This document shows, piece by piece, positions 1 to 64,000 of a stretch of DNA of 64,000 nt. Numbering within the stretch: position 1 is the first letter of the stretch; each line of letters begins with the position of its first letter. Position numbers and translations under genes: made by a program. Under the pieces are notes generated by a model that saw only the letters and a program-made list of their open reading frames with translations, had not been told where the DNA came from and did not search any database. This DNA comes from a virus. The stretch lies in IMG/VR virus record IMGVR_UViG_3300025000_000005, positions 26,779 to 90,778 of that record. The stretch is one strand, 5' to 3'.

Positions 1-307
1 ACCGGGCACTCTCGTAAAAGAATGCTGCCGCAAGGTTGAATTCTGGCGATCCATAGCCAAGAGCATCTACCCAATCCTGGTCCACATCGGTTCCGAAAAC
101 GAAATCTCCACTGTCAACGAACATTTTCTTTAAGAGCCACCAGTATGGGCCATAAGCCCTGTAGCGTACCGGCTTTTTCAGCAGGAAGAACCGGACCCCG
201 CCCATCAGGCTTTTGATCCACGCATCGGACGCTTCCTTCCCCGGGCGATTATCCGTCCCGAGGTCGATTATTTTCTGCAACTCCTCTTTGGGCGCTTTTT
301 CGATCAT
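1..307 (-). CDS. ulx: Ulx-like antirestriction accessory protein (3' end outside window)
   Basis: Hand translation from ATG 307 (RBS AAGGAG): MIEKAPKEELQK...LLKKPVRYRAYGPYWWLLKKMF, matching the recalled P1 Ulx YRxYGPYW motif. It lies directly downstream of darB, as in P1. Confidence 0.8.
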   Translation of the reverse strand, partial: MIEKAPKEELQKIIDLGTDNRPGKEASDAWIKSLMGGVRFFLLKKPVRYRAYGPYWWLLKKMFVDSGDFVFGTDVDQDWVDALGYGSPEFNLAAAFFYESAR

Positions 308-375
308 TGGCTTTCTCCTTTTTTTACCTATTAACAGAAAAAATGAAAAAAACAAATCTTTAAAGCTTTAAATCT

Positions 376-3300
376 TTACGACATTATGGCGAAAATATCC
401 TTCAAGTCGGTTTTCGAGTCGATATACCAGTAGGCGCCGTTACTAAGTTCGCCAGCGCTCCCGGCGAAGAACTGAGCCCCATACCGAGCTTTCAGAATTT
501 CCTTCGTGCGGTATAGCACTCCTTGCTTGGCGTTTCTATCCAAAAAAAACCACTTAGAGAATGCCGCAACCGCGATATTCTTGTATTTGCCTTGAAGTGT
601 CACGTCCCGAGAGTTGATCTTCACCGTAATACCGAGCTGCGCGAAAGCGTTTTTAACCTCTTCCGGAATCTCTTTGTAATTTGGGTGCTGCTTTATCGCT
701 TCAGCGGCTTTTCGGTCCGCTTCGGCTTTTTCTTTTGCCATCTGGTCAAGAAGCGTGTCAAGCTGTTCGCGTCTGCACTTGTTGGCAATGGTCTCTATAT
801 CGCTTCTGTTATCCCCCAGGGCGGACGCCGCCACGGTAAGGTCGTTTTGGAATCCGTATCCGCCAAGGATGCTATGGATTTCGGACGGGCTGGCCTGGTT
901 GACTTTATCCCCAAGCTTATCATCAAGAAAATCGTTCACAAATTTCGCGTAAAATTCACGAATCTGTGTTTCGGTTGCCACCGTCCCGTACTGCATGACG
1001 GTTACCTTCCAGTCGGATCCAAAAACGGTGGCCACGATCCCGGTAACGGTAGAATCCACATAGTCATAAGCCGTCTTCATCTTGGCCGCCTCAAGATACG
1101 CCTCGCTCAGATTCTTTCGATACGTTTCGTTTGTCGGTTCAGGAAAAACGATATCAGCCTTATTTTCTATATAATAATTGTCCTGAAATGCGAAACCGTC
1201 GCCTTTCCGAACGAAAAATTTTCCATAGATCTTGATATCGGCTATGTTTTCGAAAAATGTCTGTTTATCAATATCAGCACTGCCGACCAGATCAATATAC
1301 CGGATCTCCTCGGACAGGAGCTTTTTGAGGGCCAACTCCTTTTCAGAGTACGAAACCTTGATCGCATCGTCCGGGAAATCAGTTAGCAGGATTACCGTTT
1401 TGCTCGACCCGTTGATCCTGATATATTCGGTCTCAATGAGACGATCAGATCCCATAATTACATCATACGTGAAAGCCTTTTGTGGTGACTGGAATGCGTC
1501 CGTAAGCTTGAAAATCACCATGCCGCGGCCGGTGCGCCGTTCATAGACATCGCCAGCAGCATAAACCTTTCCTGAAAGGGAGCATATCGCCTTTTCGGGA
1601 TGATCCAAAACCGAGGCATCAAAAGGAAGTTCCCCTTTTTTGCCTTTGGCCGTCAGCACATTCATGGATTGCTGCTTCTGCGCTTCGAGATGGACACGTT
1701 CCCGCTCAAAAGCTGCATCCAGGTCATCAAGATCGGCCTTGGCTTTTACGAGGGACTTTTTACCATCATTTATTCGCTTGGCCAGTTTTTTCTTTTCCGG
1801 ATCCTCGTCATCCATGGCGAGGCCTTTTTTCTTAAGCCGCTCAATCGTTTCGGTCAGGTTCTCAACTTTGGTGGTTAAATCCTGTTTCCGCTTAACCTTC
1901 GCCTCCCCGAGCCCGGAGAGCGCCTCGGTAACATTCCCAAGAAGTTGGAGCATATTGACAAGCCGCTTTCTCTCCCGTTCATCCCGTTCCGTATTTTTCT
2001 GAGCGAGTTTTTCAAGGCGCCGCTTCTTCGCCTCTTCCGGATTGTCGGCCAGCAAATCCAACATGTCATCGTCCGAAACAACATTCCCGTTGTCCGCCTC
2101 AATGTCGGTGCCGGTCAGGAGGTCCCGTATCCAGCTCGCCTTTCGCTTGAGGAGGTCCAGCCGGTAAAAGTCGAACGAATTTTTCCCGAGGTAATAATAA
2201 ATTTTGACGCTACTCGACGTGTTTCCCTGGCGGACACCGCGGCCGTTTCTCTGTTGAATCGATGCAGGTGTCCAGGGAAGCGTCAGGTGGTGAATCGCCG
2301 TGGTGCCCTTTTGCAGGTTTACACCGACCTCCGCCTTCTTATTTGCAATGACAAGCTTTATTTTCCCGGAATTGTAGTTGTCGGAGATCTTTTGCAATTT
2401 GGTCCCGGACGCTTCGTCCGCGTTGATAATCGCAATGACGTCACGCGATAGCGGCACGTGGTGGGACAAGATCCGTTTCAGCTTCCCGTGCTGTGATTTT
2501 TCTTCCGTGAAAACGACCTGCTTGCCATTAGCCTCAAGGTGGGCGCGGACATTTTCAACGAGTTTCGCGTATTTCGGAGGCAGGGGGTGAGATACGTCAT
2601 TTTCATCGATACCAACGACTGCGAGCTTTGAAATTACATGCGCCTCAAGCTCTTCGAAAGTTGTGAGGCAATAAGTATCGCCTTTTGTTTCAAGCTTGTT
2701 AACGACATCGACATCGACATCGACATCAATCGTTTTTCCTTCTTCGTCTTTCGCCTTGCGGGAAACCGTTTTAGGGAGTCCGGAAACTATCTTGTCGACC
2801 TTTTCCTTATCGGCCAGCTTGAAATAAAACGTCATGGTATGGGTATAGAGGTCCATGTCCGTGGTAACGCGGTCCATGTTTCTGATTATGGAAAACATGC
2901 TGATTTTTGATCCGGGTTTGGACGCTTCCTTCGCATCCTCCCTGAGATCCGCATAAACGTCCCCCTGCACTTCTGAAAGATCAACCTCTTCATTCGCCTC
3001 ATCGCTTCCGGGGAGTTCAAGACCTACATCATCCGCTGTTCGATAGAGCACGTATTTATGGAAAAGGTTCCGGAGACCATCAAGTTTTTTAAACCCGACA
3101 AGGCCATCCTTGGTTTTGATTTCACCGGAAACCATCACCTTGTCAACGGATTCTATCTTTCCGAAAGCTCTAACAAAATCATCAACGGTATAGACTCCGA
3201 ACCGTTCGAATTCCTCCATCGGCGCGACGAGCGATAGTACATTGTAGATTTCAAGGGGGGAGTTGGTAACCGGGGTCGCCGAAAGGGGATACACGCCCTT

Positions 3301-6300
3301 CCCGCCGAATCTTTCTTTCATGTACGCGGATTTGAGCTGCATATCAATTGCCCTCTGAGCGCTTTTAACAACCGAAAGGTAGGCAACGTCGCTGGTTTTC
3401 TCCCCAGATTTGAACGAATTCTTGTACTCGTGGGCCTCATCTATGATCACATTGGTAAAACCCATATCCTCAAAATAGGGAAGCTCACCCTTTTTGCGCG
3501 TTCCCTCATCCGAATACTTGGCTTCCGCCCGAAGTCCGGCCTTATCGTCATCATAGGTTTTCTTTTTTGATCCGCCGTCATCCTCAGCCACACCGTTTGC
3601 GCTTAAGGACTTAGCCATCTTGTCGCTGATCAAAGAGCGGTCCGACATCTTCTTGGCATACCTCGCTTTCGTGTCCGGCCGCATCGGTATTGACCCGAAT
3701 TTCGTGCTTGTCATCACCACAAGGGACTTGTTTGTGTTAGGTATTTCCCACATCTTGGCCCATATGTCATCAGGGTCTTTTTTGGTTATAAGGAGAGTTT
3801 GCTTCTCAACCTCGTTCGTGAATTTGTTGATTTTAGGGTTTCCAAACTCATCCTGGACAATTTCCTGCCGAGGCTTCCCGTTTTTGTCCAGCCTTGCCTC
3901 TATGCCAACGAAAAGTACGTCATCAATGTCGGTCACGAACTTATTTGTCTCATGATACCAGTTATTCAGGACCGCATCCGGAACGACTATACACGTCTTT
4001 TTAGTCCGCCCCATCTGTTTGTTGTAGAGGTGCAGGGCAATGGCCGAAAGGGTTTTCCCCAAGCCGACATCATCCGCCAGAATCCCGCCGCCCTCTTCTG
4101 AGAGCCTACGAATTGCCGAATATTGGTACCCGTGGGGTTTAATTCGGTCAGAGAAACCCTCTATATGCAAGGGCGAATCATCGTATTCGTGGGGGATGAA
4201 AGCATTGAATTTGCGGTTATAAACGGCCGCGACCTGCGCCATGTCCGGATGCTGCTGCATCCAGGCATTGAAGTTTTCAGTCGTTGCCTTTATCGCTTGC
4301 GTGTATGCCTCTCTTCGTTCTTGTGCGCCTTCTCCAGTCGGTGCGACATTATCCCCATTGAGAAACTTTAAGAACTGATTTTTGAATCCGGGCCCCTCGA
4401 TACCGATCCATTTGCCGAACGGGTTGTCAAAATCCTCAACGAACTTGTTTGCGGTTATCGTTTCACCTGTTACCGAATCCTCCTTCTCAACCTCTGCATC
4501 AGCCCCGAAGCTGGCATGCGGGTATCCGTTGGCCCTCAAAAACTCCACCAGGTATTTTTTAGGAAACCACTTTTCCTGCAATCCCAGATCGATATCTTCA
4601 GGTGGAGTCAGCTTTAATTTCGACTGAATGGTGTCGATTTGCTGCTGCCACTTTTCCTTGAGGCGGGAATCCTCCTCATCGGCCATCACTTGCGTTAGCT
4701 CGACCATCTTGGGGTACACATCGCCGGAGGCATACCGTCCCATAGGCATGATCATGCCGCTCGGCGCAATGGCAATACCATCGGCAGATGCCAGATCCCC
4801 CAGGTTCTCTATCGCCATTTTTCCGGTATAGATCTTCTTTACATCCTCAAGTTCAATATTTTGCATGCCTTCCCGGACATAAAGGTGCTCAACAATCGAT
4901 TGGATATTCGTGGAGTCGAAGGCCGTTCGATCCTCGGATAGCGTCCCAGCCAGCAGATCGGAAAAAACGCCTTTCTGATCGACCGAACTCAAAAACATCC
5001 CGAATGCGCGGGAGCTTTCACCGGTCAAGACGAGCCACTTACACCCTTTTGGATGCCCGTAGCGCTCGATCTCTGCCGCCACCATGCTTTGCAAGCGGTC
5101 TCTTTCCATGTCGTCAGAACTGGTTCTCAGCCTGCCTATGAGTCCGCCGATAACGGTCCCCCGGAAGGCCTGCTCCCTAAACTTGTCATCGGTCTGGCTC
5201 ATGGAAAATAAAACGGCATCGGTATGGAGGCTCGACAAGAGTTCCGGCCATGTCTTGTAAATGGCGAAGGCCTGCTCAGCCGTTAACTGCAATGCTCCAT
5301 CCGGGCTCGAAAGAATCGCTTTCAGGTCGTCAAGTGTCGCGGCGCCATATTTTTTCGCATCAAGCGCCATTCCGGAATCTGCCTGGATGGTTGCGACCCA
5401 CCTCCCCCCGATGAATTCACACTGCCGACCATTAATGATTCGGTGATCGCCCTCAACATAGGTTGGCGGATCCGCCGGCGCGACGTCCAGCATGTCCCAA
5501 TCGATTCTTGAGTCGAACCTGACCGCTATTTTCTGCTTCAGCGCGGCCGGGTCGATATCCCCGTCAACTACCTCCCGGCTCCATCGGTCGCCGTCGATTT
5601 TCGGGACGTAGGTCCCATGGATAAACTGCCGCCCCTCGCCCTGCCAGTACGACCCGTTTACGAATTCACCCCAAACCACTTTTGCATCTTGCAAGGTCTT
5701 GAAATCTATATTGTCTATCTTTTCAATCAGATCGGATGGATGCTTTTTAAAAACGATAATATCGACAACCGTGTCCGTTCCCTGAGCCCGGAATGTCTTT
5801 GATGGCAATTTATGAGCGCCCAGGAACTCGGCCTTTTTCGAAACGGCTATCCTGAATTGGTTCCATCGATCCGATTTATTGGTCAGGATATTCGTGGGGA
5901 CTACCAGGCACGCCAAACCGCCAGGGCGGGTCTTGTCCAATGCGCGGAGGATGAAATACCGCTCGATTCGTTTCTCGTTTTTATAGGCCGGGTCGTCATG
6001 GATCGATTTGCCGCGGGCATCCCCGAAAGGAACGTTCCCTATTACCGAATCAAAATGATTATCATCGGTTTTCCCTACGAGAGACTCGAAACTTCCGGTC
6101 CTTATCGAATCTTCAGGGTTAAAAAGCTGCGCTATTTTGGATCCAACCGGATCTATGTCCGTACCAGTCACAACCAGGCCGGCCGGTTTTGTGGACGGGA
6201 AAACGCCCGCACCCGTGCAAGGGTCCAAAATATTCCCGGCCGTAATGCCATACCCCTTCAAAATGTCCCACATTCCCTCGGCTACCGGAGTCGGCGTGTA

Positions 6301-6618
6301 ATATTCGAACTGTGAGTTTTCGGTAAGCCCGCCGCGGCCGGAATACTGCTTCAGAACGGCCGCGTCTTCATCCGACAGGTCGGCCGGGTCATGGACACGA
6401 TCGAGGATGTCTCGCGCCATGGCGTTCAGGTTTTCTCTGGCTTTGATACCACGGACCTTGAGCCCATAATCAGACGTGTCGGGCTTTGAATCGGATGGAA
6501 TACCCAGAATGGCCTTGAATGCCTGCGCCAGTTCATCGAATGTTTTTGCGCTTAAAATAGCGGAATTGCCTGGGAGTGCTTTTTCGAGGACCATATCGAA
6601 TAATTGTTGCTGTGGCAT
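376..6618 (-). CDS. darB: DarB-like virion-packaged antirestriction protein (N6-adenine methyltransferase + SNF2 helicase)
   Basis: 2080 aa. MTase motifs YYTP, DPCTGAG, GNVPF. SF2 motifs DDVGLGKT, DEAH, SAT, QQRNGRGVRQGN. P1-like context. Confidence 0.92.
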   Translation of the reverse strand: MPQQQLFDMVLEKALPGNSAILSAKTFDELAQAFKAILGIPSDSKPDTSDYGLKVRGIKARENLNAMARDILDRVHDPADLSDEDAAVLKQYSGRGGLTENSQFEYYTPTPVAEGMWDILKGYGITAGNILDPCTGAGVFPSTKPAGLVVTGTDIDPVGSKIAQLFNPEDSIRTGSFESLVGKTDDNHFDSVIGNVPFGDARGKSIHDDPAYKNEKRIERYFILRALDKTRPGGLACLVVPTNILTNKSDRWNQFRIAVSKKAEFLGAHKLPSKTFRAQGTDTVVDIIVFKKHPSDLIEKIDNIDFKTLQDAKVVWGEFVNGSYWQGEGRQFIHGTYVPKIDGDRWSREVVDGDIDPAALKQKIAVRFDSRIDWDMLDVAPADPPTYVEGDHRIINGRQCEFIGGRWVATIQADSGMALDAKKYGAATLDDLKAILSSPDGALQLTAEQAFAIYKTWPELLSSLHTDAVLFSMSQTDDKFREQAFRGTVIGGLIGRLRTSSDDMERDRLQSMVAAEIERYGHPKGCKWLVLTGESSRAFGMFLSSVDQKGVFSDLLAGTLSEDRTAFDSTNIQSIVEHLYVREGMQNIELEDVKKIYTGKMAIENLGDLASADGIAIAPSGMIMPMGRYASGDVYPKMVELTQVMADEEDSRLKEKWQQQIDTIQSKLKLTPPEDIDLGLQEKWFPKKYLVEFLRANGYPHASFGADAEVEKEDSVTGETITANKFVEDFDNPFGKWIGIEGPGFKNQFLKFLNGDNVAPTGEGAQERREAYTQAIKATTENFNAWMQQHPDMAQVAAVYNRKFNAFIPHEYDDSPLHIEGFSDRIKPHGYQYSAIRRLSEEGGGILADDVGLGKTLSAIALHLYNKQMGRTKKTCIVVPDAVLNNWYHETNKFVTDIDDVLFVGIEARLDKNGKPRQEIVQDEFGNPKINKFTNEVEKQTLLITKKDPDDIWAKMWEIPNTNKSLVVMTSTKFGSIPMRPDTKARYAKKMSDRSLISDKMAKSLSANGVAEDDGGSKKKTYDDDKAGLRAEAKYSDEGTRKKGELPYFEDMGFTNVIIDEAHEYKNSFKSGEKTSDVAYLSVVKSAQRAIDMQLKSAYMKERFGGKGVYPLSATPVTNSPLEIYNVLSLVAPMEEFERFGVYTVDDFVRAFGKIESVDKVMVSGEIKTKDGLVGFKKLDGLRNLFHKYVLYRTADDVGLELPGSDEANEEVDLSEVQGDVYADLREDAKEASKPGSKISMFSIIRNMDRVTTDMDLYTHTMTFYFKLADKEKVDKIVSGLPKTVSRKAKDEEGKTIDVDVDVDVVNKLETKGDTYCLTTFEELEAHVISKLAVVGIDENDVSHPLPPKYAKLVENVRAHLEANGKQVVFTEEKSQHGKLKRILSHHVPLSRDVIAIINADEASGTKLQKISDNYNSGKIKLVIANKKAEVGVNLQKGTTAIHHLTLPWTPASIQQRNGRGVRQGNTSSSVKIYYYLGKNSFDFYRLDLLKRKASWIRDLLTGTDIEADNGNVVSDDDMLDLLADNPEEAKKRRLEKLAQKNTERDERERKRLVNMLQLLGNVTEALSGLGEAKVKRKQDLTTKVENLTETIERLKKKGLAMDDEDPEKKKLAKRINDGKKSLVKAKADLDDLDAAFERERVHLEAQKQQSMNVLTAKGKKGELPFDASVLDHPEKAICSLSGKVYAAGDVYERRTGRGMVIFKLTDAFQSPQKAFTYDVIMGSDRLIETEYIRINGSSKTVILLTDFPDDAIKVSYSEKELALKKLLSEEIRYIDLVGSADIDKQTFFENIADIKIYGKFFVRKGDGFAFQDNYYIENKADIVFPEPTNETYRKNLSEAYLEAAKMKTAYDYVDSTVTGIVATVFGSDWKVTVMQYGTVATETQIREFYAKFVNDFLDDKLGDKVNQASPSEIHSILGGYGFQNDLTVAASALGDNRSDIETIANKCRREQLDTLLDQMAKEKAEADRKAAEAIKQHPNYKEIPEEVKNAFAQLGITVKINSRDVTLQGKYKNIAVAAFSKWFFLDRNAKQGVLYRTKEILKARYGAQFFAGSAGELSNGAYWYIDSKTDLKDIFAIMS

Positions 6619-6645
6619 TTTGCCTCGCGTGGTATGAAGGGGTTT

Positions 6646-6674
6646 AAAAAATGCCGCCCGTGGTTGGGCGGCAT
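6646..6674 (-). terminator. Intrinsic terminator upstream of darB
   Basis: 9-bp stem ATGCCGCCC/GGGCGGCAT (6651-6674) followed by a T run on the minus strand. Confidence 0.7.
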
Positions 6675-6703
6675 CTATAATTTTATTGGAAAATCTTTAG
6701 CTT

Positions 6704-7027
6704 TTAATACGAAAACACGACCGCGGGAGAATCCTTGTTTGGTTTAAACCGGCAATCCCTAACCGCATCGTCAGGCCATTCCATGTTCCCGGAACCGGAA
6801 TGGCTTGCGACAATTTCGGCGGAAGGTGCCGCCTCATCAGCATCCGATTCTACCAAACACCATTTTGAAGTTACAGGATCGAAAACAAAGACTGCCGGGA
6901 AAGCAGAATCTCCGGATAAAGAAACGACTGTGTCGTTCCGGTCCCCCAAAAATCCGGGCGGTGCGCCCAAAAACATAACGAAAAATGCCAGAAAAACGCC
7001 GATCAGAAATAAGCTCTTTCTTTTCAC
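6704..7027 (-). CDS. Hypothetical protein with N-terminal signal/TM segment
   Basis: MKRKSLFLIGVFLAFFVMFLG N-terminus, RBS AGGAGG, start overlaps the upstream stop. Confidence 0.6.
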   Translation of the reverse strand: MKRKSLFLIGVFLAFFVMFLGAPPGFLGDRNDTVVSLSGDSAFPAVFVFDPVTSKWCLVESDADEAAPSAEIVASHSGSGNMEWPDDAVRDCRFKPNKDSPAVVFSY

Positions 7028-7605
7028 GACCCCTCCTTTGAACAGGTAAAAGTGTTATTGATTCCCTTCCACGTACCTTCAAACGCTATTCGATAAATCG
7101 CTGTTCGGTCCCGGGCATAATCCTCCAGCATCGCTGGCGTTGTGCCTCTCCAAAAACACACCCTGCTCTGAATCTTCTCACAAAAAGCAACTACTTCAGA
7201 ACATATCGCCCGAGACCCGATCCCTATTTTGGATAACCACGGGAAAATAATTGAAGAAAGCCCTAATAGTATCAGTCTGGCTACCGGGTAATGGTCCCCG
7301 TCGAACATTTCTTTCGTTTCTTTGTATGCGGCATCAAAGCTGAGATCCCCGCCGACCGGCTCAACAATCATCACCTTCGCCCCTATATAGTCGTCTATGC
7401 CTGCCCGATATTCGCGGGTTTTCAGCCTGGCCGCAAAAGTATCCCCGAATGGGGTAACGATAATTTCCGCATGCCCATATTCAGCGCGGCTATCGGGTTC
7501 CCGGATCTTCTGGCCCGCGATAATAACCTTTGCCAGCAGTGAGCTTTTCCAGTCGGTACCGCCCACTCCGGATGTCAGAAGGAAACTGCCCGGTTTAAGT
7601 TCCAT
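7024..7605 (-). CDS. Permuted papain-like amidase (YiiX/YaeF-type NlpC/P60)
   Basis: His motif YGHAEI precedes Cys motif ICSEVVA, with TTP near the C-terminus: the circularly permuted NlpC/P60 order. Confidence 0.7.
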   Translation of the reverse strand: MELKPGSFLLTSGVGGTDWKSSLLAKVIIAGQKIREPDSRAEYGHAEIIVTPFGDTFAARLKTREYRAGIDDYIGAKVMIVEPVGGDLSFDAAYKETKEMFDGDHYPVARLILLGLSSIIFPWLSKIGIGSRAICSEVVAFCEKIQSRVCFWRGTTPAMLEDYARDRTAIYRIAFEGTWKGINNTFTCSKEGS

Positions 7606-7696
7606 CGAGTGCAGAGCCTTTCAATAAAGATTAATTTAAAAATTTATATCATTAAAACTTTATTTGTGTGAAAAAATCAAGCCCAAAATGAGCGGG

Positions 7697-7744
7697 AATA
7701 AAAACACCATGCCAATTTGCCTGTAAGTGATAGAATTGGCATGG
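7697..7744 (-). terminator. Hairpin/terminator after the 114-aa gene
   Basis: 11-bp stem CCATGCCAATT/AATTGGCATGG (7707-7744) followed by TGTTTTTATT on the minus strand. Confidence 0.6.
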
Positions 7745-7766
7745 CGCTCAAATTGGATCGTGGCAT

Positions 7767-8111
7767 TTATGCAGGGTCACTCAGACCGAAAGTCGCCGCG
7801 GTAAGCCGGTATATTCCAGCCGCGCCGTAGACCTCCGCCGTAACATCGTCTCGCGCGATGAGCGCACCACCGGTTAATGCGTTATAGTACCCCACATAAT
7901 TCACAGTCGCACCCGCCTCAATGGCGAACTCCAATGCAGGATCACAATCGCCTGCCACCGACCCGTCAGCAGGCGTCCCCAAAGTAATAGCCTGCCTGGT
8001 CGCCAGTTCGGTTCCGGCCGCGGCAGGGTCCCCATTGCAGGGCGCACAGTGCGTAATCCCGGTTGCTGCAAGCATATTGTTTTTTCCGGTTGCAGTAAAT
8101 CCCATAGCCAT
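7767..8111 (-). CDS. Small virion structural protein, paralogue of 25621-25962
   Basis: Beta-rich 114 aa (GDP..GTEL..RQAITL motif), highly similar to the 113-aa ORF at 25621-25962. Confidence 0.7.
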   Translation of the reverse strand: MAMGFTATGKNNMLAATGITHCAPCNGDPAAAGTELATRQAITLGTPADGSVAGDCDPALEFAIEAGATVNYVGYYNALTGGALIARDDVTAEVYGAAGIYRLTAATFGLSDPA

Positions 8112-8137
8112 AATATCACCTCTTAATTATTAGAATG

Positions 8138-10414
8138 TTATTCCGTAGGAGGCACAATAGCCGCCCGTTTTATTGTCATGACGCCGACCGTCACAGTACT
8201 GACGTTCCCTTCACCGTCTATTATCTCCGCCTCATGGTGGTATTGCCCGGGAATTAATTCCGTGTCATCAGGCGACAGAGCGATTGATATAACCAAAACC
8301 CCGCTATCGTTTGACAGTGTGATCCCGCCATCGGCATCCGAGCTTTTAGAAATCACCGGGGACGCTTTAACCGTCAATGCCGCCTGCCACCTCGCCGTAG
8401 TGGTTTCGGCATCCAGGTTTTCGGGAACGGTGATTCGTATTATCTTCGAATCCCCTTGATACATCTCGAAATTTTGGTTTTTTGCTGTCACAGCTATCCC
8501 TCCAATTATGGCTATTATCCGATCGATGTTGCCAGCAATGTCTACCACCCTATCAATGTTGCCAGTCAAATTGACAATTTGGAGAGCCGTGCCCCATACA
8601 GCAGATGTCCCGACCGAAACGATATGCCCAACGCCCGAAACACTTGATTGTGCGATCCGTATTGTTTCAGCAACGGCAAGTGCCTGCCCGGTCGCAGTGA
8701 CGGCAGTCGGTCCGGCGCGGATCGGTGTCCCGGAGGATGAGACCGAGGCCGTGGCCGATATAACCGTGTGACCTGATCCGGATGAAGATTGCTCTCCATC
8801 CGATTCGACGCTCCCAACAGCGGTCACATCGGTAGTGGATACGGCAATTTTAAGGCCAAATGTATCCATCACCGATATGGCCGATGCCCCGGTCAGGGCT
8901 TCTACGACTTTCAGCCCGTTTGACGCGATGTCGCCTACTATGCACAAAATTGACGTCGAGCCACCGAGGATCGCCGTTCCATTGGTGTCTATGGCACCGC
9001 TTGCTAATATCTCAGTAGTGCCACCATCTACTTTCGACCCCGTTGAGGATAAGGCTCCTACACATTGGACCGATGTTGAGCCGATTCGGATCGATATTCC
9101 GGACGACGCGATGGCCCCTGCCGCGACAATAGTGGTCGATCCTTCGGCAAAAGAATCCTCTTCGATTTTGACGCCAGTTGATTCAACGACACCGATTCCA
9201 GATATTGCGCTTTCTGCAACCGCTATTTTTGCTCCGGTTCCTGAACATGCACTGACAGATTCGACATTTACTTGCCCTACAGATAGCTTTTCGGCAGTGG
9301 CGGAGACGGACGCAATGCCAGAACTATTAGTATCGTTTACGGATAGTTTTAGTGAATCAGATAATATCGACCCGGTTGATGTAATGGATGTGCTTGATAG
9401 TCCTATCTTATCCCCGGAGCCCGTGACGCCGCCCGTGCCGGAAATGTCCGTGTCGCATTCTGATATTTTTAGTGTTTCCGCAACCGTTAATCCTATTGCG
9501 GAAATGTCCGTGCCTGATTCCCCTGCCTTTGATGCTGTTGCGGAAATCTGCCCGACTGCTGATATCGACGTTTCATCGCTGGAGTGCTTATCTCCAGAGG
9601 TAATTAATTCGCCAACGGCCTGAATGGATGTCTGGCCTTCAGCCGTCTCCCCGCCCCCAGCGCTCGGGAAGAAATAAACCGGCACTGAGCGGGGTTGAAC
9701 ATCGGCATATGGCTGTGAAAAATCGGCGGCTATGATATTAGAGGATAGCGCTGAAGGAAAAACTTTGACATAATCTAAGAGGCCTGAAGCATAACCGCCA
9801 AAAGCGTTACCAAGATAAAAAGATGCAGCGGCGGATTGGCCCGTGGTAAGTCCACCTGTATACGGTGTCGGATCTTGCACGCCGTCTTTATACAGCCGCC
9901 ACGTTGTGCCATCTCCGGTTACAGCAATAGTAAACCAAACGCCCTCGTTCGACCATGTTAAATTATTCCACCTATACCCACCGTTACAGTATACGTCGAT
10001 TGTTCGGGTGGCATATTGGGTGTTGTGGGTACAAAACAACCAAGGTGACCCATCGGAAAGAGCGTCAGCCCACTGGAAAAGTCCTTTATCGCCGGACACA
10101 GCAGCGGTCGTTTTCCATCGCATGATGACGGTTACACCGGCAAGAGTTTTCCCGGATACATCCGCCTTGGCATAATCGTTTGAACCATCGAAATATACGT
10201 TTTCGTTTGATCTGATGGGACCAACAAGGGAAAAGTTGATTAGTTGAGACCCATAATTATGGATTGACGCATTATCGGATGTCTCCCAACACGGAGACAG
10301 AACAAGAGGCGGCACAACGCCTATCTTTTCATAGTAATCACGTCCGGCATTACGTACAGCCTCATTTGGTCCCCACTGGCGGGGTTTATTTTTTGGAAAC
10401 GCTTTGATTATCAT
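8138..10414 (-). CDS. Fibre-like virion protein: LamG/concanavalin-like domain + ~20-aa S/T/G/A repeats + Ig/BppU-like C-terminus
   Basis: FDGSNDY...WFTIAVT..LYKDG...GLLDYVKVFPSALS (LamG-like), a long repeat stalk, and C-terminal MYQGDS..PGQYHHEAEI. Confidence 0.7.
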   Translation of the reverse strand: MIIKAFPKNKPRQWGPNEAVRNAGRDYYEKIGVVPPLVLSPCWETSDNASIHNYGSQLINFSLVGPIRSNENVYFDGSNDYAKADVSGKTLAGVTVIMRWKTTAAVSGDKGLFQWADALSDGSPWLFCTHNTQYATRTIDVYCNGGYRWNNLTWSNEGVWFTIAVTGDGTTWRLYKDGVQDPTPYTGGLTTGQSAAASFYLGNAFGGYASGLLDYVKVFPSALSSNIIAADFSQPYADVQPRSVPVYFFPSAGGGETAEGQTSIQAVGELITSGDKHSSDETSISAVGQISATASKAGESGTDISAIGLTVAETLKISECDTDISGTGGVTGSGDKIGLSSTSITSTGSILSDSLKLSVNDTNSSGIASVSATAEKLSVGQVNVESVSACSGTGAKIAVAESAISGIGVVESTGVKIEEDSFAEGSTTIVAAGAIASSGISIRIGSTSVQCVGALSSTGSKVDGGTTEILASGAIDTNGTAILGGSTSILCIVGDIASNGLKVVEALTGASAISVMDTFGLKIAVSTTDVTAVGSVESDGEQSSSGSGHTVISATASVSSSGTPIRAGPTAVTATGQALAVAETIRIAQSSVSGVGHIVSVGTSAVWGTALQIVNLTGNIDRVVDIAGNIDRIIAIIGGIAVTAKNQNFEMYQGDSKIIRITVPENLDAETTTARWQAALTVKASPVISKSSDADGGITLSNDSGVLVISIALSPDDTELIPGQYHHEAEIIDGEGNVSTVTVGVMTIKRAAIVPPTE

Positions 10415-10803
10415 TAGCTATCCGTTATCTTCAGCCCTTCCCATGAGCCGGAGAGGGTTATATCTTGAGCAGCAGAATTGCCATTGTAAACGCCTATTTC
10501 AGCGTAATTAAATTTCTCAAGCCGAACCGTGATTATTTTCGTTGTGCTCACGGTATAAGCAACGCTGTTCAAGTCAATAGCCTGATCACTGTCAGTTGTT
10601 CCGCCATCGGCGCTCACCCGGCATTTGATAGTTGCGTTACCGTCAGCAGCATTGCCGAACGCTATTGATAGCTGGATGTTCACATAATCAAAAAACGCAC
10701 CTGCACCCGCGCTGATAGGAGCCCATCCGGTGACGGTTTTAGCTGGCGTACTGTCATCAAAAGTAAGCGAGTTTCCGCTTGTATGATCAAGAGTAAATGC
10801 CAT
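10414..10803 (-). CDS. Hypothetical beta-rich structural protein
   Basis: 129-aa ORF with coupled start/stop overlaps on both sides. Confidence 0.6.
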   Translation of the reverse strand: MAFTLDHTSGNSLTFDDSTPAKTVTGWAPISAGAGAFFDYVNIQLSIAFGNAADGNATIKCRVSADGGTTDSDQAIDLNSVAYTVSTTKIITVRLEKFNYAEIGVYNGNSAAQDITLSGSWEGLKITDS

Positions 10804-11126
10804 TATAGATTCCCCTCCACATGACTGACGACATCGGCAATGATCTCGTCGATTGACTGCTTGCCAGTTTTTGCCAGCACCGATGTCATATTGATGATGA
10901 AAAGCGAAACAATTTCTTGCGCCTTTCTGAGTAATTCAGCTTTCATCAGCGGATACCAATCAGATGAATCAGCCACCTCACGTTTACCGGAAAAGGAATC
11001 AGACCAAAGAACTTGCCCGGTTCCTGACTCTTCATTGTAATCGTCTGTTGCGATCTGGACGGAAGCAGAAAACGTGATCGTTCCGTTTGAGTATGACCAG
11101 TTAGGGCTCACTATTTTTATTTGCAT
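10803..11126 (-). CDS. Hypothetical protein
   Basis: 107-aa ORF in operon, RBS AGGAGA. Confidence 0.6.
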   Translation of the reverse strand: MQIKIVSPNWSYSNGTITFSASVQIATDDYNEESGTGQVLWSDSFSGKREVADSSDWYPLMKAELLRKAQEIVSLFIINMTSVLAKTGKQSIDEIIADVVSHVEGNL

Positions 11127-11335
11127 TTCATCTCTCCTATCTTCAATTCTCTATCCAAAAGATTCTCCAGCGCTTCCCACGCTTTTTTATTCTCTTTCAC
11201 CGCCCGATTCGCAATCCGTCCAGCCCGGTGAAAGAACGACATCACCATGGCCGTTTCGTCAATCGTCTTGACGAGATTTAGGATTTCATATTTTTTGGAG
11301 ATGTCCAAGCTTTTGCCACACTCCCAAATTTTCAA
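11117..11335 (-). CDS. Hypothetical protein
   Basis: 72-aa ORF with TTG start, overlapping the next gene. Confidence 0.4.
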   Translation of the reverse strand: MKIWECGKSLDISKKYEILNLVKTIDETAMVMSFFHRAGRIANRAVKENKKAWEALENLLDRELKIGEMKCK

Positions 11336-11406
11336 AGAACGGTTGTATAAAACTTTTTTTATTTATTACTTTAAATCTTTATGCGAAGGCAAGCGGAAAT
11401 GCCGCT

Positions 11407-13068
11407 TTAAATGCCTGGCTTTATTTCTTCCGGAATCTCGGCATCCTGCATCTTTCGCCATTCGTCCGCAACAAGGCTTGATAATCCATCGGGAATATCG
11501 GCTATGTCGTTGAATTTCCAAACATCCCCCATTTTGTCTAACCGCCATGCCCATTCGGCGGCCTGAACCTTTGAGGCAATTCCCCTGCCGACAGCCCTAC
11601 CTGTTGGAAGATGGGTTACCGACCACTGAGATCCCCTACCATCCTCCTTATGCACTGCGAAAAGCTCACCATATCGCCACCCCGACACGGTTCTTTTCCC
11701 GCCGCCATCGGGATTAGCATCCCAAGCGGTTGAATACTCATGCTTTTTAAGCTTTATGTTTTTAAAAAAAGCTTCCAGGATCGGGCGGTTTTCGGATCGT
11801 TGCTTTTTTACTCGCTCATCATGCTCAACCGTTGCGGCAAGCTCTTTGCGTTCAGCCTCTTCTTTTTCGGCCTTGGCCTTTAATTCGCGCTTAAACGGAT
11901 CGAGAATATTTTTTTTGATTTCGGGAATCAGATTATCGAGTGCAAAAAAACGGCCATCACGAATATACCGGCCGATATCACCGAGATATCCTTTGGCCGC
12001 CGTATATCTCCCGTGTAAAACCCTGTTTTTTTGCGGGTCAACATAAGGGACATCGTGCATGGTATTGATAATCCCGGCGTATTTCTCGGCGGCTGCATAA
12101 AGATGAGCAGGCGCAATTTTTTTGAACACGGGAATGTTTTTGGAACTTCCGGATACTATGGCATCAACAATCGCATTTACCATTGCCGCATCGGGGGTGA
12201 CCCCACTGCCGATATCATAGCTCGGCACAGTCGCGATATCGACCTTATCGTTTTCATCCCACAAGGATGCTCTTCGGATAACATAGCCATAATACCCGAC
12301 CCCACGGGAAAGAATCAGCGCATTATATATTCCGGGCTTTATTTCCATTCGCCCCAGCTCAATGAAATTTTCCTTTTGCGCCCTTTCCGATAATCGATTT
12401 TCTGCGCGTTCTCGAAGGTCTTTTTTACCATCCTCCGTTTCGAACCATTCTATATCCTCTCGCAAACGGTCCTTTCTTTCACGGTCAAGTTTTGATCTCT
12501 TAGGCCATAGAGATTGCAGTTCGGACTTGAAGCCATCAACTATTTTTACGGACTCGGTATAGATTTCCAGCTTAGTCGGTTTTGGTGGGTCTGGAAGCTC
12601 TGGCATCGTCTCCAACTTATAGTCCAAAAGCCCTGCACCGATAAAAGCGCGTTTTATATCATCCACGCTCCCGGCATTTCGGATATCATCACGCCAATAA
12701 TAACCGGCAGACTCGGCAACCAACTGCATAGGCCCATCATCAACCGGAATATCCTCCGGCAGAAACCCCTCAACGAGATCAAAACTTAAAATCAAGTCCG
12801 GATTTGCCATCAAAAGCGCATTGTAAATGTCGGCCGGCGGTGAATTTTGAAGACTTACCGGTTTTCCGGTCATTCCTATAGCCCCAGCCGAGAAGAGCGC
12901 CTCAAGGCATCGCATGGCGCCCACGCTCCCCATGTCATCAACCGTAACAGGCGCCGGAACGTCCCACTGCGTTTCTTCGGTCCGGATAACGGCGTACCCG
13001 GCCGTAGTGGCCACGAAAAACCGGTATTCACTTTCGGGGTAAATAATATCGTCTTCTAAAAATTGCAT
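11407..13068 (-). CDS. Putative virion cargo protein, Hxr-like N-terminus fused to ~430 aa of unknown domains
   Basis: Likely start ATG 13068 (RBS GGAGG). Sits at the hxr position after ddrB, with weak resemblance to recalled Hxr in the first ~120 aa. Confidence 0.6.
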   Translation of the reverse strand: MQFLEDDIIYPESEYRFFVATTAGYAVIRTEETQWDVPAPVTVDDMGSVGAMRCLEALFSAGAIGMTGKPVSLQNSPPADIYNALLMANPDLILSFDLVEGFLPEDIPVDDGPMQLVAESAGYYWRDDIRNAGSVDDIKRAFIGAGLLDYKLETMPELPDPPKPTKLEIYTESVKIVDGFKSELQSLWPKRSKLDRERKDRLREDIEWFETEDGKKDLRERAENRLSERAQKENFIELGRMEIKPGIYNALILSRGVGYYGYVIRRASLWDENDKVDIATVPSYDIGSGVTPDAAMVNAIVDAIVSGSSKNIPVFKKIAPAHLYAAAEKYAGIINTMHDVPYVDPQKNRVLHGRYTAAKGYLGDIGRYIRDGRFFALDNLIPEIKKNILDPFKRELKAKAEKEEAERKELAATVEHDERVKKQRSENRPILEAFFKNIKLKKHEYSTAWDANPDGGGKRTVSGWRYGELFAVHKEDGRGSQWSVTHLPTGRAVGRGIASKVQAAEWAWRLDKMGDVWKFNDIADIPDGLSSLVADEWRKMQDAEIPEEIKPGI

Positions 13069-13069
13069 A

Positions 13070-14890
13070 TTACGCCGCATTCGCCTCCGCACGGGGAAGA
13101 AGGGTTGTGTCAATTTCGGGAACTCCGCCCTTTTGGGCTTTGTCGATAAAATGATCCTGCAACATTGAGCGCTCTTCGATGTATTGGCGAATGCCATGCG
13201 CCCACTGAATAGCGGTATCTCTACCATACTGATTATACGAAAAAACAAGCATATACAGCCCCATGCGTAATTCTTTTTGGGACGTGAAAAGCGTTACGAA
13301 AGCCCCGTCAAGTATCACCTGAAACCGGTTATCAGCCCCGAGGCTCGGCTTTGATTTCCAGGAAGATACGGCAATGATGGTTCCAGCTATCTTCTGCTCA
13401 ATATCAGCACTCTTTTTCTCAAGCACGGAATAAAAGGCCTCGCTCAATTTCGCCTTTTGTTTTTCATTCTCGATCATCGATTCCTGCTTTGCCAGGACCT
13501 CTTTTTCGACGGTCCCAAGTGGAGCCTTCATGATTCCGAGTATGAGCTGAAAAAGCTCAGAGTCTTTCTCGTAAAGGAAAGCCATTCCGTCCGCGGTCGC
13601 AAACTGCTGCATGCCCATGCTGCACACCTCGGTAACGCCAGAGGAATACCGCTTCCCAACATAGGGATGGAAGAAGTCATCTTCAAAGGCGACCTCTCCA
13701 CCACGGTAAGCCTTATTGCCGGTAAGCCGACTCAATTTTACCGGAGGCGCCATCCTCCCGCCCGTCCTTTTATCGAGATATTGATTCGTTGCCGACTTAA
13801 CCCTGGCATTATTTTCAAGTATGTGGCCCATTTCGTGAAATAGTGTCGTTTTCGAAAAGTTCCCGTCCAGGTAGATGGTCCCGGTATCCGAGTTGGCGCA
13901 TGCCCTGCGATGCCCCTTCGTGACGATATTCACTTTCGGTGCCCGGCCGCCGACCAGCCTATAGAACTCGGCCATGTCTTTTTTTAGGGTCTCGACCGGA
14001 TATCTGATCTTTTTCAGCCTTGCCTTTGAGCTGGCCGTAATTTCCTGGCTATTCGCCCATGCTTCGGCCTGATCGGCTGTCACGGGAGATGCTGAAAGCA
14101 CGGTCGCCATTACGGCATCCTTAAATTCTGCCTTTTCGGCGTCGCTTTTTTCTTTCAGGGCTACAAGGCGCTCTTCCAGCGGCGCCACCTTTTCACGCAC
14201 CGAAGCGTTAATTCCGGCTTGAAGGTCATAAAGCTTTTCGAGGAAGGCCTCCATTTTTGGTTTCAGATCCCTCGTTTCCGCCTCTCTCCACGCCCTCAAC
14301 TCTCTAAGCTTTTCTGTATAATTTTCAGATCCAATAGTGATACCAACCGAACGTTCCAAATCGCTGACCTTTTTTCTGTAATCAATCTCGATCGATGTCA
14401 ACTTGGTGTTCACCTGCTCATAATCCGAGTTTTCCCTCAACGCATCAGCCGTCTTGTTGAGCGCCTCTTGGTGCTTGGCGTAAATCTCCTTAATTTCGAT
14501 AGAAACGGATTCCATTTCCGCCCGACTTTTTGACTGCAAAATCTTATCGGCACCTTCAATGATTTTCCCTGATTCAAGAAAATGGTCAAAAGTTAATGAG
14601 CCCATAGACGCCTTCGGACTCAATTCCGATATTTCCCTCAAAACATCTTCACGCTCAACCCCGACAGCTCGATAGGAATTCCCGCCGCGATTGCCTATCG
14701 GAATAAGTAGTTCCCACCGTTCAAGGGGATCATCTGTCGCGCGGGCTTTTTCGAGATGGTCCAATATTGATTTGCCCTCGTTGTAGTGGCTCACCCATGA
14801 ATCATAGCCGATACCGATATAAGAGCTAAATACGAGTGCCAATGACTCAAAGGACTGCGCTTCTCTCACCCTGTCGGCAACCGTCACCAT
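13070..14890 (-). CDS. ddrB: DdrB-like protein with zincin metallopeptidase domain
   Basis: AEFYRLVGG...TLFHEMGHILE...TEVCSMGMQQF matches the recalled P1 DdrB C-terminal HExxH domain. Synteny ddrA-ddrB. Confidence 0.75.
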   Translation of the reverse strand: MVTVADRVREAQSFESLALVFSSYIGIGYDSWVSHYNEGKSILDHLEKARATDDPLERWELLIPIGNRGGNSYRAVGVEREDVLREISELSPKASMGSLTFDHFLESGKIIEGADKILQSKSRAEMESVSIEIKEIYAKHQEALNKTADALRENSDYEQVNTKLTSIEIDYRKKVSDLERSVGITIGSENYTEKLRELRAWREAETRDLKPKMEAFLEKLYDLQAGINASVREKVAPLEERLVALKEKSDAEKAEFKDAVMATVLSASPVTADQAEAWANSQEITASSKARLKKIRYPVETLKKDMAEFYRLVGGRAPKVNIVTKGHRRACANSDTGTIYLDGNFSKTTLFHEMGHILENNARVKSATNQYLDKRTGGRMAPPVKLSRLTGNKAYRGGEVAFEDDFFHPYVGKRYSSGVTEVCSMGMQQFATADGMAFLYEKDSELFQLILGIMKAPLGTVEKEVLAKQESMIENEKQKAKLSEAFYSVLEKKSADIEQKIAGTIIAVSSWKSKPSLGADNRFQVILDGAFVTLFTSQKELRMGLYMLVFSYNQYGRDTAIQWAHGIRQYIEERSMLQDHFIDKAQKGGVPEIDTTLLPRAEANAA

Positions 14891-14891
14891 A

Positions 14892-15221
14892 TTAAAGGCC
14901 CTCTATACGCTTTTCGATATACCGGATAGTGGGCGGCTTCACAGGCTCAACATCCTTGATCTCATCCACAATTTCCTTCAGGATGCTCAAAAATCGAATC
15001 GGTGTTTCATCGTCAAATTTCCCGGAGATAAGATCCTTCAACTTCTGGTTTTCATCCCCGGCTCCGGTGTCCAGCTTCTCATCAAGCTGCTTTAAAAGCT
15101 CTCCGATCTCGCGCCGAACCGCGTTTTTCTCTTTAAAACTGAGCGTCCCGGCTTCCAGCTCGCTCAGTTTTGCGCCGATCTGCTTCCGGATCTGGTTTCT
15201 TTCCTTGAATGATAAGGCCAT
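14892..15221 (-). CDS. ddrA: DdrA-like protein
   Basis: 109 aa MALSFKE..., between darA and ddrB, resembles the recalled DdrA N-terminus. Confidence 0.6.
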   Translation of the reverse strand: MALSFKERNQIRKQIGAKLSELEAGTLSFKEKNAVRREIGELLKQLDEKLDTGAGDENQKLKDLISGKFDDETPIRFLSILKEIVDEIKDVEPVKPPTIRYIEKRIEGL

Positions 15222-15235
15222 GGTGCGATTCTCCT

Positions 15236-17947
15236 TTAAGCCGCGGCTTTCTTGGTCAGTGCGGTTGCGTAAGCGTCAACTTTTTCCATCAGGTCGGCGT
15301 ATTGATCTTCCGGAAGGTCAAAGACTTGTTCAATCACATCGGCAAGGGCGCCCGGTGTCAAGTGATCGTATTTCCCGGAAAGGACGTCATTGGCCACGGT
15401 TACCGCCGCGAGTTCTTGCGGTTCGACAGACGGGGAGGGTTCGGGTTCGTTCTGGTCGGGTACCGGGGTTGGTTCCGGTTCTATTACCGGTTCGGGTTCT
15501 GGCTCGTTTTGCTCGGCAGGCGGGACGATTGGTTCCGGTTCAGGCGCGGGCTCTGGCTCAGGCACAGAAGCGGACTTTTCTTGAAGGTATTGAGCATAAT
15601 CCATGCCGGTTTTGGTTAATGATTTCTCGGTCAAAAAGGCGCCGTCATCAGTCGTAAAAAAACGCTCACCGTCGCGCATAACTACCTTGCGGCCAGCGCT
15701 GATTTCCGACTCGACCTTTCCCTTTATGGTCATGACAACGCCATCAAATCTTCGTTGAGAGTTGAGGTTGACCAGGGTCTTCTCTTTTCGCATCGGGTCC
15801 ATGCCGTCTGTAAATCCGTTCACGTTTTCGAATTCCTTTCGAGCCTCATCTGCACGCGACTTCCCTTCCGCATCTCGCACCGCCTGCTCTTTCCTCGACT
15901 TACTATTGGCAGTATCGACCTCTATCATCCTGTCTATCTGATCGACGGGAATAAGTTCAGTAAACCCAAGCTCCATCCAGCTCGACTTTACACCGTAAGC
16001 CCACTTCCCGCCGTCAAACTCGAAAGACGAAATCGTCCTGGTACCATCGGGGTATGCCTCCCACGAAAACCCTATGTCGTATTTTTGCTCGGGCTTTTGC
16101 GGTTCTTCGACGCTCTTATTGGGAGGTTCTTCCCCCTCGACCCAACCCTTATCAAACCCCTGACTCAAAAGATTCTTAGAGAACGTGTTCGCCCAGCTTC
16201 TTTCCGGCCGGCCAACCTTGGTGCGCCGGACCTCCCCAAGCGGACCGCGATAGGCAATACCGCTCAACCGAAGGCGCCCGGTATCAGCGCTGGTCGTAAA
16301 AACCATTTCCGAGTCGGTCACAAGGTCGCCGTTCATTTCAATGTATTGCGTAAAATAAATCACCCGTTGTCCGTCCGGGCCTTCATCACGCGCTTCTATG
16401 ACAAGATCAGTATAAGATCCGCTCTTGACCTTCCGGTGGAAATCCCCATCCATTACCGAGGCTTCATACCCGAGGCTATAGAGAAGCTTCGCGGCGCGTT
16501 GGGCGGGCATACCATCGGTTTGATCTGCTGGCGGCAAGACGGGAACGATAGGGGCTTTCCCCTCTTCTTTTGGCATTGTTTCATCGGCCTTTTTCTCCTC
16601 GGCAGGCAACGCGGCCATGATGGATTCCTTCACAGCCTCAACCGTCACATTCAGCGACCCACCAGGAGTGTGCGGATCTCCATTTACCTGAACCACGCCG
16701 CCGCCAGAAACATGCAACCGAAGCTCGGTGCCATTAATGGTAAGGGTCGTCTTTTCCCACTCGCCAAGCCTGTTTTTATCTGGTTCCCATGTGCCCAGGA
16801 CTCCCCCGAGATCTTTCACAACGGCATCGATGTTGGCCTTGCCTTCAGAGATACGGCTTTCAACTGGCAAGGGGTCAGGCTTCGTAACCTCAGTCGATGC
16901 CGCCGTTTCATCTTCGGCCGGACCTTCATCGGCAGGCAATGGATCTGTCAGCACGATTCTGTTTTCAGCCTTCAATTGGTCCACATATTTATCCCATTCG
17001 GCCTGTGTGATCTCGCCCTTGTCCAGCAACTCGGCCATAATCCCGGCCTGTTCAAGGTCCTGGAGGCGTAACCCCGGGACGCGCTCTGCCCCCAATGCTA
17101 CTCGGCGATTGTATTCTGACACCTTGCTGTCACTGGCGGCCTGCTCATCCCTCCTAATTTTCAAAGCGTCAATCTCAGCCCGCAAATCGGCATTGCTCTG
17201 TTTTACTTTTTCCAGCCTCGCCGAAGCGTCTTTGATATCCGCATCAACACTACCGGACCGTTCGGTAAGCGCCGATACCTCATCCAAAATGGATAGCCGT
17301 TGAGCCTCAAGGGCATCAATATTTTGCGTCACCTCTGCCAATTCCGCCTTTTGCGCCGCAACGTCCCCTTGGCCTTTCTGAAACGCCTCGGAATTCTTAG
17401 CCGCGAGTTGCATCAGCCGGATACATGTCTGCTCCAAAGAGACGTCCTTCCCGGATTCAGGGGAAACGACATGCGTGATATCCTTTTTGTTCAGCTTCCA
17501 GGCAAAGGCAACGATGGTATCGTCCGGCAAGATCTTCTTGTCGTTTCCGCCCGGGGCATGGAAGAGGATGCTGATCACCTGCCCGTCTGACAGCGGTATC
17601 TGGACCGTAACCGTTGCGAACAAACCGGACTTTCGAGGCGTACCGATAACAGGCGCCGCCGCAACAATCCCGGATTCGCCATGCTTATTGAGGGATTTCA
17701 CCAGGGCAAGCATTTTCGCCTCGGTATTGGCAAACCGCTTTACCCGGACCGACTCGACTATGATATCCTCACCGGCATTCCATGCATCATCAATATCGGA
17801 AAAGGACGCCGATTCGCACAACAGGCGGGCATCCTCCGGATCAGCCGACAACCCGTAATAGATGGTATTCATCTCCTGGTCCGAATACCCTTTTGCAAAG
17901 AAATCGACTCCGGTCAGTATACGGACACCATCATGTAGGGGATTCAT
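15236..17947 (-). CDS. darA: DarA antirestriction/head protein with extra inserted domains
   Basis: IPLSDGQVISILFHAP..AFAWKLNKKDITHVVSP..AAKNSEAFQK matches the DarA N-domain. Likely start ATG 17947 (RBS GGAGG). Coiled coil and PE-rich linker. Confidence 0.88.
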   Translation of the reverse strand: MNPLHDGVRILTGVDFFAKGYSDQEMNTIYYGLSADPEDARLLCESASFSDIDDAWNAGEDIIVESVRVKRFANTEAKMLALVKSLNKHGESGIVAAAPVIGTPRKSGLFATVTVQIPLSDGQVISILFHAPGGNDKKILPDDTIVAFAWKLNKKDITHVVSPESGKDVSLEQTCIRLMQLAAKNSEAFQKGQGDVAAQKAELAEVTQNIDALEAQRLSILDEVSALTERSGSVDADIKDASARLEKVKQSNADLRAEIDALKIRRDEQAASDSKVSEYNRRVALGAERVPGLRLQDLEQAGIMAELLDKGEITQAEWDKYVDQLKAENRIVLTDPLPADEGPAEDETAASTEVTKPDPLPVESRISEGKANIDAVVKDLGGVLGTWEPDKNRLGEWEKTTLTINGTELRLHVSGGGVVQVNGDPHTPGGSLNVTVEAVKESIMAALPAEEKKADETMPKEEGKAPIVPVLPPADQTDGMPAQRAAKLLYSLGYEASVMDGDFHRKVKSGSYTDLVIEARDEGPDGQRVIYFTQYIEMNGDLVTDSEMVFTTSADTGRLRLSGIAYRGPLGEVRRTKVGRPERSWANTFSKNLLSQGFDKGWVEGEEPPNKSVEEPQKPEQKYDIGFSWEAYPDGTRTISSFEFDGGKWAYGVKSSWMELGFTELIPVDQIDRMIEVDTANSKSRKEQAVRDAEGKSRADEARKEFENVNGFTDGMDPMRKEKTLVNLNSQRRFDGVVMTIKGKVESEISAGRKVVMRDGERFFTTDDGAFLTEKSLTKTGMDYAQYLQEKSASVPEPEPAPEPEPIVPPAEQNEPEPEPVIEPEPTPVPDQNEPEPSPSVEPQELAAVTVANDVLSGKYDHLTPGALADVIEQVFDLPEDQYADLMEKVDAYATALTKKAAA

Positions 17948-17948
17948 A

Positions 17949-18551
17949 TTATGCAGCCTCCTGTAATTCGGACAGCTCGGCCCGAAGGGTTTCATTCGTT
18001 TTGTTCTCCACCTCAAGCTCGGCCATGATCCCGGAATAATCGGACATTTTTACGTCAACCGTTCCCTTGATTTCGGCCAGAGCGACCTTAATCTCCTCGG
18101 TTTCCACCGTAACGGTCTCAAGCTCGGCCTTTTTATCCGCAAGCTGCTTTTTTGTGCTGGTTGAAACGGCCGGCGTCCCGCCCTGCTCTTTTTTGAGCGC
18201 CCGCTTCCGCCGCTGCTTAAGGTAGGTCGATTCGTTCTTTTTCAAATACCCGGCAATTTCCCCAATCGCCTTCGCAAGCTCACCAGCTTCGGATATGTCG
18301 GCATGCTTGATCGGCACCACCTTGCTGTTGATCCTCGCCTGGAAGATCGACCCGTTCCCCTTGATTTTAAGCACCAGCTTTTGGCCCGACTCAAAAGTGA
18401 TGGTCGCCGTTTTTACGGAAAATCCATCTTCTCGCTTCGGCATGTTCGGGGCATCGACTTTGGCAATCACCTGCCCGTGCTTTTGGGTCAGAGCGTCCGT
18501 GATGGGGGATAGCCCCTTCTCGTTGAAATTCGTGAAATTAATTTTGTCCAT
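17949..18551 (-). CDS. hdf: Hdf (DarA-fragment homologue)
   Basis: NFNEKGL...DGFSVKTATITFESGQ..INSKVVP matches recalled Hdf. Immediately upstream of darA. Confidence 0.85.
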   Translation of the reverse strand: MDKINFTNFNEKGLSPITDALTQKHGQVIAKVDAPNMPKREDGFSVKTATITFESGQKLVLKIKGNGSIFQARINSKVVPIKHADISEAGELAKAIGEIAGYLKKNESTYLKQRRKRALKKEQGGTPAVSTSTKKQLADKKAELETVTVETEEIKVALAEIKGTVDVKMSDYSGIMAELEVENKTNETLRAELSELQEAA

Positions 18552-18577
18552 AGAGATTACTCCATTAATTGAATCGT

Positions 18578-20725
18578 TTATTGGACCCTATAACTCCCGG
18601 AAACGCTTATGACCGAAGTGTCTAACAGATGCGCATCCGTAATCTGAGCGCTTGATCCATCAGTGGCTCCAGTATACACCTTAACCGAGGTTGAGCTGTA
18701 CAGCGCTAAAGCGTAAAGTCCCTGGTTCATCGCTCCAGACGCCAATGCAGTAGCCCTGATAGCACACGGGAAGCTCAGCGCGTTATGAACCGTGTAGGGA
18801 AGTCCTTCGATCAAAACGTAACCTGTTTCACTACCTTTACTTGTCAAGGTAATATTAATCCCGAAATGGACAATGTTGCCGACCCGCGTATACCGGCCAA
18901 CTTGGTTGCTGTAAGTGATGCCAGTTGAGCTTCCGCCGATGGTTATCGTTGGTGTCCATGTGCCCTCCAGATACCAATCGAGCACCGTTGTTCCGGCGTT
19001 GTCTTCATTCCCCAGGATCGACCCGTTAAGGATTTTAGTGGTGCAGTTTGACACATTGCCAGATTGGACAAATTTCCCGGAAATTGTGGCAGTATTGATC
19101 AGATCAGTGGTACATGTCTGAACTAAATTGCCCACAATGGTCGCGGCAGTAATCGTCCCTGAAAGGTTGATACCGGCCGAACCGGTTCCGGTAGCACCAG
19201 ATATTTTGTTTCCGGAAACGACCACTCGGTTGGCGCTCGCTATCCTAATATCTGCCATGTCGTCCACCGTGGCAGATCCACCGAACGAATTACCGACAAT
19301 CGAGGCATCCAGCGCGCTACTGCTGCCAGATAGCGAAACAACATCGTTCGGGATATTTACAAACTCATTGTCAGACACCGAGACGGTCCCGAGGCCCGTC
19401 CCCCCGTAGATTCCGTAATCCGTTTGACCAATAATATTCCCCATGATTTTTACGAGCATGCTTTGATTCGAGGAGTTATTTGCGTAGATCGCATAATCAG
19501 TATTCGGTGTATTAACTCCATCCAAAAACAAGCCGGGGCCTATGGTCAGTGCGGAGATTTTTGTATCGTTCGATTCATTGATTCTGATTAAGTAATCTTT
19601 GGCCCAACTGACGTAGCCGTTCATTATGGTCAGGCCGTCGCATGCGAGTACACTGATACAACTTTCAGCTATTGTCGCGCCTCCAATAGAAAAATTACTC
19701 ACCTGGCAAGTGAACGGAGCTTGGTATGTTGCCCCGTCCGAGTTTAGTGTCCGTGTGAAATACAGCAACCCGGCACCAGCTATGGCAGCTCCGGTATATC
19801 CGGAGCATGACAAAACGAAATCGGATAACTGATTAAGCTGCCCACCAGCGACTTGAATGCCCTTAAGATACCTACTAACAGATACGTTTTTGAGAGTAAA
19901 ACCAGCAACCTGTCTCAAATAAATTCCAATCCCTGTCGATACGGTACCGGCATTTGTAACGCTCAGATCGGAAATCCCGCAATTATAAAGGAACTCGTTC
20001 CCGGAGCTTGGAGAAGGCGGGTAGAAATAAATACAATTCGCAGAATTCGAAGTATTTGTAATCGTCGTAACGCTTCGACCCGCCCCTCTCAATTTTTGAT
20101 TTGCCTTGGTCAATGTAAGCGCTGTTACAAGATAATTCCCCTCCGGAAGGAAATTATCGTTTTTCCCGACCGCCAGCATCGCCATAATGGCCGCTGTGCT
20201 GTCGGACGTTCCGGTTTTGTCCGCGCCGAACCACAGCGCGTTTATTGCTCTCGGAGCGTATGTCCTCCACCAAGCACCACCAGAGCCGGTTGGAAGAGCG
20301 CTGGGAGCGGCGGTGATCCCTTTTTGCGTATCAGCGGTAACATTCGCTACGCATGGGGTACTATCCCACTCGAAGTCTCCCTCGTACCCATCGCCTGCCG
20401 ATGTGCGGCCTGCAACATGAACGATCGTACCATCCGCCGGGAGGGGTAGCGCAATAAGCTCGGCAAGGGTGGCAACCGTGTCCAGCTTGCTGTTAACCGC
20501 CGCCTTTATTGCATTTGCGTCCTCCTCCGAGAATTTCTCCGTATCAAGGAGTGGCGGAATCCAGTCGTTCGCAATTTTGTCGGCCCAAACAATATCAGAT
20601 GCCGAAGATGTAGACACAGATCCAACCAACATCGAAAACAAACAAAAAATCCAGAGTATTTTTTTCACAGTGTCATTCCTCTCTCTTATAGCCTTCGGCC
20701 GAACAACCGACCCCATCTTCATCAA
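18578..20725 (-). CDS. Tailspike/depolymerase-like beta-helix protein with signal-peptide-like N-terminus
   Basis: WFGADKTGTSDSTAAI..FLPEGNY..LRGAG (pectate-lyase-3-like), beta-helix repeats, C-terminal EGTWTPTI..GRYTRVGNIV domain. Probable start GTG 20668. Confidence 0.8.
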   Translation of the reverse strand: MMKMGSVVRPKAIRERNDTVKKILWIFCLFSMLVGSVSTSSASDIVWADKIANDWIPPLLDTEKFSEEDANAIKAAVNSKLDTVATLAELIALPLPADGTIVHVAGRTSAGDGYEGDFEWDSTPCVANVTADTQKGITAAPSALPTGSGGAWWRTYAPRAINALWFGADKTGTSDSTAAIMAMLAVGKNDNFLPEGNYLVTALTLTKANQKLRGAGRSVTTITNTSNSANCIYFYPPSPSSGNEFLYNCGISDLSVTNAGTVSTGIGIYLRQVAGFTLKNVSVSRYLKGIQVAGGQLNQLSDFVLSCSGYTGAAIAGAGLLYFTRTLNSDGATYQAPFTCQVSNFSIGGATIAESCISVLACDGLTIMNGYVSWAKDYLIRINESNDTKISALTIGPGLFLDGVNTPNTDYAIYANNSSNQSMLVKIMGNIIGQTDYGIYGGTGLGTVSVSDNEFVNIPNDVVSLSGSSSALDASIVGNSFGGSATVDDMADIRIASANRVVVSGNKISGATGTGSAGINLSGTITAATIVGNLVQTCTTDLINTATISGKFVQSGNVSNCTTKILNGSILGNEDNAGTTVLDWYLEGTWTPTITIGGSSTGITYSNQVGRYTRVGNIVHFGINITLTSKGSETGYVLIEGLPYTVHNALSFPCAIRATALASGAMNQGLYALALYSSTSVKVYTGATDGSSAQITDAHLLDTSVISVSGSYRVQ

Positions 20726-21144
20726 TTTAGCCTGTACGCCAGTATGGTTTCGGCCTTGCCTTCTCCAATAATTCCGAATTGCTCCAACGTTTGCAGTGCC
20801 TCGACTGTCGCCGGGTCCTTCAAATCCACCTCTTTATCCTTGACCGATTCGAGTCGCCGCGTGATGGTTCTGAGAATCTTTTTCTGGTCGGCCGTCAAGT
20901 CGGCATTCTCCTCAAAATTGTCGAAAGCAACCTCCTCTTCCAGCGTAAAGAGCGTCCGCAATTTCCAATGGCTGATAAACACGGATACAGGTTCCGGTTC
21001 TGTGTAATCGTCAAGGGGCAGCGCGCCTGAATATTCGGCGACGATAAAATTACCATGCGGGGTCGCATTTCTGAATTTCGAGACATCGTCAGGGTAGGCC
21101 ACGATGCCGTTATTTATTACTATCGGGAATTGTACTATTCTCAT
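20722..21144 (-). CDS. Tail-fibre-associated/chaperone-like protein
   Basis: LFTLEEE...VDLKDP..EALQTL..GII..KAETIL pattern typical of small fibre-associated proteins; position in fibre cluster. Confidence 0.6.
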   Translation of the reverse strand: MRIVQFPIVINNGIVAYPDDVSKFRNATPHGNFIVAEYSGALPLDDYTEPEPVSVFISHWKLRTLFTLEEEVAFDNFEENADLTADQKKILRTITRRLESVKDKEVDLKDPATVEALQTLEQFGIIGEGKAETILAYRLN

Positions 21145-21157
21145 TTATATCTCCAAT

Positions 21158-22030
21158 TTATGCCGACGCTTCCGGCAACCCAAGTATGTCGGCAATGTCG
21201 TTTAACCACCTGTCGAAGTCTACTCGTTCGAAATATCTCGGTCCATATGGGGTTGAGACCGCTGAATCCGCGAACCCAACGCTTGTGGCAACATAGCTGT
21301 CCCATAGAATGCAGCATGCATATTGATTATATACGCCGAACCCATTCCCGTCCGTGCTACCATAAAACAGAATTTCGCCTACTCCACCGCCACGATAAAC
21401 AGACACCAGGAACGCCGCTCCGGTATAGAGGGGTCCCGTCCTAATCATCGTCATGCCGTCAGCCGTACGATAACCAGGGTGATGTGGAGTTATGCCACCG
21501 AGAGTAATCCCGACAGGACCCGATACGATTGACCCGTCTGATGACGAAATGACATAGCTGTCGTTATCGTCGCAAATCGTGAAATCTCCAGATCCGTGCG
21601 CCGCTCTCTCGATAAAACCGCCCTGATCTCCGCGGGATAGATTGACATCCGCCTGGAAAGAACCGATGGATGTAATGGTTCCGGTTAGGTCGTCAAGCTT
21701 TGCGACATAAACCCTATCAGGAGTTGCCCCTGTATCGATGGCAAACACCCACAACGCCTCGTCTACGTTGTCATACCAGATGAGCCCTCCCCATTTGTCA
21801 CATGCCGCATTGACATAGGTGCATGCCCTGGTCCAAACCACGTTTCCAGCCGAGTCATAACGCTCTACCGAACCTGTTCCATTTGTCGGCAGGCGAATCA
21901 TACTGCCGTCATTCGCTATGGTCGGGAGCCAATTCGCATAGGTTAACGCATCTGCCCCACAATAAAATTTTCTATGAATGGTCATTGGAGGTCTTAGGCC
22001 ACCGACCTCGCCTTCAAATCCTCTAATCAT
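21158..22030 (-). CDS. Putative receptor-binding/fibre protein
   Basis: 290-aa beta-rich ORF in the fibre cluster. Confidence 0.55.
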   Translation of the reverse strand: MIRGFEGEVGGLRPPMTIHRKFYCGADALTYANWLPTIANDGSMIRLPTNGTGSVERYDSAGNVVWTRACTYVNAACDKWGGLIWYDNVDEALWVFAIDTGATPDRVYVAKLDDLTGTITSIGSFQADVNLSRGDQGGFIERAAHGSGDFTICDDNDSYVISSSDGSIVSGPVGITLGGITPHHPGYRTADGMTMIRTGPLYTGAAFLVSVYRGGGVGEILFYGSTDGNGFGVYNQYACCILWDSYVATSVGFADSAVSTPYGPRYFERVDFDRWLNDIADILGLPEASA

Positions 22031-22353
22031 GATACCTCCAAGCCCATTAACGCGAACGCTATCATGTCGGCAGCACCGGATTTTACGCGAATGGTTTGGC
22101 CCGCACTCAGCGTAACGCTGATCTGTTGAGGTGCGCCTCCGACACGGTTGAGACCGTAGGCCACCAGGGGGAGATTACCCGATACGCCGGTAACGCCAGT
22201 GAGATAAACCCCGTATGGGTGGTATTCGCTATCAATGTTGCAGACATTTATTACAGCGGCCGGCACCGAGGTATTAGCGGGGCATTCGTACAGCTCTACC
22301 TCGTCGGTCGAATCCGGGATCAACCCGGCAATGGCTTTATATGTGTCCGTCAT
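22027..22353 (-). CDS. Small fibre-associated structural protein
   Basis: LYECPANTS..INVCN..LSAGQTIRV motif, coupled to neighbours. Confidence 0.6.
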   Translation of the reverse strand: MTDTYKAIAGLIPDSTDEVELYECPANTSVPAAVINVCNIDSEYHPYGVYLTGVTGVSGNLPLVAYGLNRVGGAPQQISVTLSAGQTIRVKSGAADMIAFALMGLEVS

Positions 22354-22364
22354 GCTTTGGCCCC

Positions 22365-23030
22365 CTATATCATTATTGCGTAGTGATATGCGCGTGTTGC
22401 TATAGCCGTTACGTCATGGATTGATGCCGTTACAACCAACTCGCTAATTGTGAATGTGAGGTTTTCGGCCTGCCCAATGGCCGTCATTACATCGACCCAT
22501 TTCTCCATGGTTGTGGACCCGGCACCAGGGGGGATAAAATCCGCCTCATCAGCGAAGGATATCCCGTAAAGGACTTCCCCGACATCCGGATCTTGTGCAA
22601 AAATACCGAATTCTGACAGCCGAAACCCAGTGAAGACGTCCCTGTTAGAGAATCGGAACCGTATTCTTGCGACCCCTCCGCCTGGGGCATAGAGTGACGA
22701 TATAGGGGCGTAATATTTTAAATCAAATAATTCGGTCAGACTGTCATAGGTTGGTGTCCCGGCAAACAGATCCCACTTAATATCCGTTTCATCCGGTTCC
22801 GGCAGCTCCGAAGTATGCGCCACGGTGCATACCAGCGTCTCTGCGCCAGAATCCACGTCAACGACATCGCCAACCGCATAATCGACACCCGCCGCCCATA
22901 CAGCCCCGTTATCGATAGGCAGTTTTCCGGCTCCAAGGCCGACCCTCGTGTATTCGAGAGTGGTCCCGGTTTGTGCCTTCGCCAGTAGGTCAGCCCCGAG
23001 GGATGTTAATCTTATGCCAGGGAATTGCAT
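22365..23030 (-). CDS. Tail-fibre baseplate-anchor (tail-collar type) protein with carbohydrate-binding insert
   Basis: LTSLGADLLAKA..TRVGLGAG..GFRLSEFGIFAQDPDVGEVLY, plus a CBM5/12-like insert WAAGVDYAVGDVV. Confidence 0.75.
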   Translation of the reverse strand: MQFPGIRLTSLGADLLAKAQTGTTLEYTRVGLGAGKLPIDNGAVWAAGVDYAVGDVVDVDSGAETLVCTVAHTSELPEPDETDIKWDLFAGTPTYDSLTELFDLKYYAPISSLYAPGGGVARIRFRFSNRDVFTGFRLSEFGIFAQDPDVGEVLYGISFADEADFIPPGAGSTTMEKWVDVMTAIGQAENLTFTISELVVTASIHDVTAIATRAYHYAIMI

Positions 23031-23042
23031 ATTTGCACCATG

Positions 23043-23726
23043 TTAAAACGTAAATGGAAGTGTGTAAGGGAACCCACCATCGAGAACGCCAATTTCAATG
23101 ACGTCACCGTCCCGGACGAAGGACACAAAGTTAATCGGTAAATCGACCTCTGAAAAAATCTTCACCCCGTCAAAAACGATATGCGCGGGCCTCACGCGCA
23201 ACATCTCATCCCAAACCTGAGTTACGAAATTTTCTATTGTAATGCCAAGGGTTGAGAGTGTGGATAGACCTATATCTACGGACCCGTGGCAAGTCAGAAA
23301 ATAGTCCTCGATATTTTTACCGACTAACGATAGTTGGGTTTGACCAACGAACTCTGTGCCATAAGGCGTATCCCTCGGAGCATATAGCGGCGTCCATGTC
23401 ACTCCAGTAGTCCAGAATTTTCGGAGCAACGTCGATTCGATCATGAGCTGAGTATCTTTGAACTCTATGGCAATTCTGCGCCACTCAATAGCGATCCGCT
23501 TATCTTCTGCACCTGACAGGTTGTCGTCTGCGCACAGGTCTTTTAGATCCCGCAATCGCCTTAACAGCACTTCATCAGATGCCGTATAGATAGATTTTGC
23601 ATTATCCGAATCGGCAACATGGGGGTCGACCTCTTCTTCCCAAATGGCCTCTATGGATTCGGCGAGATCGACCCATCTGGCTATCTGCTGCTTCGCATAT
23701 GTAAGCCTTTCCGACAGCCACCCCAT
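23043..23726 (-). CDS. 16: Baseplate protein gp16 homologue (copy 1)
   Basis: WLSERLTYAKQ..WTPLYAP..YFLTCHG..RPAHIVFDG, as in recalled P1 gp16. Follows bplA. Confidence 0.85.
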   Translation of the reverse strand: MGWLSERLTYAKQQIARWVDLAESIEAIWEEEVDPHVADSDNAKSIYTASDEVLLRRLRDLKDLCADDNLSGAEDKRIAIEWRRIAIEFKDTQLMIESTLLRKFWTTGVTWTPLYAPRDTPYGTEFVGQTQLSLVGKNIEDYFLTCHGSVDIGLSTLSTLGITIENFVTQVWDEMLRVRPAHIVFDGVKIFSEVDLPINFVSFVRDGDVIEIGVLDGGFPYTLPFTF

Positions 23727-25135
23727 CAGTACGATACCTCCAGGGTGATGTGGTCGGTATCTGTGGCGTAAAACTCGTTTAAAACGCCTGTCGGATCTCC
23801 GGATTTCGTAACTGTGAAATACTCTCCGGTATCTGAAAAGAGATTAAGCGCCTGTACGATCGCATAGCATTCGTGAAGGATGAACTCTTTGCCGAGAGAG
23901 GCAGAAGTGGCGCCATAATTTGCAAGGAGAGCGGTCCGTATCGCAAAATTTACCGCATCTATATTCCGGGCCCTGGAGACTTTCCCGGAAACGGTTATGG
24001 TGTAAAGGGTTACGACCGGATCAACCCACTCGAAGGTCCGATTCAGCCGCGGTTCAGCCTCAAGGGCGGCGATGACATCGACTTCGACTGTAGACATGTC
24101 TTCCGCATAAGCTGATATAAAGATCTTGTTGACGAAATCAAGGCTACTAACACCGCCATTGGCGAGTGTCGCTTCCTGCTCACCCCATGCCCGAGCCCAG
24201 AAGACGTTTGGGAAGCGTTTTTTTATGAAAAACTCGTAATCCTCTTTCCATACGAGCCGGCCATTATAGATCGGCCAGTACTGCAAATTCCGCCGAATCG
24301 ACTCATAGCCCTCCATGTCGGTCCCGCCGATAACCGGCGTCACTGTCGTTACCTTGACATTGGCAGGCTCACCAGCAGAATCAAGGACCTCGCCAACGAT
24401 GCTTAAGGACTGCCCTGAGTTAAGCGTGGTCTCCCCGTTGGTAATGGACAGGATAATTTTTATCGTGCTGCCAAGCGGCGGAATGAGCCCAAAAACACCG
24501 TTTCCAAATCTGATGCCGGTCTGAGCCGTATGCGCGTAAAACTCGTCGTAAACATGAGCCGTTGCGCTCACGTTTTGAAACCGAGAAGAAAAGGTCCACG
24601 GCTCGAACCCAGCACCTTCTCCAAGATCCACCTGGACCGAAATGCCACATATTTTATCCGACAATTCCTGATCGAACAGAATCTCATAAAAGGCCATTTC
24701 TTCAGTAACGGGATAATCCGTTTCGGTAATCTCCAACTGCTTCAATTCGGCTGTTTCGGTGTCGCCAGGGGCAATTTCTATTGTCGGCACCAGGATATAA
24801 TCTTCCTGCGTATCTGAGAAAAAGGGTTGGTTTGCGAGAAGAACTACATTGGCAGTGCCGTTATTTTTGATATTTGCGGTCCCGACAGACGGGGCGGCCT
24901 TCGTCGGGATGTAATTTTCATCCTCAACGTGGGCAAGAATGCTCGATCTGCTAACAGCGGTTGAGCGAAAGTATTCCTGAAAAGATCTCTCTATTCGGTA
25001 AAGCGCCTGCCTGAGCGCCCATGAAACGAAAATAGCCAAATGCTGAACGAACTGCGAGTCTTTAAGCTGAGTCCATGACGCCTTGGCGCCCAAGATCTCT
25101 TTAAATTTCTCTATCGCCTCTTCTTTGCTGATCAT
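23726..25135 (-). CDS. bplA: Baseplate wedge BplA (gpJ-like)
   Basis: STAVSRSSILAH, GIRFGNGVFGLIPP, LVWKEDY, RAWGEQE; synteny pmgA-bplA-16. Confidence 0.88.
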   Translation of the reverse strand: MISKEEAIEKFKEILGAKASWTQLKDSQFVQHLAIFVSWALRQALYRIERSFQEYFRSTAVSRSSILAHVEDENYIPTKAAPSVGTANIKNNGTANVVLLANQPFFSDTQEDYILVPTIEIAPGDTETAELKQLEITETDYPVTEEMAFYEILFDQELSDKICGISVQVDLGEGAGFEPWTFSSRFQNVSATAHVYDEFYAHTAQTGIRFGNGVFGLIPPLGSTIKIILSITNGETTLNSGQSLSIVGEVLDSAGEPANVKVTTVTPVIGGTDMEGYESIRRNLQYWPIYNGRLVWKEDYEFFIKKRFPNVFWARAWGEQEATLANGGVSSLDFVNKIFISAYAEDMSTVEVDVIAALEAEPRLNRTFEWVDPVVTLYTITVSGKVSRARNIDAVNFAIRTALLANYGATSASLGKEFILHECYAIVQALNLFSDTGEYFTVTKSGDPTGVLNEFYATDTDHITLEVSY

Positions 25136-25482
25136 ACATACACCCGCATGTCAAAAATTCCATTAGCATGTTCGATAGTTATGTGCATCATGTCTATTTC
25201 GGAAAATTCTGCATAAACCCTTCCAACAACGAGGTCTTCAATGTCCTGAATTATTTTTTTCCGGATTGCCATACTGGCGATAATGCTCAGATTCGGGCTT
25301 GTCGGATCGTGTTTGTAAATGTTAAGCGGATGCCCCCAGGATGGATGATCCGCCACTGTGCCGGTGGGAGTGTTTAGCCACTCAAGGATGCGCTGATTCA
25401 TGGCATCGCTATCATCATGGGTTTTGATCCCCTCTGATGGAGATAGGCCTATCTCCCAGTTATATTCACGGATGACGCTCAT
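25132..25482 (-). CDS. pmgA: PmgA (gp25/GPW-like baseplate protein)
   Basis: RILEWLNTPTGTVADHPSWGHPL..YKHDP matches recalled PmgA. Confidence 0.88.
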   Translation of the reverse strand: MSVIREYNWEIGLSPSEGIKTHDDSDAMNQRILEWLNTPTGTVADHPSWGHPLNIYKHDPTSPNLSIIASMAIRKKIIQDIEDLVVGRVYAEFSEIDMMHITIEHANGIFDMRVYV

Positions 25483-25489
25483 GGGTAGC

Positions 25490-25550
25490 CTTTAAAGATT
25501 TATTGCTTTATAACTTTATTTCTTTATACATGCGGGCACGAAAAATGCAA
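25490..25550 (-). promoter_or_regulatory. Putative promoter with five 8-bp CTTTAWWW-type units
   Basis: Minus strand TTGCAT-16nt-TATAAA, with 8-bp units at 25490-25529. Nearly duplicated at 27645-27709. Confidence 0.55.
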
Positions 25551-25571
25551 CAGGAAAAATATAAGGAGACA

Positions 25572-25611
25572 AAGGCCATGCAGATTCTTGCCAATGAATC
25601 AGCATGGCCTT
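25572..25611 (-). terminator. Hairpin after the 113-aa gene
   Basis: AAGGCCATGC...GCATGGCCTT stem with inner GATTC/GAATC; weak U tract. Confidence 0.45.
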
Positions 25612-25620
25612 GACGGATCA

Positions 25621-25962
25621 TCACGGATCGCTCAAAGAGAAAGTCGCCGCGGTAAGCCGGTATATCCCGGCCGCGCCGTAGACCTCCGCCGTAACATCGT
25701 CTCGCGCGATGAGCGCACCACCGGTTAATGCGTTATAGTACCCAATATGGTTGACGGTCTGCCCAGCCGCGATGCTGAATTCCAAGGCTGGATCGCAATC
25801 GCCAACTCTCGACCCGCCTGACGCCGCCGCAAGCGTGATTGCTTGACGCGCCGCAAGCTCGGTACCTCCGGTTGACGGGTCCCCGTTGCAAGGAACGCAA
25901 TGGGTTATGCCGACCGCCGTTAACATATTGTTCTTACCAGTTACCGTAAAGCCCATCGTCAT
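25621..25962 (-). CDS. Small virion structural protein, paralogue of 7767-8111
   Basis: High amino-acid identity; the 3' 105 bp are 103/105 identical to 7788-7892. Confidence 0.7.
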   Translation of the reverse strand: MTMGFTVTGKNNMLTAVGITHCVPCNGDPSTGGTELAARQAITLAAASGGSRVGDCDPALEFSIAAGQTVNHIGYYNALTGGALIARDDVTAEVYGAAGIYRLTAATFSLSDP

Positions 25963-26001
25963 TTTGTCACCTCGTAATTAAAATGTTATTGGTTTTTCTA
26001 T

Positions 26002-27525
26002 CTAAAACGTAAAGGGGAAGGTGTATGTGAACCCTTCAAAGAACGGTTCCCCGGCAGCCGTCACAGACCCGGCAGCAACCACGGCCGTGGCCGCGCCCGC
26101 CACCTTCACGCCACTCGACGCTGTGGTGCCTATGCTCGATACGGCTGTTGGTGTGCTCTGCACCTTGGTCCCGTCCGTCACAACGGACGCGGCAGCGGTT
26201 ACACCGGTGACAGCCCATGCGACCTTCACTCCACTCGACGTGATACTGCCGATGCCAGAGATGGCCGTTAATACACCCAGGGCTTTTGCCCCAACCGTCG
26301 CAACGGACCCGGCCGCGGTCACGGCCGTGGTCGCTGCCGCAACCTTTGTCCAACTCGACGTGATACCACCTAAGCCAGAGACGGCTGTCGATGCGCTTCG
26401 AACCTTTGTCCAGGACGTTGACACGACTCCATCTGCGGTCACGGCAGTGGTAGCGCCCGCCACTTTTACCCCGATCGACACGATGGTGCCGATGTCAGAG
26501 ACGATTGTTGCGGCGCTCGGTGTTTTTGATCCGGTCGCAACCACGGACCCGGCAGAGACCACGGCCGTGGCCGCGCCCGCTACTTTCAGGTATGTCGTGT
26601 CTATTACCGATATAGCAGATACGGCTGCAACGCTCCCAACCACTTTCGCCCATGCCGAAGACAGGTTTCCTATAGCCGATACCTGCGATACACCGCTTCC
26701 AACCTCAAATTTAACGCCGGTTGATTCAACGATGCCGCTTGCGGATATCACACTTAATGCCAGTGCTGTTTTTGCCCCAGGCCCGGAAATAATACCCGTT
26801 GCGCCAATTGCTGTTTGATCCGATGAGAGCTTTTCGCCAAGGCATGAAACTATTCCTACGCCGACAACTATAGATTCGGGGAGAAGGCCGATTTCGATAA
26901 TATCCCCGTCACGGACGAATGAGACGAAGTTGATCGGCAGATCCACCTCAGACGAAATGGTAACCCCGTCAAAAACGATATGCGCGGGCCGAACACGCGA
27001 TATTTCTTCCCCCACCTGCGTAACAAAATCCTCTATCGTTACGCCCATTTCCGCAAGTGTCGAAAGACCTATATCTACGGACCCGTGGCAAGTCAGAAAA
27101 TAGTCCGAAACGTTACCGCCAACGGATTCAAGCTGATTTTTGCCAATGAACTCCGCCCCGTAAGGCCTGCCTTTAGGCGCATATAGTGGGGTCCATGCAA
27201 CCCCCGCTGTCCAGAATTTTCGGAGAAGCGTCGAATCGATCATATATCGAGCGTCTTTGAACTCAATAGCAATTCTGCGCCACTCAATAGCGATCCGTTT
27301 ATCCTCGGCGCCAGAGAGGTTATCCTCGGCGCACAGGTCCCGCAACTCGGTCAACCTTAGAGCGAGAACCTCATCCGAAGCGGTATAGATCGACTTCGAG
27401 TTATCGGCAGCATCAAGATAGGGGTCAACCTCCTCTTCCCAAATCGCCTCCAAAGATTCTGCTATATCTACCCACTTGACAATCTGCTGTTTGGCGTACG
27501 TGAGCCTGTCGGAGAGCCACCCCAT
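26002..27525 (-). CDS. Second gp16 homologue with inserted 20-aa repeat stalk
   Basis: First ~213 aa strongly similar to 23043-23726, then ~285 aa of 20-aa repeats, then the same C-terminal GFxYTxPFTF. Confidence 0.8.
   Translation of the reverse strand: MGWLSDRLTYAKQQIVKWVDIAESLEAIWEEEVDPYLDAADNSKSIYTASDEVLALRLTELRDLCAEDNLSGAEDKRIAIEWRRIAIEFKDARYMIDSTLLRKFWTAGVAWTPLYAPKGRPYGAEFIGKNQLESVGGNVSDYFLTCHGSVDIGLSTLAEMGVTIEDFVTQVGEEISRVRPAHIVFDGVTISSEVDLPINFVSFVRDGDIIEIGLLPESIVVGVGIVSCLGEKLSSDQTAIGATGIISGPGAKTALALSVISASGIVESTGVKFEVGSGVSQVSAIGNLSSAWAKVVGSVAAVSAISVIDTTYLKVAGAATAVVSAGSVVATGSKTPSAATIVSDIGTIVSIGVKVAGATTAVTADGVVSTSWTKVRSASTAVSGLGGITSSWTKVAAATTAVTAAGSVATVGAKALGVLTAISGIGSITSSGVKVAWAVTGVTAAASVVTDGTKVQSTPTAVSSIGTTASSGVKVAGAATAVVAAGSVTAAGEPFFEGFTYTFPFTF
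26060..26640. repeat. Degenerate 60-bp coding tandem repeat with 120-bp alternation
   Basis: Units such as ACGGCCGTGGCCGCGCCCGC and CACTCGACG recur at 60/120-bp spacing. Confidence 0.75.
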
Positions 27526-27634
27526 CAGTACGAAGCCCCCAGGGTGATGTGACTATGATAGGCTTGGTTGTTCGGCCCCGAAAGGATGCACCAGTTCATC
27601 GCGTCACCATATTGTATTCACGAATCGCGCTCAT
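27525..27634 (-). pseudogene. Deletion scar of a duplicated pmgA-bplA pair
   Basis: ATG 27634 gives MSAIREYN (PmgA starts MSVIREYN). The end reads HITLGASY*, overlapping the gp16-copy ATG (BplA ends HITLEVSY*). Confidence 0.75.
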
Positions 27635-27644
27635 AGGGGGCAGC

Positions 27645-27709
27645 CTTTATAGGTTTATTTATTTCTTTAAAACTTTATTTCTTTATACATGCGGGCACGA
27701 AAAATGCAA
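27645..27709 (-). promoter_or_regulatory. Duplicate of the pmgA promoter region
   Basis: AACTTTATTTCTTTATACATGCGGGCACGAAAAATGCAA is identical to 25512-25550. Confidence 0.7.
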
Positions 27710-27734
27710 GCGGTTTTGGTATGAACGGATATTG

Positions 27735-28202
27735 TTACGGTTTTTGGCTCGGCAGGGTTTCTATGTCGGCGGCGATCATTACCGCGACAGTTTCGGCCTT
27801 TAAAATTCTCAGGCCAACAAGCTCATCAGCGCCGCCCGGAAGCAATATGAGGTCATAAAGTGGGGATAAAAAATTCCCGTAAACATTGTCCGTGAAAAGG
27901 GCATCGTCCGTGGTGGCAAATCCTTTGGCGAGGGTCTTATCGAGGCTATAACCGGCAGCATAAAAGCCCTTGCCGATATCGACAACGGCACGAAGGAGGC
28001 ACTTCACATCGTGGAGACGGTCGCAATTGTTAAGCGTTTCGATCATATGCTCAAGGTCTATGTGCTCTAAAAGCGACGTCAGGGTCTTTGGATTTGGAAC
28101 GGCAGCCCGTGGCGGTCGCCCGGGTATCCGAAAGGGAAGAATGTCCTCATGGATATAGCACATCAGGGCCGAAAACAGCACCCACGCGAATAGGGTTTTC
28201 AT
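27735..28202 (-). CDS. Exported protein, paralogue of 28199-28675
   Basis: Hydrophobic N-terminus; shared HID.E, KGFxAAGYxxDxTxAxG, xxVYGxxxxP motifs. Confidence 0.7.
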   Translation of the reverse strand: MKTLFAWVLFSALMCYIHEDILPFRIPGRPPRAAVPNPKTLTSLLEHIDLEHMIETLNNCDRLHDVKCLLRAVVDIGKGFYAAGYSLDKTLAKGFATTDDALFTDNVYGNFLSPLYDLILLPGGADELVGLRILKAETVAVMIAADIETLPSQKP

Positions 28203-28675
28203 CTGTTTGATGCCCTCCGCCTGGATTCTTCTGCCTTGATGTCGGAATTTGTTTTTTGGATCACGGCGATGGTCCCGTAGCTTAGAACGCCGTCTTTTTT
28301 TAATGCGGCCACGCCCTCTTTTGTCGCCATAAGTGCGTGAACGGGCAAAAACATGTCCCCGTAAACCTTGTTCATGTAGATCATATTTTCTACGGATGAC
28401 ATCCCTTCTGCGACCGTTAGATCGAAGTCGTAGCCAGCGGCCGAGAACCCCTTAGAAATTTCACGCAAAAACCTTACCATCCCATCAACCGATTGATTGC
28501 TTACCGCTACGATTGCCTCAAGCCTTTCGAAATCGATATTGTGGAAGATCTCCATGACTGCACGCTTGTCGTTGTGCGGTACCGGCTTAGGCTCTCCCCA
28601 CGAGAAGGCGGACGATGAACAAACAAAAATTGCAAGAAAACACAATACGGCGACGGAATGGCGGGCGATTTTCAT
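28199..28675 (-). CDS. Exported (Sec signal) protein, paralogue of 27735-28202
   Basis: MKIARHSVAVLCFLAIFVCSSSAFS signal peptide; shared motifs. Confidence 0.72.
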   Translation of the reverse strand: MKIARHSVAVLCFLAIFVCSSSAFSWGEPKPVPHNDKRAVMEIFHNIDFERLEAIVAVSNQSVDGMVRFLREISKGFSAAGYDFDLTVAEGMSSVENMIYMNKVYGDMFLPVHALMATKEGVAALKKDGVLSYGTIAVIQKTNSDIKAEESRRRASNR

Positions 28676-28745
28676 TTCTCATATCCTTTCTTTTCGGTTT
28701 TTCGGAAGAGACGATGAGGCAATTTATCAAGTGGAAAAAGAAAAG

Positions 28746-31142
28746 TCAAATCCTGTCATAGGCCATCAAAGTGAGGGTCGAATCGTCATATTCGGTTGGG
28801 ATGTTGAACGGGTCTCTATAATTCTTGTCCTTTTTTGCCGCAAGCTCCCGGCGAGGCCCGGCCGCCGATTGAGCTGACTGCTGACCTTTGGACGCGGCAC
28901 GGGCATTCCCGGTGGAAGCGGTTCCTCCCTGAGGCGCCTCCTGGATCTCTTTCACTGCCGGCATGGGGGATACTGGTTTGATTGCGCCAACGGTTTTGGC
29001 CTGGTCGCCGGTACTTTCGGACACGACGCCGCCAACTGCCACTGTGCCTGCAGAAACCGCCATTGGACCTGTCACGGTTGCTTCCACCTTGGCTATTTCT
29101 TCTTTTCTGTCGGATAAAATCTGCCCTGCCAGTGCTTTGCGGTATCTCCTTTTGGAACCGTCAGGGTCATGAGGTACTTCATACTTATCCGAAACGATTT
29201 CTGCGGATGAGGCCGCGGTTTTTGCCCGTTCCAGATGGCGCCCGGCCTTTTGATAATATTCCCCGTTGCGGAGTTCATGGTCAATGAATTTGAGCTGCTC
29301 TTCCCTGCTCGATTCGCGGATATCTTTTCCCGCCCACTCCTTAAAGGCTTCCTGCCTTGGTTTATGCCACTGCGCAAGCCCGTAAGCACGGTAAACCCCA
29401 TTTTCGTCCTTATCGCCCTCTGCCTTGTGGTTACCACTGCTTTCGGCCTGAATATTTGCCGAAATGCCAGCAGCCTGCTCTTTCGTCCAGCCCATCTTTT
29501 CAAAGAATTCCGCATCAGAAGTAGCGGTTTTCCCACCCTTGGCAACCGGCATATTCTCCCCGCCAATGATGCCCTCCTTCATCAAATCACGGGCGAGAAG
29601 CAGACCGTCAATGGCAACCGAGGCAACGGTACCGACAATGGGAACGATGCTCACAAGCCCGGATGTCAGCTCGCCGGCCGCACCAACATAATCCCCGTCG
29701 ATAGCCCGGTCGATAGCGAAGGCTGCACCCATGGCTGCGCCAACACCGGGAAGTTTTTTAAGGGCTGATTTTCCGGCTGCTTTTTCGATCGTCTTTGCAC
29801 TGCCCTTCGCACCGCCCTTTCCCAACATCTCCATGCCGCTTTTGCCAAAATTCTTGGCACCCTGGACGATGGCACTTTCACCAATAGCCTTGGAAACGCT
29901 CTTCACGGCAGGATTTTGAGCTATAGAGGAAACCACCTTCGCGCCTACACCACCGGCAACTGCTGCCGCCGTCTTGACACCGGGGAGATTCCCGACAAAA
30001 TCACCAGCAGTCTTGACCGCCGTTTTGCCCGCATCAAGGGCTTTGCCAATAAAGCCACTTTTGGCCGCCACCTTGGTGCCTGTTTTTAGGCCCGTCTCGG
30101 CGACTTCTTCGGCGACTTTTTTTCCGAAAAACTTCCCGGTGAGCTTCCTGACCTTGTTCAGTAACCACCCGCCCGCTACCGCTTCAACTATGCCCGGGCC
30201 TGAAGATCCGGCCGCGGCACCCCCACGGGATGCAGACAGAAGCGCATAACTCCGCCTGGCATCGGCTTTATCAGCCTTTTCGATAGCCTCAATAACCCTC
30301 TCTATCGCCTCGGTCGTTTTCTCGGCCTGCTCATGGTCCCGGACGTCTTTCAGGATGCTTTTTTTGCCTGGCTGAACAGCAGCTTTTAAGAAGCGACCCT
30401 GATCATCGCGCTTATCGTCTTTGGGCTTCTCGGCCTTTTTGCCACCAAAAGCCCCTGCAATTTTATCGAACCCGGCCTTAAGGAACCGGTTGTCTTTCGT
30501 TGTTCCGGCAGCATCGGCAAGCTCCTTCGCCGCGGCCCAAAACGGTCCGCCCGCGGCCATACCGGCTGCATCGGTCGCTGAGGTTGGGGCACCGCCAGCG
30601 ATAAAGTCCTTTGCTCTGGAGATAATCCCGCCCGCTTTGGCCACGGCTTTCCCGATCGCACCAGCGAGCCAAGTGTTTTGCTTTTTCACCCTGCGCTGAT
30701 TCAGGAGGTCCGCGCTTTTGGATTGCTGGATAGCAGGTGTCGTTCCGCTTTGGGAAACCGGCCTATTCCCGGCCGCCCGCCGTTCCGCTGCCACGGTCCC
30801 GGTTTTTTCGGAGGGGATGGCTTTCGTGAACCGGCCGCTTGAATCCCGTAGTCGTTGGGTTCCCGTTCCCGGCATTACGGATCGCACCTTTTCGGCACGG
30901 CCGGCAACGGGAATATTCCCTGGCAAAAAAGAATTTCCGCCATACGGCTTTCTATACGCCCCAGGCACCGGACCGGCCGGAAGGTAAGCCACCCGTCCGG
31001 TGCCAATCCGCGTTATCGGTTTGACCGGATATTTCCGGGTCGCCGACGCCATAGCCTTTTCGAATTTGGCAAGGACCGCCGTATTCCGCTCAATCTTCTT
31101 GAGAATGGCGATGGTTTGGGGGCTATCGTTCATGATGTCCAT
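28746..31142 (-). CDS. sit: Sit-like tape-measure protein with phage tail lysozyme domain
   Basis: Ala/Gly/Lys-rich 798 aa; AAGISANIQAESSGN..AYGLAQW tail-lysozyme motif; position between pmgB and pmgA. Confidence 0.8.
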   Translation of the reverse strand: MDIMNDSPQTIAILKKIERNTAVLAKFEKAMASATRKYPVKPITRIGTGRVAYLPAGPVPGAYRKPYGGNSFLPGNIPVAGRAEKVRSVMPGTGTQRLRDSSGRFTKAIPSEKTGTVAAERRAAGNRPVSQSGTTPAIQQSKSADLLNQRRVKKQNTWLAGAIGKAVAKAGGIISRAKDFIAGGAPTSATDAAGMAAGGPFWAAAKELADAAGTTKDNRFLKAGFDKIAGAFGGKKAEKPKDDKRDDQGRFLKAAVQPGKKSILKDVRDHEQAEKTTEAIERVIEAIEKADKADARRSYALLSASRGGAAAGSSGPGIVEAVAGGWLLNKVRKLTGKFFGKKVAEEVAETGLKTGTKVAAKSGFIGKALDAGKTAVKTAGDFVGNLPGVKTAAAVAGGVGAKVVSSIAQNPAVKSVSKAIGESAIVQGAKNFGKSGMEMLGKGGAKGSAKTIEKAAGKSALKKLPGVGAAMGAAFAIDRAIDGDYVGAAGELTSGLVSIVPIVGTVASVAIDGLLLARDLMKEGIIGGENMPVAKGGKTATSDAEFFEKMGWTKEQAAGISANIQAESSGNHKAEGDKDENGVYRAYGLAQWHKPRQEAFKEWAGKDIRESSREEQLKFIDHELRNGEYYQKAGRHLERAKTAASSAEIVSDKYEVPHDPDGSKRRYRKALAGQILSDRKEEIAKVEATVTGPMAVSAGTVAVGGVVSESTGDQAKTVGAIKPVSPMPAVKEIQEAPQGGTASTGNARAASKGQQSAQSAAGPRRELAAKKDKNYRDPFNIPTEYDDSTLTLMAYDRI

Positions 31143-31471
31143 GTAGAATCAAAGTTATGCCTGTTCTTGTATTCGGCCTGCTTCCCGGGGTTCCACTGGT
31201 TGACAGGCCTCAGATACCCGACCACCCGGCTATAGACCTCGCATGGCTGAAAATTATGAAGTTTTTCGTCTTTTTCAAAGCACGCTTCGCATTTTATCCA
31301 AACCAGATCGCCCTTGCCATAAACCGCGCCGCCTGAAACAGAAAGCAGGCCGGATTCATCAACAGCGGCGAGCACAGTTGTATTTTTCCCGCAATCATGA
31401 CACTCGCCCTCCCATCCGATCTCATTCGTTTCATTGTCCGAAAAGAGTCGATCTAAATCTTCTTTCGTCAT
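31130..31471 (-). CDS. Stand-alone NrdD C-terminal (Zn site + glycyl-radical loop) protein
   Basis: ATG 31471; CHDC, CEAC and CEVYSRVVGYLRPVNQWNPGKQAEYKNR, the class III RNR C-terminal signature. Confidence 0.75.
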   Translation of the reverse strand: MTKEDLDRLFSDNETNEIGWEGECHDCGKNTTVLAAVDESGLLSVSGGAVYGKGDLVWIKCEACFEKDEKLHNFQPCEVYSRVVGYLRPVNQWNPGKQAEYKNRHNFDSTWTS

Positions 31472-31636
31472 TTTTTCTTCTTTGCCTTCTCTATTGCTGA
31501 GTGCAGGTTCACAGCGATGCTTTTCGGGCTTTTCAGGACCCCGTGCATCTGCTGACCAGCGAACCTGCACAAATTATTTATGATATTGTGCCATGACTTC
31601 GAATCATAGTTGCGGTATGAACTCGCTATTCCGAAA
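31468..31636 (-). other. Putative +1 frameshift extension of PmgB (G/GT-like chaperone)
   Basis: Open +1 frame from TTT CGG (31631-31636) to TGA 31468, which overlaps the next ATG (ATGA). Confidence 0.5.
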
Positions 31637-32380
31637 CGTGACCCGAACTCGGGTCGTAACCTCCTTGTCGTCAGGGCAGGCAAGTTTTGGGGAAACGAAA
31701 TAGACCCGGCCATCCTCATAGACGGATTCAAGGCCATGCTCCATTTCTTCCACCATAGCCCCCACAATGGCAATCAGCTTTTCGAGGGACTTAACCCCCA
31801 TTTTTTGGATCCACAATTCGACAGGGCTATCCTCCCCGGGCGCAGGGGCAACGCCGTCCTCAAAGGAAATCTGAGAAAGAAGGGTTTGCAGCTTCATTTT
31901 GATGCCTTGCTGTCTTGCCTCTGCCGATCCTGCCGGCAATAGTCCAAACGCTATCCGCTCAAGCTCAAGCGTCTCTATTGACCGGCCAGATATCGGTTTC
32001 ACGACGAGCTTTTTACCGTCGAATTCGGCCTTCCTGAATGCGGCGCCTTTGATTGCATGGTAGCTGTCGAGCAAGGTCTTAAGATCGAATGTGTGCCGAT
32101 GCTCTTTGCCGCATTGGCACTGGTAAGTAACGGAATACCGGTGATCATCCTCGGTGCAAACGAAATACCATAGCAATGCGAAGCGCCGGTCATCGGCCGT
32201 CCAGTCGCGGGAATCAAGAAAAAAATCCTTGTTCTGAATCCGGTTTAGAAATGCGGTTGTCGCCGCTTCCTCCCTGGAGGGATCAAGTGCACTAAAATCA
32301 AGCGCATCTTCAACAGTCGCTTCCCGGAGAACGATTTCCTTTGTGGGGTCGCTCGGCAGTGTAAAAGGCGGAATTAACAT
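31604..32380 (-). CDS. pmgB: PmgB tail/baseplate assembly chaperone
   Basis: MLIPPFTLPSDP..WTADDRRFALLWYF..YQCQCGKEH..FRNSEFIPQ matches recalled PmgB. Confidence 0.88.
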   Translation of the reverse strand: MLIPPFTLPSDPTKEIVLREATVEDALDFSALDPSREEAATTAFLNRIQNKDFFLDSRDWTADDRRFALLWYFVCTEDDHRYSVTYQCQCGKEHRHTFDLKTLLDSYHAIKGAAFRKAEFDGKKLVVKPISGRSIETLELERIAFGLLPAGSAEARQQGIKMKLQTLLSQISFEDGVAPAPGEDSPVELWIQKMGVKSLEKLIAIVGAMVEEMEHGLESVYEDGRVYFVSPKLACPDDKEVTTRVRVTFRNSEFIPQL

Positions 32381-32391
32381 GGTTCTCTCCT

Positions 32392-32889
32392 TTATGATCT
32401 GAATTGAATGAATACGATGGGGAACTCCAAAAGCCCCTCACCGTCACGGGATTCGGTAACATCGCCCATTTGGGTCGGAATAACCTCCCACTTATCGGTT
32501 TCGACCTCACCGTTCCCAGTAGATATTATTGAAAATCTTTTAATCTCGATCTTGTATTTGTCAGGCAGGTTGACGGTGCCATCGGCGTTCACCATCTTTT
32601 TGATCTGCGATTCGAACCATTTGGAAACTCTTTGGTCCTCGTGGTCCCGCATTACCATTGATATAGTTACCGGCTGGACACCGACAGGATAGGTCAGGAC
32701 TTTAAGCCCAACCTTTATAGGCTCAACATCAATCTCGTCGGGCCCATAGGATATCTCTTTAATCAGCAGGTCAAAATCATCCTGCGGATAGCCCTTGACC
32801 TCGATCCGGAATTGGTACGGATGCCTGAACGGGGTTTCCACTAACCGCTTGACGATTTTCGTTTTGATGGAGTTGTAGTCGGTTGCCAA
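32392..32889 (-). CDS. tub: Tub tail-tube-like/initiator protein
   Basis: ISMVMRD..WF..VNADGTVNLPDKY..GDVTESRD..FP matches recalled Tub. Confidence 0.85.
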   Translation of the reverse strand: MATDYNSIKTKIVKRLVETPFRHPYQFRIEVKGYPQDDFDLLIKEISYGPDEIDVEPIKVGLKVLTYPVGVQPVTISMVMRDHEDQRVSKWFESQIKKMVNADGTVNLPDKYKIEIKRFSIISTGNGEVETDKWEVIPTQMGDVTESRDGEGLLEFPIVFIQFRS

Positions 32890-32898
32890 GAAGCACCC

Positions 32899-33435
32899 CT
32901 AAGCGACGGTGCTCATGGGGATAATCGCCATGGCATCGTCCATTTCGATTTCAACAGCGCTGATATCCGCCTTAAGCACATCGTCGGACGGTAATTCACG
33001 CTGCATGCCGGTTGCCATGGCAATGTTTCGTTCTCGGATCGTGTTCCGGTGGGTGAGGCATGCCGCGAAATGTTTCGTTATGAGGCCGATACTTTCATGC
33101 GGGAGATCGTCATCTACCTCAAGCGCTCTAAAATCTACGAGATATGAGACATCGACAGGATAGACATAGGTTCCGGACAATTCGATTTCGGTCGCCGTGA
33201 CATTGTAATCGGTCCACCGCCCTCTCGCGTCCGAGGTCGACGCTACTACCAAAAAATCTGCCGGTTTTGCAATGGAGGTTTCAGGCGTCTCGATCTTGAC
33301 GGACCGGATCGCGCCGGCATGATCCTGAAATACTCCCATTGAATCTTTGATCATCTGTTCGAGCTTCGCGGAATCACTGTAATAGAGCGTGTCGAACCGG
33401 GCGGATACCTGCGCTATGATTTCAAGGGGTGTCAT
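32899..33435 (-). CDS. pmgC: PmgC head-tail adaptor
   Basis: MTPLEII..RF..FQDHAG..PADFL..YPVDVSYL..AIIP matches recalled PmgC. Confidence 0.85.
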   Translation of the reverse strand: MTPLEIIAQVSARFDTLYYSDSAKLEQMIKDSMGVFQDHAGAIRSVKIETPETSIAKPADFLVVASTSDARGRWTDYNVTATEIELSGTYVYPVDVSYLVDFRALEVDDDLPHESIGLITKHFAACLTHRNTIRERNIAMATGMQRELPSDDVLKADISAVEIEMDDAMAIIPMSTVA

Positions 33436-33479
33436 TCTCTCTCCTTTAAAACTTCAAAACTTTAAATCTTTACGTTGGG

Positions 33480-33971
33480 TTAAAAATAAGACACCCAGTT
33501 CACGTAAAGAGTTCCGGATACCTTCAGCGGGGCATTATCTTCCGTTGAATTTTCAACCGGCTCTGAAGCAAACCAGCAAAAATCCATCAGTAGGGACGTG
33601 TAATCGTTCGGGTTCGGTTGAGCTTCGGAGAGAAGCTTCAGCGTGACTTGACGATACGATTTTTCCTTTACCCAGGTCCGCAAATCCCTCAGAACATGGC
33701 CCTGAACCGTCTCGATAAAGGTGATCGGCAGCTCGTGGGCATTCGTGATTTTGCCCTGCTGCTTCACCTGGATACCATGCGGACCAGTAATCTCAACCAT
33801 CTCGCGCTTAATCGCGGGCCACTGTGCGGTCTGAACCAGAAATTTAAGGTCGTTGAACCCCTGAATCGTCATCTGGAAGTCGTCTGCTTTGGCTTTTTCA
33901 CCGAGGCCAACAAATCCCGCAAAAGCGCTTTTGATCAGTGGCACGTTCGCCGTTCCCGTAAATAGAGCCAT
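33480..33971 (-). CDS. bplB: BplB tail tube protein
   Basis: LVQTAQWPAIKREMVEITGPHG..ETVQG..STED..NW matches recalled BplB. Confidence 0.87.
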   Translation of the reverse strand: MALFTGTANVPLIKSAFAGFVGLGEKAKADDFQMTIQGFNDLKFLVQTAQWPAIKREMVEITGPHGIQVKQQGKITNAHELPITFIETVQGHVLRDLRTWVKEKSYRQVTLKLLSEAQPNPNDYTSLLMDFCWFASEPVENSTEDNAPLKVSGTLYVNWVSYF

Positions 33972-33983
33972 GTTATTTCTCCA

Positions 33984-34583
33984 TCACCACGTATGCGTGG
34001 CGTCAATGGTTGCTAAGTTGATCATTTCTTTGGTTTCGACCTGGAGATTCACATCCGCCCAAACCATGTACCCATCGGCCGTTTTGGGGCGGCCCATGGG
34101 CACGGTAAGGCCGGTGATTACGCAATTGGGGTAATAGGCCATGTATCCGATTTGGATCGCTACGGACTTTGGCGTGCCGCCGAATGGTGAATAATCATCC
34201 GTTGCGGGCACCAGCATCCGCTCAAGCGCTCGTATCGGTTCCATGACCTCTTTTCTGGCATCCGACAGCGCATAAAAAACAAGCGGCATGGTAAAAACGG
34301 TCGGGCGATTACCCTCCCAAACTTGCGCGCTGTTTAACTGGCTCTTGCTGGTAACGCCGGTCCCGAGTTGCGCGAGTCCAGCCATTTTTTCAAAATACCC
34401 GCCGATGGAATCCTGCTCAAACGGACTATTCCAGTTGACCTGAAAATCCCGAGAGATTTCCTCACCGTATACAGCGCAAACGCTGACGTTTTCCTGCCAG
34501 ATCCACGCTTTTAGATGGGGGCTTACGGCCTGGTCATGATTCCCCAGATCCGAAAACCCCTCCGGTCTTTTGAACTTGCCCAT
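33984..34583 (-). CDS. pmgG: PmgG tube-initiator/baseplate protein
   Basis: VSPHLK..NWNSPF..NSAQVWEG.RPTVFTMPLVF matches recalled PmgG. Confidence 0.87.
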   Translation of the reverse strand: MGKFKRPEGFSDLGNHDQAVSPHLKAWIWQENVSVCAVYGEEISRDFQVNWNSPFEQDSIGGYFEKMAGLAQLGTGVTSKSQLNSAQVWEGNRPTVFTMPLVFYALSDARKEVMEPIRALERMLVPATDDYSPFGGTPKSVAIQIGYMAYYPNCVITGLTVPMGRPKTADGYMVWADVNLQVETKEMINLATIDATHTW

Positions 34584-34590
34584 TCGCTTC

Positions 34591-35283
34591 CTATTTCATT
34601 CCATGTTGCTTGCGGATTCGCATAGATTTGGCGCGGTTTCTTCTGGCGCCAGCCGTGTTGGCCCGCCGCCTCGCCGCCTTCAAGGCCGCTTTTTGAGCCG
34701 GACTCATGCGGTACTTCTTGACCCGTTTGCGTTTAAACGTGACGGCGCCGTTTCGAATCACCTTTTTGACCGATTCGAACACGATATCTTCCTCGCCGCT
34801 GGCCGTTGCAAACCGGCTGACGATCTCGTCATTGTCCATTTCGAGGGAATCCAGCTTGTCGGCGATGAACCGGCCGAGCTTTTTACCCTGCTCGTCATCT
34901 TCCTCGTCAAAAAAAGAGGAGACGTTCGCCGCCGACCCGCCGAGCTGTACCAGGGCATTGCCTACTGCCGACAAGAGGTCATTGTAATCGTCCTCTTCGT
35001 CATCAGAGACTTCCCCGTCGCCGTCCAGGTCGATCATGCCAACGACAATGGCGTCCAGGTCTGCATAGGTGAATTCCTTGTTCTCGACCCATGCCATGGC
35101 AGAAGCCATGCCCATCGCTCTGATCTGCTGGTTTGAAAAAGACGTCAGGCTCTCTTCGTCTTCTTCCGCCGCCTCAAAAATTCCGACCGGTTCCTTTTTC
35201 TCAGGAACCTGCTTGTCGTAATTAAACGTTTTGTCGAAAATGGTGTTTGCGCCGAAGTACTGGAACGCGAAGGGAATGCTCAT
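34591..35283 (-). CDS. 21: gp21 homologue (acidic body, basic C-terminus; head/core protein)
   Basis: ESVKKVIRNG..KRKR..AQKAALKAARRRANTGAARRNRAKSM matches recalled gp21. Confidence 0.87.
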   Translation of the reverse strand: MSIPFAFQYFGANTIFDKTFNYDKQVPEKKEPVGIFEAAEEDEESLTSFSNQQIRAMGMASAMAWVENKEFTYADLDAIVVGMIDLDGDGEVSDDEEDDYNDLLSAVGNALVQLGGSAANVSSFFDEEDDEQGKKLGRFIADKLDSLEMDNDEIVSRFATASGEEDIVFESVKKVIRNGAVTFKRKRVKKYRMSPAQKAALKAARRRANTAGARRNRAKSMRIRKQHGMK

Positions 35284-35325
35284 ACTGTCACCTCATTTTT
35301 AAAAAAGGGTTAAAACCCAAAAATC

Positions 35326-36894
35326 TTATTTGATAAGTTTCGGCTGACCCGCAATACGCCGAGCCGCGCCGGTCGGGCATATTTCCCAGAGCACCAACCA
35401 GAGATCAATTTCTTGCTGAGTGACGGTCAGGATGTAAGGCTCAATCCCATAAGCCGGGTCCCGCGGGGGGACAAGTCCGCCCGACATTACGAGATCGTCA
35501 AGAATCTCTTTCGTCTGCCGGTAAAGGCTTTCGTAGGTGATCCCGTCCGGCTCGAATTTCGCGGCCGAGGCGGCCTGAACGAACCGATGATCAATGTAGT
35601 TCAAGATCCGGTTGACCCACCCGAAACGCTCATAGTTCTCTTTGTAATAGACCGCCAAATCGTCATCGCACACGGCGCCGCCGCTTGAGGAAACTATTAC
35701 CGGGTTGATTCTGGCGGTGTAGAGAGCGTCCCTATCCAGAACATCGTCGGCATAGAGCGGTTTGATCCCGGTCCGTTTCAGCTTGGCGCGTTTCTCGCCT
35801 GCCGCGGCATAATGGATGCCGGGGACCTCGCCGGAATAAATGGCATTTCCCCTCGCATGGGCAGCCGCCATCTCTCCGGAGACACCCCACACTGTTTGCC
35901 CGCCGTAGAATCGGTCCGAAGCGGAAAAAGGCGCATGGTAACATCTGGCCTGCCGGCTATCGATACTGGTCGTTGCGATCCAGGTGATCGCGGCATCGTG
36001 TTTTATGGCCGGCGAAGCGTCGAAAAGAAACGTGTTGTGCCTCAACTCAGCAATGGCCGCGCAATTTGCGAGGACATCGGTGTCAAGGCTTCCGGCCGCA
36101 AACATGAGATCGGCAGCAAACGACTCGTTTCTGAACAGGTCCCATGCCGCTATAAATTCCTCGGATGTTGGCGTCCCGCCATTGGTTCCACCGGTGAAAG
36201 TCGTCGCTACGGCGAGCCCTGTCGTTGCGGCTGTCGAAAACTGAGCAAACGTGAACGTATCGTTAAAGTCGCACCGGTACCGGCTCGAATTGTTTTCGAG
36301 AACGGTTTCGATAAAGGCCGGAAGCCCCATGTCATCAACATCGGTTGCGGCCAGGCCCACCGTATAGGTTTCGGTGGCGGCCGGGTCCGTTTCGCCGTTT
36401 TCGTCCAGATCGGTAAAGGTAATTTTGAACCGCTCGGTCGTCGCGTCAATGTCCGACACGACAACTTTTCGGTTGGTAGACGGGTCCCCATCGATGACCC
36501 AGATGGACAAAACGATTCCGGTCCCGGCTTCTACCGGTACAACCGGATAGGCATTGCCGTCCTTCACCAGCACGCCCTCATCATCCATGGTGATGGACGG
36601 GTACTCAGCAGTGCTGTCGACAACCCTAACGACATTGACATAATCGCAATCCCGCAAGGCGTCAGCAACGTGCCGAAGGCCCTCCATTTTGGCGCCGCCC
36701 ACCTTTTTGGAAAACGGTTTCCCGAGGATTTCCTGCCAATCCGAATAAAGCACCTTCAGAACCGTGTTTGGCTGACCTCGCGGCGCCTCAACAACAGTTG
36801 CGCCAACGGACACGAGCCCGCCTCCAGTGGTTTCGGTCGCATCGATCGGCGCCAGAACGGTTATTTCGGCGGCATTCGTAATGGTATTCTTCAT
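35326..36894 (-). CDS. 22: Tail sheath protein
   Basis: RGQPNTVLKV..EGLRHV..RINPV..GGLVPPRDP..EPY..CPTGAARRIAGQPKLIK. Confidence 0.9.
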   Translation of the reverse strand: MKNTITNAAEITVLAPIDATETTGGGLVSVGATVVEAPRGQPNTVLKVLYSDWQEILGKPFSKKVGGAKMEGLRHVADALRDCDYVNVVRVVDSTAEYPSITMDDEGVLVKDGNAYPVVPVEAGTGIVLSIWVIDGDPSTNRKVVVSDIDATTERFKITFTDLDENGETDPAATETYTVGLAATDVDDMGLPAFIETVLENNSSRYRCDFNDTFTFAQFSTAATTGLAVATTFTGGTNGGTPTSEEFIAAWDLFRNESFAADLMFAAGSLDTDVLANCAAIAELRHNTFLFDASPAIKHDAAITWIATTSIDSRQARCYHAPFSASDRFYGGQTVWGVSGEMAAAHARGNAIYSGEVPGIHYAAAGEKRAKLKRTGIKPLYADDVLDRDALYTARINPVIVSSSGGAVCDDDLAVYYKENYERFGWVNRILNYIDHRFVQAASAAKFEPDGITYESLYRQTKEILDDLVMSGGLVPPRDPAYGIEPYILTVTQQEIDLWLVLWEICPTGAARRIAGQPKLIK

Positions 36895-37319
36895 TATTCA
36901 GCCCCTCCATAGACAAGCCCGTAGGCCGCCTGTTTTGCTTTTAGGTGGTGTGTCGCCTCGATTCTGAACTCGCGGCCGTCCGGAACGATTACCGTCCAGG
37001 TATCCTCCATGTCGGTAACCTTGCTGGTCTGGCACGCGCCAAAAAACTCTTCTTTGCTCATGGGAACCATGGTTTCTGGGGTTACGGCAGGATCGGCAAC
37101 GGGCTCCTCTACCGGTTCTTCCCATGCAGGCCCAATCTTGATCACGGGCCGCCGTTTCCGGATATGCTCAGCCAATGCCTCAACGTGCGATTGCGGGATT
37201 TCAAATGCTTTTGGTTCGAAAATCCCGCCCGGGATAAAGAAGCGAAACCCCCGTGCGGCGTAATGGAATCCACTCGCGGAGGGGTTTGTAACCAGGATTT
37301 TTATTTTTTCTTCGGGCAT
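36894..37319 (-). CDS. Hypothetical protein between capsid and sheath
   Basis: 141-aa ORF, RBS AGGAGG, stop coupled to the sheath start. Confidence 0.65.
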   Translation of the reverse strand: MPEEKIKILVTNPSASGFHYAARGFRFFIPGGIFEPKAFEIPQSHVEALAEHIRKRRPVIKIGPAWEEPVEEPVADPAVTPETMVPMSKEEFFGACQTSKVTDMEDTWTVIVPDGREFRIEATHHLKAKQAAYGLVYGGAE

Positions 37320-37353
37320 TGCAGCCTCCTAAAGCGGAATTAAGAAGGTAAGC

Positions 37354-37416
37354 AGGGGGCACCCTCCGCCCGAAAGGTGCCCCCTTATTGCCGGGAAAGG
37401 AGAGAAGACCGGCAAT
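37354..37416 (-). terminator. Two hairpins downstream of the capsid gene
   Basis: AGGGGGCACC/GGTGCCCCCT (37354-37385) and ATTGCCGG/CCGGCAAT (37387-37416). Confidence 0.6.
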
Positions 37417-37431
37417 TGCCATTGGGGCTTA

Positions 37432-39042
37432 TCAGCCCGTAGTGAATTCGAGTTCCATGAAGTAATTCCGGCCATCGAAGGGATGGATATCGCGGTATCC
37501 AAGGCCCCAGAGGGTGGAAGACTTTTGAAGATCTTTTTGAACAGGGTGGGTAAAGGGGATCGGGGGGATACAATCGCCGACCACGTACCCGGCCTCACCA
37601 ACGGACGTACCGATACCGTAAGCAAGGGAGTGCATGGACGTTGCGGTCGGGTCCTCGTAGGCATCCCACATGCCGTACATGCGGCCGATGTAGTGCGGTT
37701 GGGCCTGTCGGACATAGCCGGGCGCCGGGGTAAAGAAAGGCGCGGGCAAGTATTTCACGATGCTGGCCGAATCGGAGTCAAAAACGACACCGGACAGACC
37801 AGCGATACCGGTGCGGTTCATTATTTCGGCGTCCATCTCAAGCAATGCCAGTCGAAGCGTTTCGTAATGCTGGCCTACGGTCAACCCTGAGGGGACATCG
37901 ATATCCCACTGCTTCGTGCCCTGCGCATAAAACCGCATGTCGTTCAGGATCTTGCGGTCACGCTCAGCGGCCACGAAGTTCCGGATGCCGGTCATGGCCA
38001 TACCTTCCATGTTCAGGTTGAATTCCCGCTTCATGGCCCAAAGCGCCTGGATGGAACTCCAGACATTTATTGCCATTTCGTGGGGGTAGACGACCTTGGA
38101 AAGCATGGTGTGATCGATCACCGGGATAAGCGTGGGGTCGGTCTCGATGTCGATATCGACACACACATGAACCTCGACACCATCGGCAGGGGCAGTTGAG
38201 AAGACGGGGGTTACGACACCGGTGGAGTAGGTGACGGATCCGGTAACGGTTACAAGGGTTGCGCCAACATAAAATGTGCCGTGCAGACTGCCCTCACCAT
38301 CGTCTACGGCAACGAGGTCCCTGTCATGCAGAATTTTGACACGCTTCGGCTTGATTGGTTGGGCCTCACCGATGTCGGTGGCCGCGCTGAACTGGAAGTA
38401 GTTTGCGGTCGTACTATCCGCACCGCCCACCTCGGTACCGTCGCCGGTATCGGTCAGGTAGCGCTGGTCCATGGAAGAGTACTGACCATTAAAATCATAG
38501 CCGATTACGTCACCAGTGGTCAGATCCCCGAAAGTGGACCCTGCTGTGCGCTTTACTTTGAAAATCTCGGACTGGTTGAAGGTCCCGGGGATATGGGTAA
38601 CCATGCGGGACGTGATACTTTGCAGAAGGACGGGAAGAACCAGGGCGACCATGCGGTCTCGCATCATGACACCCTCAGTGGTGCTTAAACCAGAGGACTC
38701 CAAGATGGCGGCGGCCAGACCCGGCATGTTATCCGGGGGGAGAAGAAGGTTTTCGATCGCCATGTGCGCTGACGCCAAGAGGTCGGGCGACGGGAATCTG
38801 CCATACGTGTTGCGGTAGATGCTAACGGCGTTGGCCGCGACACCCTGAATCGTAGCGGCGCCCTTACCGGCAGACTCGAATATGGTGTGTTTGGTCACCT
38901 TTTCCAGACGCTCACAGCAGGTCGCGCTTTCCGCGATCAGTCCGCCAGTGCTCTCGTCAATCATCGGCAGGATAACCGCCTCGGCCATCGCGGACGACCG
39001 CTCCTGAATTACCTTCATACTTTTTTGATACTGCTCTTTCAT
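37432..39042 (-). CDS. 23: Major capsid protein
   Basis: Start ATG 39042 (RBS AGGAG). PDLLASAH..EN, AGSTFG, LIPVIDH, GDCIPPIPFTHP, TLWG..DIHP.DG match recalled P1 gp23. Confidence 0.93.
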   Translation of the reverse strand: MKEQYQKSMKVIQERSSAMAEAVILPMIDESTGGLIAESATCCERLEKVTKHTIFESAGKGAATIQGVAANAVSIYRNTYGRFPSPDLLASAHMAIENLLLPPDNMPGLAAAILESSGLSTTEGVMMRDRMVALVLPVLLQSITSRMVTHIPGTFNQSEIFKVKRTAGSTFGDLTTGDVIGYDFNGQYSSMDQRYLTDTGDGTEVGGADSTTANYFQFSAATDIGEAQPIKPKRVKILHDRDLVAVDDGEGSLHGTFYVGATLVTVTGSVTYSTGVVTPVFSTAPADGVEVHVCVDIDIETDPTLIPVIDHTMLSKVVYPHEMAINVWSSIQALWAMKREFNLNMEGMAMTGIRNFVAAERDRKILNDMRFYAQGTKQWDIDVPSGLTVGQHYETLRLALLEMDAEIMNRTGIAGLSGVVFDSDSASIVKYLPAPFFTPAPGYVRQAQPHYIGRMYGMWDAYEDPTATSMHSLAYGIGTSVGEAGYVVGDCIPPIPFTHPVQKDLQKSSTLWGLGYRDIHPFDGRNYFMELEFTTG

Positions 39043-39265
39043 GAGAGGAATCTCCTGATTTGGGGTTAATCCCGCCGGGCACCTCTGCATTTTGAGGTAT
39101 TCGTGTAACCGGCTATGTCAAAGAACGATCTCTTTTTCCGTAAAGATTTAAAGAAATCTTTACATGCAAGAAAAAAAGAAAAATTTATTTCTTTATCTAT
39201 CTACACAAAAAAAAGCGTTTTGCAAGCAAAAATTGTGCCCATCGTATATTTTGTTAAAAATCTGG

Positions 39266-39469
39266 CTATGCAACGACAGATCCAACGTGGGACGAATCCG
39301 TCACGACCTCGGAGTTTTCAATAATTTCATCTATTATGCCCTGGCAAAACGCAATACGCGCCTCGCGTGCATACGCCTCGGAGTCAACACCATTTTGTAT
39401 CTGCGTATGGTCAAGTTGATCAAGGTATGCCGCTATCCTGTTTGCCATACTTACGGCTGACATTGCCAT
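39266..39469 (-). CDS. Small hypothetical protein after the spike gene
   Basis: 67 aa, TAATG-coupled to gene 5. Confidence 0.55.
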   Translation of the reverse strand: MAMSAVSMANRIAAYLDQLDHTQIQNGVDSEAYAREARIAFCQGIIDEIIENSEVVTDSSHVGSVVA

Positions 39470-40182
39470 TAGTAGAGGCTCCCTTTGACTGAACGTGAAA
39501 TCATTTTGTGGGGCTTACCGGTGTAGGCACAGATGCAATGCCCCTGGACGATGCCCTTGGTGTCATCCCCTTGGGATCCATCCAGCACAACAGTACCAAG
39601 GGCGTAAGCTTTTATCCTGCCATCGGATGAGATATTCACGTTACCAGCGCTGTGAATCGTTACCATCCCGTTCGCCGCAATCTCAATTGCGGTACCGCTT
39701 GATTTCTGTGTGACCCTCACGGACGCATCCGCCGCCATTTCGAGGAGGCAACCATTTTCCTCAACTACGATGGCACCATCGTGATAACCGATAGCGGCCG
39801 GCATAGGCTCATCGGATGTCCGCTCAGGGACGTAGGCATCCCCAGCCCAGGACCCTGGTGGGAGGTTCGGTGTTCCTGACGGGCAATAATGGACGCTGCC
39901 CGTTATCCTTGGGCGCCTGCTGCTGCCATCATGCGGAAAATCAACCCACACGGTATCATCCACTCGGGCAGGGATAAAGTGCCCCTCGCCAGCCCTGCAC
40001 CCTATCGGCAACCGGTATTCCGCCCAGGGGAGATCGCTATCCGGTACGCCATCGAATAGGGGGTGAACCCTGACCTTCACGCGCATCAAGTGTTCCGGAT
40101 CCTCAACCGAAATTACGGTCCCGATATATTCCCCGGTATATTTTTTTTGCTGCTCGGACGGGATAATGAGGTCTTTTTTCAT
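39469..40182 (-). CDS. 5: Baseplate spike (gpV/gp5 OB-fold)
   Basis: GTVISVEDPEHLMRVKVRV..DLPWA..VWVDFPHDG..RPRITG; C-terminal C.YTG.PH metal-binding tip. Confidence 0.9.
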   Translation of the reverse strand: MKKDLIIPSEQQKKYTGEYIGTVISVEDPEHLMRVKVRVHPLFDGVPDSDLPWAEYRLPIGCRAGEGHFIPARVDDTVWVDFPHDGSSRRPRITGSVHYCPSGTPNLPPGSWAGDAYVPERTSDEPMPAAIGYHDGAIVVEENGCLLEMAADASVRVTQKSSGTAIEIAANGMVTIHSAGNVNISSDGRIKAYALGTVVLDGSQGDDTKGIVQGHCICAYTGKPHKMISRSVKGSLY

Positions 40183-41174
40183 ATCGGCAGTATCCCCTTC
40201 ACGCGGGTCAAATATTTCTGCTCGGTGTAATAATGGGAGGCAGTCCCAACGATGATTTTTTCAGGAAGGCTTTCGTTCAATGGGGAGTCCATCCGGTCCT
40301 GGTTCCACTTGACGGCTATGGCAATGCCTGGCCTTACCGCCCCACTACCGTTCCCGACCCAATCCACATCAGGAATGTGTACGGCTGATAGGTTATCGAG
40401 TGCTGATGCCGAATCAAGAGCGCTCATTTGTGCCGGCGCTTCGGTCCCGTTTTTCGATTTGATCACCCCACCCGTCATGCTCCATCCGCAATAGGACCGA
40501 ACCAGCTTGTCCTTTATGACCTCGCCGGTGTTCGGGCGGGAATAGGATATGATCCGGTTCGCCGCATAATTATTGTTATGCTCGTAGGTGATTGACGGGA
40601 TGGATGCCATCATTGCGGAGATACGCTTCAGATAGGCTTTCCCTCTCTGGTAATAGAACTTCGCCCCGCACTCAATGGCGAGTTGCCGAAGCATGTTACT
40701 GCGCCTCTCCCCCGGGAGAATGTGATAGTCCGGGCCGACCGCGAACCGGTCCACCTCGCACTTAACGCCCGGCATTACCCTGTTTAAAATAGTGAGGGGG
40801 GATGAGTTGGTGAACATTTGCGCCGAAACGACAGGCGCTTTTAGTGCCCATACATCCGACTGCATGCAGTTCAGTTCGATCGCCCCCGATTTATCAGGCA
40901 TGGTAATAATCGTGTATTTATCCACGACCTCACCGCTTAAAGACGGGTCATTCCAGTAATCGGCGAAGGTGATTTGGAGTTTGTTCCCGGGGGAGACACC
41001 CCAGTCATCCCGGATCACCGATTCCGGGTCCCGGATACAAAGGATCAGCTTTGGACCTGATAGGTCAAGTGTTTCGATCAGAGCCACGCTTCGGAGAAAG
41101 GAGAGATCGAATTCATGCCCGTTGCAGGTGACTTTTTGAAGGAAAAGACCCTCATGCTGGTTATAATCGGTCAT
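40179..41174 (-). CDS. 6: Baseplate hub gp6 homologue
   Basis: Start ATG 41174; IETLDLSGPKLIL..DP; synteny 7-24-6-5. Confidence 0.8.
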   Translation of the reverse strand: MTDYNQHEGLFLQKVTCNGHEFDLSFLRSVALIETLDLSGPKLILCIRDPESVIRDDWGVSPGNKLQITFADYWNDPSLSGEVVDKYTIITMPDKSGAIELNCMQSDVWALKAPVVSAQMFTNSSPLTILNRVMPGVKCEVDRFAVGPDYHILPGERRSNMLRQLAIECGAKFYYQRGKAYLKRISAMMASIPSITYEHNNNYAANRIISYSRPNTGEVIKDKLVRSYCGWSMTGGVIKSKNGTEAPAQMSALDSASALDNLSAVHIPDVDWVGNGSGAVRPGIAIAVKWNQDRMDSPLNESLPEKIIVGTASHYYTEQKYLTRVKGILPI

Positions 41175-41902
41175 TAAAAGCCCCCGATGGTGCCGCACTT
41201 AATGTCGAACCCGTACTGGATTCGCATCGGATCCACAATTTCAACGGCATCGCCAATTATGACCGGCGCCGACACATCGATTTTCCCGGTCACGGCGTAG
41301 AACCGGCCCGATTCATCGGTAATGCTGGCATCGTCAAGGATGCATGTCTTGCAGTTCTTGACCGTGGCTTTTAATTCGATGGGGTTTCCGGCGATCTCGT
41401 AGTGGATCTTGAACCGGTCTGATACAGGGGATTGGGAAACAAGCGAGAACCAGGCTATGGACATGCGATCGAGGGATGCTTTGTCCCTGGAGATAAAACC
41501 TATTTCGTAGGTGAGAGCCAAGGAAAGCATGCGGAGTCTCATATCCGTGTCATCAGCCCCGGCATAGCGCTTCACCCACTGGTTGAACGGACCATCAATA
41601 TTATCGGCGTCACTGACAAGCCCTGGCTTTCTGTAATAATAGATCACTGGGAGTTTTGCGACATTCACCCTCGCAGGGGTCGCGCCGGCGGCCGATGTAA
41701 CCGCCTTGGCATCACTGAGGTAGTTTTTTAGGAATGCGGCCACACCATCGCACTGATGCCGAAACACCTTCTGATTGCTGGCTCGGGCAATGAATTCCTG
41801 GAATTCTTTTGGGCCATTCGTGGCTGAGAAGCCGGTAAATGCGGATAGGATGTAGGTCCCAAACGCAATATCAACGGCAAAAAGCTCGCTCATCTCGTTC
41901 AT
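41174..41902 (-). CDS. 24: gp24 tail terminator homologue
   Basis: FQEFIAR..VNVAKLPVI..RFYAV; synteny. Confidence 0.72.
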   Translation of the reverse strand: MNEMSELFAVDIAFGTYILSAFTGFSATNGPKEFQEFIARASNQKVFRHQCDGVAAFLKNYLSDAKAVTSAAGATPARVNVAKLPVIYYYRKPGLVSDADNIDGPFNQWVKRYAGADDTDMRLRMLSLALTYEIGFISRDKASLDRMSIAWFSLVSQSPVSDRFKIHYEIAGNPIELKATVKNCKTCILDDASITDESGRFYAVTGKIDVSAPVIIGDAVEIVDPMRIQYGFDIKCGTIGGF

Positions 41903-42390
41903 TGGGCGTCCTTGAACTCCTCTTCGAGATCAATAAAGGGGAGCATGGAATAAACGACAGCCACCCCTGGATGTTTCGTTGCCGACACGGCACCGTCCAC
42001 ATAAAAGATTCTGCGAACCGTGCTGTCATCGGTCGAATCATACTCGTCATAAAGAAGGATGCTTCCCTTGGGCACGCTGGAGGCGCCGATCAGCATTTGA
42101 ACCGGCTGACCCTCGAACCCGGTCCAGTGCTCGCCAGCCGTGTCCATGGATACCTGAAAATCAATCGGGAGTTCGTAGGCATAGACCGGAACTGGATCTG
42201 AATAATCAATCGTTTTTTCGCTTGCCTCCATTGATCCGACATTGTCAGGCTCATCCGTAAGTTGCTCTACGGAGGCTCGGTCGGCACGGAAAAGAACAGC
42301 CTTGATAGCGGTAGGCTCAGTGGATAGAAAGGCTATCAGATCATCGGCGAGAACCTGAAAGGTCGGTCTGAAATCTCTCTGAGTTGTCAT
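41899..42390 (-). CDS. 7: gp7 head-tail connector homologue
   Basis: AVLFRA..DYSDP..VPKGSIL..VRRIFYV matches recalled gp7. Confidence 0.78.
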   Translation of the reverse strand: MTTQRDFRPTFQVLADDLIAFLSTEPTAIKAVLFRADRASVEQLTDEPDNVGSMEASEKTIDYSDPVPVYAYELPIDFQVSMDTAGEHWTGFEGQPVQMLIGASSVPKGSILLYDEYDSTDDSTVRRIFYVDGAVSATKHPGVAVVYSMLPFIDLEEEFKDAQ

Positions 42391-42528
42391 TCAGATATGC
42401 CCCCGTTTAAATTACCTTCGATATATCTTTTTTAAAGCATACCTTTTTTTAAAGCAAACTTTTTTTCTTTAAAACTTTATTTCGGGAATAGATATTGCAG
42501 TGAGCTTGTTACATATTTTTTTCTGTCT

Positions 42529-42571
42529 TGCGTATTTTTTTCTTGACAATACGCATTTGGGCATATATATT
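42529..42571 (+). promoter_or_regulatory. Sigma70 promoter with inverted-repeat operator
   Basis: TTGACA (42543-48)-17 bp-TATATT (42566-71); inverted repeat TGCGTATT (42529-36)/AATACGCA (42548-55) straddles the -35. Confidence 0.8.
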
Positions 42572-42612
42572 GAAATCAACAATGGATGAAAACTTTAACC
42601 TTGGAGGTAAAA

Positions 42613-42873
42613 ATGAAAATTTCGGAAAATGACAGAAAAAGAGCAAAGGCGATAGCAATACAAATTGAAGAAGCTCACAATCGAGGGGACATGGCGACAC
42701 GAAACCAACTCATCCCCGACCTGAAACAAATCATAGGGTATTGGCCCGCTAACGACCGCCTGACAACAAAAGAATTTAGGGGAGAATCTATCCCGCCAAT
42801 GCGCTATGTGACACCAAGCGGACATACTCATAAATTTTTTACGGCGCAAGAAAAATGGGCATGCTCGGAATGA
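42613..42873 (+). CDS. Small hypothetical protein (Acr/anti-defence candidate)
   Basis: ATG 42613 after GGAGG; 86 aa; first gene after the strong promoter. Confidence 0.7.
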   Translation: MKISENDRKRAKAIAIQIEEAHNRGDMATRNQLIPDLKQIIGYWPANDRLTTKEFRGESIPPMRYVTPSGHTHKFFTAQEKWACSE

Positions 42874-43070
42874 ATCGATACCGAGAAATAATGACCGCGA
42901 GGGAATTCTCGCAAAGTGCCGGTGAAACCAAACTTTCACCGGCATCAATAGAAATAGGCCGGAGTTACCTTGTCGCCGGGTTGTCCATCAAGGAGACGGC
43001 GAAAAAACATGCCGAAGCCCCAGAACAGGTGCGGCGGATCGTGGCGAGAATATGCCGCAAAACCCATTAA
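42870..43070 (+). CDS. TrfB/KorA-like HTH regulator (Aca-like)
   Basis: MTAREF..SIEIGRSYLVAGLSIKETAKKH..EQVRRIVARI resembles the KorA/TrfB HTH; ATGA coupling. Confidence 0.7.
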   Translation: MNRYREIMTAREFSQSAGETKLSPASIEIGRSYLVAGLSIKETAKKHAEAPEQVRRIVARICRKTH

Positions 43071-43087
43071 CGTGGAGGATTGAGACC

Positions 43088-43576
43088 ATGAATAACCATT
43101 TACCAATAAATGATATTCTAAAAATATGTACCGAGCATGCCGAGCTGATCAAATCGGAAATCAAGGCGCGTGAAACCGAGGCTATCCAGAGCAAGGGATG
43201 GCTGAGCTTTGACAAAATAACCGACATCTGTGGATATCGAGGAGGAAAACAATATTTCGCAATTGAGGGCGGGACCGCAACGGGGTTGATGGTTATAGAC
43301 GATGACAATATTTTTGTGGTGCCTGCGATTTGTGACGGTGCCGTTTATTCGTCATATCCGGACGAAGGGAGCGGCGGCATAGCACATTTGTTGCTGCTAA
43401 AAAAGCGGGAAAACGGTCAGGCCGTGAATAGGTGGTCTGTTGTGTGGATGTCAGGCGGGTGGCTCCACAAGGAAGAGTTTGAGAAACTATCGCCCGCTGA
43501 AATTGGGGACGTACTTGTTGATGAAATATTGGATGGCAAAAACGTTATTATCCCAAAGCCGCAAGGGCGGGCATGA
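43088..43576 (+). CDS. Acidic hypothetical protein (Acr/anti-defence candidate)
   Basis: ATG 43088 after GGAGG; 162 aa. Confidence 0.7.
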   Translation: MNNHLPINDILKICTEHAELIKSEIKARETEAIQSKGWLSFDKITDICGYRGGKQYFAIEGGTATGLMVIDDDNIFVVPAICDGAVYSSYPDEGSGGIAHLLLLKKRENGQAVNRWSVVWMSGGWLHKEEFEKLSPAEIGDVLVDEILDGKNVIIPKPQGRA

Positions 43577-44112
43577 CATTCCCCATGTCGGCGATAACGA
43601 TTAAGGATAGAGTAATGAAAAAATCAATTTTTGAGCATGAGCTATCAAAGGCTCAAACGCTTTATGAATACGGTAAGGACGAAGAAAAAGAATTCTGGCG
43701 GGGATACATGCGTGGAGTCCGACGCCGCTACCACGGGGAGAATTTCGAAACCGAAGCGGACCATCAAAAATGGCTAAGCCTTGTCAATGACGATTACCAT
43801 CATGAAGCCGGCCGTGGCTACCGAGCTGGCTTTTATGGCCCGGTCCGCTTGGTGACAAACCACCCCAAAGCCTCATACGGAATCCCCATATTTTGGGATA
43901 AGGATGGAGAGCCGATGGATTACGCAGAGGGGTTCACAGCTCTCCGGGATTGGTGGGGGATTGACAACATGGCCGAAGAGGCGTGGGTGTCGGTGCGGAC
44001 GGCGGAAGGGTGGTGCGCCGGCCGGATGCCGGGTAGTAAAAATTTGCTAAGGCTATTTAACGTTATGAGCTACACGGACAAGCCCAGGGATAATTCGGAG
44101 ACCTCCTCATAG
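43573..44112 (+). CDS. Two-domain protein with C-terminal XRE-like HTH
   Basis: ALRDWWGIDNMAEEAWVSVRTAEGWCAGRMP is HTH-like; N-domain has two GYxxG motifs. Confidence 0.65.
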   Translation: MTFPMSAITIKDRVMKKSIFEHELSKAQTLYEYGKDEEKEFWRGYMRGVRRRYHGENFETEADHQKWLSLVNDDYHHEAGRGYRAGFYGPVRLVTNHPKASYGIPIFWDKDGEPMDYAEGFTALRDWWGIDNMAEEAWVSVRTAEGWCAGRMPGSKNLLRLFNVMSYTDKPRDNSETSS

Positions 44113-44181
44113 GCTTTTGTTGCCATAACAACATAAATCTTTTTCTTGCAATCTTTAAATCTTTATTGCAGGGTATGGGTA

Positions 44182-44362
44182 TGCTTTTATCCCTGCTCGT
44201 GGGGTTTGTTCATGAGACGTTCCTCCTATAGAATATGTCACTATTTATTTTAAGTTTCAGTATCCTGCTCATGGGAGACGTTCATGAGACTACTTTTTGC
44301 GGGCGGAACGGGCTTTTCGGTCGAACTTCAAGTATCCTGATCATGGGGGTCGTACATGAGAC
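44182..44362 (+). CRISPR. Orphan CRISPR mini-array: 3 degenerate 37-bp repeats, 2 x 35-bp spacers (orientation tentative)
   Basis: Repeats at 44182-44218, 44254-44290 (GTTTCAGTATCCTGCTCATGGGAGACGTTCATGAGAC) and 44326-44362, exact 72-bp period. R2/R3 30/37 identical. Internal CTCATG/CATGAG stem. Spacer 2 matches gene 25 at 27/35. Confidence 0.85.
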
Positions 44363-44364
44363 CG

Positions 44365-45543
44365 TCAAACCGATAACCCAACAGCCAACTCCGCCACTTC
44401 AGCCTCGGAAAGTTTATTTTGAGCCGCGAAATCAGCCATGGCCCTCTCCTTCGGAATCTTATCCCGATAAACGGCGACCAAAAGGGCTGTATTGAGAGCT
44501 GACTTGAGCTTCTCCTTCGAGAGGTCCGCCTCAAGCTGCTTTCTTTTCTTAACCTCAACCCTGGCAGTCTTTTTAAAAACCTCCAACTCGACCTCTTTCT
44601 GCCGCATAAATTCTTTCGTTTCAGCTTCCTTCATCTTTTTCTTAAGCCCCTTATGCGCCGCCTTGTATTTCCGGTACATCTCCTTGGCGACCTTGGAGGT
44701 CGGTGCCTCCATATTGGCGCTCGATCTGGCCGCGGTCTGCAATTCGTCTTTCGAAAGAAACCGGTTCGCGACCTTGACGTCATCACCATACCCGATCTGG
44801 TCAGCCGCCTTCTTCATCTCCCCGATAACGAGCTTTTGAACCGCAGGCCCCTGGAGTGTAGCCAAGACCTTCAGGACGTGCTTACAACAGGCACCGATAA
44901 GCCTGGGGTTCCTGATCTTCGGGTATGCGTTCTCAAGCGGCGCCACTGCAAACCCGCCGATAGTTGCAACATACCTATACCAAAACTGATGCCGGCCGCA
45001 ATCACAATCGAAGGAGATTCGCCCCCCGAGAATTTTCTTGGCCGCTTCAGGGAAAGGAAGATTCCCGGTCAGGTGCTCGGTCCACTCGTCCAGCCTGATT
45101 TTTACCTGGTGGCTATCCTTTTTGCTTTCGGGACCGGACGATGTGGAGAAATGCAGTAGTACGCCGTCCCGGGAATTGAAAACCCGGTAAAATGTTGCAC
45201 GCTTGATATGATCCCGGCTTCGCTTGAGATCGGACGATAGGGAAGCGGCCATGAGCTGTGCGGCAGGCACCCCCTTCTTGGTTGATTTATATCTCTTCCT
45301 GGCGGACCGGGCTTTCCGGTCAAACTCCCGCAAATCGTCAGCCGTGAACGGGGTTCCATCCTTCTTGACACCGAAAATTAAATCGAGAGTGGCGCCGGAA
45401 GAGAGGTATTTCCGGAACTGACCGGGCGTAAGGGTACCGACAGCGGCCCGGCGCTTTTCGAGCTGCTCCTTCCTCGCCGCGTTGAACAGCTTTTCGGCCG
45501 CCCGCGCCTGCTCTTTGGATTCGATTTGTTTCATCACTGTCAC
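44365..45543 (-). CDS. 25: gp25 homologue (SWIM Zn-finger protein)
   Basis: KKDGTPFT..GRISFDCDCGRHQFWYRY..PKIRNP.L.G.CCKHVL matches recalled P1 gp25. Confidence 0.92.
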   Translation of the reverse strand: MTVMKQIESKEQARAAEKLFNAARKEQLEKRRAAVGTLTPGQFRKYLSSGATLDLIFGVKKDGTPFTADDLREFDRKARSARKRYKSTKKGVPAAQLMAASLSSDLKRSRDHIKRATFYRVFNSRDGVLLHFSTSSGPESKKDSHQVKIRLDEWTEHLTGNLPFPEAAKKILGGRISFDCDCGRHQFWYRYVATIGGFAVAPLENAYPKIRNPRLIGACCKHVLKVLATLQGPAVQKLVIGEMKKAADQIGYGDDVKVANRFLSKDELQTAARSSANMEAPTSKVAKEMYRKYKAAHKGLKKKMKEAETKEFMRQKEVELEVFKKTARVEVKKRKQLEADLSKEKLKSALNTALLVAVYRDKIPKERAMADFAAQNKLSEAEVAELAVGLSV

Positions 45544-45836
45544 AGTGCGCCCGTTTTCAGGAGTTCCAAAAGCGTAGGCGCGACGGTTGGGCCAACCACA
45601 TCAATGAGTGCTTTTAGGGATTCCATCTGTGAAGACTGTGATTTTAAGGCCACTTTTACGCCGCTTGGGTCTGTAACCTCAAAGCCTTTTATATTCTGAT
45701 CAAAAAGCCGGACATATTCGAGAGATACCTTGTGAACGACCGCATCTTTATCCGTCCACTCATGCACAGCCGATACCCTGCAGCACCCATAACAGCAGGA
45801 TAACCAGATTGCCAAAAAACAGATTGCCGTTTTCAT
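45540..45836 (-). CDS. Putative lipoprotein (spanin-like candidate)
   Basis: MKTAICFLAIWLSCCYGC lipobox-like N-terminus; downstream of the endolysin. Confidence 0.55.
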   Translation of the reverse strand: MKTAICFLAIWLSCCYGCCRVSAVHEWTDKDAVVHKVSLEYVRLFDQNIKGFEVTDPSGVKVALKSQSSQMESLKALIDVVGPTVAPTLLELLKTGAL

Positions 45837-45986
45837 GACTTCACCCCTGAGTTGCTATAACCATGCCCGTCATAGCATGGCCCAAATCTAAAGCGACTTG
45901 GCATCTCGTTGTGCCTACGAATATCAATGGAAAGTTCCATGGCTTCAACCATTCTTTTCCTGGACTCTTCTATCCATCTCACATTA

Positions 45987-46229
45987 TCATCGGGGCACGA
46001 AGGCCTTTTTGTTTCCATCAGCTTGGTTCTCCAAACGCACAAAAAGCTCACGATTCTTTTCGATCTGCCTCATAGCCTGAGCGCACGCCGACACGCAATC
46101 AACCCCAGTATCGGCGATGATTTGAGCCGCGATACGGTTCACCAAGGATTCGTATTCGCTTTTCGATCGCATCTCGTCGGCAGAGTCTTTGATTTCTTGG
46201 CCGCAACACTGGCAGATAGGCTTTCCCAT
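45987..46229 (-). CDS. Hypothetical protein
   Basis: 80 aa with CQCCG; upstream GGGGG RBS-like site. Confidence 0.5.
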   Translation of the reverse strand: MGKPICQCCGQEIKDSADEMRSKSEYESLVNRIAAQIIADTGVDCVSACAQAMRQIEKNRELFVRLENQADGNKKAFVPR

Positions 46230-46238
46230 GGCGCCCCC

Positions 46239-46391
46239 CTATGGAACTATTGGATACCGAGGTGGCGGGGGGAGTTGCATCGAAAAGCTCTTAGGCTCTT
46301 TAAGCGCCGAATAAGAAACATATGCAGCACACGCGCTCACAACCATCGAGACGACACTTATCAATAACGCGATTCTATTAAGTATTTTCAT
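46239..46391 (-). CDS. 50-aa single-TM protein (holin/spanin candidate)
   Basis: Hand translation MKILNRIALLISVVSMVVSACAAYVSYSALKEPKSFSMQLPPPPRYPIVP; immediately after the endolysin. Confidence 0.5.
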   Translation of the reverse strand: MKILNRIALLISVVSMVVSACAAYVSYSALKEPKSFSMQLPPPPRYPIVP

Positions 46392-46400
46392 ATTCCCCCT

Positions 46401-46922
46401 TTACATTTTTATCCCACAATCCTTCAGCGCCCGGCGCACCCAGCCGAGAAGGTTGACCTTCTGCGACGGGTTTTTGGCGCATATTTTAGTGTACCGGTCG
46501 ATTCTGACCAATGCCAGTTTCCAAAAGAATGCTTCTTCCTTCCAAGTGCTCGCCATCGAATTCAATGCTAAAACAGACTGTGAACCAATAGCCCCATCGA
46601 CCGGAGATATCCCGGCCGCTGCTTGCGCCATCCGGCACCCAGCGCCAAGGCCATTATTCGCGCAAATATCAAGCAGGATATCCGCAACAGCCTGAGAGAA
46701 AAGATCATCCCCCGAAAACCGGTCCCAGAAGTCGCGCCGGTAAAGGAACCTCGCCCGATGCTCATTTAAACCCTTGATATCCTCATCCGGATATTGCCGC
46801 TTGCTGATCCCGTATTTTGTTTCCCCGCCGCGGTCCGACTTCCGGTTGTTATACCCTCCGTTCAGAGTCGCCCCGACCTCATCCTCCATGAGCGCTTTGA
46901 ACGCTTTTTCGAAATCAGCCAT
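46401..46922 (-). CDS. Endolysin, glycoside hydrolase family 108 + PG-binding domain
   Basis: FEKAF..E..GGY....DRGGETKYGIS..YRRDFW..VDGAIG..GWVRR. Confidence 0.9.
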   Translation of the reverse strand: MADFEKAFKALMEDEVGATLNGGYNNRKSDRGGETKYGISKRQYPDEDIKGLNEHRARFLYRRDFWDRFSGDDLFSQAVADILLDICANNGLGAGCRMAQAAAGISPVDGAIGSQSVLALNSMASTWKEEAFFWKLALVRIDRYTKICAKNPSQKVNLLGWVRRALKDCGIKM

Positions 46923-47158
46923 TATTTACCACCATCCACGACGATAGACGCCATAACCTCATCGGTCTCACAAATAGTACCGCTTTCAATACGGGCCTTT
47001 TTCAGTTCACTCAAAAGAGTTTGCGCCTTTGGGTTAAGCAATGCGAACCCAACGTTATGGTTTGTTCCGCCGATACGCCAATTAATCCTGGCGTATTGGA
47101 GCCCGAAGCATTCCATCAAAAGAAAGGCTAAAAACTTTTTCATGGTCGTAATAGGCAT
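46922..47158 (-). CDS. Hypothetical protein
   Basis: 78 aa, RBS AAGGAG, coupled to the endolysin start. Confidence 0.5.
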   Translation of the reverse strand: MPITTMKKFLAFLLMECFGLQYARINWRIGGTNHNVGFALLNPKAQTLLSELKKARIESGTICETDEVMASIVVDGGK

Positions 47159-47169
47159 ATCTTTCTCCT

Positions 47170-48414
47170 TTATCCCGCTACCGCAAATCGCAACGGCAAC
47201 TCCAATTGAGCCGTCGCGGCCTTGATCCTCGGGATTGCAAAATCATCAAGATACGTTTTGCTCAATTCGGAGGCAACGAACTGCCGGCCGAGATAATTGG
47301 CCACTATCGCGGTCACACCGGATCCAAGAAATGGTTCCAAGACCACGCCTCCTTCCGGGCACCCGGCAAGGATACACGGTTCAATCAGTTTTGGCGGGAA
47401 TGTCGCAAAATGTGCGCCCGAAAAGGGCTTTGTCGCAACGGTCCAAACCGATCGCTTATTCCTGTACCCCGTTTTCGAATATCCGGCGTGCCGCTTGTCC
47501 CACTTTTTGGATTCAATCAGCGCTGTCCGGTTCGGTAGGGAAACGCATTTCGAAAGATCTTTCGCTATGGTTTGGTTCCCGGGCCCGCCGTCTGCGAACT
47601 TGTGAACCGCACTTCGCCCCCTGCCCCGCCGAGGCAATGTGTCAGAGCCGGCAGGCTCAAGAATGGCCCTATAGTCGTAATAGTAGCGTTTCGATTTCGT
47701 GAGGAGGAAAAGGTATTCGTGCGATTTTGTAGGCCGATCCTTAACGCTTTCTGGCATCGGGTTCGCTTTTTCCCAAATAATATCTGACCGCAAATACCAA
47801 CCGTCGTCTTGCAGGGAGAAAGCGACTCGCCACGGGATACCGCACATGTCTTTGGGTTTTAGGCCAATATCGCATGCCTTCATTCCACGGTTATTGCCGA
47901 CATTGATATGCTTTGAGTCGGGAACCTGATAGCCCCTGTTTGCCGCAAAACTATCTCCTAAATTAAGCCAAAGATTACCGTCATCCCGCAACACCCGGCG
48001 CACATCCCTAAAGATCTCGGTGATGTGCTCGACAAATAGCTGTATCGTGGGCTCAAGGCCAAGTGAACCTCTCCATGCTCCGCACTCCTGGCAGAAAGAT
48101 CCGCTATCCCCTGCCCCTGCCCCTGCCCCTGCCCCTGCCTGATCAAGTGCGGGGTGAAGGTTCCCCCCAGTACCGGACACGCCGCGATTCCCACGCCGCC
48201 CATGGGGTAACACGCCACCCCACTCATGGTCGCAATCCGGATCTCCGCCCCAAACACATGGCGGCGTCTTGTAGTCTCGCAACCCCCAATAAGGCGGCGA
48301 GGTGACACAACAATGCACGGACTTATCCGGGAGCGATCGCAACACATCAAGAGCGTGACCATGGTAAACGGCGCCAACCCCGTCCCGTTGCCATTCGAGG
48401 GACACGCCGGTCAT
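47170..48414 (-). CDS. Orphan beta-class N4C/N6A DNA methyltransferase
   Basis: TSPPYWGLRDY, WLNLGDS, IIWEKANPMPESVKDRPTKSHEY, HFATFP, EPFLGSG; start ATG 48414. Confidence 0.92.
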   Translation of the reverse strand: MTGVSLEWQRDGVGAVYHGHALDVLRSLPDKSVHCCVTSPPYWGLRDYKTPPCVWGGDPDCDHEWGGVLPHGRRGNRGVSGTGGNLHPALDQAGAGAGAGAGDSGSFCQECGAWRGSLGLEPTIQLFVEHITEIFRDVRRVLRDDGNLWLNLGDSFAANRGYQVPDSKHINVGNNRGMKACDIGLKPKDMCGIPWRVAFSLQDDGWYLRSDIIWEKANPMPESVKDRPTKSHEYLFLLTKSKRYYYDYRAILEPAGSDTLPRRGRGRSAVHKFADGGPGNQTIAKDLSKCVSLPNRTALIESKKWDKRHAGYSKTGYRNKRSVWTVATKPFSGAHFATFPPKLIEPCILAGCPEGGVVLEPFLGSGVTAIVANYLGRQFVASELSKTYLDDFAIPRIKAATAQLELPLRFAVAG

Positions 48415-48749
48415 AACCTCACCCCCTGCAAAAAAGACAGCGACCAACCAAGCACATTCGCATCCCCATATTGCCCGCCACACTCCAACAGCGTGCCATT
48501 CTGCTCGTCATACAGCGTAACCTTGCCGACAGAACCGGCGCCACCCATTGGCCATGCGGGCCATACGCCATATTCCGCGATCATTTTTTCAAGGCATTTA
48601 TCATACTCGGCAATGGTCATAAACCCAGACCCGAGATATCCGGTAGGCGCCCCATCGATGTCGTATTGATGCAGGCATTCGGGGCAAAACTGCACACTCT
48701 CCCCCCGGCAAAGAAGCGTTAAACATCCACAGCACACGACTCTTTTCAT
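48411..48749 (-). CDS. Hypothetical Cys-rich protein
   Basis: CCGC..CPEC; ATGA overlaps on both sides. Confidence 0.55.
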   Translation of the reverse strand: MKRVVCCGCLTLLCRGESVQFCPECLHQYDIDGAPTGYLGSGFMTIAEYDKCLEKMIAEYGVWPAWPMGGAGSVGKVTLYDEQNGTLLECGGQYGDANVLGWSLSFLQGVRL

Positions 48750-49072
48750 ATCCCCACCTTCGCTTCGTAATCGGTCCAGTATTTAATCCGTTGCCGCACC
48801 CAGGTTACGGGCGGGAACCAAAATGTGTCGCCGGCAGGAAGCTGGTCCCTGAGATTATCGAGGCCGGTAACGACCATGACGACCCACTTAAGCTCTTCCG
48901 TACCGTATATGCGGTAGGCCGCAAGCTCGGGCCTGAGCATTTCGTCAGGCTCAATTTCGTATTCGGTCCATCCGGACGTCTGCGCTTCGGCGCCCTTGCG
49001 GATATCCCGGTAAAGCTCTCCACGAAACAGGACATCAGTGACATTGTACGGGCTTAATCTTGGCAGGGTCAT
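48746..49072 (-). CDS. 26: gp26 baseplate protein (LysM-like)
   Basis: PDEMLRPELAAYRIYGTEELKWVV..GL..FPPVTWVRQRI matches recalled gp26. Confidence 0.9.
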   Translation of the reverse strand: MTLPRLSPYNVTDVLFRGELYRDIRKGAEAQTSGWTEYEIEPDEMLRPELAAYRIYGTEELKWVVMVVTGLDNLRDQLPAGDTFWFPPVTWVRQRIKYWTDYEAKVGI

Positions 49073-49599
49073 TCCGCCACCTCGACGGACATCAGGTAAT
49101 TGACGAGTCGTTTTGCCGGGATGGAAATATCCTCAAGCCCCCCGTTGTTTTCGAGGATCAGGTCATAATCAAACCGGGTTACGCTTCTATCGGCAGGATT
49201 GTCGGGGATATGGATTCCATCTCGTTTAAAAAGAACGGTCCGGCACCTATCCCCGTAATGGTTTTTGAATTTTCTTAGCTCGGCGGGTTCTCGAACATCC
49301 ACGAAAATGATGTGTTGTTGATATGCCAACAATAAGTGGTCTATACGCTCATTGGTTTCGTTAAACGGGCCATTGTTGAACTTAATCCAGGCTGACTTGA
49401 ATTCATTCCATAGAGCCCGCTTCTCATCGGTCTTTGGTTCTTTCGGGATTCCAATGGATTCACAAATGGATTTCACAGTATCGACGGTGGAAATGTGGCT
49501 GACAAGCACATCGTCCGGGCGGACAATCTGTTGAACAGTTTCGGAAAGCGTATTTTTACCGGTCCCCCCGACACCGTTCAGAAAAACGATTCTTATCAT
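49069..49599 (-). CDS. P-loop kinase, dNMP-kinase-like
   Basis: LNGVGGTGKNT Walker A; FVDVREPAE; DYDLILENNG. Confidence 0.7.
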   Translation of the reverse strand: MIRIVFLNGVGGTGKNTLSETVQQIVRPDDVLVSHISTVDTVKSICESIGIPKEPKTDEKRALWNEFKSAWIKFNNGPFNETNERIDHLLLAYQQHIIFVDVREPAELRKFKNHYGDRCRTVLFKRDGIHIPDNPADRSVTRFDYDLILENNGGLEDISIPAKRLVNYLMSVEVAE

Positions 49600-49687
49600 G
49601 GGCGTTAACTCTCCTTGGCTTTAAATAAAATATTATTTTAATATTTATTTCTTTAAATCTTTATTTGGTTTTAAAAAGAAATGCAAC

Positions 49688-50329
49688 CTATTTTGATAAG
49701 CGGTCCGCTTTTTCACGCACGGTCCGGCGAAGAGCGTTCACGAACGCATCCACCGGATTTTCTATGGTCTTAACCGGCAACCAAAGATTCAGCATCTCCT
49801 CTATATACCGGTCTGATACCGGCTCAATCATCGCGCCGACTACGCATAGCAGCACGGCACGATGCCCCGTGCTGATCGCGTCCCAGTTGATGGAGTAGGT
49901 GACGCGCCCTTTCTCATCCATGCCCTTCTCAACCTTCTGCCCCTCGCCGCCGAGCCTCAAAAGGAACTGCTGGTATTCCTGAGCTATGACGATCTGCCCC
50001 ATTTCAAGGAGACCGAAGTACCAATCCAGGGCGACATAGAAGTTTGACCGGCCGGTTTCACCCGTCATGTCCATCGCCTCCAGGTTGAACGCACTGGCAT
50101 GGATGGAGATATATTCCGTTCTTTCTTCAACGATGCAGGCGTAGCCATCGGCTTTCTTCTGCTTGATCTCATCGATAAGGGCTGTTTTCCAAGAACCGAA
50201 CGCGCCCTTGATTGGCAGGATATGCGTGATGACGAGAGCCTCACCGTCGAACACCGCATAGGCTTTGTATTTTTGCAGCCCCATTAACGACACTGACATG
50301 ATTTTTAGTGGAAACGATGGTTTCGTCAT
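49688..50329 (-). CDS. mat: Mat (maturation control) homologue
   Basis: YSINWDAISTGHRAVLLCV..SDRYIEEM resembles the recalled P1 Mat C-terminus. Confidence 0.65.
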   Translation of the reverse strand: MTKPSFPLKIMSVSLMGLQKYKAYAVFDGEALVITHILPIKGAFGSWKTALIDEIKQKKADGYACIVEERTEYISIHASAFNLEAMDMTGETGRSNFYVALDWYFGLLEMGQIVIAQEYQQFLLRLGGEGQKVEKGMDEKGRVTYSINWDAISTGHRAVLLCVVGAMIEPVSDRYIEEMLNLWLPVKTIENPVDAFVNALRRTVREKADRLSK

Positions 50330-51822
50330 TCTTCAGAGTCCCCCTCCAATATTTTTTTCGCCCAACTGAGCATTTCATCCTGTTTCGAATCCACACTATC
50401 CTCGACCGGGATGTAATCGACCAAATAGAAGAAGGCGTGCGTGTCAATTAAATCCGGGCTTTTTATCCCGTCCCCCCGCATCTTGTCCTTCGGCCACATC
50501 GCGTAGCGCCCGCGGTCATCCATATCGAATGGAAGCTTTGCCCCCTGGTCAAGGACCTTTGCCCCAGGCGCTATTCTGATTCGCTCATCAAAAACAGCTT
50601 CCCGGAGTTTCACCTGAGCGAATGCCCGCTGGTTCTTATATCGCTTCTGGTCCGATTTCATATGACACGGAAGCCCCCAATGGATATGCTCGACATTTAC
50701 CCCGAGTTCTTCCAGTTCAAGAATTACCGTTCTGCCCGCGCCATCCGCGTCAATCGCTATGGTTATTGACGATGGCATGTCTTGAATCCGCTGGTATATT
50801 TTCCGTGCGAACTGCTTCTCGTTCAGGTCAAGGGTCTCATCGCATTCGACAACCTCGACCTTCCGCGTGTCGCCATGCCCGGACACCCGCCCGAGAGTGA
50901 AGACGCTTGAATCCCGGAACATCCCTTCAGCCACATCCACTGTCATCACCCACCCCCAGGGCTCATCATGGGTGATTATGACCCTCTGGCAGATTTCCAG
51001 CCACCGGCGAGGTATCAAGTATCCGGATAGGTTATCCGGCAGGCACCCAAGGACCTTGATCTGGTATTCCGGGGAGTGGTGCCCGCCGTATTCGATCATT
51101 TTTTCACGGATAAAATCTTTCGTTACGATCGGGGAAAGTTCGGCGTTGAGATTGAATGTCGTGTAAATGTCCCGCAACCGCCCAAAAGCATCCGCGAAGT
51201 GCCCGGTTGGGCGTGTCGGTTGAGAAACCATGACAAACCGGTTCCCGCCACCCTGCGTTAAGGCGCCCCTCAATACGCCAAGAACGGCATCCGGTACGCC
51301 TGATGCCTCATCAACGATGACGATATAATTTTCGTTGTGCTGGCCCGCGACATTTTCAGGGGACCCTTTACTTGCCGTTTTGGGCAGAACATACCAGGAG
51401 TCCTTCTTGATCCGCATGTAATAGCGCTTGGTCTCCTTGATAAACCAGCCGCACATCCACGGGTAGGCCGCGTCCATATCGTCCGTCACCTCATCCAGAT
51501 ATTTCCAGATGCCTGACCGGGCTTGCTCAATATTCGTTGCGGTAAGAAGTGCGTTCGATGCGATGTAAACACGAAGGTGCCAGTCTATGAGCCAAGATAA
51601 AATCCACGATTTCCCGGTTCCATGGCCTGACGCTACAGCCACACGGCTTCCCCTTTTCTCTATTGCCGTTGCGACGTCCAATTGTTGCCATGTCAGCTTC
51701 CGCCGCGAATGATCCACAATGTAGCCGACAAGGTTATCCTGATACCTGGCGCAAAACTCCAAATATCTACTATCATCCAGCAGGTTTTTCTTTCCCGCCC
51801 GCTTTCTATTCAGAATCGGCAT
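50326..51822 (-). CDS. pacB: Terminase large subunit
   Basis: VASGHGTGKS, IVDEASGV, VDVAEG, IDADGAG, SPDLID. Confidence 0.93.
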   Translation of the reverse strand: MPILNRKRAGKKNLLDDSRYLEFCARYQDNLVGYIVDHSRRKLTWQQLDVATAIEKRGSRVAVASGHGTGKSWILSWLIDWHLRVYIASNALLTATNIEQARSGIWKYLDEVTDDMDAAYPWMCGWFIKETKRYYMRIKKDSWYVLPKTASKGSPENVAGQHNENYIVIVDEASGVPDAVLGVLRGALTQGGGNRFVMVSQPTRPTGHFADAFGRLRDIYTTFNLNAELSPIVTKDFIREKMIEYGGHHSPEYQIKVLGCLPDNLSGYLIPRRWLEICQRVIITHDEPWGWVMTVDVAEGMFRDSSVFTLGRVSGHGDTRKVEVVECDETLDLNEKQFARKIYQRIQDMPSSITIAIDADGAGRTVILELEELGVNVEHIHWGLPCHMKSDQKRYKNQRAFAQVKLREAVFDERIRIAPGAKVLDQGAKLPFDMDDRGRYAMWPKDKMRGDGIKSPDLIDTHAFFYLVDYIPVEDSVDSKQDEMLSWAKKILEGDSEE

Positions 51823-52951
51823 CGTCGTCTACTTCTTTTTGCTTTTCGAATGAATCAATATCCTTCAGCTCTTCTTTCAGCTCATTGACCTCGCGGGTCC
51901 TAACCTCCACGAACTCGATTCGTTGGTTTTCGACCTCTGCAAGGAGTGCCATCCGCTTCTCCATGATCTTTTCATTCGTCACCAGCTCCCCACCATCCTC
52001 CGGCACGTCTTCTCCAATACCTTTCGCCAACATGATCTTAATCACGTCCGGAAGCTGGACGCCCAGCATCGTGAATTCTACGGCTGATTCTGCGACGTCA
52101 ATTTTTCCGGTCTTCAGCCGGTTAAAAATGTCGTTGATGACTGTCAGGTTTTCAAGGCCTTGAATGGTAGGCGCCATATCTTTAAGCGTTTCATGGAGGA
52201 TCTTGAAAAACTGTGCTGCGGTAGAACACGAATAAGGGGAGTTCAGCGGTTGCCATGCCTTAATAGCGTCTGCCGCACTTGTGGCACCATCAATAATCTT
52301 CCAGTAAATTCCCCGGATCTCGTCATAGATCTTTCGGACCTTCAAAGCGGCCTGATCGTCGGAGAGTGTTTTTTCAACAATCTCATTTGCTCGACGCCCC
52401 AGCATGGCTTTTTCGCTTTTCCATCCGCCCATTTTTTTTCTGAGTTGAGTCGCCTTTTCATTGAGGCCTTTATACCTGGCATACTCAGCGACGGTATGCC
52501 ATGGGCCGATCATGAATTCCCGCCGCATCCCCACCCAGTCGTATTTGCAGTTCCCGATGATCATTGATTCGGGATGGCATTCTTTTTCGTTCGCCTGAAC
52601 AACCGGAATGCCTTCAGCCTTTAAGCTCTCCACCACAGCCTTGGCCGATATTTTCTTTTTGGGTTTCGGTTTCGCCATTTCTGGTTTCGGTTTCGCCTGC
52701 TTTGCTTTTTGGGGTGACGGGGCTTTCGCCACAGCCTTCTTTTTCGGCCTCGCCTTCGATCTGACCGGCTTCCTCTTTTTACCCTTGCGGCCTCGGTTTT
52801 TTATTTCTCGTAATTTCAGACTGAAACCGGATGCAGATATGAGGCTACCGGTTTCAGCCGACCGCTGTTTGCAATACTCTGGCTGAGTAATTTTTGATCC
52901 AGAAGCCTTTAATTTCAGGAATTCCAGACACTCTTTCTCGTAATCCGGCAC
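51806..52951 (-). CDS. pacA: Terminase small subunit PacA-like
   Basis: Upstream of pacB; basic N-terminal region; similar length to P1 PacA; probable GTG start at 52951. Confidence 0.65.
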   Translation of the reverse strand: MPDYEKECLEFLKLKASGSKITQPEYCKQRSAETGSLISASGFSLKLREIKNRGRKGKKRKPVRSKARPKKKAVAKAPSPQKAKQAKPKPEMAKPKPKKKISAKAVVESLKAEGIPVVQANEKECHPESMIIGNCKYDWVGMRREFMIGPWHTVAEYARYKGLNEKATQLRKKMGGWKSEKAMLGRRANEIVEKTLSDDQAALKVRKIYDEIRGIYWKIIDGATSAADAIKAWQPLNSPYSCSTAAQFFKILHETLKDMAPTIQGLENLTVINDIFNRLKTGKIDVAESAVEFTMLGVQLPDVIKIMLAKGIGEDVPEDGGELVTNEKIMEKRMALLAEVENQRIEFVEVRTREVNELKEELKDIDSFEKQKEVDDDADSE

Positions 52952-52952
52952 C

Positions 52953-53429
52953 TCACACCTCGATTGTGTCAAAAAATTTTGCAGCATCAAAGCCTATAGT
53001 CTCGTCATATTCCTGATCGGGATCAAGATATTTTACGAACTCATTGGCAAGACCCCATAAGGATTCAAACGCTTGATATTTCTTGGAACCCGGCTTTATA
53101 TTCGACATGACGTCCATCAGAATCCCTATGATAAACGATACCGCATCCATGTCGCTGAACTTATCTCCGAGCCCCTTCTCCTTGAGGATTTCTATGACTG
53201 CGGCCGATTTCCTCATTATCTTTCGATTCGTTCCGGCATTGTCGGTTCCGCCCGTGTCAAGAATTAGAATCGAATAAGCATTGGAGCATGCCACTTTCGT
53301 GAGGGAATAGAGCGCTACGAACTCATCGCTACCGCTATTTCCCTTGTAGTTTTGCTCCCAAAACATCTCGATGAACCCATCGAAAAGAGAAACCGCCAAG
53401 GCCTGGCGCCTTAAAGCCTTACTTGCCAT
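52953..53429 (-). CDS. Hypothetical protein
   Basis: 158-aa ORF in operon. Confidence 0.6.
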   Translation of the reverse strand: MASKALRRQALAVSLFDGFIEMFWEQNYKGNSGSDEFVALYSLTKVACSNAYSILILDTGGTDNAGTNRKIMRKSAAVIEILKEKGLGDKFSDMDAVSFIIGILMDVMSNIKPGSKKYQAFESLWGLANEFVKYLDPDQEYDETIGFDAAKFFDTIEV

Positions 53430-54060
53430 TGAACACCACCCCGTATTTTTCTGTTATTTCGGCCGCCCGTGCGCCGATGTAGTCCTGGTTTAGTTTTTTT
53501 GTCTTACCCATCAGGTAGGCCTCAATAACGACAATGGCGACAATGGCCGTTTTGCAAATGCAAACGAAATGACCATGCCGCTTCATCGCGGCCAAATACC
53601 GGCGTTGCTCATCAAAAGCCTCTCCGGTATCGGTTTTCAGCTCAACAAACAGGCCGTTAAACCCGCCGACAGGTACGGGCAGTCTGATATCCGGCCTGCC
53701 CTTCTTGAGGCACCCAGCCTTTCGCATCTTCATCCGGAGACCAATCGGGATGTAGGTTCCGGCCAGATCCCCGTCAAGCCATTCGAGATCCGGGTAGGTT
53801 TCGATCTCACGGCTTGCCCATGTGAAGACGTCACATTGGTGATGGTACTCGTCTATCGGGTAGCAATCCGCCGGAACCGGATATTCACGATTCAGCCATG
53901 ACCAAACCGCGTCAAGCTCGGTTTCGCCCATACCCTTTCGGCTTTTTTTAAAAACCCGTTTTATCTCGGCATTTATCCGTCCCGGTCGCATCTTGTTGGA
54001 GAACTCAACCCGCTTGATGTACTCGGCAATTTTCTGCTTCAGCGTTTTCTCTCGCATCAT
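53419..54060 (-). CDS. VRR-NUC nuclease
   Basis: GCLKKGRPDIRL..GLFVELKT..EQRRY. Confidence 0.85.
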   Translation of the reverse strand: MMREKTLKQKIAEYIKRVEFSNKMRPGRINAEIKRVFKKSRKGMGETELDAVWSWLNREYPVPADCYPIDEYHHQCDVFTWASREIETYPDLEWLDGDLAGTYIPIGLRMKMRKAGCLKKGRPDIRLPVPVGGFNGLFVELKTDTGEAFDEQRRYLAAMKRHGHFVCICKTAIVAIVVIEAYLMGKTKKLNQDYIGARAAEITEKYGVVFNGK

Positions 54061-55784
54061 CTCCCCCCATATGTCGGGACATATATTGGCCCATGCCATT
54101 CATTGTCTTTTTCCGCACGCGCTCTTCTGGCGAGCTTCTTTTCGACGGCAGCCGTATTTGCAAGCGAGTAAACGTGCTGGATATGAGCCCACGCCTTTTC
54201 AAGCTCCGGGAGCGTCATGTCGGCTCTCGGCTTTGCGAACTCGCGCATGATCCGGGAATTGATCGAGTGCGGTTTCATCCCGTTGACGAACGAGAAGCGG
54301 CGAACATGCTTGTCGATCTTTTCCCGAAGATCTTTTTCAAGTTCCGACTGAGTTTTTATGTATGTCACCGGAATCGACGGGAGCGGCGTCACCTTCGAGT
54401 CAATCCTGAGTTCCCTCGCGCCCTGGATCTCACTGCCAATCGGGGTGATGCCAAATCTGTTCTGAGGCCCACCAAACAGGCCCATTTGCCCGTTTCCCGG
54501 CTTTTTCTTTTTTTCGAAAGGGTCGTCATCCCCACCGGTACTTTTGATAAATGGTTTTTGCTCCGACTGTATCTGTTTCACAACCTGCCGGAATAAAACG
54601 TCATCCGGCGCGAAAACAAACGCTTTTTGCGACTCATATGGACCGGCCAAACGGTCAACGCGGACCGCCCTTGCGACCATTTGTTCGATCCATGGGGCAC
54701 TTCGAATGTGTGTCAGAGCTGCTATATGAGTGACTTCCGGGACGTCCAAACCTTCGTAAGCCATCGCTATTGTTACTAAAACATCAATTTGACCCCGTTT
54801 ATACCGCAAGATTGCGGCTTGTGCCGCTTCGGTCTCATGGCTTGTTGCTATTTCAACATTGAGTCCTAAAGCGTTTAAATCTTTCGTGTATTTCTTCGCG
54901 CTTTCGATACCGGCCGCAACCACCAAAAGTTTAGACCGGGGATTTCGTGTCCGCCAGTCCAGCCAATGGGACACACAGTTCTTCAGCAGATCGTCAGCGA
55001 ATTCGGTTGACAGAGCGGTAAAAACGGCCGCACCGGCATTTTTCTTGTTTGCACCGGCAAGACTGCTGACGAACTGTTCATTTCCCAAATCATCACGCCA
55101 CGTTGCGGACGCATCTGAAAGATGGAAATGAATCGGCAAAATTGCACGTTCGGATAGCGCGTCGGCCCGGGTATAAATTATGCGCTGAATGCCCGGTGCA
55201 TGGTAGTCGAGCCGGTATCCCGCGCGGGTTTCCTGGTAGGGTACGAACGCAATTTGCTTTTTATTTCCCCGTGCCATCGTGCCGGACATCAGCATTTGGT
55301 ATTTGGCGCGTTCCATCAGCGGGGAAAGCGCTTTATGCCACTCCCCGTCCAACTCGACATGGTGCGGCTCATCGAGAATAATCGCATACCGGTTCCGCTC
55401 AAATTCCCGGATCATGTTGTGCCCGCCGGCCGCTACTGCCTGGTAGGTCGTGACAAACCCTTTCGTCCCCCTGCACGGATCTTGTTCGTTTGAGGCGCTT
55501 CGGATCGAAAGCCGGTGCCGAAACATTTCCCGGAAAAAGGGATCTTCAAAAGACCGTTCCCCCTGGCTTCTGAGCGCATCCCGCGGGACTACCCAGCACA
55601 CCCGATCAACTTTTTGCCGGATGATCAGCTCAGACGCCACAATTATGGGGAGAGTGCTTTTCCCTCCCCCCGGGGTGACTTCGGCAATGATTTTTTTGTC
55701 ATCGATCTCGCCGGTCGCCATATTGTGGGAAATTCTCTCACAATCGACTTGGTGTTTTCGCTTAGAAGGGGATGTCATCGTCAT
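54057..55784 (-). CDS. SF2 (DEAD/DEAH, Res-like) helicase
   Basis: [30 protein letters not shown]; exact start uncertain. Confidence 0.85.
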
Positions 55785-56205
55785 AGCCCCCGTAATTTCC
55801 GTTTCCGCTACCCTGCTGTTGTTGCTGCTGCTGTGGAGGTCCTGACGATTGCCCTCCGCCGCCATTGTTGTCTGACTTACTGGAAAGCATCTGCATCTGA
55901 TCGGCGATTATTTCTGTGACATAATGGGTCGAGCCGTCCTTCTCCCAGGACCGGGTTCTGAGCTTCCCCTCGATGTAAATCTTTGTCCCCTTCACGAGAT
56001 ATTTCCCGCATATTTCAGCGAGTTTTTTGAATGTTGAGATCCGGTGCCATTCAGTCCGTTCCTGCTTTTCCCCCGTAGTTTTGTCCTTCCACGTCTCGGA
56101 TGTAGCGATGCTGAAATTACAAACCGCATCGCCGTTGTCGAAATATTTCATTTCGGGATCTTTCCCGATGTTTCCGATGAGAATTACACGGTTCACGCCT
56201 GCCAT
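55762..56205 (-). CDS. ssb: Single-stranded DNA-binding protein
   Basis: [35 protein letters not shown]. Confidence 0.97.
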
Positions 56206-56415
56206 TTTCTATCTCCTTTTCGATTTTTTTAAAGTTTGCACCCGCTACACTCTCCGCTTTTGGCCTCTGCGATAAGCGAGGCGTTAAATTTTGAACGATC
56301 TGCCTTGTGCAGCTACGTTGGCAAGGGCGGTGGGTGAGATCGTTCGATATTCAGCCTTAGACGCATTTTTCAAGTTTTAAACCTTTCTTTTTATCTTTTT
56401 AACATTAAAACTTTA

Positions 56416-56988
56416 TTAATTCAAATCTTTATTTGAGTTTACGGCAAAATTTCCGGTCGTTATTCGGCATTCAATGGCCTGCGGAAGCGGTCTCGTAGCC
56501 ATATCGGCAAGTGCTTTTAAGCCAGCATGATCCAGCATCGCATTGCCGGTGACACGGGTGAAGGACCTGTATGCGTCGCAAAATTCTTTGACCCACCACT
56601 TCAGCTCGGATTCGATGACCCTGCTGGCCCATGCACGGTATGGCCATCGGTTGGTCATGAGGTCTTTTGTGATGGGATCTTGCATGTCAGGGGTTCTGGT
56701 TGCCCCGTTGTACCGCAAGTGGGTGAGGATGTTGTTGGCCTCGACAAGGGCACGGTCTTCAAGAGAGGCCATTGCCGTTCCTCGGATAGATTCGACTAAA
56801 TCGGCCGGTTGTGGCCAGAACCTTGATGTCGCTATTGCCGTTTCGATTGCGGATTGAACCGCATGCATCGGGTATGGTTCCAGCACTTTGAAATATGCCG
56901 CGATAGCGTAGGATGACAAGGTTTTGTCTTTTGTCTCTGCCATCACAGACAATGCCTGTGAAAAATGTTTGTAATCAGCCTTCGTCAT
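56416..56988 (-). CDS. Putative helicase loader / replication protein
   Basis: Follows the initiator; YF..L..Y....V..A......RFWPQPADL pattern. Confidence 0.6.
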   Translation of the reverse strand: MTKADYKHFSQALSVMAETKDKTLSSYAIAAYFKVLEPYPMHAVQSAIETAIATSRFWPQPADLVESIRGTAMASLEDRALVEANNILTHLRYNGATRTPDMQDPITKDLMTNRWPYRAWASRVIESELKWWVKEFCDAYRSFTRVTGNAMLDHAGLKALADMATRPLPQAIECRITTGNFAVNSNKDLN

Positions 56989-57916
56989 CACTATCCCTCC
57001 CAAACAAGATTATTTTTGCCTCGGCCGCGGCCGCCATATTGTGCTCCATGCGTTGTGTAGCCCTGTTCCTGACCGCGCACTTGCGGTTTCGGTATTGCCC
57101 ATTCACGATCTTGCCGAAGTTTTTCGGACCCACTATCCAGCCGAGACTTGCCTGGAATTCGTTGACTCGGCCCATCAGGAAGTCCGAAGTCGCTACCTCC
57201 TCGGTGATAAAATTCCGCCACCATTCGACGGATTGACGCTCCTCGCATTCCCGCCACCGGGATCGGAGATTTTTTTTATTCGTCTCATTCCAGAGTTTGA
57301 CGCGATTAAGCTCAGGGCAGACTTCGTGATAGGCGTCGATGATTTCCTGATGGGGGCAATTATCGATTTGGGCTTTGGATTTTTCCGACTCGCACTCGTC
57401 ATCCGAAACTTTCGGTGACGAATACATGTCGTTAGACATGTATTTTCTTTTATCTGTATCTGTATCTGTATCTGTATCTGTATCTGTATCTGTATCTGTA
57501 TCTATAACGTGACAATTCTGTTTCAACGGCGTTTCTGAAACGTTTCCTGTTTTTTTATCCTTATTTTCTCGGAACTTACGAACACGGGCAGTTGACGAAT
57601 CACTGTCAAATTGACGCTTTCCCCAATTTGTTATTGATACAGTTTTCTTGCAAATCGAGTCGTTTTTCCTGCATTTTGGGGTTTCACGGAAGGTTACAAT
57701 TCCGATGCTAAAAAGTTTCTGTAACGCCGATGAAACGTTTCTTCTTAGTTTCCATTCAAGCTCGGTTTCGTCCATGCCTGTATCCCCATCTGAACCATTC
57801 TCACAGGCAAGGCAAAGCAGCTCAACCCATGTCCTAAAATCTTGATCCGACAGAGTTCCTATTTTTGGATCCTCTATCATTTCTGAATACATCCGGAACC
57901 ACGGCATCCCCTTCAT
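56975..57916 (-). CDS. Phage replication initiator (replisome organiser)
   Basis: MPWFRMYSEM..DPKI..WVELLCLA..NWGKRQFDSDSSTARVRKFR..W+V.PKNFGKIVNGQY. Confidence 0.85.
   Translation of the reverse strand: MKGMPWFRMYSEMIEDPKIGTLSDQDFRTWVELLCLACENGSDGDTGMDETELEWKLRRNVSSALQKLFSIGIVTFRETPKCRKNDSICKKTVSITNWGKRQFDSDSSTARVRKFRENKDKKTGNVSETPLKQNCHVIDTDTDTDTDTDTDTDTDKRKYMSNDMYSSPKVSDDECESEKSKAQIDNCPHQEIIDAYHEVCPELNRVKLWNETNKKNLRSRWRECEERQSVEWWRNFITEEVATSDFLMGRVNEFQASLGWIVGPKNFGKIVNGQYRNRKCAVRNRATQRMEHNMAAAAEAKIILFGRDSDDEG
57451..57503. repeat. (TATCTG)x8 microsatellite encoding a DT repeat
   Basis: Eight perfect hexamers at 57451-57498 plus a partial unit. Confidence 0.95.
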
Positions 57917-57939
57917 GGGCGCCTCCAATATTTAAATTG

Positions 57940-58677
57940 TTATGCCGCCAAACGTTTCTGTAAGAATTCCCGGCTCAACCAATCCATGCCGGCCGGGGTG
58001 ACGAATGTCTGTGAAAATGTCTTTGCACATTCGTCACCCAGGATTTCAACCATCCTCGTTTTTGCCTTGACGACAAAATACCCGCGGTTGATATAGGTCT
58101 GGTTCGGAATGTTCTTTTTATCGAGGTAATATAGGACTTTGGCTTTTCTTAAAGCTCGGAGGAAGCTGTTTGGCGGTTGGCCCAGGGCTTTTGCTGAGGC
58201 GCGTAGGGTGAGAAGCCCGTCCGATTCAACCATGGTCTGGTAGGCAATCATCTTTGGCCGGTTCTTTTCGATTGTAGACTCTGCTTCTATGCGTTTCTTC
58301 TCGGAGTCAAGGCACATCTGGAGTAGCTCTATCCGGCTCGGCTCTTTGATCTGGTACGACCCTTTCTTTCGGATTGACGGAATAACCTCCTCAAAAACCC
58401 ATGCCTCAAATTTAACAGACGATTCGAGTTGTGATCCTGCGATGAGTCGGTATAAATCTGGTTCGCTGATTATCCTGGCGTTTTGGGTTCTTCCAAGGAT
58501 ATCAACGATGGGGTGGTGTTTCACCACCCCACGACAATGCTGTTTTATCGCATTGTTACTGTCTTTATACCCAAGAATTTCAGCAGAATCTTTAGCCACG
58601 AACCACGGGTTACCATTTTCGTCATTGATAACCCTGATTGGTTTTGATCCAAATTTAAACGGGATTATTTCGTTCAT
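57940..58677 (-). CDS. Bro-N/KilA-C antirepressor
   Basis: PWFVAKD..LGY..ISEPDLYRLI..WVFEEVIPSIRKKGSY; C-terminal YINRGYF..VTPAG. Confidence 0.9.
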   Translation of the reverse strand: MNEIIPFKFGSKPIRVINDENGNPWFVAKDSAEILGYKDSNNAIKQHCRGVVKHHPIVDILGRTQNARIISEPDLYRLIAGSQLESSVKFEAWVFEEVIPSIRKKGSYQIKEPSRIELLQMCLDSEKKRIEAESTIEKNRPKMIAYQTMVESDGLLTLRASAKALGQPPNSFLRALRKAKVLYYLDKKNIPNQTYINRGYFVVKAKTRMVEILGDECAKTFSQTFVTPAGMDWLSREFLQKRLAA

Positions 58678-59017
58678 TTTTCATCATCCTTCCCCTGTGG
58701 TGCCTGACGATGCTACCGGAAACACCAAGGTCAATTGCGATTTGACTGCAAGGCAAATCGGGGTTCTTTTTCAACGCGCGAAGCACCGCTGTTTTTTTCG
58801 GGGTGATCCGCTCTCTTTTTCCCCTCGGAATGGTGGGAATTCCGTGACGCTGCATGAAATGGTAAACCGATTTATGGTTGATGACGAGACGATCCGCCAC
58901 GCCATAGGCGCCGTTAAGCCGATCATATAAATCTTCGATCATGGCCTTGCCGGATTTATACCTGGTGCCGTGCTCGATGTTGTGGCGTTCGGCGAGGAAT
59001 TCGTAGTCTATCGTCAT
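58655..59017 (-). CDS. HTH DNA-binding protein
   Basis: Two HTH-like segments, e.g. SQIAIDLGVSGSIVRHH. Confidence 0.7.
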   Translation of the reverse strand: MTIDYEFLAERHNIEHGTRYKSGKAMIEDLYDRLNGAYGVADRLVINHKSVYHFMQRHGIPTIPRGKRERITPKKTAVLRALKKNPDLPCSQIAIDLGVSGSIVRHHRGRMMKNERNNPV

Positions 59018-59184
59018 GGTTTTAATACCCTCATAACTATACCGGCCGAATAACCGATGAGGAGAACCAAAATAAAAAACGTTGTCGCTGAGAAAAAAGG
59101 ACTTTGCTGGTATCCATCCTTCAAACTCTTAACCGCTATAACCGACGAGCAAATAACCCAAAGCAATAATTGAAGACACCTCAT
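59014..59184 (-). CDS. 56-aa two-TM membrane protein
   Basis: Hand translation MRCLQLLLWVICSSVIAV...FFILVLLIGYSAGIVMRVLKP; RBS GGAGG; ATGA coupling. Confidence 0.5.
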   Translation of the reverse strand: MRCLQLLLWVICSSVIAVKSLKDGYQQSPFFSATTFFILVLLIGYSAGIVMRVLKP

Positions 59185-59194
59185 GAAAGCCTCC

Positions 59195-60262
59195 CTATTT
59201 TTTAGAATTCAAATGCCAATCCATTAAAATCGTCCATGCAGTTGCCGCCTGGAGTGGCACTTGACCGTTGCCGAGTGCTTTGATACGCGAGCCTTTATTG
59301 CCGTGTACCCAATCGGAAACCCCATGTACCATTCCGCGAATCCCGGCGTCAGGTGGTGACCAGTTGTGTGCTTGAGTGTATCCCGCAACGGCCTGGATCG
59401 CTTCTGCGTCTGACAGTTGTAACCATCCAAGCTGTACGGCGATTTGTAGTCTGTCGCGCAGAGTGTCGACAGGGTCGTTATTGCCGTCCTGAGATTCATA
59501 CAACCGGTCCGCTTGTCGCTTATTCCGGGACCGCCCGATCCGTCCGATTTTGTTAATGTCGGCAACATCTTCAGTGCTGTTTTTATACCCACCTGCACTT
59601 TCTTGCCTTCCGGAGTCTGTCCGGTTATCGATGTCCCCGGTGGGACTGTTCGGTCGCCCGATATTTCCGATGACAGAAGAGTGGGCATCCTTTTCATCGC
59701 GGTTGCCAAACCATCCCCACTGTTCAAGCTTGCGCCTTTCTTGTTCCAGTTGCCGCATACCGTTGGCGTTGGCAGCAAGGCACCACCATCTATTCCTTTG
59801 ATGACCCGCGCCGACATGAGAGGCCGCAAGGGTTCCATCATGGGGTGTATATCCTCTTTTCCAGAATTCGTTATGGATGACATCCCGTCCTTTTGTTTTG
59901 ATATTTGGGGAATTTTCGAGGAAAACGAGTCCGGGCTGAACAATGTCAACTGCTCGCCAGACCTCCGAAATGAGGCCACTTCGCTTTCCTGAGAGCCCAC
60001 ACCCTGGCCCAGCAACGCTAATATCTTGGCAAGGGAAGCCCGCTGAGATCTGATCCACCCTTCCCGCCCATGGGGATGGATCAAACAGCTTGACGTCTCC
60101 TTCCCACACGTGCAATCCAGGAAACCATCCGTCCGTAACCCGCTCTCTGAGCACGGCGCAGCAATATCCGTCAATTTCGACGGCGCACACTGGTTCGTGC
60201 CCCAAAATGAGGTCTGCAAGAATACCCCCTCCCGCACCTGCGAATAGGTGCATCGTTTTCAT
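59195..60262 (-). CDS. C5-cytosine DNA methyltransferase, alpha chain (motifs I-VIII, X)
   Basis: HLFAGAGG, GFPCQDIS, ENSPNI, HQRNRWW, RIKALGNGQVP. Confidence 0.9.
   Translation of the reverse strand: MKTMHLFAGAGGGILADLILGHEPVCAVEIDGYCCAVLRERVTDGWFPGLHVWEGDVKLFDPSPWAGRVDQISAGFPCQDISVAGPGCGLSGKRSGLISEVWRAVDIVQPGLVFLENSPNIKTKGRDVIHNEFWKRGYTPHDGTLAASHVGAGHQRNRWWCLAANANGMRQLEQERRKLEQWGWFGNRDEKDAHSSVIGNIGRPNSPTGDIDNRTDSGRQESAGGYKNSTEDVADINKIGRIGRSRNKRQADRLYESQDGNNDPVDTLRDRLQIAVQLGWLQLSDAEAIQAVAGYTQAHNWSPPDAGIRGMVHGVSDWVHGNKGSRIKALGNGQVPLQAATAWTILMDWHLNSKK
59224..60237 (-). CDS. C5 MTase beta chain in a nested frame (TRD repeats + motif IX); start uncertain
   Basis: 337-codon open frame with LLPTPT/RMPTLL/MLPTLT/TLSTLC repeats and LTPGFAEWYMGFPIGYT. 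Confidence 0.75.
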   Translation of the reverse strand: MREGVFLQTSFWGTNQCAPSKLTDIAAPCSESGLRTDGFLDCTCGKETSSCLIHPHGREGWIRSQRASLAKILALLGQGVGSQESEVASFRRSGEQLTLFSPDSFSSKIPQISKQKDGMSSITNSGKEDIHPMMEPLRPLMSARVIKGIDGGALLPTPTVCGNWNKKGASLNSGDGLATAMKRMPTLLSSEISGDRTVPPGTSITGQTPEGKKVQVGIKTALKMLPTLTKSDGSGGPGISDKRTGCMNLRTAITTLSTLCATDYKSPYSLDGYNCQTQKRSRPLRDTLKHTTGHHLTPGFAEWYMGFPIGYTAIKARVSKHSATVKCHSRRQLHGRF

Positions 60263-60648
60263 AACGGTTTCGAAAACCAGCAGAGAGCACGATGGTTAAA
60301 ATCCGTGCCACCAGGTTTCTTCCAGAATTTAAATGACCGCTTACCAGAGCGATCAACCTCCGATGTCGTTATGTTCGTAAGGACGATCCCCCCATCATGC
60401 CGCTCCGTGGATTTGCCGTCCTTGTCGATTCGGCACGCGATATAGACCATGCGGAAATCAGCGATTGGCGTACCGTTTTCGTAGCCACAAAACAGTTCAC
60501 ACCCAATTTTTGAGATCATGACATCGTGAGACGTTTTCCATTCACCCCAAAGCGTAGACACGATATCGCCATGCTTAAAGATGGCGTTTCCCTTGATGAA
60601 CTTAAAAGCCTCTTTTTCGAGTAATTTGTGTAATTCCATCAGTGCCAC
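60259..60648 (-). CDS. Hypothetical protein
   Basis: ORF in operon. Confidence 0.55.
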   Translation of the reverse strand: MALMELHKLLEKEAFKFIKGNAIFKHGDIVSTLWGEWKTSHDVMISKIGCELFCGYENGTPIADFRMVYIACRIDKDGKSTERHDGGIVLTNITTSEVDRSGKRSFKFWKKPGGTDFNHRALCWFSKPL

Positions 60649-60980
60649 TCCTCATCGTCATCACGCTCAAATGGGCCGAAACTTTGAAAATGGCCTATTT
60701 GTAGAGATTGTTGATCGGAAGGGAGTATCCACGGCTCAATAGGCACATAATCAATAATTGGGATAACGGCGAGAACCGTTTTTTCGTCAGTCGGCGCGAT
60801 TGAGTAGATCGCGCCGTGCCCGAAAAGTTTCGAAAAAGCTTGCTTACCGTTCACAGCGGGAACATCGACCCTCAGCATGCTAACCCCGGCGACGGGTTGC
60901 TCCGAGCATAGGCCGGCTATTTTTTGATGCCCGAATAGGTCTATTATCGCCCAGCCGGTAAAGCCTTTAATCTCTTCCAT
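60639..60980 (-). CDS. Conserved-looking phage hypothetical protein
   Basis: WAIIDLFGHQKIAG..MLRVDVP..AIYSIAP; RBS AGGAG. Confidence 0.7.
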   Translation of the reverse strand: MEEIKGFTGWAIIDLFGHQKIAGLCSEQPVAGVSMLRVDVPAVNGKQAFSKLFGHGAIYSIAPTDEKTVLAVIPIIDYVPIEPWILPSDQQSLQIGHFQSFGPFERDDDEEWH

Positions 60981-61028
60981 GTGATAAATCTCCTTTCAGT
61001 TTGTTATTTCGGACTTGGTGCCGTAGAA

Positions 61029-61868
61029 TCACCTGCTTATAGTGGACATTTTTGTTTTGTATGCTGCTGGCCTTGACCACGTTCGTTGCAGATTCAACCA
61101 TTCTTTTGGGAAAAAACTCTTTCTCAAATCGGGACCGCGATAAAGCATTGCCATTGGCAAGAAGCCAAGCCTGTATACAGCCATAAGACGCTTTTCGGCT
61201 TGCGGGACAGTTTCCCCATTAAAACCTATGAGCACATAGGCCCTCTTTTTTTCTCGGCTAAAATCGGACATTAAGTCGGCAGCACGCTCAAGCTCTACCA
61301 ATGCGCCATGGTAGTCGCACGCGAACCATGCGAATTTAAGCCTAATTGTTTTTAGTAGTTCAACGTGCCACGGCTGGAGAAGTGTAGCGTCAAGCCCGCC
61401 ACTAAATTTTATAGGCACGGGTTGTTTCTTTAGCATTTCAAAAACGGATTCTACATGTGGTCTGGAGCAAGCCAAGAGGTTGTTATCAGCGATATCCCAC
61501 CCGTCAAAAATTGGCATGTGCCTAATCCATCCTTCTCTACGGGGGACAAAACACCATTCGCAATTCTTAGTACAACCCCGACTTGTTATAGCGATCCCTG
61601 GCTTGACAAACCTCCCCGGAATAAAAATTCCGCCCTTATCATCATATGCTGGTCCACCGGTTTTGACGTCTGAATAAAATCTTTCCCATGATCGTTTTAA
61701 CCGTTCGCACTCTTCAATGTCCCAAGTAAAAACGCATGATATCCTGACCGGAAAATCCTCTTTAGGCCTAAACAATGGTGGATCGCCTATAAACGAAAGG
61801 CTATCCGCTGGTGTCCAGCTTGTTCTTCTCGGGAAAACCCGTATTATATTGATTACTTGCGCCATCAT
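61029..61868 (-). CDS. Radical-SAM-like protein
   Basis: TSRGCTKNCEWCFVP (CxxxCxxC), DNNLLA, GGLD, YVLIGF. Confidence 0.8.
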   Translation of the reverse strand: MMAQVINIIRVFPRRTSWTPADSLSFIGDPPLFRPKEDFPVRISCVFTWDIEECERLKRSWERFYSDVKTGGPAYDDKGGIFIPGRFVKPGIAITSRGCTKNCEWCFVPRREGWIRHMPIFDGWDIADNNLLACSRPHVESVFEMLKKQPVPIKFSGGLDATLLQPWHVELLKTIRLKFAWFACDYHGALVELERAADLMSDFSREKKRAYVLIGFNGETVPQAEKRLMAVYRLGFLPMAMLYRGPDLRKSFFPKEWLNLQRTWSRPAAYKTKMSTISR

Positions 61869-62494
61869 TCCGGATAAACCCTCATAAACCGCCCATCCCT
61901 GACCACCTTGACTCCCGGAACGATTCCGGCCTCAATAAATTTCACAAGGCACTGCCGGGCGGTTGACGGGGTATGGTAATGGTGGTCGGTGCTGGCGATC
62001 AGGTCTTTCATGCAGATCCCGGGGGATCGGCGGACCGAATTCAGTATGTTAAGGCAGGTGTTTTTAAACGGCGACCATCGGCGGCCATCGGCGTTCCCGG
62101 CTTTGGCATAGGTTTTATGCTCCGGAAGAAGCTTGGAGCGGTATTTCTCTGTCGATATACGGATAAGCTTTGGGCTGACGATCTCGTTGACTTCGCGCCT
62201 GGCCGATAAAACGCCGATGCCAAACTTTCGGCACACCTTCTCAAAAAAGAAGCTCGGCTTCGGGACTGCAACAGACACATAATTCGCGGTTCTCGACCAC
62301 CGATACGCCTGCTCAACCACCGAAAGGCTTGCCGACATCTTGCACTCGATGATCCAAACGATTTTTCCTTGAACCGCGACGATATCGGCGCACGATCCGC
62401 CTGTCATCGTGACCTCCTGATAGACGTCCCACCGCTGGTCTTGCAGCCAGAGGATGACCTTTTCAGCAAGGTCGGTTTCTTTCATCTTTTCCAT
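61865..62494 (-). CDS. PD-(D/E)xK nuclease-like protein (MmcB-like)
   Basis: EV..ADIVA..IIECK..QA motif. Confidence 0.7.
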   Translation of the reverse strand: MEKMKETDLAEKVILWLQDQRWDVYQEVTMTGGSCADIVAVQGKIVWIIECKMSASLSVVEQAYRWSRTANYVSVAVPKPSFFFEKVCRKFGIGVLSARREVNEIVSPKLIRISTEKYRSKLLPEHKTYAKAGNADGRRWSPFKNTCLNILNSVRRSPGICMKDLIASTDHHYHTPSTARQCLVKFIEAGIVPGVKVVRDGRFMRVYPE

Positions 62495-63066
62495 CAGGCT
62501 GCATCCTCGGCTGAGGTCTCAACGGATACCGGGGCGATGTCATCGCTATCGCCAGATAACGCCAAAAGGGCGAGCTTGAGCAAATAGACCGCATGATATT
62601 CAACCGGCCGAAAATCCTTTTCTCCTTGAGCCCTTACCTCTGCAATAATTTCCTCGGCTCCCGGAACATTGGTCATATCTAAAACCAACTGGCGGGATTG
62701 ATGCTGGATTTTTACTGGCGGCGGCCTTAGTGTTGAAGCGGCTGCCACAGGTTGCGCTTGTGGAGATGGGCCTTTAAATATATCCATGCGTTTCTTTTTA
62801 TCCCGCTGTTTGGCATAATGAACATCGCACAGTCCTTTTGCCAAATGTTTCCTTGAGCATCCCGGGACACTGCACGGCCTATAGGCTGACTTATCGGCAG
62901 GGGCGACCGGCTTTTTATCCGGTTCTTGCGCCTCATCGGTTGGCACTTTTGTATCCGGGAAGGTGCCGATACCGCGGACGTAATCAACACGAAGCTGGCA
63001 GTTTTTGCACTGATCACAGTTTTTATCCTCTCCCGCAAAATCGCATGTAGAGCATGGGCTTTTCAT
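62494..63066 (-). CDS. Zn-binding protein
   Basis: PCSTC..CKNC and CSVPGC..AKGLCDVHY. Confidence 0.7.
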   Translation of the reverse strand: MKSPCSTCDFAGEDKNCDQCKNCQLRVDYVRGIGTFPDTKVPTDEAQEPDKKPVAPADKSAYRPCSVPGCSRKHLAKGLCDVHYAKQRDKKKRMDIFKGPSPQAQPVAAASTLRPPPVKIQHQSRQLVLDMTNVPGAEEIIAEVRAQGEKDFRPVEYHAVYLLKLALLALSGDSDDIAPVSVETSAEDAA

Positions 63067-63096
63067 AGTCTATCCTTTCTTTAAATCTTTATTTCT

Positions 63097-63348
63097 TTAT
63101 TTCTGGCTAATTTTTTTCAGCTTTTCTATAAAATCAGCGATCTCACTCAGAGTGGGCTCTCTGAGTTTTTCGAGGCCAATTAAAGGATGCACGCCCTTAC
63201 CTGGCCGCACCCATTTTTCCCACCGAATTCCGGTCACGAGTTGGGCCTTCTCCGCCAGTGACACGGAAAAGTGTGTCCGACCGCTCTTGAGCCCATTAAT
63301 GTGTTGCTTCGTAACGCCCAAAATCCCCGCGAGTGTTACCTGTTTCAT
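63097..63348 (-). CDS. Cro-like HTH regulator
   Basis: MKQVTLAGILGVTKQHINGLKSG; start ATG 63348. Confidence 0.75.
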   Translation of the reverse strand: MKQVTLAGILGVTKQHINGLKSGRTHFSVSLAEKAQLVTGIRWEKWVRPGKGVHPLIGLEKLREPTLSEIADFIEKLKKISQK

Positions 63349-63379
63349 TCGTTCACCACCTTTCGTTTTTTTTCCAAAG

Positions 63380-63472
63380 GGTATACGTGGCTGGGTGCCC
63401 GTGTCAAGTAAATAAATAAAGTTAACTTTATTTCTTTTTTTGTTGACAGCGTGTAACTTAAAGTTGTACTTT
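63380..63472. promoter_or_regulatory. Divergent sigma70 promoters
   Basis: Minus: TTGACA (63402-07)-16-TATACC. Plus: TTGACA (63443-48)-18-TACTTT. Confidence 0.6.
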
Positions 63473-63512
63473 CTGATCATCAAGCGTGGCAACCGATCAA
63501 AAAGGAGGGGCG

Positions 63513-63758
63513 ATGAAAAGATCTTTTCGATGCAAAGTAGAACTCGACGTCGTTGTCGTTTTTGACGTCGATACTCCGGATTCTCTTGTTGATCCTCAAG
63601 GGGATTGGGCGGATGAAAAGTCCGCCACGATGGCGATAACGAAAGCCATTGCGGTACGGCAGAATGTCCAGGTGTTCGGGCCTAATATCGACCCGGCAGT
63701 CGTTATTGTGGATAACATAGGAATGAATATTAACGAAGGCGTGGAGGTCATGGCATGA
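63513..63758 (+). CDS. Hypothetical early protein
   Basis: ATG after AAGGAGG. Confidence 0.65.
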   Translation: MKRSFRCKVELDVVVVFDVDTPDSLVDPQGDWADEKSATMAITKAIAVRQNVQVFGPNIDPAVVIVDNIGMNINEGVEVMA

Positions 63759-63910
63759 AACTTTTTATGAAGGGGAATAAAAAACAGTTAAGAGCGGTAC
63801 TGGCTTACTTGCGGGAGTGCAATTCCCGGTTTGTCGCCGCATGTGTGGCGGCTGATCCGGAGAAGGTGGGTTCAGTATTCAACAACGCGGTTTTTCAGGT
63901 TATAAAATAA
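63755..63910 (+). CDS. 51-aa hypothetical protein
   Basis: Hand translation MKLFMKGNKKQLRAV...; ATGA coupling. Confidence 0.45.
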   Translation: MKLFMKGNKKQLRAVLAYLRECNSRFVAACVAADPEKVGSVFNNAVFQVIK

Positions 63911-64000
63911 AGTTTTCTTTTTATCTTTATTAATTTAAAAGGAGTTAGACCAATGGCAAACGGAAACGATCATTCAAAAACACCTTACGAATTGGCGGGG

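Follow-up and report, generated by a model that had tools for sequence, protein, structure and literature searches.

Genomic context and layout of the locus

The window, by which we mean the whole stretch of 64,000 nucleotides that was analysed, comprises bases 26779–90778 of a virus record of 90,778 bp that is complete and has direct terminal repeats. The phage is found in groundwater and soil metagenomes from five studies and encodes a ParA-type ATPase. Positions given here are those of the window unless marked as genome coordinates. At the centre of this report is a mini-array of three 37-nt repeats and two 35-nt spacers (44182–44362), which lies between two convergent genes and takes up most of the 252 bp that separate them; these genes are a plus-strand ORF that ends at 44112 and a minus-strand ORF at 44365–45543 (Table 1). 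The start-to-start spacings of the repeats are 72 and 72, and the last repeat ends at 44362, leaving 2 bp before the stop codon of the minus-strand gene (44365–44367). These coordinates bear out the geometry given in a preliminary description of this DNA, namely three 37-bp repeats at a 72-bp period, 2 bp from the gene 25 stop. The repeats are imperfect: in a 39-nt register, R1 is 62% and R3 82% identical to R2. The mini-array is identical in contigs from two other studies, and no variant array was found among the contigs of other runs; an array that is unchanged across studies may merely be one strain sampled again.

Table 1 Features of the mini-array locus, in window coordinates
Feature	Position	Strand	Description
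Lineage-specific insertion	42391–44364		1,974 bp; contains the motif, the island and the mini-array; lies between gene 25 and the next tail gene
Candidate sigma-70-type promoter	42543–42571	+	TTGACA, 17 nt, TATATT; 11/12 consensus matches, from a consensus scan only; head of the plus-strand island
Plus-strand island	42586–44112	+	Four small ORFs, upstream of the mini-array in the same insertion
Dispersed 16-nt motif TCTTTAAANCTTTATT	44152–44167	+	Perfect copy, 14 nt before R1
Repeat R1	44182–44218	+	Variant family; stem retains one G-U pair; 43.2 bits, E 3e-12 (covariance model R1)
Spacer m1	44219–44253	+	35 nt, AT-rich; best self match 22/35, at chance level
Repeat R2	44254–44290	+	Predicted 5' handle of guide m2; 58.1 bits, against 58–60 bits for main-array repeats
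Spacer m2	44291–44325	+	35 nt; antisense to gene 25 codons 74–85; 27/35 against own gene
Repeat R3	44326–44362	+	Terminal repeat; one unpaired stem position; 49.7 bits
P1 gene 25 homologue	44365–45543	-	Tail stability protein; SWIM-type CxC...CxH motif
Self site	45286–45324	+	TTTA flank (45286–45289), then the 35-nt partial match; inside the gene 25 coding region, codons 74–85

The ORF on the minus strand is homologous to P1 gene 25: it matches phrog_1722 (E 2e-84) and, in tblastn, P1 gene 25 itself (39.7% identity, E 2e-43). The genes downstream of it match phrog_1906, phrog_1767, and phrog_1390, which are the PHROGs of the P1 tail block (order 25-7-24-6). The identity of gene 25 and the syntenic tail block together uphold the gene name and the label 'P1-like' that the phage had been given from its sequence at first reading.

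Gene 25 and the tail gene after it overlap by 4 bp in L012 and L013, the two nearest relatives in IMG/VR; the product of the latter gene (161 aa) is 48% identical to that of the window's 41899–42390. In P1, genes 25 and 7 are spaced by 3 bp. Because gene 25 and its neighbor are so tightly coupled both in the relatives and in P1, the 1,974 bp that separate them here are a lineage-specific insertion, which interrupts a coupled tail operon. Within it is a plus-strand island, whose four ORFs have no Pfam or PHROG matches, and the GC and AT skews are reversed at 42001–44000. The 16-nt motif in front of R1 recurs as a second perfect copy at the opposite end of the island (42466–42481). The window has 15 copies of the motif where 0.2 are expected, and most of them lie upstream of minus-strand gene starts. 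A consensus scan found no sigma-70-type promoter directly before R1. The hairpin of R2 and the T-run that follows it score as terminator-like, and an Rfam scan and a tRNA scan of the window returned no matches.

The mini-array shares its repeat family with a phage-encoded Cas12m system

The preliminary description held that the array is Cas-less and borrows the Cas proteins of the host, as no cas gene is visible in the 64 kb. That observation is true for the window alone, and a search of the rest of the genome contradicts the claim, since a cas12m gene and a main array sit elsewhere in the same genome. A 599-aa ORF outside the window (P0005) matches, along its entire length, a solved Cas12m (PDB 23vw_A, E 1.3e-76, residues 14–585) and also matches Cas12m2 (8hhl, E 1.2e-24) and the Pfam family Cas12f1-like_TNB; the TNB zinc-ribbon domain is present. 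The RuvC triad of the phage protein is N-E-D where most relatives have D-E-D, and N-containing triads are listed among the Cas12m clades (PMC10442227, PMC11013384). P0005 is the sole Cas12-type gene of the complete genome, in which neither Cas1 nor Cas2 was found. A fuzzy search with R2 located the main array, which has nine repeats on the minus strand (genome 12478–13097). The main array and its leader lie directly downstream of the cas12m ORF and some 58 kb from the mini-array. Its spacers are 34–37 nt long, as compared to 35 and 35 nt in the mini-array with its regular period.

Six of the main-array repeats are identical, and the three leader-distal ones are variants in which the stem CTCAGA/TCTGAG is swapped for CTCATG/CATGAG. 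All three mini-array repeats have this variant stem. R1 comes very close in sequence to repeat 8 of the main array, and R2 departs from the main consensus at 5 of its 37 positions, of which four amount to two compensatory stem pairs and the fifth is in the loop. A covariance model built from 12 repeats (covariance model R1) scores the three mini-array repeats at 43–58 bits with E values below 1e-11, and finds exactly 12 repeats in the genome, nine in the main array and three in the mini-array, and no others. The hairpin occupies the 3' end of each repeat and is followed at once by the spacer; in the repeats of the phage it is 98.5% paired, and two compensatory pairs distinguish the two families. 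Among 29 distinct repeats from Cas12m loci in MAGs, the hairpin is 99.4% paired and has three covarying pairs. The Cas12m locus of a Desulfosudis oleivorans MAG carries the same CTCATG/CATGAG stem, and in other genomes the repeats most similar to those of the mini-array adjoin Cas12m genes. The mini-array is a genuine CRISPR array, as had been proposed. [quoted passage not shown]

G-U pairs in three variants are compatible only with the GTTTCAG...GAGAC sense, which is the plus strand of the window. Together with the sense of the main array relative to cas12m, these pairs place the mini-array guide on the plus strand, so that the order is repeat hairpin and then spacer, as in type V. The CTGAAAC end of R2, read on the minus strand, had suggested a minus-strand guide, a candidate that is ruled out by the main-array sense and the G-U pairs.

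Spacer m2 resembles a diverged coding allele of gene 25

As first described, spacer m2 aligns to the phage's own gene 25 without gaps at 27 of 35 positions (45290–45324). The next-best site in the genome, on either strand, matches at 21/35, and when all 10 phage spacers were compared with the whole genome the background maximum was 23/35. The chance expectation of a match of at least 27/35 in the genome is 2.8e-5, and m2 is the only phage spacer with a match to the phage's own genome at the protein level. In the frame of the gene, m2 and gene 25 specify the same residue at 10 of 11 codons. The eight mismatches fall at codon positions 3, 3, 3, 1, 3, 3, 2, and 3, and the probability that eight random substitutions would cause at most one residue change is 1.6e-4. 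In a recoding test, both the self version and the spacer version proved to be written in ordinary codons, with no unusual recoding.

The codon-position pattern of the mismatches points to derivation of the spacer from a diverged coding homologue. The most likely source of m2 would be a functional gene 25 from a moderately close relative; over this stretch, the two sequences agree at about 90% of residues and 77% of bases. The divergence by codon position supports the proposal that a relative's gene 25 supplied the spacer; an orthologue that matches better than self was not found, the closest homologues sampled being only about 55% identical.

Counted along the guide, the mismatches are at positions 3, 4, 6, 9, 11, 18, 27, and 33, which puts five of the eight within positions 1–11 (hypergeometric P = 0.045). 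The TTTA flank at the self site agrees with a TTN PAM, and the PAM of Cas12m2 has been published as 5'-TTN (PMC10442227); a TT is expected at this place by chance in about 8% of cases. The two T's of the flank lie opposite the first two bases of a lysine codon. According to one preprint, mismatches in the first 11 nt are not tolerated by Cas12m (bioRxiv 10.64898/2026.10.26.761838). Given five mismatches in this region, the phage's own gene 25 is expected to escape guide m2. Self-escape through codon differences, as put forward in the preliminary description, is accordingly plausible from the placement of the mismatches, and it stands as a prediction.

Searches for a target and for related arrays

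A near-perfect match to m2 in the gene 25 orthologue of a related phage had been named as the finding that would support a kin-derived spacer, and we found none. The exact spacer has no match in viral_contigs, codon-degenerate patterns of it have none in viral_contigs and metagenome_contigs, and blastn against phage and plasmid records returned none. Across 88 loci of gp25 relatives, the best match to m2 is 23/35, and none is better than self. This blank is weak: in a set of 5.8 billion proteins, no gp25 homologue is closer than about 55% identity, and lineages near enough to have supplied the spacer are unsampled.

The other spacers gave a similar picture. No target of m1 was found in phages or plasmids, and its 23-nt PAM-proximal prefix has no match in viral_contigs. 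The main-array spacers yielded nothing credible against phages and plasmids, and the pattern of the main repeat has no match in viral_contigs. When 93 loci around Cas12m relatives were blasted against the phage, the matches were confined to the cas12m coding region and the repeats, and no spacer gave one. Gp25 was not found in five MAGs with related Cas12m genes, and no Cas12m-type repeats lie beside gp25 in the gp25 loci of relatives.

A proposed role in competition between related phages

Cas12m protects by binding PAM-flanked DNA without cutting it, which blocks transcription or replication, and it processes its own pre-crRNA independently of RuvC (PMC11013384, PMC10442227). In the light of these two properties, we read the mini-array as a second source of guides for the phage Cas12m. 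With moderate confidence, we favor the interpretation that it serves the type V-M system of this phage as a satellite array, with a guide, m2, that would be directed against gene 25 of kin and spare the phage's own allele. The array would be read on the plus strand, with transcription either running on from the island promoter or starting at a phage-specific one, and the phage Cas12m, which presumably accepts the variant stem, would cut the transcript into guides that each consist of a repeat-derived 5' handle and a spacer. Guide m2 (the R2 handle plus 44291–44325) would then recognize the version of gene 25 carried by close P1-like kin, a matching rival being presumed, at a TTN PAM that the conserved lysine codon would set. 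The bound, non-cutting Cas12m may block transcription or replication of the rival and in this way disable a superinfecting or co-resident relative. The phage's own allele, which is 965 bp away, would be spared by the five mismatches in the first 11 guide positions.

Several observations count against a satellite array. R1 and R3 are degenerate, and one stem position of R3 is unpaired; no promoter was found directly before R1 in the consensus scan; the searches for a phage that matches m2 perfectly or better than self were blank, as were those for targets of m1 and of the main-array spacers; and the acquisition of the spacers is unaccounted for, as the phage has no Cas1 or Cas2. Most of the same observations favor the main rival, which is that the array is an old fragment, brought in with the island or split from the far end of the main array, that is now unused and simply records a past encounter. 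The degenerate outer repeats, the missing upstream promoter, and the empty target searches all suit such a fossil, and so does the kinship of the mini-array repeats with the three decayed repeats at the leader-distal end of the main array, which are of the same variant family. Decay of this kind is harder to reconcile with R2, the repeat that would provide the m2 handle: it scores like the main repeats at 58.1 bits, and four of its five differences make up two compensatory stem pairs. The array is also unchanged in the samples of other studies, though these possibly hold the same strain. We consider a fossil array unlikely on balance, if still a serious contender.

The remaining alternatives differ in what they make of the spacer. 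Its content would be irrelevant if the repeats served at the RNA level, as docking or cutting sites for Cas12m, as hairpins that set the 3' end of the island transcript, or as the source of an antisense RNA to the 3' end of gene 25. The array is indeed the last element of a plus-strand unit that converges on gene 25, and the R2 hairpin and T-run are terminator-like, yet an RNA-level element leaves unexplained why a spacer of regular 35-nt length should carry the reading frame of gene 25 and why the self site should have a TTN-type flank, and we judge it improbable. Partial pairing of m2 with the phage's own gene 25, also raised in the preliminary description, would have Cas12m tune the tail operon. 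The target is the neighboring gene, the self site is TTTA-flanked, and regulatory mini-arrays that act through partial matches are known; those known guides, however, match PAM-proximally, diverge distally, and target promoters (bioRxiv 10.1101/2023.03.03.530964), whereas in m2 five of the eight mismatches are in guide positions 1–11 and the site is within a coding region. Cas12m is reportedly intolerant of mismatches there (bioRxiv 10.64898/2026.10.26.761838), and the mismatches track codon positions and not a pairing design. The seed mismatches and the coding-region site thus disfavor self-regulation, which we hold to be very unlikely. Least probable of all is an array that uses a host Cas effector, or one that acts as a repeat decoy against a host CRISPR system. 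Cas-less mini-arrays borne by viruses do exist (PMC6858448) and the 64-kb window has no cas gene, but this phage encodes its own Cas12m next to a main array of the same repeat family, and the most similar repeats elsewhere adjoin Cas12m genes.

Should the satellite array operate as we propose, a further and rather doubtful extension suggests itself. The gene whose foreign alleles the array would target is also its immediate neighbor, and we speculate that the guide and the immune allele could be linked through recombination. Guide and resistant gene 25 allele might then act as a selfish pair kept together by linkage, in effect a greenbeard or addiction module based on CRISPR: recombinants that inherit the guide would also gain the immune allele, while rivals and unlinked recombinants would be silenced by Cas12m.

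Relation to known systems

A close parallel to an array of this kind is provided by the mini-arrays of the Sulfolobales viruses SPV1 and SPV2 (Medvedeva et al. 2019, PMC6858448; model in PMC7099407). These are likewise viral arrays of one or two spacers, in which a spacer has its counterpart in a gene of close relatives but departs from the carrier's own version of it, and superinfection exclusion has been proposed for them (PMC6858448, PMC7099407). The SPV1 and SPV2 arrays come without a viral effector, which is what defines arrays of that type, and need host Cas, in contrast to the phage described here, which has its own Cas12m, a binding effector, and a main array. They also differ in that, for m2, the matching relative was not found in the collections scanned.

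Among the characterized type V-M systems, those of MmCas12m2, GoCas12m, and MsCas12m (PMC10442227, PMC11013384) resemble the phage system in having a full-length Cas12m with an array directly downstream, no adaptation genes, and no adjoining tracrRNA-like element. The arrangement of repeat 3' hairpin and then spacer is shared as well, and so is the TTN-type flank, seen here at the one recognizable site. The known systems are located on a bacterial chromosome or plasmid, whereas this one belongs to a P1-like phage, includes a distant second array, the mini-array, with variant repeats, and is known from sequence.

Phage-borne Cas12m has been described in one report, a 2026 preprint that gives no targets (bioRxiv 10.64898/2026.09.14.751636). 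The Cas12m of myxophage MV-1 in that report is similarly a viral single-effector type V protein without cas1, cas2, or cas4, and is thought to act against competitors; CasPhi of huge phages, as cited there, is also a virus-encoded single-effector type V protein. MV-1 Cas12m, with a D-E-D triad, is accompanied by just one array, and its targets were not identified, whereas in the present phage a guide points to gene 25 of kin and a separate array is located in the tail operon. The regulatory mini-arrays of type I and V-A systems (CreA, tracr-L; bioRxiv 10.1101/2023.03.03.530964) have degenerate repeats and a partial match in the same genome, like the mini-array here, but rely on a seed match and a promoter target, as opposed to the seed mismatches and coding-region site of m2.

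Implications

Spacer m2 reveals a likely target class of a phage Cas12m, a tail gene of sister phages, and the phage's own copy of that gene appears to be protected by silent differences in the seed region. The own sequence and the spacer-identical sequence, with the same PAM, make a clean pair for gauging how well Cas12m discriminates between closely similar targets. A linked pair of guide and immune allele, if it is real, would shape mosaic phage evolution and would explain why an insertion that splits the tail operon is tolerated. If the satellite-array interpretation is confirmed, a non-cutting, DNA-binding CRISPR effector would be used in virus-versus-virus competition by a P1-like temperate phage, and Cas12m systems would be seen to keep satellite arrays within structural operons.

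Main array and phage Cas12m

The main array, which lies directly downstream of the phage's own cas12m, is a hybrid of two repeat families: its first six repeats are identical and carry the stem CTCAGA/TCTGAG, and the three leader-distal repeats after them carry the stem CTCATG/CATGAG. The latter family is common to these leader-distal repeats, the mini-array and a related Cas12m locus (L096), which comes from a Desulfosudis oleivorans MAG. In RuvC motif I (AINIGWR) the phage Cas12m carries Asn instead of the Asp found in most relatives, and it retains the E of motif II and the D of motif III.

Over its first 16 nt, main-array spacer 7 agrees with a site in the phage's own DNA at 15 of 16 positions. 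Beyond this stretch the spacer diverges from the site, and the flank is ATT. The match could be a seed-type self match, or it could have arisen by chance, which is possible because the site contains a palindrome.

Coordinates of the features (L011, the piece of the phage genome holding cas12m and the main array; L095, L098 and L108, related Cas12m loci elsewhere)
Feature	Position	Strand	Remark
Main Cas12m array	genome 12478-13097 = L011 3479-4098	minus	outside window
cas12m	L011 4253-6052	minus	outside window
ParA-type ATPase (AAA_31)	genome 20163-20486	+	outside window
Insertion	window 42391-44364		+ strand island and mini-array, between gene 25 and next tail gene
R2 hairpin	window 44268-44288	+	followed by T-rich start of m2
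Site matched by spacer 7	window 19206-19221	+	inside ORF 18578-20725
TCTTTAAANCTTTATT copies	window 357, 7649, 11368, 25489, 25505, 27664, 39139, 42466, 44152, 49650, 56402, 63078 and others	+ in 14/15	
Two-repeat unit	L108 2805-2918		just upstream of cas12m
Two-spacer array	L095 5801-5969		
Two-spacer array	L098 4612-4791		

Insertion, dispersed motif and genome form

The insertion separates gene 25 from the next tail gene, two genes that overlap by 4 bp in relatives. Its + strand island has a near-consensus promoter followed by four ORFs without a family match, and is bounded at each end by a perfect copy of the 16-nt motif TCTTTAAANCTTTATT. This motif occurs 15 times in the window (0.2 expected), mostly 12-140 nt upstream of minus-strand gene starts, and probably serves the phage as a promoter or operator element. 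Within the mini-array, the hairpin of the second repeat (R2) and the start of spacer m2 score as intrinsic-terminator-like on the guide strand.

A 274,338-bp contig of about three genome lengths, with the same gp25 protein, is also on record; the phage may have been assembled there as a concatemer. The ParA-type ATPase is consistent with a plasmid-like prophage state, without proving it; no ParB_N domain was detected.

Tiny arrays at related Cas12m loci

Small degenerate arrays are also present at related Cas12m loci of metagenomes and MAGs (L108, L095 and L098). The same two-spacer array occurs in L095 and L098, and both MAGs have kept its spacers. This suggests guides that are fixed, not adaptive.
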